The notes: generated from the sequence alone by a model not told the origin. 47,618 nt of DNA from an uncultured virus (IMG/VR IMGVR_UViG_3300028393_000024) (IMGVR_UViG_3300028393_000024), one strand, 5' to 3'. Positions 1-47,618 are shown, numbered from the stretch's first letter. A program made the numbers and translations.

Positions 1-1
1 T

Positions 2-391
2 CAGCGATATGCTGACCCAACAAAAGAATTAGATTTTGTTATACGAGAAGCAAGACTCCAAGATCCAAAGAACAGACAAAATAGTATCGAATGCGACAAT
101 CCAACACTTCAAGCATTTTGGGAAACGCAACAAAAGCGTGTACTCGATGTGGCGCAAAGTGCCTATGGGTGGGCAATCGACAATGGTATTGCCAAAGAGC
201 AAGCAAGAGCAGTCTTACCTGAAGGATTGACCGAGAGTCGATTATATATGAATGGGACATTGCGTAGCTGGATTCACTTTATAGAACTCCGATCCGCAAA
301 TGGAACACAAAAAGAGCATCAGTTAATTGCCAAGGAATGTGCGAAAGTTATCGCTACCGTATTTCCTATGGCATCTGAGTTTGTAGAATAA
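2..391 (+). CDS. thyX: Flavin-dependent thymidylate synthase ThyX, 5'-truncated by the window
   Basis: Frame open from base 2 (QRYADPT...ARLQDPKNRQNS); motifs AKEQARAVLP, NGTLRSWIHFIELRS, TQKEH. Confidence 0.92.
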   Translation, partial: QRYADPTKELDFVIREARLQDPKNRQNSIECDNPTLQAFWETQQKRVLDVAQSAYGWAIDNGIAKEQARAVLPEGLTESRLYMNGTLRSWIHFIELRSANGTQKEHQLIAKECAKVIATVFPMASEFVE

Positions 392-414
392 AAAATATAT
401 GTTTGGAGTTTTAA

Positions 415-2205
415 ATGGCAGATGAAGTGCACGGGATAAGAGTTGACTACACAAAAGATAGTTTATTTGATGAATTGGGATTGCTTAGATTAAAAGAAAG
501 TTACATGAAAGATGATGAGGTTAGTCCTCAAGAAAGGTTTGCATATGTTTCGAAAACATTCGGAAGTGATCCTGAACACGCTCAGCGCATTTACAATTAC
601 GCCAGTAATCATTGGCTCAGCTATTCTACTCCAATCCTTTCTTTTGGTCGTTCTCGTCGTGGGCTACCCATTTCATGCTTTCTTAACTATATTGAAGATA
701 CAGCGGAGGGTCTAGTTGATAACCTATCTGAAACAAATTGGCTCTCTATGCTTGGAGGTGGTGTCGGCATCGGTTTCGGCATTCGCTCAGCGGATGATAA
801 GTCTACTGGAGTTATGCCCCACCTTAAAATGTATGATGCATCATCTCTCGCTTACAGACAAGGTAGGACTCGTCGTGGGAGTTACGCTGCCTACTTGTCT
901 ATTGATCATCCAGATATTATCAATTTTCTAGAGATGCGCAAACCAACAGGCGATCAAAACATGCGTACTCTAAACATGCATCATGGAATTAATATTCCTG
1001 ATCGGTTTATGGAAATTATTGAGCAATCTATGCTTGATACAAACTTCGATGACTCTTGGGAACTTGTTGACCCAGCATCCAAGGAAGTACGTGAAACAGT
1101 ATCAGCAAAGGAACTTTGGCAGAAACTGCTTGAGATGCGTATGATGACTGGTGAACCATATCTTCATTTCATCGATGAATCTAATCGTAAGATGCCGCAG
1201 CACTTAAAAGATCTTGGTTTAAAAATTAATCAATCAAATCTTTGCTCAGAAATTATTCTACCAACAAATGAAAAGCGCACTGCTGTTTGTTGTTTGTCTT
1301 CATTAAACTTGGAGTACTATGATGAGTGGAAAGATGAACTACACTTCCTTCGCGATGTTGCTGAAATGCTCGATAACGTGTTGGAGTATTTTATTACTAA
1401 TGCACCTGATACCATTTCCAGGGCTGTATACTCTGCTACTCGTGAGCGTAGTATTGGCATTGGTGCCTTAGGATGGCATGCTTATCTGCAGAAGAATAAT
1501 ATTCCATGGGAATCATCATTGGCAGTTGGTAGAAACAAAAACATCTTTAAAACTATAAGAGAGAAATTAGATGTCGCTAATAAAGAACTTGGATTGGAGA
1601 GAGGTGAAGCACCTGATGCGATGGGTACTGGGAATCGCTTTAGTCATCTTATGGCTATTGCTCCCAATGCTTCTTCTTCCATTCTTATGGGCAATACTAG
1701 TCCTAGCATTGAACCTTATCGTGCCAATGCTTATCGTCAAGACACTCTTTCGGGTTCTCACCTGAATAAGAATCGTTACCTCGATAAAATTATTAAAGAG
1801 AAAGCAAAAGATGAAAATGAATACAATGAAATTTGGTCAAGTATCATTGCCAATGACGGATCCGTACAACATATGGAATCCTTGGACGAATGGACAAGAG
1901 ACGTATTCAAAACAAGTATGGAAATCGATCAGCGTTGGCTCATTCAACATGCTAGCGACAGACAAGAATATATTGACCAAGCACAATCAGTCAATCTTTT
2001 CTTTAGACCTGACAGCCATATTAAATACATCCATGCTGTTCACTTTATGGCATGGAAACAAAAACTAAAGACTCTCTACTATTGCCGCAGTGATAAGATT
2101 GCTAAGGCTGATAAAGTATCAAAGCGTATTGAGCGAGAAATCATAAAAGAAATTAATTTGCATGACCTGACGGAAGGCACTGAATGTTTGGCATGCGAGG
2201 GATAA
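415..2205 (+). CDS. nrdA: Ribonucleotide reductase class Ia alpha subunit, no N-terminal ATP cone
   Basis: PISCF, SNLCSEI, AIAPNASSS, KTLYY and C-terminal CLACEG motifs. Confidence 0.97.
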   Translation: MADEVHGIRVDYTKDSLFDELGLLRLKESYMKDDEVSPQERFAYVSKTFGSDPEHAQRIYNYASNHWLSYSTPILSFGRSRRGLPISCFLNYIEDTAEGLVDNLSETNWLSMLGGGVGIGFGIRSADDKSTGVMPHLKMYDASSLAYRQGRTRRGSYAAYLSIDHPDIINFLEMRKPTGDQNMRTLNMHHGINIPDRFMEIIEQSMLDTNFDDSWELVDPASKEVRETVSAKELWQKLLEMRMMTGEPYLHFIDESNRKMPQHLKDLGLKINQSNLCSEIILPTNEKRTAVCCLSSLNLEYYDEWKDELHFLRDVAEMLDNVLEYFITNAPDTISRAVYSATRERSIGIGALGWHAYLQKNNIPWESSLAVGRNKNIFKTIREKLDVANKELGLERGEAPDAMGTGNRFSHLMAIAPNASSSILMGNTSPSIEPYRANAYRQDTLSGSHLNKNRYLDKIIKEKAKDENEYNEIWSSIIANDGSVQHMESLDEWTRDVFKTSMEIDQRWLIQHASDRQEYIDQAQSVNLFFRPDSHIKYIHAVHFMAWKQKLKTLYYCRSDKIAKADKVSKRIEREIIKEINLHDLTEGTECLACEG

Positions 2206-2206
2206 A

Positions 2207-3199
2207 ATGATTACAAAAACAAAAACAAAACTAACAGACCAACGTAACTACTTCAAACCATTCAACTATCCATGGGCATATGATGCTTGGTTAAAACATG
2301 AGCAAGCGCACTGGCTTCACTCAGAAGTACCCATGGCTGAAGATGTAAAAGACTGGAAGAAGAAACTAACCAATGAAGAAAAGCAATTCCTAACCAACAT
2401 CTTTCGTTTCTTCACTCAAGGTGACATTGATGTGGCAGGTGGTTACGTCAATAATTACCTACCTTACTTTCCTCAACCAGAAGTGCGTATGATGCTGATG
2501 GGATTTGCGGCACGTGAAGCATTACATATTGCTGCGTATTCTCACCTTATTGAAACACTGGGTTTACCAGAATCTACATATAATCAATTCTTAGAGTATC
2601 AGGAGATGAAGGATAAACATGACTATGTTCTTGACCTTTCTAGTCGAAATGGGACAATCGCTTCTACTGCTGAGCATATTGCTGTGTTTAGCGCATTTAC
2701 TGAGGGAATGCAGCTTTTCAGTTCTTTTATTATGTTGCTTAATTTTCCTCGTCATGGCTTAATGAAAGGAATGGGTCAGATTGTTACTTGGTCTATTGTT
2801 GATGAAACAATGCATGCTGAATCAATGATTCGTTTATTCAAAGAATATGTAAAAGAAAACAATGAAATCTGGAACGATGAACTCAAGAGTAAGATTTATA
2901 CCATTGCTGAAAAGATGGTTGAGTTGGAAGATAAGTTCATTGACCTTTGTTACCAAGGTGCTGACATGAGAGATTTGTCTGCTGCAGATGTTAAACATTA
3001 TATTCGTTACATTGCTGATCGTAGACTTATATCTCTTGGTATGAAAGGTATCTTTAAAGTTAAAAAGAATCCACTACCATGGGTTGAAGAAATGATCAAC
3101 GCACCAGTACATGGCAACTTCTTTGAGAATCGTGTAACTGACTACGCCAAAGGTGCTCTCTCAGGTGACTGGGGTGATGTTTGGGGGAAAGCAGCATGA
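2207..3199 (+). CDS. nrdB: Ribonucleotide reductase class Ia beta subunit
   Basis: REALHIAAY, EGMQLFSSF, DETMH di-iron motifs; NFFENRVTDY. Confidence 0.97.
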   Translation: MITKTKTKLTDQRNYFKPFNYPWAYDAWLKHEQAHWLHSEVPMAEDVKDWKKKLTNEEKQFLTNIFRFFTQGDIDVAGGYVNNYLPYFPQPEVRMMLMGFAAREALHIAAYSHLIETLGLPESTYNQFLEYQEMKDKHDYVLDLSSRNGTIASTAEHIAVFSAFTEGMQLFSSFIMLLNFPRHGLMKGMGQIVTWSIVDETMHAESMIRLFKEYVKENNEIWNDELKSKIYTIAEKMVELEDKFIDLCYQGADMRDLSAADVKHYIRYIADRRLISLGMKGIFKVKKNPLPWVEEMINAPVHGNFFENRVTDYAKGALSGDWGDVWGKAA

Positions 3200-3345
3200 C
3201 AACTAAACACTTTGAGTGTGAAGAATGTGGTGCTGAAGGAAAAATTATAGTAAAGGGTAGCGACGTTCGTCTAGAAGACATCGTCTACTGTCCTGTTTGT
3301 TCTGGTGACATCTTCGAAGAAGAGGACTTAGAAGAGGACGACTAA
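3196..3345 (+). CDS. Small zinc-ribbon protein (49 aa)
   Basis: MTTKHFECEECG...YCPVCSG with acidic tail; ATGA overlap with nrdB stop; below the ORF-track cutoff. Confidence 0.75.
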   Translation: MTTKHFECEECGAEGKIIVKGSDVRLEDIVYCPVCSGDIFEEEDLEEDD

Positions 3346-3356
3346 ATAAATCTACT

Positions 3357-3782
3357 ATGTGGATTTATAAAGATAATATTGTCGAAGAATTGCCAGAAGA
3401 TTGTGTCGGATTTGTTTATGAAATAACAAACCTGACCACCAGCCGTAAGTATATTGGCAAGAAATTAGCCAAGTTTTCTAAAACAACCTATCGCATGGTT
3501 AAACTGAAAAACGGCACAAAAAAGAAAAAGAAAATCAGGTCTAAGATTGACTCAGACTGGATGGAATATTATGGTTCTAGTATTGAATTGAGTAAGGATG
3601 TTGAAGAACTTGGTAAAGAGAACTTCAAACGAGAGATTCTTTTTTATTGTAAATCAAAAGCTGAGTGTTCATACATAGAAGCCAGAGAACAATTTACTAG
3701 AAGAGTGTTGGAATCAATGGATTATTACAATGGTCAAATCAGTGTAAGAGTTCATGGTTCTCATATCAGAGGAAAGTTATGA
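3357..3782 (+). CDS. GIY-YIG family nuclease-like protein
   Basis: GFVYEITN...KYIGKK and YYGSS motifs; preceded by late-type CTAAATA. Confidence 0.7.
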   Translation: MWIYKDNIVEELPEDCVGFVYEITNLTTSRKYIGKKLAKFSKTTYRMVKLKNGTKKKKKIRSKIDSDWMEYYGSSIELSKDVEELGKENFKREILFYCKSKAECSYIEAREQFTRRVLESMDYYNGQISVRVHGSHIRGKL

Positions 3783-4960
3783 CATACTTATTATATTTTA
3801 CCGCTGTCTGTTTATCAGCAGTGGCAGCGTACTATTCAATTGCTGGATTGGCATCAATCTTTGCAGCTGCAGTTATTCCTATTGTTGTAATGGGAACAGT
3901 GCTGGAGTTTGCTAAATTGGTTGTTGCATCATGGATCTATCGCAGTTGGAATCAAATCCCAATGTTAATGCGTAGCTACTTTGTTGTGGCATTAATCATT
4001 CTCATGTCTTTAACATCGATGGGTATCTTTGGTTATCTATCAAAGGCACACTTGGACCAAGCAGTACCGACAGGTGCTGTTACTTCACAGATAGCAATTT
4101 TTGACGAAAAGATTAGAACAGAAAAGGAAAACATTAATGCGTCAAGAGCCCAACTCAAACAAATGGACTCACAAGTTGACCAGACAATTGGAAGAAGCGA
4201 AGATGCGAAAGGAGTGGAGAGATCTCTACAGATTAGACGAGGACAGCAAAAGGAAAGAAGTTTACTACTTGCTGAGATTGGATCTTCTCAAACCAGAATC
4301 GCCAGACTAAATGAAGAAAGAGCACCGATCGCTGCGGAACTGAGAAAAGTTGAAGCAGAAGTTGGACCAATTAAATACATAGCAGCATTATTATACGGAG
4401 ATAACCCTGACCAAAGTATTTTGGAAAAGGCTGTTCGTATTGTAATAATTATGATTGTGATAGTTTTTGATCCATTGGCTGTTTTGCTATTAATGGCAGC
4501 CAGTATACCACTTAAAAAAGAAGGAGAAACCAATGGCAACTCAACAGAAGAAACCAGCAGTAGCAGTGAAGTCAGCACCAGTGAAGAAAGTATCACCAGT
4601 CAAGACACCAGCGAAGAAGAAAGTTCAGTCAACAGAATTAAAGAACGATTCTTTAACAAGTTTAGAAAACCAACCACAACAGTGGAACAACAAACTTCAG
4701 AAAGCAGTTCCAATTCAAGAGACAACAGTTCAAGTGGTCCCACAAGTGCAGGAGTCACAACCAACACCGAAGATTCTACCACACCAGTGGATCATGCAGA
4801 AGCTGAGAAAACTGATTGGGAAATAAGTCCACCACCAGAGCCACATCAAGAAATTGAATTGGATTCTGCTGGTAGAGTAATGACACCAGTCCACCCAGAC
4901 TTTATTGTTGACTGGAGTAACAAAGACACATCGCCCAAGGCAGTTCGAAAGCAAGAATAA
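3779..4960 (+). CDS. Membrane protein with coiled-coil (3 N-terminal TM segments, 1 later TM, low-complexity tail)
   Basis: Hydrophobic segments, GIFGYLSKAH, EVGPIKYIA, VFDPLAV. Confidence 0.75.
   Translation: MTYLLYFTAVCLSAVAAYYSIAGLASIFAAAVIPIVVMGTVLEFAKLVVASWIYRSWNQIPMLMRSYFVVALIILMSLTSMGIFGYLSKAHLDQAVPTGAVTSQIAIFDEKIRTEKENINASRAQLKQMDSQVDQTIGRSEDAKGVERSLQIRRGQQKERSLLLAEIGSSQTRIARLNEERAPIAAELRKVEAEVGPIKYIAALLYGDNPDQSILEKAVRIVIIMIVIVFDPLAVLLLMAASIPLKKEGETNGNSTEETSSSSEVSTSEESITSQDTSEEESSVNRIKERFFNKFRKPTTTVEQQTSESSSNSRDNSSSGPTSAGVTTNTEDSTTPVDHAEAEKTDWEISPPPEPHQEIELDSAGRVMTPVHPDFIVDWSNKDTSPKAVRKQE
4533..4826 (+). CDS. Nested out-of-frame Lys/Pro/Ala-rich protein (97 aa)
   Basis: GAAGGAG RBS before ATG; open frame lies fully inside the 3779-4960 ORF. 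Confidence 0.5.
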   Translation: MATQQKKPAVAVKSAPVKKVSPVKTPAKKKVQSTELKNDSLTSLENQPQQWNNKLQKAVPIQETTVQVVPQVQESQPTPKILPHQWIMQKLRKLIGK

Positions 4961-5010
4961 ACCCTTATATCCCTAAATAGTATTGTAAACTACAATACCT
5001 GGGGATATAC

Positions 5011-5541
5011 ATGGAACAAAAAGAAGTAAAACCACTATCTAGATCCGAACGAGAAGCACTTGTAAAAGACAAGGCTGGCTGGGTAATTACCGTATTGGCT
5101 GCATTGCTCGCAGTTAACACTCTAATGAGTGGATCAAACTCAAGTAAAATCCTCAACAACACAATTGAGGCAAACAATACTTGGGCATTCTATCAAGCAA
5201 AATCAATCAAACAAACCCTTGCTGAACTCCAACTGGAAAATGCCAAGGATCCTAAAAAGATTAGACAAATAGCAGCCAAGATCGAACGCTATGAATCTGA
5301 TCCAGCAACTGGTGAGGGTAAAAAAGAGTTGATGGCAAAAGCACGTGGTCTAGAAGCCGAACGTGCAGATGCTAGACAACGCAGCCCATACTACACATAC
5401 GCTGGTAGCATTTTCCAAATTTCAATTGTACTATTAACTGCAGCTATTCTTGCAGTTAGCATGCCTCTTTTCTGGGGTAGCATGGTAGTGGGCAGTTTTG
5501 GGGCAGTGCTAATGTCACAAGCAATCTGGTTAATATTGTAA
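5011..5541 (+). CDS. Membrane protein, DUF4337-like
   Basis: NTWAFYQAKSIK motif between TM segments. Confidence 0.7.
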   Translation: MEQKEVKPLSRSEREALVKDKAGWVITVLAALLAVNTLMSGSNSSKILNNTIEANNTWAFYQAKSIKQTLAELQLENAKDPKKIRQIAAKIERYESDPATGEGKKELMAKARGLEAERADARQRSPYYTYAGSIFQISIVLLTAAILAVSMPLFWGSMVVGSFGAVLMSQAIWLIL

Positions 5542-5551
5542 AGGCAGTTTT

Positions 5552-6169
5552 ATGGCTGATACACCAAAACAAGATTCATCCTGGATATCTTCCGCTGTCG
5601 ATTTAATTAAGTGGATAGACAATCCATTTAAGTTATTTGAAGTTATCATCCTAGCAACTCTAATTTTCGTTGGTTACATTTGTTGGGACAGTCGTACTGT
5701 AATTCTAGAAGCAATCACCAATCAAAACAAACACCCAGAGTTAAAAGATACCTCAGGTCTAATTCCAATTGTCACCAAACTCGCAGAAGATGTTGGAGCA
5801 AATACAGTTGTAATCTATAAGGCGAATCTCTATACCAACTCAAGAACAGTTGCGTATGCGAAGAATGAAAAGGGTGAGGACAAATCTATTGTAAATAATA
5901 CAAGCAGTTTATTCACAGATTCTCCAGAAAGAACCAAGGCAATGATAGGAATGCTCGGTGGTGATGTGGTTTGTGACAAGATAGAATTGATCACGAAACC
6001 AGATGGATGGGAAGCAAAGCAAAGTGGTAGATTCATATGCCGAAGCGCAGTTCCCCCAGATGTTGGATCTTTCGCTGGTTACATTAGTTTAACATGGAAA
6101 GAAGAACCAAAGGACTTACCTTCTATAAAAACTGCAATAAAACTAGCATCAGAAGAGATGGACAAATGA
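5552..6169 (+). CDS. Putative T4 gp t-like holin
   Basis: About 205 aa, single N-proximal TM helix and a large soluble C-terminal domain with two Cys. Confidence 0.5.
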   Translation: MADTPKQDSSWISSAVDLIKWIDNPFKLFEVIILATLIFVGYICWDSRTVILEAITNQNKHPELKDTSGLIPIVTKLAEDVGANTVVIYKANLYTNSRTVAYAKNEKGEDKSIVNNTSSLFTDSPERTKAMIGMLGGDVVCDKIELITKPDGWEAKQSGRFICRSAVPPDVGSFAGYISLTWKEEPKDLPSIKTAIKLASEEMDK

Positions 6170-6445
6170 ATGAAATTTCTTTTGTTCCTGTTGTTGTGTG
6201 TAACTGCTACTACTTCATCGCAAGAAGCAGAAATATCATGCAATATCGGAGAGTTTAAGCATATAAGTTTTACAGTGCATGAGCCAAGCGAACGTAAACA
6301 ATTAACATTATTATGGGTAAAGAAAAACAGATGCAATAAAGAAGAACTTACTCTGATCTACAATAACCTCTCTGCATGGCTAGGCACTGCCGATAATTTA
6401 GAAATAAGAAATTTAATAGAGACAAAATATAGAAATGAGAAGTAA
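6170..6445 (+). CDS. Small secreted protein
   Basis: Signal peptide MKFLLFLLLCVTATTS; two Cys in the mature part. Confidence 0.6.
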   Translation: MKFLLFLLLCVTATTSSQEAEISCNIGEFKHISFTVHEPSERKQLTLLWVKKNRCNKEELTLIYNNLSAWLGTADNLEIRNLIETKYRNEK

Positions 6446-6453
6446 AGGTTTAG

Positions 6454-7233
6454 ATGGATCCGTTAACACTCTTTGCTTTGGCGAATGGGGCAGTTTCAGC
6501 TGTCAAAGCAGGGTGCAAACTTTATAAAGATATAAAGGGTGCAGCTGGGGATGTAAAAGATGTTCTCAAAGATCTAGATCACCAGTTCCATGATGCTTAC
6601 GCAGCCAAGGGTAAGGCTCCATCTCCAGAAGCCAAAAAACAATTTCAAGAAGAAAAAACTCGTGTAGTTGAGTTAAACAAAAAGTCTGCCGAAACCAACA
6701 ATATCTATGGTGAGATCGGTGATCATCTTGGCGTATACTACGACAACTACTATAAGTGTATAGCAGTATTTGAAGAAGAAGAGAAACGAAGTAAAACAGA
6801 AGTATACACAGGTGATGCGAGTCTAGGTAAGCGTGCTCTTCAACGTGTTCTAATGAAGAAACAGTTAGAGCAGATGGGTACTGAGTTACAAGAATTGATG
6901 ATTTATCAAAGTCCGCCAGAACTTGGTGCACTTTGGACTGATGTTAACGCAATGATGAAGAAGCTGGGTGCTGAACAAAAGGTTCTCCTCACAAAGCAAA
7001 TTCAAATACAGGCTGTACAAGAGAAACGTCGTAGAGCAAGACGCAAGCAATTGCATGTAGAATTTATGGTTGGTGTTGCAATTTTATTCATTATGTTTAC
7101 GATGGCTGGTATGTTTATGTGGGTGGCATACGATCGACAACAAAAGTATCCACAGTTTGGGAATGAATTATTTCCTAAAACTGAAAGCCAAAGAAGAGAA
7201 GATGCTGCACCAAAACGCTATGTTGGACGCTAA
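6454..7233 (+). CDS. Hypothetical helical protein with C-terminal TM
   Basis: 259-aa ORF. Confidence 0.7.
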   Translation: MDPLTLFALANGAVSAVKAGCKLYKDIKGAAGDVKDVLKDLDHQFHDAYAAKGKAPSPEAKKQFQEEKTRVVELNKKSAETNNIYGEIGDHLGVYYDNYYKCIAVFEEEEKRSKTEVYTGDASLGKRALQRVLMKKQLEQMGTELQELMIYQSPPELGALWTDVNAMMKKLGAEQKVLLTKQIQIQAVQEKRRRARRKQLHVEFMVGVAILFIMFTMAGMFMWVAYDRQQKYPQFGNELFPKTESQRREDAAPKRYVGR

Positions 7234-7270
7234 ATAGATGAGTAACCCATAACCCAATGATTGGAAATTA

Positions 7271-8089
7271 ATGAAAAAGATCTTAGCAATTCTACTGTGT
7301 GTAACAAGTCTTAGTGCCTTCTCTTGGACTCAACGAGCACCTTTCCCTATCCAACAGTGCCAAGTCCACGCACCCTATGGATTCCCTCAAGCAGCTGGTG
7401 TTCAACCACTATGTCAACAGGCATATCTAGTTGGCTATGATGCCCCTGCCAAACTACCAAGGTTTGTAACCTATGAACTACTTCCACAAAATGCGTTGGG
7501 TTGTGTGGCTCGTACTAATGCTTTTGCCGCCAATCAGTATGTTCCTAATGGTGCTGTTCCTGCTGACTATGTTGGAACTAATTACGATAAAGGACATATG
7601 GCACCTGATGGCGATCTATCTTGGAACACACAAGTAGAGTTTGAATCATTCCTTATGACCAACATGAGCCCACAAGCAGGTTCACTAAATCGTGGTATTT
7701 GGAAACTATTAGAAACATCAGTTCGTGGTTGGGTTGTTCAACGCAATCAATCATACACAGTATATGTCGGTGGATTATATAACGCAACTGACAAGCGTAT
7801 CGGTAATGGTGTAGTTGTGCCACATGCTTTCTATAAGATTGTTATCAACAACCAAACTAAAGAAATTGCTGGCTGGTCATTTCCCCATGTTGCTCCATAT
7901 CCAAATTTAGGTAACGATTTAACTAAATTCCGTATGCCAGTTGCTCAGATTATGCAAACAGCTGGTGTTACATATGCTTTCCCACAAGGTGCTATAGAAT
8001 TGACTCCAGGAAAAGAATGGCCAGTTGATTATGGAGCACTAACTAAAGCAAAGCGTGCCAAGTGTGGTGCGACTGCTTCTGACGACTAA
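7271..8089 (+). CDS. Secreted DNA/RNA non-specific endonuclease (NucA/EndA family)
   Basis: Signal peptide; YDKGHMAP, NMSPQ...LNRGIWKLLE, VPHAFYKIV. Confidence 0.9.
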   Translation: MKKILAILLCVTSLSAFSWTQRAPFPIQQCQVHAPYGFPQAAGVQPLCQQAYLVGYDAPAKLPRFVTYELLPQNALGCVARTNAFAANQYVPNGAVPADYVGTNYDKGHMAPDGDLSWNTQVEFESFLMTNMSPQAGSLNRGIWKLLETSVRGWVVQRNQSYTVYVGGLYNATDKRIGNGVVVPHAFYKIVINNQTKEIAGWSFPHVAPYPNLGNDLTKFRMPVAQIMQTAGVTYAFPQGAIELTPGKEWPVDYGALTKAKRAKCGATASDD

Positions 8090-8100
8090 AGGAGACTTAA

Positions 8101-8217
8101 ATGTTAGATACACTATTTTGGGTAGCAATTGGGGCATTTGTTGGTTGGAACTTTCCACAGCCTTTTTGGGCAAAGATAATTCAAGAAAAAATTCAAACAA
8201 TGATTGCGAGAAAATAA
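8101..8217 (+). CDS. Small membrane protein (38 aa)
   Basis: AAGGAG RBS; MLDTLFWVAIGAFVGWNFPQPFWAK. Confidence 0.6.
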   Translation: MLDTLFWVAIGAFVGWNFPQPFWAKIIQEKIQTMIARK

Positions 8218-8272
8218 TGTTTAGTACAGATGAAGGTTGTCCAGTGTGTGGTGGTAAACACCCTAAGAAATA

Positions 8273-8659
8273 ATGGCTTACTCTGATAAAGTAATCGACC
8301 ACTATGAAAATCCACGTAATGTGGGTTCTCTAGATAAAGACGATCCATCAGTTGGAACTGGTATGGTTGGTGCACCTGCTTGTGGTGATGTGATGAAACT
8401 ACAAATTAAGGTAGATGAAAATGGTATTATTAGAGATGCTAAGTTCAAGACATATGGCTGTGGTTCAGCAATCGCCAGTTCGTCGCTGGTTACAGAATGG
8501 GTTAAGGGGATGCACATTAACGATGCTGTTAATTTACGCAACTCTCAGATTGCCGAAGAACTAGCATTACCACCTGTTAAGATTCACTGCTCAATACTTG
8601 CAGAAGATGCAATTAAAGCAGCGATACATGACTATCAATTGAAATGTGAGTGTGTATGA
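8273..8659 (+). CDS. iscU: Fe-S cluster scaffold IscU
   Basis: YSDKVIDHYENPRNVG, GAPACGD, KTYGCGSAIASSS, LPPVKIHCS. Confidence 0.97.
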   Translation: MAYSDKVIDHYENPRNVGSLDKDDPSVGTGMVGAPACGDVMKLQIKVDENGIIRDAKFKTYGCGSAIASSSLVTEWVKGMHINDAVNLRNSQIAEELALPPVKIHCSILAEDAIKAAIHDYQLKCECV

Positions 8660-8967
8660 TAAATTTAACTGAATCAGCAAAACAACAACTTACCGAAATT
8701 CTTTTAGATGAACCATCCATGAAATATGTAAGGGCATTTATCACTGGTGGTGGCTGCTCTGGATTTAACTATGGGTTTACACTTGAAGCAGATAAAGAAG
8801 AAGATGACTTTGTTATAGACAATCTTGTAGTTGATGCCATGAGCATGACTTACTTTGAGAATGCAACCATTGACTTTACCAGCGACAAATTAAAAGGTTC
8901 ACAGTTTGTTATATCGAACCCAAATGCAAAATCAACCTGCGGATGTGGTAGTTCGTTTAGTGTATGA
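8656..8967 (+). CDS. A-type Fe-S carrier (IscA/ErpA family)
   Basis: GGGCSGFNY and CGCGSSF motifs. Confidence 0.92.
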   Translation: MINLTESAKQQLTEILLDEPSMKYVRAFITGGGCSGFNYGFTLEADKEEDDFVIDNLVVDAMSMTYFENATIDFTSDKLKGSQFVISNPNAKSTCGCGSSFSV

Positions 8968-9818
8968 AATACCGCACGATATTCATAAGTGATGTTCACT
9001 TAGGTACTCGTGATTGTCAAGCAGCTAAGTTAAATAATTTCCTCAAACATAATACGTGTGATACTCTATATTTGGTTGGGGACATTATTGATGCTTGGAA
9101 AATTCAGCAGAACAAGTGGCGTTGGAAACAATCTCATACTAATGTAGTTCGTAGAATCCTTGGTCACGCCAAACGTGGCACAAGAGTTATATACGTTGCA
9201 GGTAATCATGATGAATTCTTAAGACCAATGATCCCATACGGATTTTCTTTTGGTCTGATTGAAATTAAAAATCAAACAGAACATATTGGCGCAGATGGTA
9301 AGCATTATCTAATAACGCATGGTGATTTATTTGATGGTATTACTAGACTTGCTCCATGGCTTGCATTTCTTGGTGATAAACTATACGATCTAGTTCTTGA
9401 TTGGAACTCTCGTTTCAATTGGGTTCGTCATAAAATGGGTTTTGGGTATTGGTCGCTGAGTAAATATTTAAAGCATAAAGTAAAGAAAGCATCGGACTTT
9501 ATGTTTCAGTTTGAACGCAATCTTGCTGGTTATTGTAAGAAGCGAGGTTACGATGGAGTAATCTGTGGCCACATTCATCATGCTGAAATCAAACAGATTG
9601 ATGGCGTGATATATATGAATGATGGTGACTGGGTTGAGTCATGTACTGCTCTTGTTGAGCATCATGACGGTAAATGGGAAATTATAACTTGGACCAAGGA
9701 GAATGACCATGAAAGTTCGCAAGATAGTAAAGAAGATGTATCAAGCGTGCGTGAGCCACGACAAGATCAAAGAAAAGAAGTTGTGGTTGAAAGCGTTGAA
9801 GAAATCACTAAAGCATAA
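8964..9818 (+). CDS. LpxH-like/PlcP-like metallophosphoesterase
   Basis: SDVHLG, GDIID, GNHD, HGD, GHIH, NDGDWVESCTA motifs. Confidence 0.88.
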   Translation: MKYRTIFISDVHLGTRDCQAAKLNNFLKHNTCDTLYLVGDIIDAWKIQQNKWRWKQSHTNVVRRILGHAKRGTRVIYVAGNHDEFLRPMIPYGFSFGLIEIKNQTEHIGADGKHYLITHGDLFDGITRLAPWLAFLGDKLYDLVLDWNSRFNWVRHKMGFGYWSLSKYLKHKVKKASDFMFQFERNLAGYCKKRGYDGVICGHIHHAEIKQIDGVIYMNDGDWVESCTALVEHHDGKWEIITWTKENDHESSQDSKEDVSSVREPRQDQRKEVVVESVEEITKA

Positions 9819-9836
9819 ACATACTCAAACAGTTCA

Positions 9837-10835
9837 ATGACCAAAAAGATTTTAATTATAACTGATAACTTACCTGATCAAATCAATGGTGTTGTTACGA
9901 CCTACAAGAACATTGAAGCATGCGCGATTCGCGATGGTTATACTGTGGATTATATTGATCCCAGGTGCTTCCGCTATGTTGATTGTCCTGGCTACAACGA
10001 AGTCAAGATTACCTTCCCGTGGAAAATTTGGAAAAAGATCGAGGAGATTAATCCGAATCATATCCATATCGCCACAGAGGGTACTTTGGGTTTGTGGGCT
10101 AGAGCATATCTTTCAAAACATAATATTAGGCACAATACTGCTTACCATACTAAGTTTCCTGAAGGTTTAAAGAAGTTATTTGGTATACCAGAATGGATTA
10201 CTTGGCGATTTGTTCGTTGGTTTCATAAGCATAGTGGTAAAGTTCTAACTACTACTGACACTATGGTCAAGGATTTAAAATCACATGGATTCGATGGAGA
10301 AGTTATTTCTTGGACTCGTGGTGTTGATAGAGAAATCTTTACACCTAACCTTAGAGAAGAATTACTAGCAAAATATTTGCTGTGTGTTAGTCGTGTGAGT
10401 AAAGAAAAGAATTTAGAAGCATTTTTTGAGTTAGAGTATCCTGGATATCAAAAGATAATGGTAGGCGATGGACCAATGCTTGAAACTTATAAGAAACAAT
10501 ATCCTAGTGTCCATTTTACGGGGTTTAAGACTGGCGTAGATCTGGCACGATATTATGCCAACGCAGAAGTATTTGTGTTTCCATCTCGTTGGGAAACCTT
10601 TGGTATTGTAATGATTGAAGCCATGGCTTGTGGTACTCCAGTTGCTGCGTTTCCTTGTGATGGTCCACTTGATGTTATTGATCAAGCGGAAACTGGTTTC
10701 ATGAACGAAAACTTAAAACACGCTGTTGATGGATGTTTGCAATTAAGTAGAGAAAGAGTTTTAGAAGGTAGTCAGCGTTGGACATGGGATAATGCTTGGA
10801 AAATATTTAAAGAAAATTTAGTAAACAAAACATGA
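9837..10835 (+). CDS. GT4 family glycosyltransferase (Agt-like)
   Basis: QINGVVTT, HIATEG, AYHTKFPE, VFPSRWETFGIVMIEAMACGTPV. Confidence 0.9.
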   Translation: MTKKILIITDNLPDQINGVVTTYKNIEACAIRDGYTVDYIDPRCFRYVDCPGYNEVKITFPWKIWKKIEEINPNHIHIATEGTLGLWARAYLSKHNIRHNTAYHTKFPEGLKKLFGIPEWITWRFVRWFHKHSGKVLTTTDTMVKDLKSHGFDGEVISWTRGVDREIFTPNLREELLAKYLLCVSRVSKEKNLEAFFELEYPGYQKIMVGDGPMLETYKKQYPSVHFTGFKTGVDLARYYANAEVFVFPSRWETFGIVMIEAMACGTPVAAFPCDGPLDVIDQAETGFMNENLKHAVDGCLQLSRERVLEGSQRWTWDNAWKIFKENLVNKT

Positions 10836-11482
10836 AACACCTCGCACTGTTTATGCGACATCCAGAATGTTCTGAAGATTGCGCATATGCAATGGTGCAT
10901 GCGTTATCCTCTGAGTACCAAATTCGAATATTCGAAGAGAAGGAGTTAGATGATGATAATTTCTTTGACCATATTGATGTTATTGCTTTTCCTGGTGGTA
11001 TTGGTGATAGCGACAGTTATCCTAATTTCTTCACTAGAAGAAGAGCGAATCGAATCGCCAGATTCGTGGATGGTGGTGGTCACTATCTTGGCATCTGTAT
11101 GGGTGCTTATTGGGCTGGAAGCAGGTACTTCGATATACTTACTGATATCAACCCTGTTCAATATATAAAGCAACCAAATTCTGATGTAAAAAGAAGCTAC
11201 GGAACGGTAGCTTCAGTCACATGGAAAAATCAACAAGAAAAGATGTACTTCTATGATGGCTGCGCATTAATAGGCGATGAAACTAAATTCAAAACAATTG
11301 CGCGATATGCCAATGGAGATCCAATGGCAATCATTCAAGGTAGGATTGGTTTAATAGGTTGTCATCCTGAAGCACCACTGTACTGGTATGAGGATCCTTG
11401 GCAGTACATAAATAAATATTGGAATGGTGGTCATCATCATACACTACTTTTGAATTTTGTCAATGAACTTACGGAGAATTAA
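10832..11482 (+). CDS. Class I glutamine amidotransferase-like protein (biotin-protein-ligase N-terminal-type domain)
   Basis: FPGG, YLGICMGAY, GCHPE. Confidence 0.8.
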   Translation: MKHLALFMRHPECSEDCAYAMVHALSSEYQIRIFEEKELDDDNFFDHIDVIAFPGGIGDSDSYPNFFTRRRANRIARFVDGGGHYLGICMGAYWAGSRYFDILTDINPVQYIKQPNSDVKRSYGTVASVTWKNQQEKMYFYDGCALIGDETKFKTIARYANGDPMAIIQGRIGLIGCHPEAPLYWYEDPWQYINKYWNGGHHHTLLLNFVNELTEN

Positions 11483-11605
11483 ATGATATTGGAAGTTATA
11501 GTATACGGATTCTTTACGGCATTTGGTTGGTGGGGTGCGAATCACTATGTGATTGAACCATACTTTCCCGAATCGAAGAAGATTGAAAGAAAGAAAGATG
11601 ACTGA
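11483..11605 (+). CDS. Small membrane protein (40 aa)
   Basis: MILEVIVYGFFTAFGWWGANHY; GGAG RBS. Confidence 0.55.
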   Translation: MILEVIVYGFFTAFGWWGANHYVIEPYFPESKKIERKKDD

Positions 11606-11837
11606 GTGGTGGTTGACTTTCTTTGCCTTATTTTTCACCGATGTTTTTTACACGTACTATCTAAGATCTGTGCAAAATAATGAAGTGCTCAAAGCAAGTG
11701 CTTGGTCTGTGGTTGTGTTCTTCATCGCTGCAGTGGCAGTTGTAAACTACACCACCGATCACTGGCTTATGATTCCTGCATGTTTCGGAGCATTCGCTGG
11801 AACATTTGTCGGGATGAAACTTAGAGGTAAACTGTGA
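11598..11837 (+). CDS. Small 3-TM membrane protein
   Basis: MTEWWLTFF...; hydrophobic. Confidence 0.65.
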   Translation: MTEWWLTFFALFFTDVFYTYYLRSVQNNEVLKASAWSVVVFFIAAVAVVNYTTDHWLMIPACFGAFAGTFVGMKLRGKL

Positions 11838-12115
11838 AAAAACTATTAATACTGTTTTGTTTATTTTGTTCTGTTTGTAGAGCAGAACCTTTTACAACTC
11901 AGAAAAACATAGTATGTACAGAATTTTTAGAAGCGATGGTTGGCTTAAAAGAATTTAATGAAAGCATTATATTCAAAGGCGAACCAACTGGTCCAGGAGA
12001 TACAGGAAGTTTTATTGTATTGATGGAAAACAAAGAAACTGGAACATGGACAATTTTACAGTATAGTGCTAAAGTTGCTTGTGTTTTGGCAGTGGGAAAA
12101 AATGAAAAAAGTTAA
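11834..12115 (+). CDS. Secreted hypothetical protein
   Basis: Signal peptide; NKETGTWTIL...ACVLAVG. Confidence 0.65.
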   Translation: MKKLLILFCLFCSVCRAEPFTTQKNIVCTEFLEAMVGLKEFNESIIFKGEPTGPGDTGSFIVLMENKETGTWTILQYSAKVACVLAVGKNEKS

Positions 12116-12131
12116 TTTATAGAAAGAAATT

Positions 12132-12311
12132 ATGAACAAACCTGACAAGAATTTTAGATTGAGCAAGACAGCCAAGCGCATGGCTTCCACAATTGTTGAC
12201 AACAACAGTCGTAGACAGTTTATTCGCTTAATGATAGATGGTGAACTTGAAGCCAAGAAAGCACCACCAAGACAAGAAAAAGGACGCAAAAAGGATACCC
12301 CTACAGAGTAA
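12132..12311 (+). CDS. Small basic hypothetical protein (59 aa)
   Basis: MNKPDKNFRLSKTAKRM...; read by hand. Confidence 0.55.
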   Translation: MNKPDKNFRLSKTAKRMASTIVDNNSRRQFIRLMIDGELEAKKAPPRQEKGRKKDTPTE

Positions 12312-12332
12312 AGGGTTATCTCTCCTCTTGCA

Positions 12333-12392
12333 AACCCCACCCTGCGTGGGGTTTTTCACATGCTTGACATTAATTCCCGAAGTAGGTATAAT
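12333..12392 (+). promoter_or_regulatory. Palindrome variant plus sigma70 promoter
   Basis: AACCCCAC-N5-GTGGGGTT, then TTGACA-17-TATAAT. Confidence 0.8.
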
Positions 12393-12414
12393 TAAGGTTC
12401 AAGAGGAGAAAAAG

Positions 12415-12561
12415 ATGCCTGTTTTTAAAAATGATTTAGATTTTAGCGAGTTTTTAGATTTTTTAGCCGAATTATCGGTTAACGGAGAAACCTTTGAAAT
12501 CGCCCTGTCTGCGCTTAAACTTCAGACTGCGCTTAAAGAGTTTTACGGAAACCCCTACTAA
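12415..12561 (+). CDS. Small hypothetical early protein
   Basis: GAGGAG RBS after the promoter; MPVFKNDLDF. Confidence 0.55.
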   Translation: MPVFKNDLDFSEFLDFLAELSVNGETFEIALSALKLQTALKEFYGNPY

Positions 12562-12605
12562 GAGTAGGGTTATCGCTTGACATTAATTATTGTTTGAGGT
12601 ATAAT
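12549..12605 (+). promoter_or_regulatory. Palindrome plus sigma70 promoter
   Basis: CCCTAC-TAAGA-GTAGGG, then TTGACA-17-TATAAT. Confidence 0.8.
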
Positions 12606-12611
12606 TATTTT

Positions 12612-12965
12612 ATGAACATCTTACACACTGGTACACACAAGTCCAAGAAACGCAAACCCGATGCCAAGGCAAGGCAGTTGCGTGAAGATTGGGAAAAAAT
12701 GTTAAAGAAGTATGCCACAAAGACTTCGACTGCTCCACAAAAGCACGAGAAACTCAGTGAGTCAGACTTCCTTGGGAAACCTGCTTGTCGTGAGACACCT
12801 AAGATTCCAAGTCTTCCATTCACTGGTGCGCCATGTTATAAGAAAGCAAATCCTGTTTATACAGGTACAAAGGTAAAGGGTATCGGCACTATGCATAAGT
12901 CTAATGCTGTTCCAATTTTTAGTGATGAAGAAGCAGTAGCCATCGCAACTATGAGGAGAGGATAA
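12612..12965 (+). CDS. Basic hypothetical protein typical of T4-like phages
   Basis: YTGTKVKGIGTMHKSNAVPIF motif. Confidence 0.75.
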   Translation: MNILHTGTHKSKKRKPDAKARQLREDWEKMLKKYATKTSTAPQKHEKLSESDFLGKPACRETPKIPSLPFTGAPCYKKANPVYTGTKVKGIGTMHKSNAVPIFSDEEAVAIATMRRG

Positions 12966-13465
12966 TGAATTTTCTTTGCGAGCAGGGTACGGAATTAATT
13001 AATATGGAAGAAATAAGATTCTACAAAGCATACCAGGAAATTAAATCTTTAAACGAAGATTTGGCTATTTGGCTGTGGAATAAAAGGGCAATTTCATATG
13101 AAAGATTTTGGGAAATAGCATTAGCAGGATTAAAACAAGGTGTAAAATGGTCTAATATTAAAGGAATGGACCATTCTGATGGGACTGAAGTAAAAACACT
13201 TCGCTACAGCTGGGATACCAGTAATGGTGGATGTTGGACTGGAACAGTAGGAAATACTGATACGAAAACTGGAAATATGAAGATTGTGATTTACAATCCA
13301 TTGAGACAAGAGTTTTGTTTTGTGTTTCTAACAAATAAAGAAAAGAATGCATATTCAAATGCTTCAGGTCGTGGAAGTTTAAAATTTACTTTTCCAAAAT
13401 ATAAAGAACCAAATGGTTGGTGGGTAAAGTATGTTGTTCCGTTTGAGAAGTTTGTGAAATTGTAA
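12965..13465 (+). CDS. Hypothetical protein, possibly nuclease-like
   Basis: 166-aa ORF; D-x4-EVK could be a PD-(D/E)XK core. Confidence 0.55.
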   Translation: MNFLCEQGTELINMEEIRFYKAYQEIKSLNEDLAIWLWNKRAISYERFWEIALAGLKQGVKWSNIKGMDHSDGTEVKTLRYSWDTSNGGCWTGTVGNTDTKTGNMKIVIYNPLRQEFCFVFLTNKEKNAYSNASGRGSLKFTFPKYKEPNGWWVKYVVPFEKFVKL

Positions 13466-13474
13466 AGGTATGTT

Positions 13475-14785
13475 ATGAATCTGAATAAATTTTTTAATGA
13501 ATTGGCTGCGGATAATTCTCGCAACTTTAAACTCGACACACTGAAAGCAAATGTCAACGATGTTGTCTTGCGTCAAGTTATTTCTTTGGCATTAGATCCC
13601 TTCACGAACTTCTATCAGCGTAAGATTCCTGCATATAAACCAAATCATACAAGCGTAAACCTCAATCTGAAAGATGCGTTTCCGTATCTCTATCAGTTGT
13701 GTAATCGTTTGGTCACTGGAAATGCTGCCATTGATAAACTGACTGAGGTTCTTGAGTTGGTGTCTGCCGATGACGCAAAGGTGCTTGAGCGCATCATTAA
13801 GAAAGATTTAATGTGTGGTGTTTCTATATCAACAGCCAATGCAGTTTGGCCAGGACTCATCAAAGAATATCCTGTTATGCTGTGTTCAGGTTACGAGCAA
13901 AAATTGGTTGACAAAATTAAATTTCCTGCTTATGCGCAGTTGAAGATGGATGGTATGAGATTTAATGCTATCGTCAAAAATGAAACTTGTGAATTCCGTA
14001 GTCGTAATGGTAAAGAAATCTTGTTAGATACAGACTTGAAAGATCAATTTATTGCAATCGCTGCTGGATCAGACATGGTGTTTGATGGTGAGTTAATGGT
14101 GATGGATCCTGATGGCTGTCAATTTTTGGATCGTCAAACAGGTAATGGTATTTTGAACAAGGCTGTTAAGGGAACTATTTCAGCAAAAGAAGCGGACATG
14201 GTTCATGCTTCAGTTTGGGATGCTATTCCCTATGTTTTGTTTGAAGATTCTTACTGTGACACACCTTACTCTCGCAGGTTCTCTAAGTTGAAAACGATTC
14301 TGGATGCTGTTCCATTTAAAACTGAAAAGAAAATTTGGTTAGTAACAAGTAACATTGTAAATACTCTTGAAGAAGCAACAGAAATATTCGAAGGATATCT
14401 TTCTGAAGGATTAGAAGGTATCATTCTAAAAGATGGCTCAGGTGTTTGGGAAGATAAACGTGCAAAGCACCAGATTAAGTTCAAAGGCGAACTTGAATGT
14501 GATTTAAAAATTGTTGGCACTGAGCCACACAAAAAGAAACCTGGTTTGCTCGGTGCAATTATTTGTGAGTCTGCCGATGGTATTGTTAAAGTAAATGTAG
14601 GAAGTGGGTTCAATGACACGCATCGTAAATCGTATAAGGAGAAAGATCTTCTTGGGAAAATTGTCGCTATCAAGTACAATGCTAGGATTAAGAATAAAAC
14701 TGGTGAAGAAAGTTTGTTCCTCCCTGTATTTGTCGAACTACGGGAAGACAAAAATACTGCAGATAATTCTAAGGAAATAAAATGA
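13475..14785 (+). CDS. ATP-dependent DNA ligase (T4 gp30-like)
   Basis: KMDGMR adenylation motif, FDGEL, EGIILK, VNVGSG, LFLPVF. Confidence 0.95.
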   Translation: MNLNKFFNELAADNSRNFKLDTLKANVNDVVLRQVISLALDPFTNFYQRKIPAYKPNHTSVNLNLKDAFPYLYQLCNRLVTGNAAIDKLTEVLELVSADDAKVLERIIKKDLMCGVSISTANAVWPGLIKEYPVMLCSGYEQKLVDKIKFPAYAQLKMDGMRFNAIVKNETCEFRSRNGKEILLDTDLKDQFIAIAAGSDMVFDGELMVMDPDGCQFLDRQTGNGILNKAVKGTISAKEADMVHASVWDAIPYVLFEDSYCDTPYSRRFSKLKTILDAVPFKTEKKIWLVTSNIVNTLEEATEIFEGYLSEGLEGIILKDGSGVWEDKRAKHQIKFKGELECDLKIVGTEPHKKKPGLLGAIICESADGIVKVNVGSGFNDTHRKSYKEKDLLGKIVAIKYNARIKNKTGEESLFLPVFVELREDKNTADNSKEIK

Positions 14786-15132
14786 GTCTTGATGTTGATC
14801 TGATGGTTACTCAGCCGACTTCGGTTTACTCTAGTAATATCACTCACAATCTTGGTAAGATGGCTGGTGAGGTTAATATACCTTATATGGCTGGAACAGT
14901 GACATTGTATACTATCCTTTGGCGACCAGAAGAACTTCAGTTTACCAAAGCAATTGAAATTCTTTCTTTATTGCATGAAGGTTTGATTGAACTAATCTGT
15001 TTCCCTGAGAAGTATAAACCTTTCAATCCAGAGAATGGTTGGGGTGATTATGATGGGTTAGTGAACTTTGTTCGTGAATATCATAATGCATGTTTGGACA
15101 ATCCCGATGCAGAACTTCGTGTCTCTCGATAG
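14782..15132 (+). CDS. Hypothetical protein
   Basis: NITHNL...FNPENGWGDY. Confidence 0.7.
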   Translation: MSLDVDLMVTQPTSVYSSNITHNLGKMAGEVNIPYMAGTVTLYTILWRPEELQFTKAIEILSLLHEGLIELICFPEKYKPFNPENGWGDYDGLVNFVREYHNACLDNPDAELRVSR

Positions 15133-15145
15133 TTGCAAGTCTGAC

Positions 15146-15174
15146 TTGACGAAAAATGAATTTTCATGTATAAT
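15146..15174 (+). promoter_or_regulatory. sigma70 promoter
   Basis: TTGACG-17-TATAAT. Confidence 0.7.
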
Positions 15175-15203
15175 ATGAATGTAGAGTTTAATTAAGGAAC
15201 AAA

Positions 15204-15569
15204 ATGAAAGTAGCAATTAATACATGTTTTGGTGGATTTGGTATCTCAAATGAAGCGTTTGAGAAGTTGCTGGATCGTAAAGGTATTGCGTTCGATAAAG
15301 TGGAGCCAGAAGAAGGTCGTTCATTTATCGGTGCTTCTTATTACGAAGCAGGACATGCTGGTGACGACGACCATTATTTAAGTGATTATGATATGACAGA
15401 GAATCGTGCTGATCCAGATTTGATCGCAGTCATTGAAGAACTAGGTGATAAAGCCAACACTCGATATAGTGCTATTTCTATAATTGAAATTCCTGATGAT
15501 GTTAAGTGGCACATCCATGAGTATGATGGTATGGAACATGTAGCAGAAAATCATAGGACTTGGCCATGA
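15204..15569 (+). CDS. Hypothetical protein
   Basis: INTCFGGFGIS...EYDGMEHV; AAGGA RBS. Confidence 0.75.
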   Translation: MKVAINTCFGGFGISNEAFEKLLDRKGIAFDKVEPEEGRSFIGASYYEAGHAGDDDHYLSDYDMTENRADPDLIAVIEELGDKANTRYSAISIIEIPDDVKWHIHEYDGMEHVAENHRTWP

Positions 15570-16111
15570 GAAAAGAATTAGACGAAGCACTGTGTGCAGG
15601 ATATCCACTGATCTTTAAGAATCGGAATGGAAGCCCAGAAGAAACATTAATGTGTTTTGGGTTTGAGGTAGGTGATGGCTGGTTTAACATCATCGATACT
15701 CTTTGTGGTATATTGACTAGTGAATACCGTGGCGCAAAAAGTCGTTATGACCATCTTATGGAAGTTGGTGCTGGTAATGTTATTTGGGGAACAAAAGTAG
15801 TAACACAAGAAGAAGTTGATGAAGCCAAGACAAAACTTGATGAAGAAACTGCGAAAGTTCCAGTCGCTGTTCAAGTAAAAGAAAAGTTCGGTGGACTTCG
15901 TTTCTATGTTCAGGCTGCAACTGACAAGCATTACCACTACATTAATTTTGCAGAGTCCATGAGTTATGTTACATGTGAACAGTGTGGTGCACCAGGTAAA
16001 CGATACACCGATGGCTGGCACACAACTCTTTGTGATATTCATGCAGCAATGCTTGGTCGTGAGGAAGAGTATGAATCTGAAGAAACAGAGGTAGATGAAA
16101 ATGCTGTATAG
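15566..16111 (+). CDS. Hypothetical protein with C-terminal Zn-finger
   Basis: QVKEKFGGLRFY, TCEQCG...TLCDIH. Confidence 0.75.
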   Translation: MRKELDEALCAGYPLIFKNRNGSPEETLMCFGFEVGDGWFNIIDTLCGILTSEYRGAKSRYDHLMEVGAGNVIWGTKVVTQEEVDEAKTKLDEETAKVPVAVQVKEKFGGLRFYVQAATDKHYHYINFAESMSYVTCEQCGAPGKRYTDGWHTTLCDIHAAMLGREEEYESEETEVDENAV

Positions 16112-16475
16112 TAAAGACCAATTACCAAATTTGTTTCAGAAAATCGATGACCTTATCGTTGGTTCTGGCTTTGAAGTATATCATGAACCAGCACCAAAAT
16201 ATATCATGGGTCCAAACTGGACTGATGAACTACGAGAAAAGAATGGCTACACACTAGTTAATGGTGAGTGGTTTACAGTTACCCCTGTAAAGGCACAATG
16301 GGATGTGTTTAAAAAAGATCTTGAGCAGTTGATGAATGATTTGTCTGATCAACGCAAAAAGATGGACATGCAACAACGTAGACTCTGGGAAATGGAGTAT
16401 GGGTTGCGAGTTGCCGAGAAAGCACTAACGAATTCCCTTAAACTTAAACAGGAAATGGTAGACAATGATATATGA
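16095..16475 (+). CDS. Hypothetical protein
   Basis: ORF in a packed operon. Confidence 0.6.
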   Translation: MKMLYSKDQLPNLFQKIDDLIVGSGFEVYHEPAPKYIMGPNWTDELREKNGYTLVNGEWFTVTPVKAQWDVFKKDLEQLMNDLSDQRKKMDMQQRRLWEMEYGLRVAEKALTNSLKLKQEMVDNDI

Positions 16476-16683
16476 TAGAAAGGTACCTGCTTTGTTACAA
16501 TCAAAACAACCAGTAACAGATTCTATGTCACTAACAGTGACACGTGAATTCATCGAAGGTTATGTTCTTAAAAAGAACTGGCCAATTTTTGGACCCAAAC
16601 AATCTATCCTAGTATCTGCTCAACCAGTGGAGAATGGTGATGGTGAGTTTATAAAAGTGAAAGTGATACCCTATGGCGATTGA
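16465..16683 (+). CDS. Hypothetical protein
   Basis: ORF in a packed operon. Confidence 0.5.
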   Translation: MIYDRKVPALLQSKQPVTDSMSLTVTREFIEGYVLKKNWPIFGPKQSILVSAQPVENGDGEFIKVKVIPYGD

Positions 16684-16924
16684 TCCAAGTGTAAAATCAT
16701 ATGTCGAGTTAGATGTTACCGAGGATTACCAAATCCGTATGGAACATGTTCATGACAAGAAATATGATCTACATCAAATTAAAATTAAGCGAGCAAATAC
16801 TGATGACAGCACAGGTAAAAGACCTGTCTATCCAGACATTGACTTTAATTTAGATACTAAAATGTTTATACAATTCTGTAAGTTTTTTCAAAATATAGGT
16901 GAGGTTCGTTATGGTAACAAGTAA
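16673..16924 (+). CDS. Hypothetical protein
   Basis: ORF in a packed operon. Confidence 0.55.
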   Translation: MAIDPSVKSYVELDVTEDYQIRMEHVHDKKYDLHQIKIKRANTDDSTGKRPVYPDIDFNLDTKMFIQFCKFFQNIGEVRYGNK

Positions 16925-17243
16925 TAGTGGTATTGATTTTATTTCATTGGCAAAAGCATCTGGTGTTGATCTAGATGCAATCATGAAAGAGCCAGAGTTC
17001 GCTGAATATCTGCGTGGTTATCTAAGCGAAAGCACAATCACTGTGACTTTCACCAAGAAAGATGGAACACTTCGTGTTATGAAGTGCACCAAACAATCCG
17101 ATTTGATTCCTGATGCTATGCAACCAAAAGGTACTGGTACCATGACAACAGGTGATGCTGTTGCTGCCTTTGACTTAGATAAACAAGAATGGCGTTCTTT
17201 TAACACCAGTAATATTACTCGCATTGATTGGGGAACAGTATGA
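16911..17243 (+). CDS. SH3/WYL-like beta-barrel protein
   Basis: VTFTKKDGTLRVMKCT...FDLDKQEWRSF; GAGG RBS. Confidence 0.75.
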   Translation: MVTSNSGIDFISLAKASGVDLDAIMKEPEFAEYLRGYLSESTITVTFTKKDGTLRVMKCTKQSDLIPDAMQPKGTGTMTTGDAVAAFDLDKQEWRSFNTSNITRIDWGTV

Positions 17244-17404
17244 TTACCTACGACACAACAAGAGAAGAATACATCGCTGTATTGGAAACTGAGGTAGAAG
17301 TTCTGCGTCGCTACTACAATCCAGAGACAGAAGGAACAGGGCATTTTAACACTGCGATTGCTGTTTTAGAAATGCGTATCAAAGAATTGAAGGAACAACA
17401 ATGA
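17240..17404 (+). CDS. Small hypothetical protein (54 aa)
   Basis: ATGA overlaps at both ends. Confidence 0.55.
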   Translation: MITYDTTREEYIAVLETEVEVLRRYYNPETEGTGHFNTAIAVLEMRIKELKEQQ

Positions 17405-17670
17405 CACAATCAGTATCCAGTCCAGAAGATCGTAACAAGATCAAGAAAATGCTTGCTGAGATTAGTGGGTCAATGACTCGCATTGAAGCAGAGCGTGACT
17501 TGATTCGTGAAACAATCAAGGATATGTCAGAGAAGTTTTTACTTCCAAAGAAAACCCTTGCTCGTATGGCAAAGGTATATCACAAGCAAAACTACACTCA
17601 AGAAGTAGCGGAGCATGAAGAGTTTGAAGATTTGTATGAAGCAATCGTTCAGGAGAAAAACAATGGCTAA
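17401..17670 (+). CDS. dsbA: T4 DsbA-like double-stranded DNA-binding protein
   Basis: EISGSMTRIEAERDLI...RMAKVYHKQN...FEDLYE. Confidence 0.7.
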   Translation: MTQSVSSPEDRNKIKKMLAEISGSMTRIEAERDLIRETIKDMSEKFLLPKKTLARMAKVYHKQNYTQEVAEHEEFEDLYEAIVQEKNNG

Positions 17671-17851
17671 GATTTTATTTGTTGTTGCAGTAATTTTTGC
17701 TTTGATTGTTATCATGCCAGTTGCAACTATTTGGTCGCTAAACACTCTGTTCCCTGCTCTTGCAATCCCCTTGTCTTTCAACACTTGGATCGCTACAGTG
17801 GTCTTGGGTGGTGTAGTCGGTGGCACAACTGGTGTATCGTTCAAAAAATAA
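17663..17851 (+). CDS. Small membrane protein
   Basis: AGGAG RBS; IWSLNTLFP. Confidence 0.65.
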   Translation: MAKILFVVAVIFALIVIMPVATIWSLNTLFPALAIPLSFNTWIATVVLGGVVGGTTGVSFKK

Positions 17852-17854
17852 TGC

Positions 17855-17883
17855 TTGACTTTAATTGTTAAATAGGGTATAAT
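17855..17883 (+). promoter_or_regulatory. sigma70 promoter
   Basis: TTGACT-17-TATAAT. Confidence 0.75.
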
Positions 17884-17909
17884 TAATACTTAACTGAGGA
17901 GAATACCCT

Positions 17910-19028
17910 ATGGCTACATCGGCTAAAAACAAACTGCAAGCAGCAAAACATGAACGAATGGTAAAAGGTGATGAACCACAACTTCGTTCTAATCATTATC
18001 AAGTAGACTTACTACATGCGTTGAATTATTTTAACGCACATCATGATGACAAAGATAAAAAGAAGTGGTTCATTCATCATGTCGCTCAGACCGACAAGAA
18101 ACTGGCAGTACAACTTACCAAACTTGATGAGAAACTTTTCCGTCAAGCAGGTATCCTTGCCAGATTACAAGACACTGGTTCAGATTTACTTGAGAAGGAA
18201 GCACTCTACTTCGCAAAGAAATTTGCTGAATTGAAGAACACACTACCGAAACCTGAACCAACAAAGAAAGAAGTTGACGCATCAGTTGCCAAAGAAGCAG
18301 CCAATGTTATTTCCATTCAAGAACGCATGCTTGAGAAAGCACGTGGTATGGCTGGAGAATTTGAAGGATTGATTGACGATTTCATTATCGATGATAAGTC
18401 ATTTGATGCTTCAACTGTCTTGAAGAACTATCAAATCAGTGGACCAGTTGCGAAACTTATGGTCAACATGTTTGACAAAACAATTGAAGAACTCAAGGAA
18501 GTGCTTGAAGGTAAAGATGAGCAACTTAATGAAGGTTACTCGCACCTCAAGAAAACAAAGATCAAGAAGATGCTGGCACTCTATGAGTCAATCCCAGTGG
18601 CGTGTGGTTTACAGGTTCAAGTAGCCAAGGCAACAAGAGCACCACGTCAACGCAAGGAAAAGCCAGCAGGTGTGTTGGTGTCAAAGATGAAATTCATGAA
18701 GGATTTCTCTGAGTTATCTATCAAGTCTATTGTTGCAACTGGTATCATCAACAGTCAAGAACTGTGGGTGTATAACACAAAGTACAAGAAACTGCAGGTT
18801 TATCGTGCCATGGATGATAAGGGTTTGTCCGTCAAGGGAACTACTATCATTGGCTATGATCCAGCGAACTCAGGTGGTCGTACACTGCGCAAGCCAGAGT
18901 TGGTGACAGGTTATCAAGGCATGGGTAAGCGTCCACTAAATGCAGCGTATAAAGCATTGACGACCAAGGAAGCAACTGTCAATGGTCGTGTTAACGAAGA
19001 ATGTATCCTATTGAAAGTGTTTTCATGA
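17910..19028 (+). CDS. Conserved hypothetical protein of T4-like phages
   Basis: LWVYNTKYKKL, VKGTTIIG, TLRKP, NGRVNE. Confidence 0.8.
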   Translation: MATSAKNKLQAAKHERMVKGDEPQLRSNHYQVDLLHALNYFNAHHDDKDKKKWFIHHVAQTDKKLAVQLTKLDEKLFRQAGILARLQDTGSDLLEKEALYFAKKFAELKNTLPKPEPTKKEVDASVAKEAANVISIQERMLEKARGMAGEFEGLIDDFIIDDKSFDASTVLKNYQISGPVAKLMVNMFDKTIEELKEVLEGKDEQLNEGYSHLKKTKIKKMLALYESIPVACGLQVQVAKATRAPRQRKEKPAGVLVSKMKFMKDFSELSIKSIVATGIINSQELWVYNTKYKKLQVYRAMDDKGLSVKGTTIIGYDPANSGGRTLRKPELVTGYQGMGKRPLNAAYKALTTKEATVNGRVNEECILLKVFS

Positions 19029-19897
19029 TTCTAATTGATTACTCACAGGTATCACTGGCTAATATTCTTTCCTTCAAGAAAGAGTTGATGTCAGGCGATG
19101 CCAAAGCAACAACTGACTTGATTCGTCATGCGACATTGTCAACTATCAAATCATACAAGAAAAAGTATGGTAAAGATTATGGTGACATTGTTATTGCGTG
19201 TGATGGACGTAACTACTGGCGTCGTACATATTTTGAGCACTACAAAGCAAGTCGCAAGAAACATCGCGATGCTTCCGACTTAGACTGGGGCATGATTTTT
19301 GATACGCTGAGTAAGATTCGCGAAGAAATTATTGAGTTCTTCCCTTACAAAGTTATGCACCTTGACACCTGTGAAGCAGATGATGTCATTGCGGTTCTTA
19401 CTCAACAGACTCAAGAGTTTGGGTTCAATGAAAATGTCATGATTGTTTCAAGTGACAAAGACTTTAAACAACTACACAAGTATGAGAATGTGAAGCAATA
19501 CAGCCCTCTGTTGCGTAAGATGATTACTGCCAAGAAGTCTGAACTACACGAGAACTACATTACTCATATTGTTAAGGGTGATACTGGTGATGGTATTCCA
19601 AACATTCTGAGTAAAGATAACTGCTTCGTTGTTGGTGATAGACAAACACCAGTGTCATCAAAACGATTGACTGAGTTTATGGTCAATGGTTTCCTTGCTT
19701 GTAAAAATGATGAGGAACGACGCAACTGGCAACGCAATCAGATTTTGGTAAACTTTGATCACATTCCTGAGAACATTAAAAAATTGATCCTTGACACATA
19801 CCTAAGTATTAAACCAAAAGGCGACAAGATGGCAATTATGAATTATCTCATTGCCAACAGATGTCGATTGTTACTTGATGAAATTGAGGAGTTTTAA
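19025..19897 (+). CDS. rnh: T4-type RNase H (5'-3' exonuclease)
   Basis: MILIDYSQ, YKASRK, EADDVI, SSDKDFKQL, GDTGDGIPN. Confidence 0.93.
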   Translation: MILIDYSQVSLANILSFKKELMSGDAKATTDLIRHATLSTIKSYKKKYGKDYGDIVIACDGRNYWRRTYFEHYKASRKKHRDASDLDWGMIFDTLSKIREEIIEFFPYKVMHLDTCEADDVIAVLTQQTQEFGFNENVMIVSSDKDFKQLHKYENVKQYSPLLRKMITAKKSELHENYITHIVKGDTGDGIPNILSKDNCFVVGDRQTPVSSKRLTEFMVNGFLACKNDEERRNWQRNQILVNFDHIPENIKKLILDTYLSIKPKGDKMAIMNYLIANRCRLLLDEIEEF

Positions 19898-20319
19898 TGG
19901 CACAGCCACTTACCGAAATCTTGTCTGCCATGAATGCAGACCCAAAAAATCTTGACAAGTTCAAGGATCGTATTCCAGCACTGAAAATTATTTTTGAGTA
20001 CGCATACCTACCTGAAAAGAAATGGCTGTTGCCTGATGGTTTGCCACCTTACAAGACAGCAGTTGAACCATTAGGCATGACACCGACAAATCTATACACA
20101 GAGTTGCGTAGGTTCTATGTGTTTTGTCGTGCGGATCTTAAACAACTTCAGCGTGAGCAGATGTTTGTTGGATTGCTTGAGGGCATTCATGAAGACGAAG
20201 CACAGTTGATGATTGCAATTAAAGATCAAAAGCTGAACAAGTTGTATCCAAAGTTGACCAAAAAGTGGGCTGAGGACACTGGGTTCATCCCAAAGGTAGA
20301 AAAAGTCCCTAAAAAGTAG
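19897..20319 (+). CDS. Conserved hypothetical protein
   Basis: WLLPDG, REQMFVGLLEGIH; follows rnh. Confidence 0.75.
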   Translation: MAQPLTEILSAMNADPKNLDKFKDRIPALKIIFEYAYLPEKKWLLPDGLPPYKTAVEPLGMTPTNLYTELRRFYVFCRADLKQLQREQMFVGLLEGIHEDEAQLMIAIKDQKLNKLYPKLTKKWAEDTGFIPKVEKVPKK

Positions 20320-20348
20320 CCAAGTCCTTGTTTTTAAACCTTTTTTAT

Positions 20349-20413
20349 TAACCCTACACCTTGTAGGGTTTTTCATGATAGTGCTTGACATTAATTCGGT
20401 TTGGACGTATAAT
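20349..20413 (+). promoter_or_regulatory. Palindrome plus sigma70 promoter
   Basis: TAACCCTAC-ACCTT-GTAGGGTT, then TTGACA-17-TATAAT. Confidence 0.85.
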
Positions 20414-20443
20414 TATCTTATGATGATTAAAAAGGAACTGAAA

Positions 20444-20680
20444 ATGACTGAATTTGAAAAGAACTGCTATGGTATGCCTGAGTCTGCTATTCGTGAACAG
20501 TACATGAGTGGAATCACTGCTCAATTGTCTGGTCTTGAAATGGTTGTTATGGGAATTATGTCTGACTGCCAGCATATGATTGAGCATGGGTTCAACAAGG
20601 AAGATGTTCGTAAACAGTTGAATGTTGCGAAGTTTATCCTCGGTGAAATTATGGAAGCCAAAATGGAAGAAAGGGTTTAA
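20444..20680 (+). CDS. Small hypothetical early protein
   Basis: AAGGA RBS downstream of the promoter. Confidence 0.65.
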   Translation: MTEFEKNCYGMPESAIREQYMSGITAQLSGLEMVVMGIMSDCQHMIEHGFNKEDVRKQLNVAKFILGEIMEAKMEERV

Positions 20681-20682
20681 TC

Positions 20683-20871
20683 ATGGCTCAGATGAAACAG
20701 TTGTGGGAAAACATTCACGAATCTCTTGACACATTTCGTGGTCCACACAACTACAAATCATGTCAAGAAATTGCCGATGAACTGGGCTGTCCAGTTGATT
20801 GGGTAAATGAAATTGTTCAACAACGCTGGGATGAGCGAGTTGGTAATGTAAAAATTGAGGAGACTGTATGA
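20683..20871 (+). CDS. Small hypothetical protein, HTH-like
   Basis: QEIADELGCPVDWV. Confidence 0.55.
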   Translation: MAQMKQLWENIHESLDTFRGPHNYKSCQEIADELGCPVDWVNEIVQQRWDERVGNVKIEETV

Positions 20872-21104
20872 GTAAAGTTGCAGATTTACATGCGAAAATT
20901 CTTGAGTTATCTGATGAGGGTTTGAAACCTGTTTCAATCTCAGGGGTTCTCGGTGTTACATTGGAAATGGTATACGATGTTCTTGAAGCAGAAGAAATCG
21001 GTGAGCCATACGATGACAGTATGGATGGTGATTTTGATTCAGCCATGGCAAGTGCTGGGCTGGGTACTGATGAAGATTATGGAGTGTATGATTATGATGA
21101 GTGA
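20868..21104 (+). CDS. Small acidic hypothetical protein
   Basis: DSMDGDFDSAMASAGLGTDEDY. Confidence 0.65.
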   Translation: MSKVADLHAKILELSDEGLKPVSISGVLGVTLEMVYDVLEAEEIGEPYDDSMDGDFDSAMASAGLGTDEDYGVYDYDE

Positions 21105-21372
21105 TTCGAAAAAAGAAATCTTGCTGATTACGCAGGAAGAATGTGCCGAGGTTATTCAAGCAATCAGTAAGGTTTTTCGGTTTGGTGCTGACGATTTCTT
21201 CAAAGGATTGAGCAATCGTCAACATCTTGAAGAAGAAATTGGTGACCTTATGTGTATGATTGACTTGCTAATTGATAATGATATCGTGGGTGAGTCAGCT
21301 GTAATGACAGCAAAGAATGAGAAACTGAATAAGTTGATGACATGGTCTAACATTTTTAAGGAAACACTATGA
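21097..21372 (+). CDS. MazG-like nucleotide pyrophosphohydrolase
   Basis: EECAEVIQAISK...LEEEIGDL. Confidence 0.75.
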   Translation: MSDSKKEILLITQEECAEVIQAISKVFRFGADDFFKGLSNRQHLEEEIGDLMCMIDLLIDNDIVGESAVMTAKNEKLNKLMTWSNIFKETL

Positions 21373-21599
21373 ACGAACTTATAATTCATGGTGTGACCAA
21401 GCGTCAAAAACGCATGTTGAATATCATGTGGAAGTTAGACACAGAGGATGACTACTTTGAGTGGTACTATTCTCTTGATAAAGAATTACAAGCTGAAGCA
21501 GATTTGCTGCAGCGCATGTTGATCATTGAGTCTTACGAAGATGACTTGAGCGATTTGAGTGATGCCAATGATGTTTTGAAGAAAGTGATGTCGATATGA
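21369..21599 (+). CDS. Hypothetical protein
   Basis: AAGGA RBS; ATGA overlap. Confidence 0.6.
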   Translation: MNELIIHGVTKRQKRMLNIMWKLDTEDDYFEWYYSLDKELQAEADLLQRMLIIESYEDDLSDLSDANDVLKKVMSI

Positions 21600-21738
21600 A
21601 TGATGAGTTGAAAGCACTGGTAGTGAAAGCAGGTGCACCAGCACCATTGCTTGATGAAATTTGGTTTAACATTTTTTGTCAGCAATTTGCAAATGTGTTG
21701 TTGACACAGGCTGAGAAAGAAGTGTTTGGAGAAACAGC

Positions 21739-21957
21739 GTGATTGAAAGCGAATTATTGAAACTGACAAACAAGGTAGATGCTGCGCTGATAAAGTGGAT
21801 CGATCAACACAAGATAGATCCACTATCGGTGAGTGCTGTTGCCATTGCTAGAATGACACTGCTTTGTGACTCTCTTGGTATCGGTGAGGAATTTAGAAAA
21901 TTCTGTTTAGAAGTTGGAAATAAACCAGTGCCAGATCAAAATGGAGTCGTACATTGA
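21739..21957 (+). CDS. Hypothetical protein
   Basis: GGAG RBS, GTG start. Confidence 0.55.
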   Translation: MIESELLKLTNKVDAALIKWIDQHKIDPLSVSAVAIARMTLLCDSLGIGEEFRKFCLEVGNKPVPDQNGVVH

Positions 21958-22448
21958 AAGATAAGTGGATTCGTGCTTACATGGACACAGCTGAACGATT
22001 TGCTCAGTTGTCTTCAGCAAAGCGATTGCATGTTGGTGCCATTGTTGTAAAAGATGATCGTATCATTTCCATTGGATATAATGGTATGCCTTCTGGTTGG
22101 ACAAACGAATGTGAAGATAAAATTTATGTTGATTCATCGCTAGAAGAATCAATGTTATATCAGAGCAAGGTAGATGTTTATCTTGATGTGAATAAAAAAT
22201 TATATGAATTAAAATCTAAACCAGAGGTGCTTCATGCTGAAACAAATGCGATTGCGAAACTTGCTAAGTCTAACGAATCTGGTCTGGGTGCTACTATGTT
22301 TATTACCCATGCTCCATGTTTGGACTGTGCCAAACTTATCTACCAAAGTGGTATTGGCAGTGTTCTATATCGGGACTCTTATCGCAATACTGCTGGTGTC
22401 GATTTTCTTGAAACATGCAAAATAAATGTAAAAAAGATTGACATTTAA
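21954..22448 (+). CDS. dCMP deaminase
   Basis: VGAIVV, GYNG, HAETNAI, THAPCLDCAK. Confidence 0.93.
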   Translation: MKDKWIRAYMDTAERFAQLSSAKRLHVGAIVVKDDRIISIGYNGMPSGWTNECEDKIYVDSSLEESMLYQSKVDVYLDVNKKLYELKSKPEVLHAETNAIAKLAKSNESGLGATMFITHAPCLDCAKLIYQSGIGSVLYRDSYRNTAGVDFLETCKINVKKIDI

Positions 22449-22477
22449 TCAAATTGAGTGTATAATTACTATAAATA
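22438..22477 (+). promoter_or_regulatory. sigma70 promoter followed by a T4 late promoter
   Basis: TTGACA(22438)-17-TATAAT(22461); TATAAATA at 22470. Confidence 0.8.
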
Positions 22478-22523
22478 AACAAAGGACTGAAAAGTTCTTA
22501 CTGAATCAAAGGAAAAATTTTCA

Positions 22524-22640
22524 ATGTCGTTAAGATCCATACCTATGCATAAGCAGCTACCACTCTTTAGTGGATGGACATGCTCACGCACACCAGTATT
22601 GGGTTATGCGATTGAGAATGATAAGAGAGGGTTTCGGTAA
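22524..22640 (+). CDS. Leader peptide (38 aa) containing all 20 amino acids
   Basis: AAAGGA RBS; MSLRSIPMHKQLPLFSGWTCSRTPVLGYAIENDKRGFR*. Confidence 0.75.
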   Translation: MSLRSIPMHKQLPLFSGWTCSRTPVLGYAIENDKRGFR

Positions 22641-22707
22641 GTAGACTAGTCTAACAGATTATTTACCCAAACCCTCAGAGATGAAAGTCCTGAGGGTTTT
22701 TTGTTTT
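22627..22707 (+). terminator. Attenuator: mutually exclusive antiterminator and intrinsic terminator
   Basis: 22627-22644 pairs with 22659-22676; terminator stem 22669-22699 has a GAAA loop and U-tract. Confidence 0.8.
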
Positions 22708-22713
22708 GAGGTA

Positions 22714-22867
22714 TACCCTACCATCGTGTAGGGTTATCGCTTGACTTAAATGTGGATCTGAGTTATACTTGAGGTTCTGATGTGATAAGGTGCTATGATT
22801 AAAGACCCTACGAACTGTAAGGTTACTAAAAATAGTCCTTGACATTAAATAGGATCTGAGTTATACT
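22714..22867 (+). promoter_or_regulatory. Tandem sigma70 promoters, each preceded by the CCCTAC palindrome
   Basis: TTGACT(22741)-17-TATACT and TTGACA(22839)-17-TATACT; shared GGATCTGAGTTATACTTGAGGTTCTG. Confidence 0.85.
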
Positions 22868-22934
22868 TGAGGTTCTGGTTGTTTCAAAACGCAAAGCACG
22901 CTGAAAAGCAAAAAGCTGAGCAGGAAACATTAAA

Positions 22935-22965
22935 TGGGCAGAGCCCAGCCAACTGTTCTTTAAAA
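22935..22965 (+). promoter_or_regulatory. boxB-like hairpin plus boxA antitermination element
   Basis: TGGGCAGAGCCCA hairpin; TGTTCTTTAAAA at 22954 resembles rrn boxA TGCTCTTTAACA. Confidence 0.65.
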
Positions 22966-22983
22966 TTTTGCGATAGTTATTGT

Positions 22984-23057
22984 TGGGGCATAGTGAAGTG
23001 GTATCACTACGGATTTTGAATCCGTCGTTCTTGGTTCGATTCCAAGTGCCCCTGCCA
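22984..23057 (+). tRNA. tRNA-Gln(TTG)
   Basis: Cloverleaf, ACGGA-TTTTGAA-TCCGT, encoded CCA. Confidence 0.9.
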
Positions 23058-23294
23058 AACTAAAATGCATTGGTTACCAAGCCAGTAGGTATTTTATGCA
23101 GAGTTCTAAATCCCAGTGACGGCTGGGCTCTGCTAAGATACATGAAAGATGGAAACGAAACCGAAAGGTGGATACGGTGGTCACGCTGGAACAACTTGGC
23201 AAGTAATGTGGTTAACAGACAAGTCCGTGGACGGCACGGTAGGTCAGGTTCAAATCTGAGTTCTCTGTTAAACACCCAGTGTATTTTAGTTTGG
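23055..23294 (+). ncRNA. Unknown structured RNA (about 240 nt)
   Basis: 19-bp closing stem with 2 G-U pairs; internal hairpins including ACC-GAAA-GGT. Confidence 0.6.
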
Positions 23295-23299
23295 TATAT

Positions 23300-23375
23300 G
23301 CACCATTCGTCTATCGGTTAGGACATGTCTCTTTCACAGACAAAAGGAGGGGTTCGATTCCCCCATGGTGTACCA
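23300..23375 (+). tRNA. tRNA-Glu(TTC)
   Basis: TGTCT-CTTTCAC-AGACA, CCA. Confidence 0.9.
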
Positions 23376-23382
23376 AAGTTTT

Positions 23383-23471
23383 GGAAGTGTGTGCTGAATT
23401 GGTTGAAGGCAACGGACTGTAAATCCGCCACATAAGAAACGCTGTAGGTTCGAATCCTACCACTTCCACCA
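23383..23471 (+). tRNA. tRNA-Tyr(GTA)
   Basis: CTGTAAA loop, long variable region, CCA. Confidence 0.9.
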
Positions 23472-23478
23472 GTTTTTT

Positions 23479-23553
23479 GGCTCGTTCATATAATGGTCAT
23501 TATACCTGTCTGTCTAACAGGATACAGGGGTTCGATTCCCCTACGAGTCGCCA
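23479..23553 (+). tRNA. tRNA-Asp(GTC)
   Basis: CCTGT-CTGTCTA-ACAGG, CCA. Confidence 0.9.
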
Positions 23554-23572
23554 AGTTTTTGAGGAGTTTGAT

Positions 23573-23920
23573 ATGGAAAAAATGTTAGGAAAAGTTTTTA
23601 CATCGGTGAGACAAGATGGCAATGAGATGGTGTTTGAGAATGCGACAGAAAGATTCAAGTTCTTCCACTATCAAGATTGTTGCGAATCTGTTTACATCGA
23701 TGACATCGTTGGTGATTTGTCTGACTTAGAAGGTGAACCACTGTTGGTTGCTGAAGAAGTTTCGGGTGAAGCACCTGTGTTGGATGATGAGTATCATGAG
23801 TGCGTTGAGTGGACTTTCTACAAATTCGCAACTCGCAAAGGATATGTTGATGTTCGTTGGTTCGGTGAGTCAAATGGCTACTACTCGACTAGCGTTAGCA
23901 TGGAACATGAGTTAGTATAG
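23573..23920 (+). CDS. Hypothetical protein in the tRNA array
   Basis: GAGGAG RBS; HYQDCCESV, WTFYK, RWFGESNGYYS. Confidence 0.8.
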   Translation: MEKMLGKVFTSVRQDGNEMVFENATERFKFFHYQDCCESVYIDDIVGDLSDLEGEPLLVAEEVSGEAPVLDDEYHECVEWTFYKFATRKGYVDVRWFGESNGYYSTSVSMEHELV

Positions 23921-23922
23921 AT

Positions 23923-23998
23923 GCCGAGGTAGCTCAGTTGGTAGAGCACTTGTTTGAAGCACAAGGTGTGGGCGGTTCGATCCCGTCTCTCGGTACCA
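23923..23998 (+). tRNA. tRNA-Phe(GAA)
   Basis: CTTGT-TTGAAGC-ACAAG, CCA. Confidence 0.9.
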
Positions 23999-24003
23999 GT
24001 TAT

Positions 24004-24079
24004 GCCCCATTAGTAAAATGGATGATTACACTGTGCTACGAACGCAGGGGTGGAGGTTCAATTCCTTCATGGGGTACCA
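24004..24079 (+). tRNA. tRNA-Arg(ACG)
   Basis: CTGTG-CTACGAA-CGCAG, CCA. Confidence 0.9.
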
Positions 24080-24100
24080 ATTAATTTTAGGAGAAGAAAG

Positions 24101-24241
24101 ATGAAACGAAAGATGATCGCCAAGCAACGTAACCAGTTCGTTGTTCTGGCACTATTTAGAAAAGCTGGTGCGCATCGCAAGACAAACAAAGCATTGCGCA
24201 GGTTAGATAAGATTCGGGGGTATAACTTAACGGCAAAGTAG
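24101..24241 (+). CDS. Small very basic protein; stop codon inside tRNA-Lys
   Basis: AGGAG RBS; MKRKMIAKQRNQFVVLALFRKAGAHRKTNKALRR. Confidence 0.65.
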   Translation: MKRKMIAKQRNQFVVLALFRKAGAHRKTNKALRRLDKIRGYNLTAK

Positions 24242-24289
24242 TTGGCTTTTAACCAACAAATCAGAGTTCGATTCTCTGTGCCCCTACCA
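24216..24289 (+). tRNA. tRNA-Lys(TTT)
   Basis: GTTGG-CTTTTAA-CCAAC, CCA. Confidence 0.9.
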
Positions 24290-24302
24290 AGAATTCTTTG
24301 GT

Positions 24303-24376
24303 GTGACCATAACTTAATGGTAAAGTCGTGGATTGTGATTCCGCTTATCTGGGTTCAATTCCCAGTGGTCACCCCA
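24303..24376 (+). tRNA. tRNA-His(GTG)
   Basis: GTGGA-TTGTGAT-TCCGC, C73, CCA. Confidence 0.9.
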
Positions 24377-24385
24377 AAGAATTCT

Positions 24386-24460
24386 AGTGATATAGCAAAG
24401 TGGTAATGCGCTTGCTTCATACGCAAGTTATCGTAGGTTCGAATCCTACTATCACTACCA
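24386..24460 (+). tRNA. tRNA-Met(CAT), probably elongator
   Basis: CTTGC-TTCATAC-GCAAG, paired 1:72. Confidence 0.8.
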
Positions 24461-24466
24461 AGATAA

Positions 24467-24558
24467 GGAAAGTAATGCAGCGGGGTTGGTCCTGCGACCA
24501 GCCTTGAAAACTGGGTTCTCCGAAAGGGGATGGGGTTCGACTCCTCTGCTTTCCGCCA
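24467..24558 (+). tRNA. tRNA-Ser(TGA)
   Basis: CTTGAAA loop, long variable arm, G73. Confidence 0.88.
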
Positions 24559-24566
24559 AATAGTAT

Positions 24567-24641
24567 GCTCGGTAGACCGAATGGTGAGGTACTGTCTTGA
24601 TAAGGCAGCTGTAGATGGATCGTAACCATCACCGAGTACCA
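24567..24641 (+). tRNA. tRNA-Ile(GAT)
   Basis: CTGTC-TTGATAA-GGCAG; atypical T-loop ATCGTAA. Confidence 0.85.
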
Positions 24642-24643
24642 GT

Positions 24644-24721
24644 GCCCCACTGGACAAATTGGTAAAGTCGCTTCTCTCAAAAGGAAGAGGTATCCCTGTT
24701 CGAATCAGGGGTGGGGTACCA
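24644..24721 (+). tRNA. tRNA-Leu(CAA), short variable loop
   Basis: CTTCT-CTCAAAA-GGAAG, CCA. Confidence 0.85.
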
Positions 24722-24729
24722 AAGTTAAT

Positions 24730-24806
24730 GCCGAGGTGATGGAATTGGTATACGTGTTGGTCTTAGAAACCAAATTTTGCGAGTTCGAGTCTCGCCCTCG
24801 GCACCA
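24730..24806 (+). tRNA. tRNA-Leu(TAG), short variable loop
   Basis: TTGGT-CTTAGAA-ACCAA, CCA. Confidence 0.88.
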
Positions 24807-24807
24807 A

Positions 24808-25023
24808 ATGAAAGTTATTATGTATAGAATAAATGAAAAAGAATTTGAAAATTTAGATGAAGCACTGAAACATGCCAAGTTGATGAAAGAGTTTGTTACT
24901 ATTGTTGGTAACAATATGGAAATCTGTGGTGTGTTTGGTGTTGATGAAGTTAAGAATGGTTTGACACCAGATGGTCATGAGTACAGCTGGGTCAAACGAA
25001 GAGCCTTGTTAACTCAGCGGTAG
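24808..25023 (+). CDS. Hypothetical protein; stop codon inside tRNA-Val
   Basis: MKVIMYRINEKEF...GVFGVDEV...PDGHEYSWVKRR; start may be at 24820. Confidence 0.6.
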   Translation: MKVIMYRINEKEFENLDEALKHAKLMKEFVTIVGNNMEICGVFGVDEVKNGLTPDGHEYSWVKRRALLTQR

Positions 25024-25077
25024 AGTGTCTCTTTTACACGGAGAAGGTCGGCAGTTCGATCCTGTCACAAGGTACCA
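25003..25077 (+). tRNA. tRNA-Val(TAC)
   Basis: TCTCT-TTTACAC-GGAGA, CCA. Confidence 0.9.
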
Positions 25078-25086
25078 AGTTTTTAT

Positions 25087-25161
25087 GCAGGATTAATTCA
25101 GTGGTAGAATGTCTCGTTGCCAACGAGAATGTCATCGGTTCGAACCCGATATCCTGCTCCA
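25087..25161 (+). tRNA. tRNA-Gly(GCC)
   Basis: TCTCG-TTGCCAA-CGAGA, U73. Confidence 0.9.
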
Positions 25162-25247
25162 AGTTTTGTGGTAAGGAAAGTAAAAGGAGAATGGGCAAGT
25201 TGTTGACTAATCAATGACCAGATACCTCACCTGCCACAATTTTATTA

Positions 25248-25324
25248 TTCCCCAGTAGCACAGCGGTAGTTGCACTTGACTGTTAATCAAGGTGTCCGTG
25301 GTTCGATCCCACGCTGGGGAGCCA
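25248..25324 (+). tRNA. tRNA-Asn(GTT)
   Basis: CTTGA-CTGTTAA-TCAAG, G73. Confidence 0.9.
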
Positions 25325-25333
25325 AGTTTTTAT

Positions 25334-25410
<77 letters not shown>

Positions 25411-25495
25411 TATAAAAGTCCACTGAATATAAAGAGGTGGCAGATTAATCACCGAAAGGTTTGATTAGCAGTCGGTGGAAACCCGACACCAATTT

Positions 25496-25570
25496 GGGGG
25501 ATTCATATACTGGGTATTATGCCTGCCTTGCACGTAGGTCAAAAGAGTTCGATTCTCTTATCCTCCACCA
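25496..25570 (+). tRNA. tRNA-Ala(TGC)
   Basis: CTTGCAC loop; G3-U70 identity pair. Confidence 0.9.
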
Positions 25571-25574
25571 ATTT

Positions 25575-25648
25575 GCCCTTTTAGTTAAATGGTATAACAC
25601 CTGTTTTGTAATCAGGTATCGGCAGTTCGATTCTGTCATGGGGCACCA
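25575..25648 (+). tRNA. tRNA-Thr(TGT)
   Basis: TTTGTAA loop, CCA. Confidence 0.85.
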
Positions 25649-25652
25649 ATAT

Positions 25653-25726
25653 ATCTCGCTGGTGTAATGGCAGCACGATGGTCTCCAAAACCATTAGTCG
25701 GGGTTCGAGTCCCTGGCGGGATGCCA
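25653..25726 (+). tRNA. tRNA-Trp(CCA)
   Basis: ATGGT-CTCCAAA-ACCAT, G73. Confidence 0.9.
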
Positions 25727-25733
25727 AATGTAT

Positions 25734-25825
25734 AGAGAGTTGGATGAGTGGCTTAAATCAACAGTTTGCTAAACTGTCGGGTGGCGAAAGCTGCCCCAAG
25801 GGTTCGAATCCCTTACTCTCTGCCA
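25734..25825 (+). tRNA. tRNA-Ser(GCT)
   Basis: ACAGT-TTGCTAA-ACTGT, long variable arm. Confidence 0.9.
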
Positions 25826-25976
25826 ATGGGTCAAGTATGAATGGTAACTTTTGAGTAACGAATTGAGGTGTGAAAGTTTTTACGCAAGTGTAACTCCCAT
25901 GTTCAACATAGGATCCTGTCGATGAAGACAGTAGAGTTTGAGATGCTTCTTGTGGTGTTATCATGATTTTATTTAT

Positions 25977-26051
25977 GCCCCGATAGTATAATGGATAATG
26001 CAATGGTCTTCTACACCATGAATGTGGGTTCAATTCCTGCTCGGGGCACCA
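25977..26051 (+). tRNA. tRNA-Arg(TCT)
   Basis: ATGGT-CTTCTAC-ACCAT, CCA. Confidence 0.9.
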
Positions 26052-26057
26052 TGGTTT

Positions 26058-26134
26058 GCGGATATGATGGAATTGGTATACATACAAGACTTAAAATCTT
26101 GGTTCTCCGAGTTCGAGTCTCGGTATCCGCACCA
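26058..26134 (+). tRNA. tRNA-Leu(TAA), short variable loop
   Basis: CAAGA-CTTAAAA-TCTTG, CCA. Confidence 0.88.
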
Positions 26135-26136
26135 AT

Positions 26137-26213
26137 GTTCCTTTAGCATAACTGGTTAATGCTGTCAACTCATAATTGATAAGATGAGGGTTCGAATCCC
26201 TTGGGGGACACCA
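26137..26213 (+). tRNA. tRNA with CAT anticodon, probably Ile2 (lysidine)
   Basis: GTCAA-CTCATAA-TTGAT; Ile2 versus Met is inferred. Confidence 0.75.
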
Positions 26214-26230
26214 TCTAAATAGGAGTGAGT

Positions 26231-26359
26231 ATGGCAAATGTAAAGCAAGGCAATCTTACTAAAAGTCCTCAATGGTGGAAACATCTGCGAGATTGGAAGC
26301 GTATCTTTTGGAAAACTGAACGCAAAGCACAGAAGAGAGCAATTCGAAAGGAAGAATGA
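26231..26359 (+). CDS. Small basic Trp-rich protein (42 aa)
   Basis: AGGAG RBS; MANVKQGNLTKSPQWWKHLRDWKRIFWKTERK. Confidence 0.65.
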   Translation: MANVKQGNLTKSPQWWKHLRDWKRIFWKTERKAQKRAIRKEE

Positions 26360-26360
26360 T

Positions 26361-26915
26361 ATGAATGTTCTAGCACTAGATTCTTCAGGTTTACCAAGAG
26401 CATGGGTAAATTTTGATGACGCAATTTGTTACCATGCCAAAGACCAAGTTGTTTGGTCGCTTGGTGAAACTATCGCAACATATCGTGGTGGCTATCGTAA
26501 TGATGGGACACAATCAGTACTAGAAACTAAATCTATCATTGCCGTAAAAGGTAATACTTCTATTGAAAAGATTGGGAAAGTTGTTCTAACAAACAAAACA
26601 TTGTTCGGCAGAGACAGACACATGTGCGCTTACTGCGGTGACGTACATGGTTCTGGTCATTTGTCTAGAGATCATATTCATCCTGTATCAAAGGGTGGTT
26701 TGAACACATGGATGAATGTGGTCACTGCTTGTCTAAAGTGCAATGCCAAGAAAGGTAGCAAATCTTTAGAGAAAGCAAAAATGGAATTGATGTATATTCC
26801 ATACGAACCAAACCACTACGAAAGAATGATTCTTGAAAATAGAAATATTCTTGCTGATCAAATGGACTACTTGTTATCAGGTGTTCCTAAACACAGCAGA
26901 GTAAGATTAATGTAG
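26361..26915 (+). CDS. HNH endonuclease; stop codon inside tRNA-Cys
   Basis: RDRHMCAYCG, DHIHPVSKGG, NVVTACLKCNAKKG. Confidence 0.9.
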   Translation: MNVLALDSSGLPRAWVNFDDAICYHAKDQVVWSLGETIATYRGGYRNDGTQSVLETKSIIAVKGNTSIEKIGKVVLTNKTLFGRDRHMCAYCGDVHGSGHLSRDHIHPVSKGGLNTWMNVVTACLKCNAKKGSKSLEKAKMELMYIPYEPNHYERMILENRNILADQMDYLLSGVPKHSRVRLM

Positions 26916-26987
26916 GTGTGCGCTGAATGGCTAGGCAACAGATTGCAAATCTGAATAATGCAGGTTCGAGTCCTGTCACCTACTCCA
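26912..26987 (+). tRNA. tRNA-Cys(GCA)
   Basis: TTGCAAA loop, U73, CCA. Confidence 0.88.
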
Positions 26988-27003
26988 AATCTTGCAGTTG
27001 ATT

Positions 27004-27032
27004 TGACATTAAGAGATGTTTATAGTATAATT
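27004..27032 (+). promoter_or_regulatory. sigma70 promoter
   Basis: TTGACA-17-TATAAT. Confidence 0.75.
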
Positions 27033-27051
27033 ATTTTATTGAAGCGAGGAA

Positions 27052-27639
27052 ATGAAAATGGAAACAATTAATCTACGTAAGGCAAACGCAATCCAAAGCG
27101 AGATTCGCAAAGTAATTGCAAGCAAAGATGTCAGTGACACATTAAATGTTACTGAGTACACTCTTAGTATTTCTGATACTCTCGAGAAGGCGATGGCAAA
27201 TTATGCCACTGATGTTACTCGCAAGATAGCATTGAACACTGCTTTGTTTAATATTCGCAAGAGTGTTTCTAAGGCAAACGCTGCAGTTGGTATCAGCGAA
27301 ACATTGACCGAGATCGAGTTAATCGATGCTACGATGGCAGTTTACAGTGGTATTACTACTAAGGACGTGGCAAAATCTTTTGATGAAATTCGTGCTCGTA
27401 TTGAGAAACTGAAAGCAACAACACAAGATGCATCTGCTCGTATGTATGGCGATCGTTTCACTAGTGTTGAAACATCTGTTGTTGAGCAAAGCACCATTGA
27501 TGCTGCCAAGGCAATGGTAAAAAAGTTGAAGCGTCAAAAGCAACAACTTCAAGACAAGTTGTTGACACTCAATGTCAACACAACAATCAACATTGATCTT
27601 GTTGATGAAATGGTATTGAAAGTGGAAGGTATTTTGTAA
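27052..27639 (+). CDS. Coiled-coil protein, possibly DIP1984/septicolysin-like
   Basis: Helical; IRKSVSKANA..ISETL and LQDKLLTLNVNTTI recall that family (by eye only). Confidence 0.7.
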   Translation: MKMETINLRKANAIQSEIRKVIASKDVSDTLNVTEYTLSISDTLEKAMANYATDVTRKIALNTALFNIRKSVSKANAAVGISETLTEIELIDATMAVYSGITTKDVAKSFDEIRARIEKLKATTQDASARMYGDRFTSVETSVVEQSTIDAAKAMVKKLKRQKQQLQDKLLTLNVNTTINIDLVDEMVLKVEGIL

Positions 27640-27643
27640 GTTT

Positions 27644-27889
27644 TGAGGAACAGTGCGGATAGGATAGGGAATAGAGCAAAAATAATACCCTTTAAAGGTA
27701 TTGGATCTGGTCTTGAAAACCAACTCCGAACAATCTGTCCGAATATATAGTGTCTGCTCCATGATTATACTAGACTGTTATAGTCGCTGCTTGTTGCTTC
27801 ATGGATAAACTCTTGTGGGCTGTCTCTTGCATATTGCACACTGCATATTGCTTTGCGACTATTCGCTTGAATTGAAACATTGTTCCTCA
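27644..27889 (+). ncRNA. Unknown structured RNA (about 245 nt)
   Basis: 12-bp closing stem TGAGGAACAGTG/CATTGTTCCTCA and several internal helices. Confidence 0.55.
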
Positions 27890-27892
27890 CCT

Positions 27893-27966
27893 GCGGGATT
27901 AGTTTAATGGCAAAACTACAGTTTTCCAAACTGTTGTCATCAGTTCGATTCTGATATTCCGCTCCA
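27893..27966 (+). tRNA. tRNA-Gly(TCC)
   Basis: ACAGT-TTTCCAA-ACTGT, U73. Confidence 0.9.
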
Positions 27967-28114
27967 TTGTTTAGTGTTATCAAGGTATCGTCATAGGACG
28001 CTATGACTACTCGACAGCAAGGGTGCGACCGACACTGTCTGATATAACTGTTATTCGCTTGTCAGTGCTAGCTACATTGTTGACAAATTGGCACGATAAC
28101 ACTAAACAATGGAG
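27962..28114 (+). ncRNA. Unknown structured RNA closed by a perfect 20-bp inverted repeat
   Basis: CTCCATTGTTTAGTGTTATC / GATAACACTAAACAATGGAG. Confidence 0.55.
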
Positions 28115-28122
28115 TATAAATA
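28115..28122 (+). promoter_or_regulatory. T4 late promoter
   Basis: TATAAATA. Confidence 0.6.
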
Positions 28123-28130
28123 CTTTACTC

Positions 28131-28206
28131 GCCCTAGTAGCTCATTTGGTAGAGCAACTGATTAGTAATCAGTAGGTGGGCGGTTCGAATCCGTCTTAGG
28201 GCACCA
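28131..28206 (+). tRNA. tRNA-Thr(AGT)
   Basis: ACTGA-TTAGTAA-TCAGT, CCA. Confidence 0.88.
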
Positions 28207-28214
28207 TTAATTAT

Positions 28215-28291
28215 CGCAGAGTATGGAAGTGGTCTATCCGCTTGGTCTCATAAGCCAAGAATCGGGGGTTCGAATCCCTCCTCTGCAACCA
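28215..28291 (+). tRNA. tRNA-fMet(CAT)
   Basis: C1xA72 mismatch, CTCATAA loop. Confidence 0.82.
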
Positions 28292-28303
28292 ATAAGGAAC
28301 ATT

Positions 28304-28555
28304 ATGAAAGTGTTAAAATTTCAAGCAAACTGGTGTGGTCCATGCAAAGGGTTATCAATGGTAATCAAAGGTGCTGGTGATAAAATTAAAATGCCAATTG
28401 AAGAAGTTGATATCGATACCAATGTTTTCATGTCGACAAATTTTAATATTCGTTCAGTGCCAACATTGGTAATGGTAGACAAAGAAGAAAAAGAAATTAA
28501 ACGTGTCACTGGCATGCTTCAAGAGAATGAACTATTAGAGTGGCTCGGAGAATAA
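28304..28555 (+). CDS. Thioredoxin
   Basis: WCGPC, IRSVPTL; AAGGA RBS. Confidence 0.92.
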   Translation: MKVLKFQANWCGPCKGLSMVIKGAGDKIKMPIEEVDIDTNVFMSTNFNIRSVPTLVMVDKEEKEIKRVTGMLQENELLEWLGE

Positions 28556-28556
28556 T

Positions 28557-28727
28557 ATGGCTGTCCCAACAATCAAACTCGTAACATATAAAGATCCAGG
28601 TCCAGATGTTTTAATATTCTACTGGGTTCAAATCATTAGACCAACCGAAAGAGTTGGTCCACCATATTTTACATCAAAAGAAGATGCCTATACATGGGCA
28701 GATCAGAATGGGTACAAGTATAAGTGA
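28557..28727 (+). CDS. Small hypothetical protein (56 aa)
   Basis: GGAG RBS; read by hand. Confidence 0.5.
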   Translation: MAVPTIKLVTYKDPGPDVLIFYWVQIIRPTERVGPPYFTSKEDAYTWADQNGYKYK

Positions 28728-28862
28728 CAGACGAAGAAGCAATCCAATTTTATAATGACATGCTTGAACACTTTGGTGAGTTACCAAATTTTGAGCATGA
28801 ACCAATTCGGTTCGCATCCTATGTCAAGATGTACAAATATTATATCAGAAGCAGAGAAGTAA

Positions 28863-29069
28863 ATGAGCAAAGTATCGATACCACTATTCACAACTGAGAT
28901 AGATAAAATTGTTGAACTCATGGAAAAGTTTCCAGGAGCAGTGATGGTAACAATCACAAGAGAAACAGGTTCAGGAATAGGATATACTGTTGAAGCAGCA
29001 ATTCCCTACGACCATGATGGAGTCAAAGGCGAATTTATAACAGAAATAACAGGGGTTGACACTTGGTAA
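28863..29069 (+). CDS. Hypothetical protein
   Basis: GSGIGYTV...EITGVDTW. Confidence 0.6.
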   Translation: MSKVSIPLFTTEIDKIVELMEKFPGAVMVTITRETGSGIGYTVEAAIPYDHDGVKGEFITEITGVDTW

Positions 29070-29248
29070 GAGATAAATATTTTCAGTTAGATGTTAAGTG
29101 GAAACATGGATTCAAACACAAAGTGTTTTGCCGTGGTTACAATTTAAACTCATGGGTCAAGTTTCAAAACTCAATATTTTGGATTGAGTCAGTTGTTCAA
29201 AAAGAAATAACAGAAAAACAATATATTAAGGCACAGCAATATGTCTGA
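29063..29248 (+). CDS. Hypothetical protein
   Basis: TTG start in a packed operon. Confidence 0.45.
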   Translation: MVRDKYFQLDVKWKHGFKHKVFCRGYNLNSWVKFQNSIFWIESVVQKEITEKQYIKAQQYV

Positions 29249-29420
29249 TGGTGGAAAAGGTAGCAAGGCGAGACCAATAAGTGTACCGATGCATGAATTC
29301 AATGCTCGTTGGGACAATATTTTTAAGAAGTCTCCGAAAGAAATACAGGATCAGCAAGCAGAAGACGAAGCATTTAAAATTATTGAAGAACGAATGCAAC
29401 ATGAAACTAATAAAATATAG
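29241..29420 (+). CDS. Small hypothetical protein (59 aa)
   Basis: MSDGGKGSKARP...WDNIF; read by hand. Confidence 0.6.
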   Translation: MSDGGKGSKARPISVPMHEFNARWDNIFKKSPKEIQDQQAEDEAFKIIEERMQHETNKI

Positions 29421-29625
29421 AGACGCAGGTATGAGCACCTATACCTACTTCTGGACAAGAGAAGAGGGTGGTGTTATTAGTCCCTTCTTTAATAGCGAAG
29501 AAGAAGCAAAGGCATGGACCGAAGATAGATTAGTATCCCATGAAAAACAAAAAGAGTGGGAAGATGAGTATAGAAAAAATGTTTGGGGTAATTGGCCATT
29601 TCCGAAGAAAGATGTAAATGGGTAG
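29401..29625 (+). CDS. Hypothetical protein
   Basis: MKLIKYRDAG...ISPFFNSEEEA. Confidence 0.55.
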   Translation: MKLIKYRDAGMSTYTYFWTREEGGVISPFFNSEEEAKAWTEDRLVSHEKQKEWEDEYRKNVWGNWPFPKKDVNG

Positions 29626-29959
29626 CTATCGCGAAAAGGAATGTCCACACTGCGGTGTTACACATAATAAGCGTGGACCATTTTGCTCGCGATCTTGCGG
29701 TAACCATCGTGTGTTCTCACAAAAAGAACGCATGGAAAAGTCAAAGAAACAAACAGAATTTTTAAAGTCCGACAGTCCTGTTGCTGAACAAAGCAGATGG
29801 ATTATATCAGAGATGGGCAAATTTGCATCAAAGGCAAAGTCTAACCCAGAAATGAAACAAAAGAATTGGGATGACTATAATGTTATCCCCGAACGACAGC
29901 TGCCGAATAACCAATTTGTTGCGGACAACGCAATATGGGAAACGAAAGATGATAGATGA
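29618..29959 (+). CDS. Zn-finger protein
   Basis: CPHCG...FCSRSCGN. Confidence 0.7.
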   Translation: MGSYREKECPHCGVTHNKRGPFCSRSCGNHRVFSQKERMEKSKKQTEFLKSDSPVAEQSRWIISEMGKFASKAKSNPEMKQKNWDDYNVIPERQLPNNQFVADNAIWETKDDR

Positions 29960-30270
29960 GCCCAAAGGAAATACTAGACAAGGCATACGGCAGCATGCCA
30001 AAGGAAGTGGGCTGGCGCATTGATATTTTTGACTTCGGTGTACCACGCAGTTTACATTATTATTGGCTAAAATTAGTACGAAAACTCACTAGATAAGGCA
30101 AACCCCACTGCCACACCACAACTCGCTACAGATGTGGTTTTGAGTAACCCTACGTCCTGTAGGGTTAAATTCCCCTTTAAAATCAACGACTTACAGCGTC
30201 TAAAATAGTGCTTTACATTAATTCACTTTGGAGGTAAACTTACTCTATTGTGATTGAAAAGGAAACTAAA

Positions 30271-30633
30271 ATGCTATCTTGGAACGAAATGTCCCCTTTG
30301 GAACAAGCCCAATGTCAGTATTGGGACATGTACAAGGACGCATATGGCGTTCGCCCACGTGGTGTTGACACAACCAGCTGGACGCTGGAACAATTTGATG
30401 CTGAGTTTGAAACCCTTGCTGTTGTTATTCAGCGTGAGGAAGAACAGCGCAAAATCAACGAAACCGAAGCAGCTGTTCGCTTTGAAGCACAGCTGGTTGA
30501 CCTGATGAAATCGGGTGCTCGTACTCGTGAAGCAGCGATCGCTTGGGTACATGACGCAGAAGGCAGCAACGGCGACGATGAATATCTTTGCTTCCTGTTG
30601 GGCTTGCGTTATGGTTATTTTCGTACTGTTTAA
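30271..30633 (+). CDS. Hypothetical early protein
   Basis: YKDAYGVRPR motif; AAGGA RBS. Confidence 0.75.
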   Translation: MLSWNEMSPLEQAQCQYWDMYKDAYGVRPRGVDTTSWTLEQFDAEFETLAVVIQREEEQRKINETEAAVRFEAQLVDLMKSGARTREAAIAWVHDAEGSNGDDEYLCFLLGLRYGYFRTV

Positions 30634-30807
30634 TTGAGGACAATAACATGTGGATTTATGATGAAGAATTTGATGAATATGTTTATATTCCAACCTACGA
30701 AGAACTGGCAGCATAACCCTACCAGCGGTAGGGGTATGAAAATAGTCCTTGACGTAAATTCGGTTCTAGTGTAAACTTACTCTATTGATTTGATAAAAGG
30801 ATTTAAA

Positions 30808-31017
30808 ATGATTACTCGTGAATTTTTGGCTGGTTTGACTTTCCGTGTTATGACCGAAAACGACAAAATGGGTTTCGCTGGCTGCGAGTCACCTGTGCCC
30901 CTGATCGCTGAAATCGGCGATGGCTTGGTTATCATTGACGGTAACTACTGTGAAGTTGTCAGCGATGACTGCCAGATAATCGCACAGTGCGACGACATAG
31001 TTGGCTTGGCTTACTAA
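30808..31017 (+). CDS. Hypothetical early protein
   Basis: AAGGA RBS; the stop TAA is the start of the next palindrome. Confidence 0.65.
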   Translation: MITREFLAGLTFRVMTENDKMGFAGCESPVPLIAEIGDGLVIIDGNYCEVVSDDCQIIAQCDDIVGLAY

Positions 31018-31108
31018 CCCTACGACTGGTAGGGGTATGAAAATAGTCCTTGACGTAAATGCGCTTTGACTGTATAATTACTTGTAAACTTAAAAAAGGT
31101 AGAAAATT

Positions 31109-31318
31109 ATGAATATCGTGAAAACCAAATCCCAGCTGCGTGCTGAGTCTGAGACCCAAATGGCTGCGTTCCTGGCTCGTGGTGGTGTCGTTGAAGTCAG
31201 CGACCGCCAAGTGCGTCCTCGCAAACAGGTCATGCGTGGCAAGGTGACTCGCACAGCATCAACAGGCACCTCTGGCTTTGCCACAGGATTTCCCCGTAAA
31301 ACCACTATCGCAGTCTAA
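31109..31318 (+). CDS. Small basic early protein
   Basis: MAAFLARGGVVE. Confidence 0.65.
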   Translation: MNIVKTKSQLRAESETQMAAFLARGGVVEVSDRQVRPRKQVMRGKVTRTASTGTSGFATGFPRKTTIAV

Positions 31319-31328
31319 GGAGAAACCT

Positions 31329-31508
31329 ATGCGTGGATCTATCCGTACCTTTGTTGGCTTGATTACCCTCATGGGTGTTGCAGGTGGGCTTGACACAGCT
31401 ACAGACGCACAGTTGCTGCCCTTGGTAGTGATCGCTGGTCTGGCTATCGCCCTCGCCTACTCGGGTGTGACAGCCATGAATAACCCTACAGACCGTAGGG
31501 GTATGTGA
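31329..31508 (+). CDS. Small membrane protein
   Basis: AAGGAG RBS; two hydrophobic segments. Confidence 0.6.
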   Translation: MRGSIRTFVGLITLMGVAGGLDTATDAQLLPLVVIAGLAIALAYSGVTAMNNPTDRRGM

Positions 31509-31576
31509 AATAGTGCTTGACGTAAATTCACTTTTGATGTATACTTACTATATTGAATTGAGAAAAGGAACTAAAA

Positions 31577-31705
31577 ATGACTAAATTTCTGATTGGTGTT
31601 GTGTTCGGTGTAGTGATCGCCACTGTGGGTTTCCAAGGTGTTGCTCGCATGCTTGACACAGGGGTTTCCAAAGTTAAGGCAACTTCGGTTGAACTGGCTC
31701 GATAA
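31577..31705 (+). CDS. Small membrane protein (42 aa)
   Basis: MTKFLIGVVFGVVIATVGF; the stop TAA starts the next palindrome. Confidence 0.6.
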   Translation: MTKFLIGVVFGVVIATVGFQGVARMLDTGVSKVKATSVELAR

Positions 31706-31800
31706 CCTTACCAGTCGTAGGGGTATGAAAATATCCCTTGACGAAAATAGGAAATCGCGGTATACTTACTCTATTGAAATTGAAAATGAAAGTGAATAAA

Positions 31801-32727
31801 ATGTCTTCTATCCGTACCTCTGTGAAATTTGATAAAACCTCTGGCAAGTATGTGTGCCAAATCGGTTCTGCCAAACCCTTCAAAACATCTAAAAAGTCTC
31901 ACATTGAGTGGAGATATAAACAGGAAACAGGTATGGATTTGACCTACGACCAGATCGTTGCTGCCGATGTTGTTGTGCAAACTGCTCGTGACGAAAAGTT
32001 TGGCATCAATACTCGCTTTGAGTTTGTTGAAAAGCTGGTTAAAATGGTTGCTTCAGGTGTACAGCCCTCCGCTGTTATCACTGGTGAAGGTGGTCTCGGT
32101 AAAACCTTTACTGTTACTAAGACCCTTGCTGATGCTGGTTACACCGACATCTCTAACCTTGCTGACTTTCAAGTCGGCACTGTGCTTAACACTCGCAAAT
32201 GTTTCACTCAGGTTAAGGGTTACTCCACTGCCAAGGGTTTGTACCGCACTCTGTTTGAAAACAACAACTCTATCATTGTGTTTGACGACTGTGACTCTGT
32301 GCTCAAAGATCCAGTTGCTTTGAACCTGCTCAAAGGTGCACTTGATTCCTACGGTAAGCGTATTATCTCTTGGAACGCTGACATGCGTGAGGAAGATTTG
32401 CCTAAGTCCTTTGAATTCACAGGTCGTGTGATCTTTATTAGTAACATGACTCAGGACGGTATTGACCAAGCGATTCGCTCACGTTCAATGATGATTGACC
32501 TCACTATGACTACCGATCAGAAACTTGACCGCATGGGTTTCATTGCTTCATCGCCTGAGTTTATGCCCGAGTACAATACTGATGTTAAAGCTGATGCCCT
32601 TGCCCTAATCAAGGAAATCAAAGATGAGTGCAAGGAAATCTCTCTGCGTACCTTGATCGCTGTTTGTAAAATCCGTGCTTCAAACAAGGATTACAAAGAT
32701 CTTGCCACTTACATGTTAACTGCTTAA
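31801..32727 (+). CDS. AAA+-type P-loop ATPase
   Basis: Walker A GEGGLGKT, Walker B IIVFDDCD, VIFISN, AIRSR. Confidence 0.88.
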   Translation: MSSIRTSVKFDKTSGKYVCQIGSAKPFKTSKKSHIEWRYKQETGMDLTYDQIVAADVVVQTARDEKFGINTRFEFVEKLVKMVASGVQPSAVITGEGGLGKTFTVTKTLADAGYTDISNLADFQVGTVLNTRKCFTQVKGYSTAKGLYRTLFENNNSIIVFDDCDSVLKDPVALNLLKGALDSYGKRIISWNADMREEDLPKSFEFTGRVIFISNMTQDGIDQAIRSRSMMIDLTMTTDQKLDRMGFIASSPEFMPEYNTDVKADALALIKEIKDECKEISLRTLIAVCKIRASNKDYKDLATYMLTA

Positions 32728-32879
32728 TAAGAACAAGGGAGGAAGTTATGAAACAAAAGAAAACACTGGGTCAACTGTTACGCAAGAGATTGGGTATCAA
32801 ACCAACTCTGGGACAGCTCTTGCGCATGCGCTTGATGGGGCTGTAACCCTTTTTACTGATTTTTGAATAAGGATATATT

Positions 32880-33098
32880 ATGAAAATTCGTGCCATTGTG
32901 AATGGTGTTTCCTTCTATACAACTACTGCTGCAATCAGAGGTAGACGAGTGGGGGATTTTTCTATGCAAAATGATGCACTTTGCTATATGCTAGAATGCA
33001 TGGGCAAGGATAACGGTATCGGTCGCAGTGTAACATACTATGATCACAAAATGGTACAACACAAATTCGATGTACAACTTTCAAAGGTAGCAAAGTGA
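32880..33098 (+). CDS. Hypothetical protein
   Basis: AAGGA RBS. Confidence 0.55.
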   Translation: MKIRAIVNGVSFYTTTAAIRGRRVGDFSMQNDALCYMLECMGKDNGIGRSVTYYDHKMVQHKFDVQLSKVAK

Positions 33099-33340
33099 AC
33101 ACAACAGATGGAAAAACAATTGAGTATAAGGGTGAAACCTTTGATCGTACACATGGCTCGCCCTTTGATCGTGGTTCAGCTGATTCGCACTATCATCGTG
33201 CACCCAATCCACACTGGTATCCTGGGGGCACCTATGAGTGTGATCGGGTAATAGCAACAGATATGCACGGTATTCAACTACGTGCGTACGCAATGGGTTA
33301 TGAGTACAATGAACGATTCGGTGATAAAAAGGATTATTAA
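33095..33340 (+). CDS. Hypothetical protein
   Basis: HGSPFDRGSADSHY...GDKKDY. Confidence 0.7.
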   Translation: MNTTDGKTIEYKGETFDRTHGSPFDRGSADSHYHRAPNPHWYPGGTYECDRVIATDMHGIQLRAYAMGYEYNERFGDKKDY

Positions 33341-33507
33341 ATGTCAGGATATGAAAGTAAAAAGGCAGCAGCCACAGATAAAATTTCAATCACGCAGGAA
33401 CAGCTGTTTGAAATCGTTATAAAATCGCTGAAGAATCTAACAATGCAAGTTGAAGAATTAAAGCGTAGGGTTGAAGCAATGGAAAAACAGCAAAGGGATG
33501 GCGGAAA

Positions 33508-33723
33508 ATGAAATATGTCTATGTGCTAACTGAGGGAACCGATGACGGAACTACGGTAGTCGGTGTATATGAAACACACGCACTGGCTTTGGCTGAGAAA
33601 ATAGCCATAATCCGTGACTACTTTGATATCTCTGAGGATGAAGTCGCTGATGCTGACCTTGAAGACGAAGTGAGTGGATCGGTTACCTATGCGATTGTTC
33701 AGAGAAAATTGGTGTCAGAATGA
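33508..33723 (+). CDS. Hypothetical protein
   Basis: YVYVL...VVGVY. Confidence 0.6.
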   Translation: MKYVYVLTEGTDDGTTVVGVYETHALALAEKIAIIRDYFDISEDEVADADLEDEVSGSVTYAIVQRKLVSE

Positions 33724-33963
33724 TTACGTACAGCAATAAGTAGTGATCGCTCTCGGTGTGAATCGGTCTCTTGTGTTGAGTTAAGCAGAAAAGCCATTGC
33801 GCATCACAAATACACCGCAAAAATTCGCAGTCCAGGCAGACACCAAAATCGGATTAAAGTCAAGTCATTTCTCGCTGTTTTGCAGAATTAATTCCCTTGA
33901 CATTAATCCCCACTTTAAGGTATAATTCTATTATACCCAGTTGAATACAGAAAGGTCGTTATC

Positions 33964-34272
33964 ATGAGTACCCCATATATGCGTCGTCTATCAGTCGGTC
34001 TTGCCATGACCCTTATTATGAGTGCGGCATCAGCTGACAACAGCAACCCTTCACATAACACGGGATATGGTGGGTCGGGTCAGTACCTAGCACTCATAGG
34101 AGTAGGTACTATACTATCAATTGCTCGTGGCTCAGCACCTGTTGCTGCACTCTCTGGTGTTGGATATAGCACTAGTACAGCAGTGGTGACTATGCCCTTG
34201 AGTGGTGTTCGTTGTGAGTTAACTTCTTTCATGGACAATGGTGTTGTTAGGACAGTAAATTTATGCCGATAG
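33964..34272 (+). CDS. Secreted/membrane hypothetical protein
   Basis: Signal-like N-terminus; downstream of TTGACA-18-TATAAT (33897). Confidence 0.55.
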   Translation: MSTPYMRRLSVGLAMTLIMSAASADNSNPSHNTGYGGSGQYLALIGVGTILSIARGSAPVAALSGVGYSTSTAVVTMPLSGVRCELTSFMDNGVVRTVNLCR

Positions 34273-34274
34273 AA

Positions 34275-34472
34275 ATGGTTGTATTTCGCGAGACCACCAG
34301 TGATTGGGCTGAGGGTAGTAATATAAAGAACGGCACATATATACTGAGTCCTGACAAGCAGTGGATGTATGGGTTTATTCCTAGTGGTAAGAGTGGTCGT
34401 GATGTAAAAATGTTCAAGAACCGCATTGGTTTTGACAAGCGTCATAGGACATTTGTGCGAGTAAAAGGCTGA
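34275..34472 (+). CDS. Hypothetical protein
   Basis: FRETTSDW..NGTYIL..FDKRHRTF. Confidence 0.6.
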   Translation: MVVFRETTSDWAEGSNIKNGTYILSPDKQWMYGFIPSGKSGRDVKMFKNRIGFDKRHRTFVRVKG

Positions 34473-34495
34473 GCGAAGCGAAGACGATATGGGAT

Positions 34496-34524
34496 AGTAT
34501 ATATGAAGTGATAATTAAAGTCAA
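34496..34524 (-). promoter_or_regulatory. Minus-strand sigma70 promoter
   Basis: Reverse complement reads TTGACT-17-TATACT. Confidence 0.6.
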
Positions 34525-34721
34525 GTTTTTATTGCTGTATGTGAGGTAGACTTTTCGCTTTAGAGATCGGGTCCCCTTTAAGTACCTTATGGTGATGCAA
34601 GCCCAAAGGAAACTTTAATTAACATCTCCATGTTTCCCGTCCATACCTCAGCCGATTCTAAGCGAATCCGTCTCAAAAATCGCCCTGCAAAAAATATACC
34701 TGCAAACCCTGTCAACAGTAC

Positions 34722-34750
34722 TTGACTTTAAAGCGTTATGAGAGTATACT
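34722..34750 (+). promoter_or_regulatory. sigma70 promoter
   Basis: TTGACT-17-TATACT. Confidence 0.7.
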
Positions 34751-34900
34751 TACTCTATGAAGGAACTACACTATGTATACACGACATGACTTAATGCTGG
34801 CTGTCAAGGAACTACTTGAACGGCATTGGGATGTAGCTGAGATAGCATTGAAGCTGCATATTGATACAGAAACTATTAGAGTAATTGTGGACTTACTAAC

Positions 34901-35164
34901 ATGAACGAACGAATTAAACAACTTGCTGAACAGGCATATACTGAAGTCATGCACGAGCGTGGTGGCACATACATGGCGTTTGACAAAGAAAAGTTCGCCG
35001 ACTTGATTGTGCGGGAATGTGCCGCTCTTGCTAAATCTAAGTCTGAACGTATCCAATCAATGGAAACAGATGACCGTGGTGACAAGGCACAGATACACTC
35101 TCTAGCATGGCAGTTTGAAGAATTCGGATATGAGATAAAGAAACATTTTGGAGTTGAAGAATGA
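34901..35164 (+). CDS. Hypothetical protein
   Basis: MNERIKQLAEQA...EKFADLIVREC...IKKHFGVEE. Confidence 0.7.
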   Translation: MNERIKQLAEQAYTEVMHERGGTYMAFDKEKFADLIVRECAALAKSKSERIQSMETDDRGDKAQIHSLAWQFEEFGYEIKKHFGVEE

Positions 35165-35385
35165 GCGAACTTACTATACCCTTTGAAGTAGCTGATGGTA
35201 TTACTCGAGCAAATTTACTTGATGCTCGTAATTATTTGAAGAGTGAATTGGCTCAGTGGGCTGAAAATCCCAAGGATGAACAAAATCCTGAGGGTTATTG
35301 GTTACATCCTGATGATGTAGTGAATAATGGTAAGTTAATTCGTGCTCTGGATCTGATTATTAACTACTATGGTGGCGAAGTGTGA
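35161..35385 (+). CDS. Hypothetical protein
   Basis: ATGA overlap; GGAG RBS. Confidence 0.6.
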   Translation: MSELTIPFEVADGITRANLLDARNYLKSELAQWAENPKDEQNPEGYWLHPDDVVNNGKLIRALDLIINYYGGEV

Positions 35386-35717
35386 TTATACTATACATAC
35401 TTGTTGGCTTGTTTGTGTTTGAGATCGTTTTCGGTCTCATTTTCACTGTGTGTATGAGAAAATTCGGTACTTACGGGAGTGGAACGTGGTTTTGATGCGA
35501 TATTTGCTTATTTTTGTTGTTGTAATGGCACTTTTCGCCTGTACAACGACTAATAACACGAAAATCAACTCTGAAAATAGGATAACTATACATAGTAAGG
35601 ATCACGTGGTTTTTGTCCGTGATCCTCAAAATCCTTACAAGAGTGATCAAAAATAAATTTGACTTGCAAGAGTAAAAATGTTATAATAGGATGTCGGGTG
35701 TCTACAAAGGAACTAAA

Positions 35718-35993
35718 ATGATACATAAAGATGGTGTTACTGGTACTAATCCAGATGAAGTGTTGTTAGATGAAGAAAGTAAGAAAAACCCAGACTTGGA
35801 AAAATCCAATGAAGTGTATAAGGATTCGCTTACTAGACTAAAAGAAGCTCGTGCACTGAAAAAAGAAAAGAAAAAGGCTGTTAAGGCAGTTGTTGCTAAA
35901 TTCGGTGATATAAAACTGGCTAAGAAGTTGGTTAAATCAGCTGTAGGCAACTTACAAAGTAGAGTTCGTCGTACCGCTGGTCGAGGAAGATAA
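35718..35993 (+). CDS. Basic hypothetical protein
   Basis: AAGGA RBS; Lys/Arg-rich C-terminus. Confidence 0.6.
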   Translation: MIHKDGVTGTNPDEVLLDEESKKNPDLEKSNEVYKDSLTRLKEARALKKEKKKAVKAVVAKFGDIKLAKKLVKSAVGNLQSRVRRTAGRGR

Positions 35994-36280
35994 TGCTTGA
36001 TATATTTGGACCTACACTACAATGGATAAAAGATGACTTTCGATCTAACTCCTTTCGTTTTGGCATTGAGTTGTTGGCTTGGGCTATCAGCATTGGCTGT
36101 GCTCTTACAATGGCGATCACTGTACCCAATCCTCCGCTACTTGTCCTTTATCCCATTTGGATCACTGGTTGTGCTTTGTACTCTTGGGCTGCTTTCACTC
36201 GGCAATCATTTGGCATGCTGGCTAACTACCTCTTGCTAGTAACCATAGACTCAGTAGGGTTAATTAGAATGTTGACTTGA
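35993..36280 (+). CDS. Small 3-TM membrane protein
   Basis: Hydrophobic segments. Confidence 0.7.
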   Translation: MLDIFGPTLQWIKDDFRSNSFRFGIELLAWAISIGCALTMAITVPNPPLLVLYPIWITGCALYSWAAFTRQSFGMLANYLLLVTIDSVGLIRMLT

Positions 36281-36326
36281 CTTTAATGCGTATTTCATGT
36301 ATAATTGAGATATGAAAGGAAATAAT

Positions 36327-37238
36327 ATGAAAATTGCTATCTGTTCCGATGTCCATCTAGAATTTGGACAACTTGAACTACAAAACACACAAAATGCTGA
36401 AGTTCTTATTTTATCTGGTGATATTTGTACTGCTGTTGATCTTCGTGTCACCGATAGTATTCTTTCTTCTGCTAAAACTGATCGTTATCTTGATTTCTTT
36501 GCTGCTTGCTCTCGCAACTTTCCTCATGTTGTGTATATTATGGGTAATCATGAGCATTATCATGGTGATTACGCTACTTCTTCAGGTATTCTAAGAGATG
36601 CCATGAAGCAGTGTGGTGACAACATTCACTTTCTTGATAAAGAAGTTTGGGAACATAATGATCACGTATTCATTGGTGGAACTCTTTGGACTGATATGAA
36701 TGGTGAAGATGAGATGACAATGAATCATGTTCAGCGTCGTATGAATGACTTTCAAATCTGCAAGAACAGTAATCGAGAAGTTAATTTCAGAACACAAGAA
36801 CCAACTCTTGATGAGAATGGTGTTCACAAGAAAGACGAGAGTGGTGCTGGATTGTACCACGCAGTCTTTAAGACTCGTGATGCATACTTGTCTCCACAGG
36901 ATGCCCTAGAAGACCACAAAGAGATGCTGAAATTTCTTACGGTAACATACGATCATATTCCTCCATGGAAGACTGTTGTTGTTTGTACTCACCATGCCCC
37001 AAGTAAAGGTTCTGAGCATCCACGTTACAAGACTGATCAATTGATGAATGGTGCTTACAATTCTAAGTTGGATAACTTTATCATGGATCGTCCAGGTATC
37101 AAACTGTGGACTCATGGTCATACGCATGAAGACTTTGACTACATGATCGGAAGCACTCGTGTTGTGTGCAACCCTCGTGGTTACATCAACTATGAAGATC
37201 GTGCCGATCGTTTTGAATTAAAGGTAGTTGAAGTATGA
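36327..37238 (+). CDS. Calcineurin-like metallophosphoesterase
   Basis: SDVHLE, GDI, GNHEHY, THHAP, HGHTH, NPRGY; promoter TTGACT-17-TATAAT at 36277. Confidence 0.9.
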   Translation: MKIAICSDVHLEFGQLELQNTQNAEVLILSGDICTAVDLRVTDSILSSAKTDRYLDFFAACSRNFPHVVYIMGNHEHYHGDYATSSGILRDAMKQCGDNIHFLDKEVWEHNDHVFIGGTLWTDMNGEDEMTMNHVQRRMNDFQICKNSNREVNFRTQEPTLDENGVHKKDESGAGLYHAVFKTRDAYLSPQDALEDHKEMLKFLTVTYDHIPPWKTVVVCTHHAPSKGSEHPRYKTDQLMNGAYNSKLDNFIMDRPGIKLWTHGHTHEDFDYMIGSTRVVCNPRGYINYEDRADRFELKVVEV

Positions 37239-37570
37239 GTGAGTACACTCCAGACAGATGGGTAGTTGTTAGAATTACTGGACCAGATACTCCACCAATC
37301 CATAAAGTTTTTGCTTGTTGGTATGGTGGTTATCTTGGTTCAGATTCTTGGAAACTAAACTCAGGTATTACAAGAGCATACGAAGTAGGTCTTTGCATAA
37401 TGTTTGACGGCAGCAGTGGTTCGACGTATAATTGTCATAAGTCTCACTATGGTACTAATGGCTATGGCGGTGGAGTTCTTTCTAACATGATTCTCATGGC
37501 TAGAGAGAAAGGTGTTACTATTGAAATTCTTGATGAAGAAACTAACTGGTTGGAGATTAACTATGAATAA
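37235..37570 (+). CDS. Conserved hypothetical phage protein
   Basis: YTPDRWVV, WYGGYLGSDSWKLNSGI. Confidence 0.75.
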   Translation: MSEYTPDRWVVVRITGPDTPPIHKVFACWYGGYLGSDSWKLNSGITRAYEVGLCIMFDGSSGSTYNCHKSHYGTNGYGGGVLSNMILMAREKGVTIEILDEETNWLEINYE

Positions 37571-38000
37571 GTGGACAATTGAAGTACAAGAAAATGAAGA
37601 TGGTGAATTGTTCATTGAATTGAACGATGAAATCCTTGAGGGTTCTGGTTTTAAAGCTGGTGATGATGTCATATGGACAGATCGTGGTGATGGAAGTTGG
37701 AGTTTGACTAAATCCGATAAAGTTTGGGTAATGGTTGAGTGTGTTCAACAATATCGTTTGCGATATATGGTTCAAGCACCAGCTACTAATCCTGAGTATG
37801 CGCTTGATGATGTAACTATGCATACAGCCAAAGAATTTTCTCAACTAGATATAGGTGAGACCATTGTTTCTCATCGTGTTATGAATACTGAAGATGCAAT
37901 GAAACTGTGTCGTGAAGATAATGATTATGTTGACTCGTGGAATGATGAACAAGTAATGAATGCTTTCTTTACAAAAGAAGGTCAAACCCAGGATTATTAA
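37563..38000 (+). CDS. Hypothetical protein with AbrB-like N-terminus
   Basis: GELFIEL...GDDVIW..RGDGSW. Confidence 0.65.
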   Translation: MNKWTIEVQENEDGELFIELNDEILEGSGFKAGDDVIWTDRGDGSWSLTKSDKVWVMVECVQQYRLRYMVQAPATNPEYALDDVTMHTAKEFSQLDIGETIVSHRVMNTEDAMKLCREDNDYVDSWNDEQVMNAFFTKEGQTQDY

Positions 38001-38001
38001 T

Positions 38002-38304
38002 ATGCCAAAATTTACACTTATTGCTGAACATGTAGACTTATATACTGGTAACAGTAATGGTCACAAGATTACCTACGAATTTGAGGTAGATCATATTTCT
38101 CATGTTTTAGAAAATGTTGATTACTTTATTCGTGGTGTTGGTTATCATCCCGATGGAATATTGGATTATGTTCCTGAAGATGAGCACTATGGCTTACATT
38201 CCGAAGAAATAGATGAGTGGACTCAAACTCTCCGCGAAGACGCTGATGCCGAAAACCCTTGGCCAGCTGCATACTATGGTCATGACTTAAAGGAAACCAA
38301 ATAA
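38002..38304 (+). CDS. Hypothetical protein
   Basis: MPKFTLIAEH. Confidence 0.6.
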   Translation: MPKFTLIAEHVDLYTGNSNGHKITYEFEVDHISHVLENVDYFIRGVGYHPDGILDYVPEDEHYGLHSEEIDEWTQTLREDADAENPWPAAYYGHDLKETK

Positions 38305-38663
38305 TGTCGTATTCATTAGATGTAAAAGTTTTTCAAAGCGCATGTGATCAAAAACCAGATCCAAAAAATGCTGCGTTATATAAGTCTTTGATGGAAGAAG
38401 AATTCAAAGAGTTTATAGATGCTCATTGGAATCAGGATGAAGAAGAAATGCTTGATGCTTGCATGGATTTAATCTGGGTAACACTTGGATTCTGTGCCAT
38501 GAAGGGATATGACGCTGATGGAGCATGGGATGAAGTTCTTAGATCTAATATGCGCAAACTTGACCCAGTGACTCAAAAAGTAATTCGTCGTGAAGATGGT
38601 AAAATTTTAAAACCTGAAGGATGGCAACCTCCTGACATGAGTAAATATTTGAGGAAAAAATGA
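38304..38663 (+). CDS. MazG/PRA-PH-like NTP pyrophosphohydrolase
   Basis: LMEEEFKE, DACMDL, EVLRSNM, REDGKILKPEGWQPPD. Confidence 0.85.
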   Translation: MSYSLDVKVFQSACDQKPDPKNAALYKSLMEEEFKEFIDAHWNQDEEEMLDACMDLIWVTLGFCAMKGYDADGAWDEVLRSNMRKLDPVTQKVIRREDGKILKPEGWQPPDMSKYLRKK

Positions 38664-39061
38664 TTGAATGCTTAATAGTTGGTGATAGTATTGGTGTTGG
38701 AATCGCAAATGTAAGACCAGAGTGTGTTGCATATGTTAAGGGTGGAGTTAACTCGCATCAGTGGTTGAATAAAAATATTCAGAACACACCACTGGTCGCT
38801 AGTCGTGTAATTATTTCTCTTGGTTCTAATGATCATCAGTATGTTAAAACCGAAGAAGAATTAAGAACGATTAGAAAATTAACCAATGCTCAGGTAGTCT
38901 ACTGGGTTATGCCCAGTGATAAATTTCCCAAGGCACAATCTGCAGTATGGCATGTGGCAAACGAAAACAATGATATAATTCTTAATACAAAACGATATCA
39001 AGTGGATGGTGTTCATCCTTCTTGGGCTGGTTATAAAGAAATTGCTGAAGCAACAAAATGA
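38660..39061 (+). CDS. SGNH/GDSL hydrolase
   Basis: GDSI, LGSND, DGVHP. Confidence 0.85.
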   Translation: MIECLIVGDSIGVGIANVRPECVAYVKGGVNSHQWLNKNIQNTPLVASRVIISLGSNDHQYVKTEEELRTIRKLTNAQVVYWVMPSDKFPKAQSAVWHVANENNDIILNTKRYQVDGVHPSWAGYKEIAEATK

Positions 39062-39534
39062 TTACACTTTACTTAGATATGGATGGTGTCCTTGCTGATT
39101 TTAACAAGGAATACACCAAATATGACCCACTCAAAGAAGACCGAAAGAAATTTCGGTCTGCTGTTTTGGAACATCGTATTTTTGAGAAATTAGACTTTCT
39201 GTCTGATACTCAAGAATTGTTGACCCATGTGTCTAAGTTAAAAGATATTAACATTGAAATTCTTACATCAATGGGAACTCATGAAACAGTACAAGGCGAC
39301 GCTGCGAAATCTCAAAAGATAAAATGGCTAAACGAGAAAAACATCCCTTACCGAGCAAACTTTTCTAGAAGTAAAGAAGAAAAAGCGAAATGGGCTACAG
39401 GAACTTCCATTTTGATTGATGACTCTGTTGGATGTATTAGTCCTTTTGTTGAGGCAGGTGGTCATGGTATTCTGCATACTACATCTTCCGAAACAATTCG
39501 TTTGTTAGATTCAGCAATTTCTGCATTGAGATAA
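39058..39534 (+). CDS. HAD-family 5'(3')-nucleotidase-like protein
   Basis: DMDGVLADF, LIDD, AGGHGILH. Confidence 0.85.
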   Translation: MITLYLDMDGVLADFNKEYTKYDPLKEDRKKFRSAVLEHRIFEKLDFLSDTQELLTHVSKLKDINIEILTSMGTHETVQGDAAKSQKIKWLNEKNIPYRANFSRSKEEKAKWATGTSILIDDSVGCISPFVEAGGHGILHTTSSETIRLLDSAISALR

Positions 39535-39536
39535 TT

Positions 39537-39788
39537 ATGACATTAACTGCAAGCACTTTTACTGGTATCATTCCATTCATACCAATTGTTACACCACCAG
39601 CGCCATTACCACCTACATTCACATTTCCTGATCCAATCAGTTATGAATTTCAGGTAGTTGAGTATGTTAACGATGGAAAGATTACAAAAGTTGGATTACA
39701 AGTTAAATGTAATACTCACGATCAATGTGGTAACATTAAATTACATGGTACATGGCAAGATGTTCCACGTATACAGGTGAAACTATGA
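39537..39788 (+). CDS. Hypothetical protein
   Basis: Pro-rich N-terminus; WQDVPRI. Confidence 0.55.
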   Translation: MTLTASTFTGIIPFIPIVTPPAPLPPTFTFPDPISYEFQVVEYVNDGKITKVGLQVKCNTHDQCGNIKLHGTWQDVPRIQVKL

Positions 39789-40318
39789 ATATATTTTATC
39801 TACATAATGATCCAAAAACCTGCGCAGAAATGCATGTGGACAAACACTGCGTAAAGATGATTCTCGAATATGCTCAACTTCTTTCTACTGCCCATCGTGT
39901 TCTTGACGGTACTCTTTCTGTGGGTCGTTCATCATCTGGACGTAAGAAAACTTCATATGTGCTTATGGATGAGCGTGATTCTCTTCTTTACTCTGCTACT
40001 CACATCAATCATCCTTCTGCTATTTGGGTAAGACAGTCACAAGCAAATTATTTTTGGCTTTATGAGTTGTTTGGTTGGTTATGTAATGAATACACCCATC
40101 GTTATGAGAAACATCATGCAACTACACGATTAGATATAGAATTGAGTATTCCACCAAAAAATATACCAATTGGTGAATTCACTGAGCCAACTCCAGCCAT
40201 GCCTGATCACTATAAAGTAGCTGGCGATTCAATCCAGTCTTATAAGAACTATTACCTTGGCGACAAAACTCGCATGTTCTCCTGGAAAAACCGTGAAACA
40301 CCATCTTGGGTTTCATAA
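39785..40318 (+). CDS. Pyrimidine-dimer DNA glycosylase-like (DenV-related) protein
   Basis: MNIFYL, DKHCVKMILEYAQLLST, THINHPSAIW, EYTHRY, AMPD. Confidence 0.8.
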   Translation: MNIFYLHNDPKTCAEMHVDKHCVKMILEYAQLLSTAHRVLDGTLSVGRSSSGRKKTSYVLMDERDSLLYSATHINHPSAIWVRQSQANYFWLYELFGWLCNEYTHRYEKHHATTRLDIELSIPPKNIPIGEFTEPTPAMPDHYKVAGDSIQSYKNYYLGDKTRMFSWKNRETPSWVS

Positions 40319-40338
40319 ATAGAAAATAAGGAGTTATA

Positions 40339-40590
40339 ATGACAACATATTTGATGAAGAATACTGAAACTGGTGATGTTTTTGAAATTAACTGTAAAAT
40401 GTCTGAGTACGATCAGTACAGACTAGACAACCCCACCCACGAAAGACACTATGACGGATACGCACCATCAATTGGTGATCCTGTAAGATTAGGTGTTCGC
40501 AAAATGGACTCTGGATTTAAGGAGGTGCTACAAAAGATTAAACAACGAACAACATATGCAGATTTCGATAAAACCTCGTCTCAAATTTAA
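40339..40590 (+). CDS. Small conserved protein upstream of phoH
   Basis: TAAGGAG RBS; late-type ATAAATA upstream; GFKEVLQKIK. Confidence 0.7.
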   Translation: MTTYLMKNTETGDVFEINCKMSEYDQYRLDNPTHERHYDGYAPSIGDPVRLGVRKMDSGFKEVLQKIKQRTTYADFDKTSSQI

Positions 40591-40599
40591 GGAATTTTA

Positions 40600-41364
40600 A
40601 TGGCTCGTAAATCCTCACTGGCAATAGTAGAAAATAATAATGAGACTCGTGAGACAAAACCAATAGCAAGCAATCAGTTAAAACTAAGATTAGATAACTT
40701 AAAGACATTCCAACCATTAACTGAAAATCAAAAATTATTTTTTGAAGCATATAGAACAGGTGATTATTTTATAGCATTACATGGTGTCGCAGGTACAGGT
40801 AAAACTTTCATTGCACTCTACAAAGCAATCGAAGAAGTACTGGATAAATCAAACCCTTTCAATAAAATTATTGTAGTTCGTTCAGCAGTTCAATCTCGCG
40901 AAATGGGACATCTCCCAGGTGATGTTGGCGAGAAGATGGAAATTTACGAACAACCATACCGTCAAATTTGTCATCAGTTTTTTGATCGTAAAGATGCTTG
41001 GGATCGTTTAGAAGAACAAGGACATATACAGTTTATCTCTACATCTTTTATTCGTGGTATGTCCTTTGATAATGCTATTATCATTGTTGATGAGATGCAG
41101 AACTTGACTTATGAAGAAATCGACACAGTTATGACTCGAGTTGGTCATATGTCTAAAATTATCTGGTGCGGAGACTATCGTCAGACTGACCTAAATAAAC
41201 GTAAGAACGATGTTACAGGTATTTTAAAATTCTTTGATATTGCTCAGCATATGAAAGCATTTACTCGTATTGAATTTACTGTAGATGATATTGTTCGCTC
41301 ATCATTAGTTAAAGATTATATTTTGGCTAAACTAAAATACGAAGATTACGAGGATAAAAAATGA
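40600..41364 (+). CDS. phoH: PhoH-like ATPase
   Basis: GVAGTGKT, GHLPG, FIRGMSF, DEMQN, TRVG, GDYRQTD, DIVRS. Confidence 0.95.
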   Translation: MARKSSLAIVENNNETRETKPIASNQLKLRLDNLKTFQPLTENQKLFFEAYRTGDYFIALHGVAGTGKTFIALYKAIEEVLDKSNPFNKIIVVRSAVQSREMGHLPGDVGEKMEIYEQPYRQICHQFFDRKDAWDRLEEQGHIQFISTSFIRGMSFDNAIIIVDEMQNLTYEEIDTVMTRVGHMSKIIWCGDYRQTDLNKRKNDVTGILKFFDIAQHMKAFTRIEFTVDDIVRSSLVKDYILAKLKYEDYEDKK

Positions 41365-41981
41365 TAACAGCAGAACAGTTTCATAAACTTTTCCCACGCA
41401 ACCCTGAACCTCAAGTTTGGGCTGATGCCATGGCAGAGGTATTTCCTACTTACGAGATTAACACTCCACATCGTGTAGCAGCATTCCTTGCTCAATGTGG
41501 ACATGAGTCTGGTGGCTGGACAGTATTTGAAGAAAATCTAAACTATTCCGCACAAGGATTGAATAACACCTTCAAGAAATATTTTCCTACACTTGAATCA
41601 GCTACTCCGTATGCTCGCAAACCAGAAATGATTGCCAACAAGATTTATGCCAACCGCATGGGCAATGGCGCACCAGAATCTGGTGATGGTTATAGATATC
41701 GTGGTCGTGGACCAATCCAGTTAACTGGTAAAGCAAACTATACATCATTCGCAAAAGACATGTTTGATGATTGGGAAAACTTACTTGATAATCCTGATTG
41801 GGTAACCTACGATAAGAGTTTTGCTTTGATGTCTGCTATTTGGTTTTGGAATACAAATAAGTTAAATGTTCAAGCAGATAATGGTGATATAAAATTAATG
41901 ACCAAAAAAATTAATGGTGGTTACATTGGACTAGAAGATCGTATTGCACACTATAATGAATGTATTGCTGAACTTGCTTAA
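41361..41981 (+). CDS. GH19 family endolysin
   Basis: FLAQCGHES, ENLNY, YRGRGPIQLTG, INGG. Confidence 0.92.
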   Translation: MITAEQFHKLFPRNPEPQVWADAMAEVFPTYEINTPHRVAAFLAQCGHESGGWTVFEENLNYSAQGLNNTFKKYFPTLESATPYARKPEMIANKIYANRMGNGAPESGDGYRYRGRGPIQLTGKANYTSFAKDMFDDWENLLDNPDWVTYDKSFALMSAIWFWNTNKLNVQADNGDIKLMTKKINGGYIGLEDRIAHYNECIAELA

Positions 41982-42631
41982 TGAAAAATTTTATATATCA
42001 TGATTTCGCGAAACTGGAGCGTATCGATAGTCCCGAAGGTAGGTTATACAAAACACCTTCGGGTCGAGCCTATCCCTCGGTTACCACCATTACTGGATTG
42101 CATTCAAAACAGAGCATCATTGCTTGGAGAAAAAGAGTCGGAGAAGCAGAAGCAACAAAAATCTCCACCAGAGCAGCAACAAGAGGAACAAAAGTTCACT
42201 CCCTCTGTGAATCCTATCTCCGTGGAGAATCAACTCAACCAGATATATTCGATACGCAATTATTTAAAAGTCTCATCCCAGAATTAGATAACATAGATAA
42301 TATACATGCGTTGGAAAGTCCACTGTACTCAAATCACTTACAAGTAGCAGGAACTGTTGATTGTATTGCGGAGTATAAAGGTAAGTTGTCAATAATTGAC
42401 TTTAAGACATCTGCAAAAATAAAAAATCGTGACTGGATTCATGGATACTTTATGCAGACTTCTGCCTACGCAGTTATGTTTGAAGAAATGACAGGAATTC
42501 CTGTAAGTCGTCTTGTAATCATAATCGGTGTAGATGAATATACACCACAGATATTTCAAGAGCGTAGAGATGAGTGGATTGGTGGATTCAAAGATTTGAG
42601 ACAAGAGTACTTGCAAGTAAAAGGTATCTAA
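41981..42631 (+). CDS. PD-(D/E)XK exonuclease
   Basis: YPSVTT, RGTKVH, AGTVDC, IIDFKTS, QTSAYA. Confidence 0.9.
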   Translation: MKNFIYHDFAKLERIDSPEGRLYKTPSGRAYPSVTTITGLHSKQSIIAWRKRVGEAEATKISTRAATRGTKVHSLCESYLRGESTQPDIFDTQLFKSLIPELDNIDNIHALESPLYSNHLQVAGTVDCIAEYKGKLSIIDFKTSAKIKNRDWIHGYFMQTSAYAVMFEEMTGIPVSRLVIIIGVDEYTPQIFQERRDEWIGGFKDLRQEYLQVKGI

Positions 42632-42683
42632 CTTGACTAAAAATACTAAATATAGTATACTAGATCTTACTAGGAGAAATATT

Positions 42684-43004
42684 ATGAGAAAAATTCTTAT
42701 AAGTTTAATTACCGTAACAAGTCTATTCACTGGATCAGCTTTTGCTGATGGATATCATCACCATGGTGGTGGATACTATCAGAGTAATGGATATGGTTGG
42801 GCTGCACCATTGGTACTTGGTGGTGTCTTTGGTTATGCTATTGCTCAACAACCAAGAACAGTTATTGTTCAGCAACAGCCACCCATTATATATCAGCAAC
42901 AGCCACCTGTTGTATATCAACAGTCAGTGCCTTATGGATATCACTACGAAACTATTTTAGATGCGAACTGTAACTGTTATCGTACAGTTATGATTCCAAA
43001 CTAA
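42684..43004 (+). CDS. Secreted Gly/Gln/Pro-rich protein
   Basis: AGGAG RBS, signal peptide, QQPP repeats; promoter TTGACT-17-TATACT at 42633. Confidence 0.7.
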   Translation: MRKILISLITVTSLFTGSAFADGYHHHGGGYYQSNGYGWAAPLVLGGVFGYAIAQQPRTVIVQQQPPIIYQQQPPVVYQQSVPYGYHYETILDANCNCYRTVMIPN

Positions 43005-43009
43005 TTGTT

Positions 43010-43296
43010 GTAATTCCTTCAAAGAGAATGTGTTCTGGACGGGAGTTCGATTCTCCCCATCTCCACCAAAAGTATTTTAGCACCCAGCAGATAAGACTGG
43101 CTCTGTTTGTGAAAATAAAATACTTCTGATGGGGATGACTAGGTTTCGACAGGGCAAGATATCGGAGACGGCAACACAGTAGGCGATGACTGTCAATCAA
43201 GCAAAACCGTAAACGCAAACGACGCACAGTTCGCATTAGCAGCCTAAACACTGCTTAGGGTTTCGGTAACTTTCCTCGTAACAGAATAAGTTACCA
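43010..43296 (+). ncRNA. ssrA: Circularly permuted two-piece tmRNA
   Basis: Acceptor/T-arm ending CCA at 43068 precedes the 5' piece GGGGATG at 43131; tag ANDAQFALAA* at 43215-43247; outer ends approximate. Confidence 0.9.
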
Positions 43297-43318
43297 TTTT
43301 ATTTTAAAAAGGAATTAC

Positions 43319-43762
43319 ATGAAGAAAGTTATTTTAGTCGCAGTACTATTAGCATCTATCGGTGCTCAAGCAGTTGAACTCGGCATCAATGGAAGTCGTG
43401 ATACTGCAAACTCAGATCGTACTGGTTTAGGTATTACTATTGGTCAGAAATATGGATCATTCGGTGTTACTGCTGGTTTCGATCAATACAAAACTGGCAC
43501 TGATCTATATAAGTACAGTGTAGTTGGTTCATATGATGTGACCAATGTTGGACCAGTAACTCTTGCCGCAAAAGCAGGTGTTGCTTATTTGGATCAAAAA
43601 GGTTCAACTGATGGTTACGCAGCACTTGTTGGTGTTGGCGCATCTTATCCAATAACTAAGCAAATTGCTTTGACCGCAGACTATCGTTATCAAGCAGGTC
43701 AATCTCGTGTTAGTAATTTAGATGGTAGCACTATCGCTGCTGGTTTGAAATACTCATTCTAA
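43319..43762 (+). CDS. Outer-membrane beta-barrel protein
   Basis: Signal peptide, alternating beta strands, C-terminal GLKYSF BAM signal. Confidence 0.85.
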   Translation: MKKVILVAVLLASIGAQAVELGINGSRDTANSDRTGLGITIGQKYGSFGVTAGFDQYKTGTDLYKYSVVGSYDVTNVGPVTLAAKAGVAYLDQKGSTDGYAALVGVGASYPITKQIALTADYRYQAGQSRVSNLDGSTIAAGLKYSF

Positions 43763-43913
43763 TTTGAGAGTTGATGGTCTCTATAAAACCATCACGAATT
43801 AATGAAGTCTTTGCTGTATGTTAGCACCCGATAGCCAAAGTTATCTTGGACTAACTAAAGTGACGACATTAATGCTGAACGAGTGCTATGATTAACTTTT
43901 TAAAGGAAATACC

Positions 43914-44096
43914 ATGAAATCACTTATTGCATTTATTATGTTTGCTTTTGCTTCCGTTACTTTTGCTGCTGAGCCAGCTGTGACTAAACCAGTTGCTGCT
44001 GTTGAGAAAAAGACAGAGAAAAAAGAAAAGAAAGCACCTTCTGAGCACAAACCTACTGCTAAAAAGGTAGAGAAAAAAGCTGAAGATAAGAAATAA
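43914..44096 (+). CDS. Small secreted Lys/Glu/Ala-rich protein
   Basis: Signal peptide ending TFA-AE. Confidence 0.7.
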   Translation: MKSLIAFIMFAFASVTFAAEPAVTKPVAAVEKKTEKKEKKAPSEHKPTAKKVEKKAEDKK

Positions 44097-44183
44097 TATT
44101 ACCTAAATATTATTACACAGTGGGTTGATGGATCCCAATAAAACCATCTTTACACACAACTCATAACACACAAGGAGTACAAC

Positions 44184-44456
44184 ATGAGTAATTTGACCCC
44201 GTTCGAGATTCGCCTGGAACTTTTAAAAATGGCGAAAGATATGTTAAATGATGATTATTATGGCAAGCGTGAGGTTATTAGCAACAGTTGGCATGCCAAA
44301 CTAGAAATTGCTAAAATCAATGGTGGAGAGTTACCTGAACATCCAGGATTCCCAGCTTATCCATCCGAAACAGAAGTCATTGCTAAGGCACAAGTCTTAA
44401 ATGGTTTCGTTTCAAATATCCCCCAAGATACCAAGACTCCGAAAAAGTCCACCTGA
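44184..44456 (+). CDS. Conserved hypothetical phage protein
   Basis: TPFEIRLELLKMAKDML...LNGFVS; AAGGAG RBS. Confidence 0.75.
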   Translation: MSNLTPFEIRLELLKMAKDMLNDDYYGKREVISNSWHAKLEIAKINGGELPEHPGFPAYPSETEVIAKAQVLNGFVSNIPQDTKTPKKST

Positions 44457-44511
44457 TAATGGGATTGGAAGGTGTGTTCGCACACCTTTTCTTCTACAAT
44501 TAAGGAGATGT

Positions 44512-45051
44512 ATGCATACAAAAATACTATATACAACGATAACACTATTATGTTTAATTATTATTACCCCTTTGATCGCCTTAAACGGCAAAAATCTAAT
44601 TCCTCTACATGGAATTGACTACTCAGATCTGACCCCATTCGCTAAAACAGAAGTAGAATGCTTGGCAGACAATATTTACTTTGAATCAGCCTACGAACCA
44701 AAAGATGGTCAAATTGCCGTAGGCATGGTTACGATGAACAGAGTTAAACATGGATTTGATGATTCTGTTTGTGGTGTGGTGAAGCAAAAGACTAGACATA
44801 CTTGTCAGTTTTCTTGGTGGTGCGAATCTAAGGCACAACTCGCTTCTCTATACAAAAATCAACACTTCAATGATAGACAAAAAGAAGTATATCAGAGAAC
44901 GCAAGAAATAGCAGTTTTTGTTTATATGAATTATGATACTATTGATGATAAAACCGATGGTGCTTTATATTATCATGCGGATTATGTTAATCCTAGATGG
45001 AAATTACAAAAAACAGTAACAATTGGTAGACACATTTTTTATAGACCCTAA
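44512..45051 (+). CDS. SleB/Hydrolase_2 cell-wall hydrolase
   Basis: CLADNIYFES, VTMNRV, CQFSW, GALYYHADYVNPRW, IGRHIFY. Confidence 0.92.
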   Translation: MHTKILYTTITLLCLIIITPLIALNGKNLIPLHGIDYSDLTPFAKTEVECLADNIYFESAYEPKDGQIAVGMVTMNRVKHGFDDSVCGVVKQKTRHTCQFSWWCESKAQLASLYKNQHFNDRQKEVYQRTQEIAVFVYMNYDTIDDKTDGALYYHADYVNPRWKLQKTVTIGRHIFYRP

Positions 45052-45061
45052 TGGAGTAGTG

Positions 45062-45637
45062 ATGGCGAATAGTATGATGCAAAAATTGAATTTAGACTTT
45101 CTTAAAGAAGGTGATAAATCTACTCATGGATTCTTTCTTCTTATGGAAGAAGTTTCCCTTTCTTCAGTAAAACCATTGGTAGAATGGATACTTGAATCAA
45201 ATTTCTCTCCTGAAACACCAGAGTTGCTTAATTTGATTATCTGTTCTCCAGGTGGCGATTTGAATGCTGCGTTCGCAGTTATTGATACGATGCGTGGTTC
45301 TTCTATACCAATTCGAACAATTGGTTTGGGACAGGTTTCTTCGGCAGGGTTATTAATCTTTGCATCAGGAACTAAAGGACAACGAATTCTTACACCGAAC
45401 ACTTCTATTTTATCGCACCAGTATTCTTGGGGTGCATTTGGTAAAGAGCATGAGTTATTTGCAACAGTTAAAGAATTCGATTTGACAACAAAACGAATGA
45501 TTGCTCACTATAAAAAAGTGACAGGATTAACTGAAGTAACAATTAGAGAAACACTTCTTCCTCCGCAAGATATTTGGTTATCTGCTCAGGAAGCACAGAA
45601 ACTTGGACTATGTGACTTAGTAAAGGATTTAAAGTGA
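45062..45637 (+). CDS. clpP: ClpP-type protease subunit
   Basis: ICSPGG, GQVSSAG (Ser), LSHQ (His), DIWLSAQEA (Asp). Confidence 0.9.
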   Translation: MANSMMQKLNLDFLKEGDKSTHGFFLLMEEVSLSSVKPLVEWILESNFSPETPELLNLIICSPGGDLNAAFAVIDTMRGSSIPIRTIGLGQVSSAGLLIFASGTKGQRILTPNTSILSHQYSWGAFGKEHELFATVKEFDLTTKRMIAHYKKVTGLTEVTIRETLLPPQDIWLSAQEAQKLGLCDLVKDLK

Positions 45638-45807
45638 AGTGGTTAAAATATTCAGGAGTTTGGATAACCTTTGCGGTGAACCCATACCACTGGAGAATTA
45701 ACTTTGAAGTTCATGGTCCAGATGATATGGATCCAGCTATGCATACAACCATTGCTACAGTTGGTCCACTAACACTAAGGATAGTTACCGATGATGGATC
45801 TTATTAA
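45634..45807 (+). CDS. Small hypothetical protein (57 aa)
   Basis: GTG start; WLKYSG...NPYHW...DDGSY. Confidence 0.55.
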   Translation: MKWLKYSGVWITFAVNPYHWRINFEVHGPDDMDPAMHTTIATVGPLTLRIVTDDGSY

Positions 45808-45829
45808 AAAACTAAAAGGATGGTTTATT

Positions 45830-46066
45830 ATGACTGAAAGAAATTTATTTGTAATTTGTGCGACAATTGTCTTGATTACTGCAATTAGTTCTATTGCATA
45901 CTACAACTTGCAAAAAGATAGACTAATGTCTGCAAATATTGAAAACGGCATTGTAAAGGGTGTTGACCCAGTTGCAATTAAGTGTGCATACGACTCCAAT
46001 GGAACCATGTGTGTGCTCTATGCTGCAACTAAACATACAGATTCCCCTGTAAGTAGTAAAAAATAG
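45830..46066 (+). CDS. Small membrane-anchored protein
   Basis: TM segment; KGVDPVAIKCAY. Confidence 0.6.
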   Translation: MTERNLFVICATIVLITAISSIAYYNLQKDRLMSANIENGIVKGVDPVAIKCAYDSNGTMCVLYAATKHTDSPVSSKK

Positions 46067-46128
46067 TGCTTGACATTAATTCGTAAATAGGGTATAATAG
46101 TCTTAGGACTGTTAAAAAGGAGCCTGTG

Positions 46129-46410
46129 ATGGAATTGAGTAAATATGAGTATCAAGAAAAGTTTTCTCTTTGCGCAATAGATAGAGATATTGTTGCGCTT
46201 GAGAGAATCCAATTGTCGTTGATCAAACAGCGAAAAGTCTTGGATCGTTGGTTCGATAAGTATCTTGATATGTTTGATCGCAAAATGAATTCAGAAGAAA
46301 CTGATACTCCAATTTGGAAACTTTATAAAACAAAATCGCGAGAGTATAGCGAACTGAATGAGGTAATCACAACAGCAAATGCTTACATTAACAAACTCAA
46401 AAGTATTTGA
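46129..46410 (+). CDS. Hypothetical protein
   Basis: After TTGACA-17-TATAAT (46070) and AAGGAG. Confidence 0.65.
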   Translation: MELSKYEYQEKFSLCAIDRDIVALERIQLSLIKQRKVLDRWFDKYLDMFDRKMNSEETDTPIWKLYKTKSREYSELNEVITTANAYINKLKSI

Positions 46411-46618
46411 AGACTCGAAGTCGTTTTCTCTTTATATCGAACAGATGGCACGAGATAGGAAATGTTCTCATGTCGATGCCATCTTAGAATATTGTAAAGA
46501 AAATTTTATCGATCCTGAAGAAATTAAATCCTTGATCAATAAATCACTTAAAGAGAAAATGAAGATGGACTTTCAGGCAAGTGGTCATTTACCGAAAACA
46601 GCACAATTGGATGTTTGA
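46379..46618 (+). CDS. Late-transcription coactivator gp33
   Basis: FSLYIE..SHVDAILEYC..IDPEEIKSLINKSLKEKM; synteny 33-59-32. Confidence 0.85.
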   Translation: MLTLTNSKVFEDSKSFSLYIEQMARDRKCSHVDAILEYCKENFIDPEEIKSLINKSLKEKMKMDFQASGHLPKTAQLDV

Positions 46619-47229
46619 TGGATGGGTATAAGGTTTGGAAACTTTATATGGCTGTGAAGTTACACTTTACTACGAATTCGTATAATGTGTTTAACAATCG
46701 TGGTCATGTAAAAGGTGCTCGAGACACTTTTTATTCTCGTAATGATAGGTTTATCTTTGAAAAGTTGGCAAGAAAGTTTCCTACCGAAAGGGATGTGATT
46801 CAATACTTTGTTGCTAATTTTGCTTACGGAAATAATGAAGTTGTGTACGAGCCAGGAGAAGGTGAGCGTAATTTAATTACTTGGAACAAACGAAAAGAAA
46901 GTATTTCGCAAGTATTTGAAAACGACTTACATGCAATCTGCTTGCATCTAGAAAAAGAAGAGTTATCTGAGAATCATCTATATGAGAAAAGTGGTAGTGA
47001 TTTCCCTGAGTTGTTTAAGTTATATCTCGGTGGATATGTCACAATAGAATCTATGGTTATTTTAGACAACTATGTAAATTATATTGCAAGAATTCCCTCG
47101 CAATTAAATTTGCTTTTGGGAGAAGAATGCCGTAAAATAGTTAAATGTAAGGGATTCGTTAAGTATGATACTGAACGGCTCTTACGTGTCCATGAAAATT
47201 TTAAACAAGAGATTTTAGAGTTACATTGA
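46615..47229 (+). CDS. Helicase loader gp59
   Basis: YMAVKLHF..Y, RNDRFIFEKLARK, FVANF, ITIES-like motif. Confidence 0.88.
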   Translation: MMDGYKVWKLYMAVKLHFTTNSYNVFNNRGHVKGARDTFYSRNDRFIFEKLARKFPTERDVIQYFVANFAYGNNEVVYEPGEGERNLITWNKRKESISQVFENDLHAICLHLEKEELSENHLYEKSGSDFPELFKLYLGGYVTIESMVILDNYVNYIARIPSQLNLLLGEECRKIVKCKGFVKYDTERLLRVHENFKQEILELH

Positions 47230-47230
47230 T

Positions 47231-47425
47231 ATGAGTCGCAAGATAGATCTTCACTTCGAAGATGAAGTAGAGGTAACTGGTAAGTTTAAGAAAGTTAAAC
47301 ATGCTAGAAACCAAAAAGGTAAAGGTATGAAAGTGCTAAATAGTTATGTTGAAGAATATTATGATGAGGATAACTTAGATTATGAATTTGAAACATACGA
47401 TGAAGACAATAATACTAATACATAA
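47231..47425 (+). CDS. Small hypothetical protein
   Basis: Basic then acidic 64 aa. Confidence 0.55.
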   Translation: MSRKIDLHFEDEVEVTGKFKKVKHARNQKGKGMKVLNSYVEEYYDEDNLDYEFETYDEDNNTNT

Positions 47426-47461
47426 AATATATTAATACAATTTATACAAAGGAAATACGAT

Positions 47462-47618
47462 ATGGATATTCAAGCACTTCGCAAAATGCGCAACACAGAT
47501 TTCGGTAAAATCACTTCCGAATTCGAAAAAATTGCTAACCCCGAATCTGGCGGTGGCAAAAAATCCTACCAAGACGACAGAATGTGGAAACTAGAAGCCG
47601 ATAAGGCTGGTAATGGTA
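47462..47618 (+). CDS. Single-stranded DNA-binding protein gp32, 3'-truncated
   Basis: DDRMWKLEADKAGNG; AT-rich unstructured leader; synteny. Confidence 0.9.
   Translation, partial: MDIQALRKMRNTDFGKITSEFEKIANPESGGGKKSYQDDRMWKLEADKAGNG

Follow-up and report, generated by a model that had tools for sequence, protein, structure and literature searches.

What is a short open reading frame, with a promoter in front of it and an intrinsic terminator behind it, doing at the head of a phage tRNA array? The question is raised by a 47,618-nucleotide stretch of DNA from an uncultured lake virus (IMG/VR IMGVR_UViG_3300028393_000024), which was analyzed at its full length and is referred to here as the window. 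The window is phage DNA and encodes a ribonucleotide reductase, an ATP-dependent ligase, a dCMP deaminase, and PhoH. Work on the leader and its relatives has demonstrated its anatomy, its conservation, the covariation of its antiterminator, the coding signature of its frame, and a non-random retention of its amino-acid coverage. The answer argued for below, which we hold to be reasonably probable, is that the leader is a ribosome-mediated transcription attenuator placed at the head of the phage tRNA array and sensing the decoding of almost all amino acids.

Coordinates of the individual features are collected in Table 1. A first-pass annotation of this DNA had counted an array of 28 tRNAs covering all 20 amino acids; ARAGORN bore out the complete coverage but not the number, which came to 27 tRNAs plus a distant tmRNA.

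Table 1. Features of the leader region, the tRNA array, and their surroundings, numbered from the first nucleotide of the window.
Feature	Coordinates	Strand	Remarks
dCMP deaminase gene	21954-22448		Directly upstream of the leader features
Sigma-70-type promoter	22438-22466	+	TTGACA-17 nt-TATAAT; feeds the leader; 12/12 consensus matches
TATAAATA motif	22470-22477	+	T4-type late-promoter look-alike; candidate only
Shine-Dalgarno-like AGGA	22510-22513	+	10 nt before ATG
Leader ORF	22524-22640	+	38 codons and TAA; all 20 amino acids; 32 distinct codons
Small hairpin inside the ORF	22560-22573	+	CCACT-CTTT-AGTGG; codons P-L-F-S-G
Antiterminator, 5′ strand	22627-22644	+	Last four codons, TAA (22638-22640), and four more bases
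Antiterminator, 3′ strand	22659-22676	+	Final 8 bases (22669-22676) double as the beginning of the terminator 5′ arm
Intrinsic terminator	22669-22707	+	Hairpin 22669-22699, then T-tract TTTTTTGTTTT
Promoter-like site 1 behind the terminator	22741-22769	+	10/12 consensus matches; would bypass the attenuator in the window phage
Promoter-like site 2 behind the terminator	22839-22867	+	11/12 consensus matches
tRNA array	22984-28291	+	27 genes, all 20 amino acids, tRNA-Gln first (ARAGORN)
tmRNA	42976-43338		Betaproteobacterial type; far downstream of the tRNA array

Searches with blastn and tblastn did not find the leader among GenBank phages, where the only matches were to tRNA-Gln, along with one chance match at E = 10. 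Likewise, comparison of 22300-23100 with Rfam up to E = 10 gave only tRNA and chance-level matches, none of them to a T-box, and when the whole window was scanned at gathering scores, neither a T-box nor any other Rfam model fitted the leader. Over the region, the nearest record is identical to the window.

The composition of the reading frame is its most conspicuous property. The first-pass annotation had described an ORF of 38 codons preceded by a ribosome-binding site, with all 20 amino acids inside 26 residues and with 32 different codons, and each element of that description was recovered. The frame encodes the peptide that had been given and has an AGGA in front of it, all 20 amino acids are packed into residues M8-D33, and a recount of the 38 codons again yielded 32 distinct ones, including four for Ser, four for Leu, three for Arg, and three for Gly. 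Counted across the six frames of the window, such packing is very rare, M8-D33 being the only all-20 stretch among 30,468 stop-free stretches of 26 residues. Similarly, 38-codon stretches of the phage’s own long ORFs hold 24.65 ± 2.25 distinct codons, with P(≥32) = 0.0013, and 15.8 ± 1.7 amino-acid types, with P(all 20) = 0.0014. The all-20 composition of the leader is real and lies beyond chance. Among its codons, TCG, TCC, TCA, and CGG presumably lack a cognate phage tRNA under standard wobble rules. Whether the codons of the leader match the tRNAs of the phage was considered as a test and dropped, since a set of 27 reads most codons anyway.

The same leader design occurs at the head of tRNA arrays in other uncultured freshwater phage contigs. 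Scans of IMG/VR and metagenome contigs with a peptide motif and, separately, with a DNA pattern from the ORF tail yielded several hundred loci. A complete homologous ORF was present in 151 of 156 motif-anchored loci, and the five misses were contig ends. The tail-anchored scan contributed 26 new peptides, with 30 further matches set aside because the frame was unrelated, the match was to a copy of the hairpin on the opposite strand, or a family copy had no start or recognized terminator within the flank. From 111 distinct loci, 100 were evaluable, as five lacked a terminator and six reached the contig end before any tRNA. In every one of the 100, the terminator is followed on the same strand by a tRNA, which is tRNA-Gln in 98 and tRNA-Arg in two and in most lies at a distance of 49-54 nt, and none has a tRNA upstream of the leader, which places the element at the head of the array. 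In other phage groups with a tRNA array near the deaminase gene, no such ORF was seen within 400 nt at 11 loci, where the array begins with tRNA-Met in nine cases and with tRNA-Arg in two.

How far does complete amino-acid coverage extend in this family? Among 89 distinct leader peptides of 36-45 residues with DNA-verified context, 56 contain 20 types and 33 contain 19, the missing residue being Val in 28 peptides, Cys in four, and Trp in one. The earlier claim of an all-20 leader therefore holds for the window and for the 56 but is not strictly universal. Among database proteins that come without DNA context and with unverified starts, one 33-residue member has 17 types and several lack Cys. 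Coverage is retained even as residues move, in that the rare Cys, Tyr, Gln, His, and Val shift position yet stay. For example, Cys comes after Trp in 56 peptides, before it in 27, on both sides in two, and on neither in four. Tyr occupies six alignment columns at a mean of 1.00 copy and is never missing from the 89, and His, Trp, and Asp each average about one copy. Moreover, leaving out the tail encoded by the helix strand costs no amino-acid type in 69 of 79 sequences, and a divergent member whose conserved core has been replaced still has 20 types, with 34 distinct codons among 39, a leaderless start, and the same switch.

Shared ancestry was allowed for in a relabelling test, in which the partition of states in each column and the majority residue were kept and only derived states were relabelled. 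The 89 peptides averaged 19.63 types against a null of 18.55 ± 0.18, the observed mean being reached in 0/2000 relabellings, and all 89 had at least 19 types against a null maximum of 73. The test rests on a MAFFT alignment of short peptides whose starts were chosen by homology and promoter spacing. The first 63 peptides gave the same result under three different nulls. As a control, 11 blocks of 45 columns from the dCMP deaminase of the same phages had z values of -1.5 to +0.3, and so the test creates no signal by itself. The amino-acid coverage of the leader is clearly kept non-randomly.

This retention bears directly on the idea that the leader is a generic sensor of translation or coupling, reporting how ribosomes load and at what pace they travel (as set by supply, host shut-off, or drugs), with its diversity incidental. 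Such a sensor would be served by the switch geometry described below, which works for any delay, and by a leaderless start, which ties ribosome loading to the 5′ end; that Val is dispensable in 28 of the 89 peptides also fits. However, incidental diversity would not be expected to survive while rare residues change places, to an extent far above that of the relabelled nulls and next to a flat deaminase control, nor to extend to codons, of which the family ORFs use a mean of 32 distinct ones among about 40 against 25.5 ± 2.3 in the phage’s own genes. We regard a generic sensor as unlikely and retain the reading in which the decoding of almost every amino acid is sensed.

A sensor of decoding presupposes that the frame is translated. 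All 75 unique ORF sequences are open, at lengths of 36-45 codons. Indel lengths within the ORF are divisible by three except for a single 1-nt difference in the tail of the window’s ORF that shifts its stop four bases upstream, and indels in the spacer are of any length. The invariant Leu, Pro, Leu, and Gly residues are each encoded by two to four synonymous codons across the family. Initiation also appears to be provided for in two ways. Of 106 related loci, 103 have a promoter-like site no more than 100 nt from the ATG. The gap from the end of the -10 box to the ATG is 6 nt in 70 of these 103 and 7 nt in another 17, so that in these 87 a leaderless mRNA would be expected to start at the A of the ATG itself. 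In 11 loci, the window included, a 5′ UTR of 56-70 nt is present instead, and the long-UTR members that were inspected carry a Shine-Dalgarno-like AGGA or GGAA at the same place and the usual distance. Two solutions to initiation for one and the same frame argue that translation is needed. The evidence that the leader ORF is translated is indirect but consistent, and we take translation to be probable.

The same evidence can be set against the possibility that the frame is a chance, untranslated one lying over a structured non-coding leader. Substitution patterns would leave some room for this, since the median dN/dS of the leader ORF is only 0.62 and the excess of third-position variability is modest (summed entropies of 22.2, 23.2, and 28.7 by codon position). 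A chance frame would hardly, however, stay open in 75 of 75 sequences of differing length with in-frame indels, nor would its ATG fall at the predicted transcript start in 87 loci and behind a Shine-Dalgarno-like site in the window and in the inspected long-UTR members. A chance frame is hardly credible on this showing, and the translated leader of an attenuator is the better account of the ORF.

Part of the leader is conserved more tightly than coverage would demand. A need for one of each amino acid would not account for how well the core K/Q-H-L-P-L-x-S-G-W-x-C-S-R and its codons are conserved, and the codons ATA, TCC, CAT, AGT, TGC, TCA, and CGC hardly vary at any of their three positions. 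This suggests a constraint at the codon level or the RNA level, which the present reading does not fully explain. The small hairpin inside the ORF has its five pairs in 32 of 32 sequences; changes in it are one-sided A-U/G-U exchanges, none of them compensatory. The Ser codon that it contains is AGT in 48 of 48 sequences, and the hairpin does not pair with the antiterminator strand. It may be an RNA polymerase pause hairpin from which the polymerase is released by the ribosome.

Alternatively, the conserved H-L-P-L-x-S-G-W-x-C-S-R ... D could be an arrest peptide that stalls the ribosome on some ligand or factor, much like TnaC or SpeFL. The core is indeed strongly conserved as amino acids, with synonymous changes in L-P-L and G, and nine columns are invariant across 43 peptides. 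On the other hand, members with a diverged core keep both the switch and all 20 types, the third positions of W-T-C-S-R are conserved as well, which points to the RNA or the codons rather than to the peptide, and a motif of this kind leaves the relocation of Cys, Tyr, Gln, and His unexplained. Neither do known families lend it support, as the window’s leader peptide matched no PHROG family and five members of the leader-peptide family matched no Pfam family up to E = 1. We judge an arrest peptide to be quite improbable, somewhat more so than the generic sensor, and return to the attenuator and its RNA structures.

The first-pass annotation had proposed that the end of the ORF pairs over 18 positions with a segment just upstream of, and running into, the terminator. 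When the transcript of the window was cut before the terminator 3′ arm and folded with ViennaRNA, this pairing was reproduced, with 22627-22644 and 22659-22676 forming 17 of 18 pairs, two of them G-U, around a single C-C mismatch. Folding likewise confirmed the terminator, its GAAA loop (22683-22686), its U-tract, and its overlap with the antiterminator strand. The terminator hairpin has a G+C core at 22672-22696 and a predicted energy of -14.4 kcal/mol, and a simple consensus scan had missed it because its stem contains a one-base bulge.

Both structures recur throughout the family. For each of 79 unique sequences, the whole untranslated leader was folded up to the terminator loop; in all 79, the transcript cut in this way pairs the terminator 5′ arm with the 3′ end of the ORF, and the upstream hairpin and the terminator arm have 5-8 bases in common. 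Also in all 79, the stop codon begins 11-21 nt (mostly 15 or 18) inside the antiterminator 5′ strand. Given this placement, the geometry in which a ribosome at the stop leads to termination and a ribosome held back leads to readthrough, as the annotation had envisaged, holds family-wide. The terminator hairpins average -13.6 kcal/mol over the 79 sequences, and the 3′ parts containing the antiterminator range from -21 to -29 kcal/mol in the 43 that were folded.

Covariation offers a second line of evidence for the antiterminator. Fourteen of its 20 pairs have changed on both sides, and 90.1% of its cells are paired against 82.8% after shuffling, with 0/500 shuffles reaching any of the five observed measures. 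When the partner strand is slid by 1-3 columns, only 37-63% of cells remain paired. The alignment was fitted with a covariance model and so leans towards the structure, but the slid controls and the double changes are clear. Compensatory variants were also seen in the terminator stems and were left uncounted.

Which of the two structures prevails would seem to depend on timing. Full-length minimum-energy folds contain the terminator in 41 of the 79 sequences and the antiterminator in 38, a split which indicates that the two states are close in energy and that the design is bistable. A ribosome footprint placed at the stop codon makes the terminator the minimum-energy fold in 88 of 88 sequences, a result that speaks to geometry only. 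With the footprint set at every codon in turn, equilibrium folds are mixtures of terminator and antiterminator states because both structures are near in energy, and the full-length equilibrium fold of the window favors the terminator for most ribosome positions. From this last result, we infer that the switch must be kinetic. Furthermore, the antiterminator faces no competition from an upstream protector (1:2) hairpin and forms in all 79 sequences when the leader is folded in full without a ribosome. On that basis and unlike the trp leader, this one would be expected to read through when left untranslated.

Could the unit simply be an ordinary small gene, or a small RNA, that ends in its own terminator, with the stop-codon hairpin stabilizing the transcript and the tRNAs being supplied by leak-through or from other promoters? 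The unit is self-contained from promoter to terminator, and a promoter-like site lies between the terminator and the tRNA in 25 of 100 loci. In the other 75 no such site is present, and tRNA transcription from the leader promoter would need readthrough there. A stabilizing hairpin would have no need of the 5-8 bases that it has in common with the terminator arm in every sequence, and the element heads the array without exception in the 100 loci. An ordinary gene is opposed by both its RNA and its location, and we consider it very unlikely.

The window itself belongs to the minority of 25, in which promoter modules have been inserted behind the terminator. The annotation had entered the caveat that two promoters lie downstream of the terminator, and two promoter-like sites are found in the window, though loci with any such site are a minority overall. 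In the window phage, the attenuator would consequently control only part of the input to the array. Contigs from four lake or freshwater metatranscriptome runs touch on this point. Among these contigs, none with an exact match covers the leader, one low-depth contig of a relative does, and exact-match RNA contigs of two runs begin at 22780 and 22798. These starts fit use of the first downstream promoter-like site and give a weak hint of it.

As for the promoters in front of the leader, the sigma-70-type promoter that had been placed there matches the consensus at 12 of 12 positions, and its -35 overlaps the stop codon of the dCMP deaminase gene. The label of late promoter that had been given to TATAAATA is unsupported, because the window holds two copies where 3.3 are expected by chance, and so shows no enrichment. 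By eye, TAAATA-like motifs are seen upstream of the leaders of relatives.

Taken as an attenuator, the leader would work as follows. A transcript would start at the sigma-70-type promoter, and the short ORF would be translated at once, from a leaderless start in most relatives and from a Shine-Dalgarno-like site in the window phage. If no ribosome reached the ORF tail in time, the last codons and the stop would pair with the stretch before the terminator; the resulting antiterminator of about 20 bp would take up part of the terminator 5′ arm, and the polymerase would run on into the tRNA genes. If a ribosome did arrive at the tail or the stop in time, it would mask the antiterminator 5′ strand, the terminator would fold about 30 nt further on, and transcription would end. 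This would be a kinetic race of the trp type with another sensor and another output, in which the position of the ribosome would decide termination and a shortage of tRNA or amino acids would be the natural signal. The first-pass annotation’s interpretation of the locus as an attenuator draws support from the relatives, in which a leader of 19-20 amino-acid types, a covarying antiterminator, and a terminator are all kept at the head of the array, and from the rarity of all-20 stretches.

Since the peptides contain 19-20 types, mostly in single copy and spread over about 32 codons, a delay at almost any codon should raise tRNA transcription. The phage and about a hundred relatives probably make more tRNA when ribosomes decode slowly, and the leader would then report overall decoding capacity and provide feedback between that capacity and tRNA supply. 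The regulatory codons are cognate to the output in a modified form, in that the output comprises tRNAs for all 20 amino acids and the leader carries 19-20 types with no codon runs. The fuller proposal, in which the leader is a decoding meter that races RNA polymerase and turns almost any shortage of charged tRNA into more transcription of phage tRNAs, seems to us evenly poised between true and false. The shortage could stem from codon mismatch, starvation, or tRNA-cleaving host immunity. Classical trp, his, and leu leader attenuators use codon runs, and with mostly single codons in their place the sensitivity of the phage leader to mild starvation may be low.

Control of bacterial tRNA genes is exerted at promoters and by processing, and leader-peptide attenuation has been associated with operons for amino acids and for resistance. 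In the portions of the full-text literature that were available, no paper was found that describes tRNA genes attenuated through a leader peptide or a leader containing all amino acids. Ribosome-mediated attenuation itself is known; what would be new here is the logic of the sensor and the class of genes that it regulates. If the reading is correct, leader-peptide attenuation of tRNAs and the sensing of all amino acids by one leader would each be seen here for the first time. It would mean that phages gauge the decoding capacity of the host and adjust their own tRNA supply by feedback, and it would give a reason for tRNA arrays to sit behind a terminator. According to the sections of PMC12409363 that were available, bacterial immunity targets tRNAs and phages counter it with tRNAs of their own; the attenuator, if real, would tie in with that work. 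As a compact part found in nature, the leader might also be put to use to report global translation capacity. Finally, a rule of one of each amino acid with position left free would be an unusual kind of selection on a peptide, acting on composition and not on fold.

How, then, does the phage leader compare with known regulators? The closest in construction are the leader-peptide attenuators of amino-acid operons, of which trpL, hisL, leuL, thrL, and pheL of E. coli and Salmonella are examples. Like these, the phage element consists of a promoter and a short ORF whose stop falls at or within the antiterminator 5′ strand, the antiterminator in turn having a strand in common with an intrinsic terminator, and in both a ribosome at the end of the ORF would bring about termination and one held back would allow readthrough. 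They differ in what is sensed and what is controlled. The trpL-type leaders use codon runs of one amino acid and regulate biosynthetic enzymes, whereas the phage leader has about one codon for each of 19-20 amino acids and would regulate tRNAs. In addition, with no protector hairpin competing for its antiterminator, the phage leader should read through when untranslated, in contrast to the super-attenuation of trp. The element is also phage-borne, and most of its members are leaderless.

The multivalent leaders of ilvGMEDA and ilvBN, with their Leu, Val, and Ile codons, come nearer in logic, as one leader senses several amino acids. Theirs are three related amino acids in runs, whereas the phage leader has nearly all twenty, mostly once. 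T-box riboswitches are alike in broad purpose, coupling tRNA charging to terminator readthrough. They do so by binding a single uncharged tRNA directly, with no need of translation, and the phage leader, which would depend on translation, has no Rfam T-box match. A last comparison is offered by vmlR and yxjB of B. subtilis, which, in the parts of the two reports available (PMC9226507, PMC6851288), respond to ribosome-targeting drugs and control resistance genes, with no amino-acid coverage and no tRNA output. In the same parts of those reports, ribosome stalling on the leader ORF turns the terminator off and RNA polymerase pausing helps to synchronize the two machines (PMC9226507, PMC6851288), and it is in this use of a stalled ribosome on a short leader ORF to switch off a terminator that they resemble the phage leader.

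In the window, the tail (22620-22640) of the all-20-amino-acid leader ahead of the tRNA array differs by 1 nt from those of the closest relatives, which read ...EGFGK or ...GGFGK; the window's frame stops four bases earlier, at a TAA within the same antiterminator helix strand, and ends in ...KRGFR. In one family member, locus L283, Leu replaces the otherwise invariant Trp, leaving 19 amino-acid types, which could reflect either natural variation or an error in the assembly. Eight loci from other phage groups (L017, L020, L026, L036, L065, L072, L078 and L080) carry a tRNA array near a dCMP deaminase gene, with tRNA-Met first, and no high-diversity short ORF was found within 400 nt upstream of any of these eight arrays. 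Not every phage with a tRNA array thus has the leader.

Another recurrent element is a small hairpin with a CATCGT or similar loop, found by eye directly 3′ of the terminator in both the window and its relatives (see table). Its stems appear by eye to covary, with CCCTAC/GTAGGG in the window and TAGC/GCTA, GGC/GCC and GGG/CCC in relatives. Each of the two promoter-like sites inserted 3′ of the window's terminator is preceded by such a hairpin, and in relatives it also occurs upstream of the leader, there following a TAAATA-like motif. The hairpin may serve as a processing site or form part of a promoter module.

Additional features of the window, with supporting evidence
Feature	Coordinates	Strand	Evidence or position
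Hairpin, loop CATCGT or similar	22708-22740 and 22803-22830		One before each inserted promoter-like site; in relatives directly 3′ of terminator; by eye
tRNA-Gln/tRNA-Glu spacer, 242 nt	23058-23299	+	Folding versus shuffles; RNA contigs
HNH endonuclease ORF	26361-26915	+	Within tRNA array
TATAAATA (T4-type late-promoter look-alike), sole further copy in window	28115-28122	+	9 nt upstream of tRNA-Thr (28131)
tmRNA	42944-43338	+	Betaproteobacterial model, 169.8 bits; permuted tmRNA model also matched

Within the array, the spacer between tRNA-Gln and tRNA-Glu folds with unusual stability (-79.1 kcal/mol, z -4.1; matched by 0 of 200 shuffles) and had no match in Rfam. RNA contigs from two freshwater metatranscriptome runs, some of them derived from relatives, cover it to a summed depth of up to ~900. 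The spacer may represent an unknown stable RNA. By eye, its 3′ portion resembles a tRNA T-arm.

Finally, the type of tmRNA encoded by the window hints at a betaproteobacterial host, and its carriage hints at a broad investment by the phage in translation.
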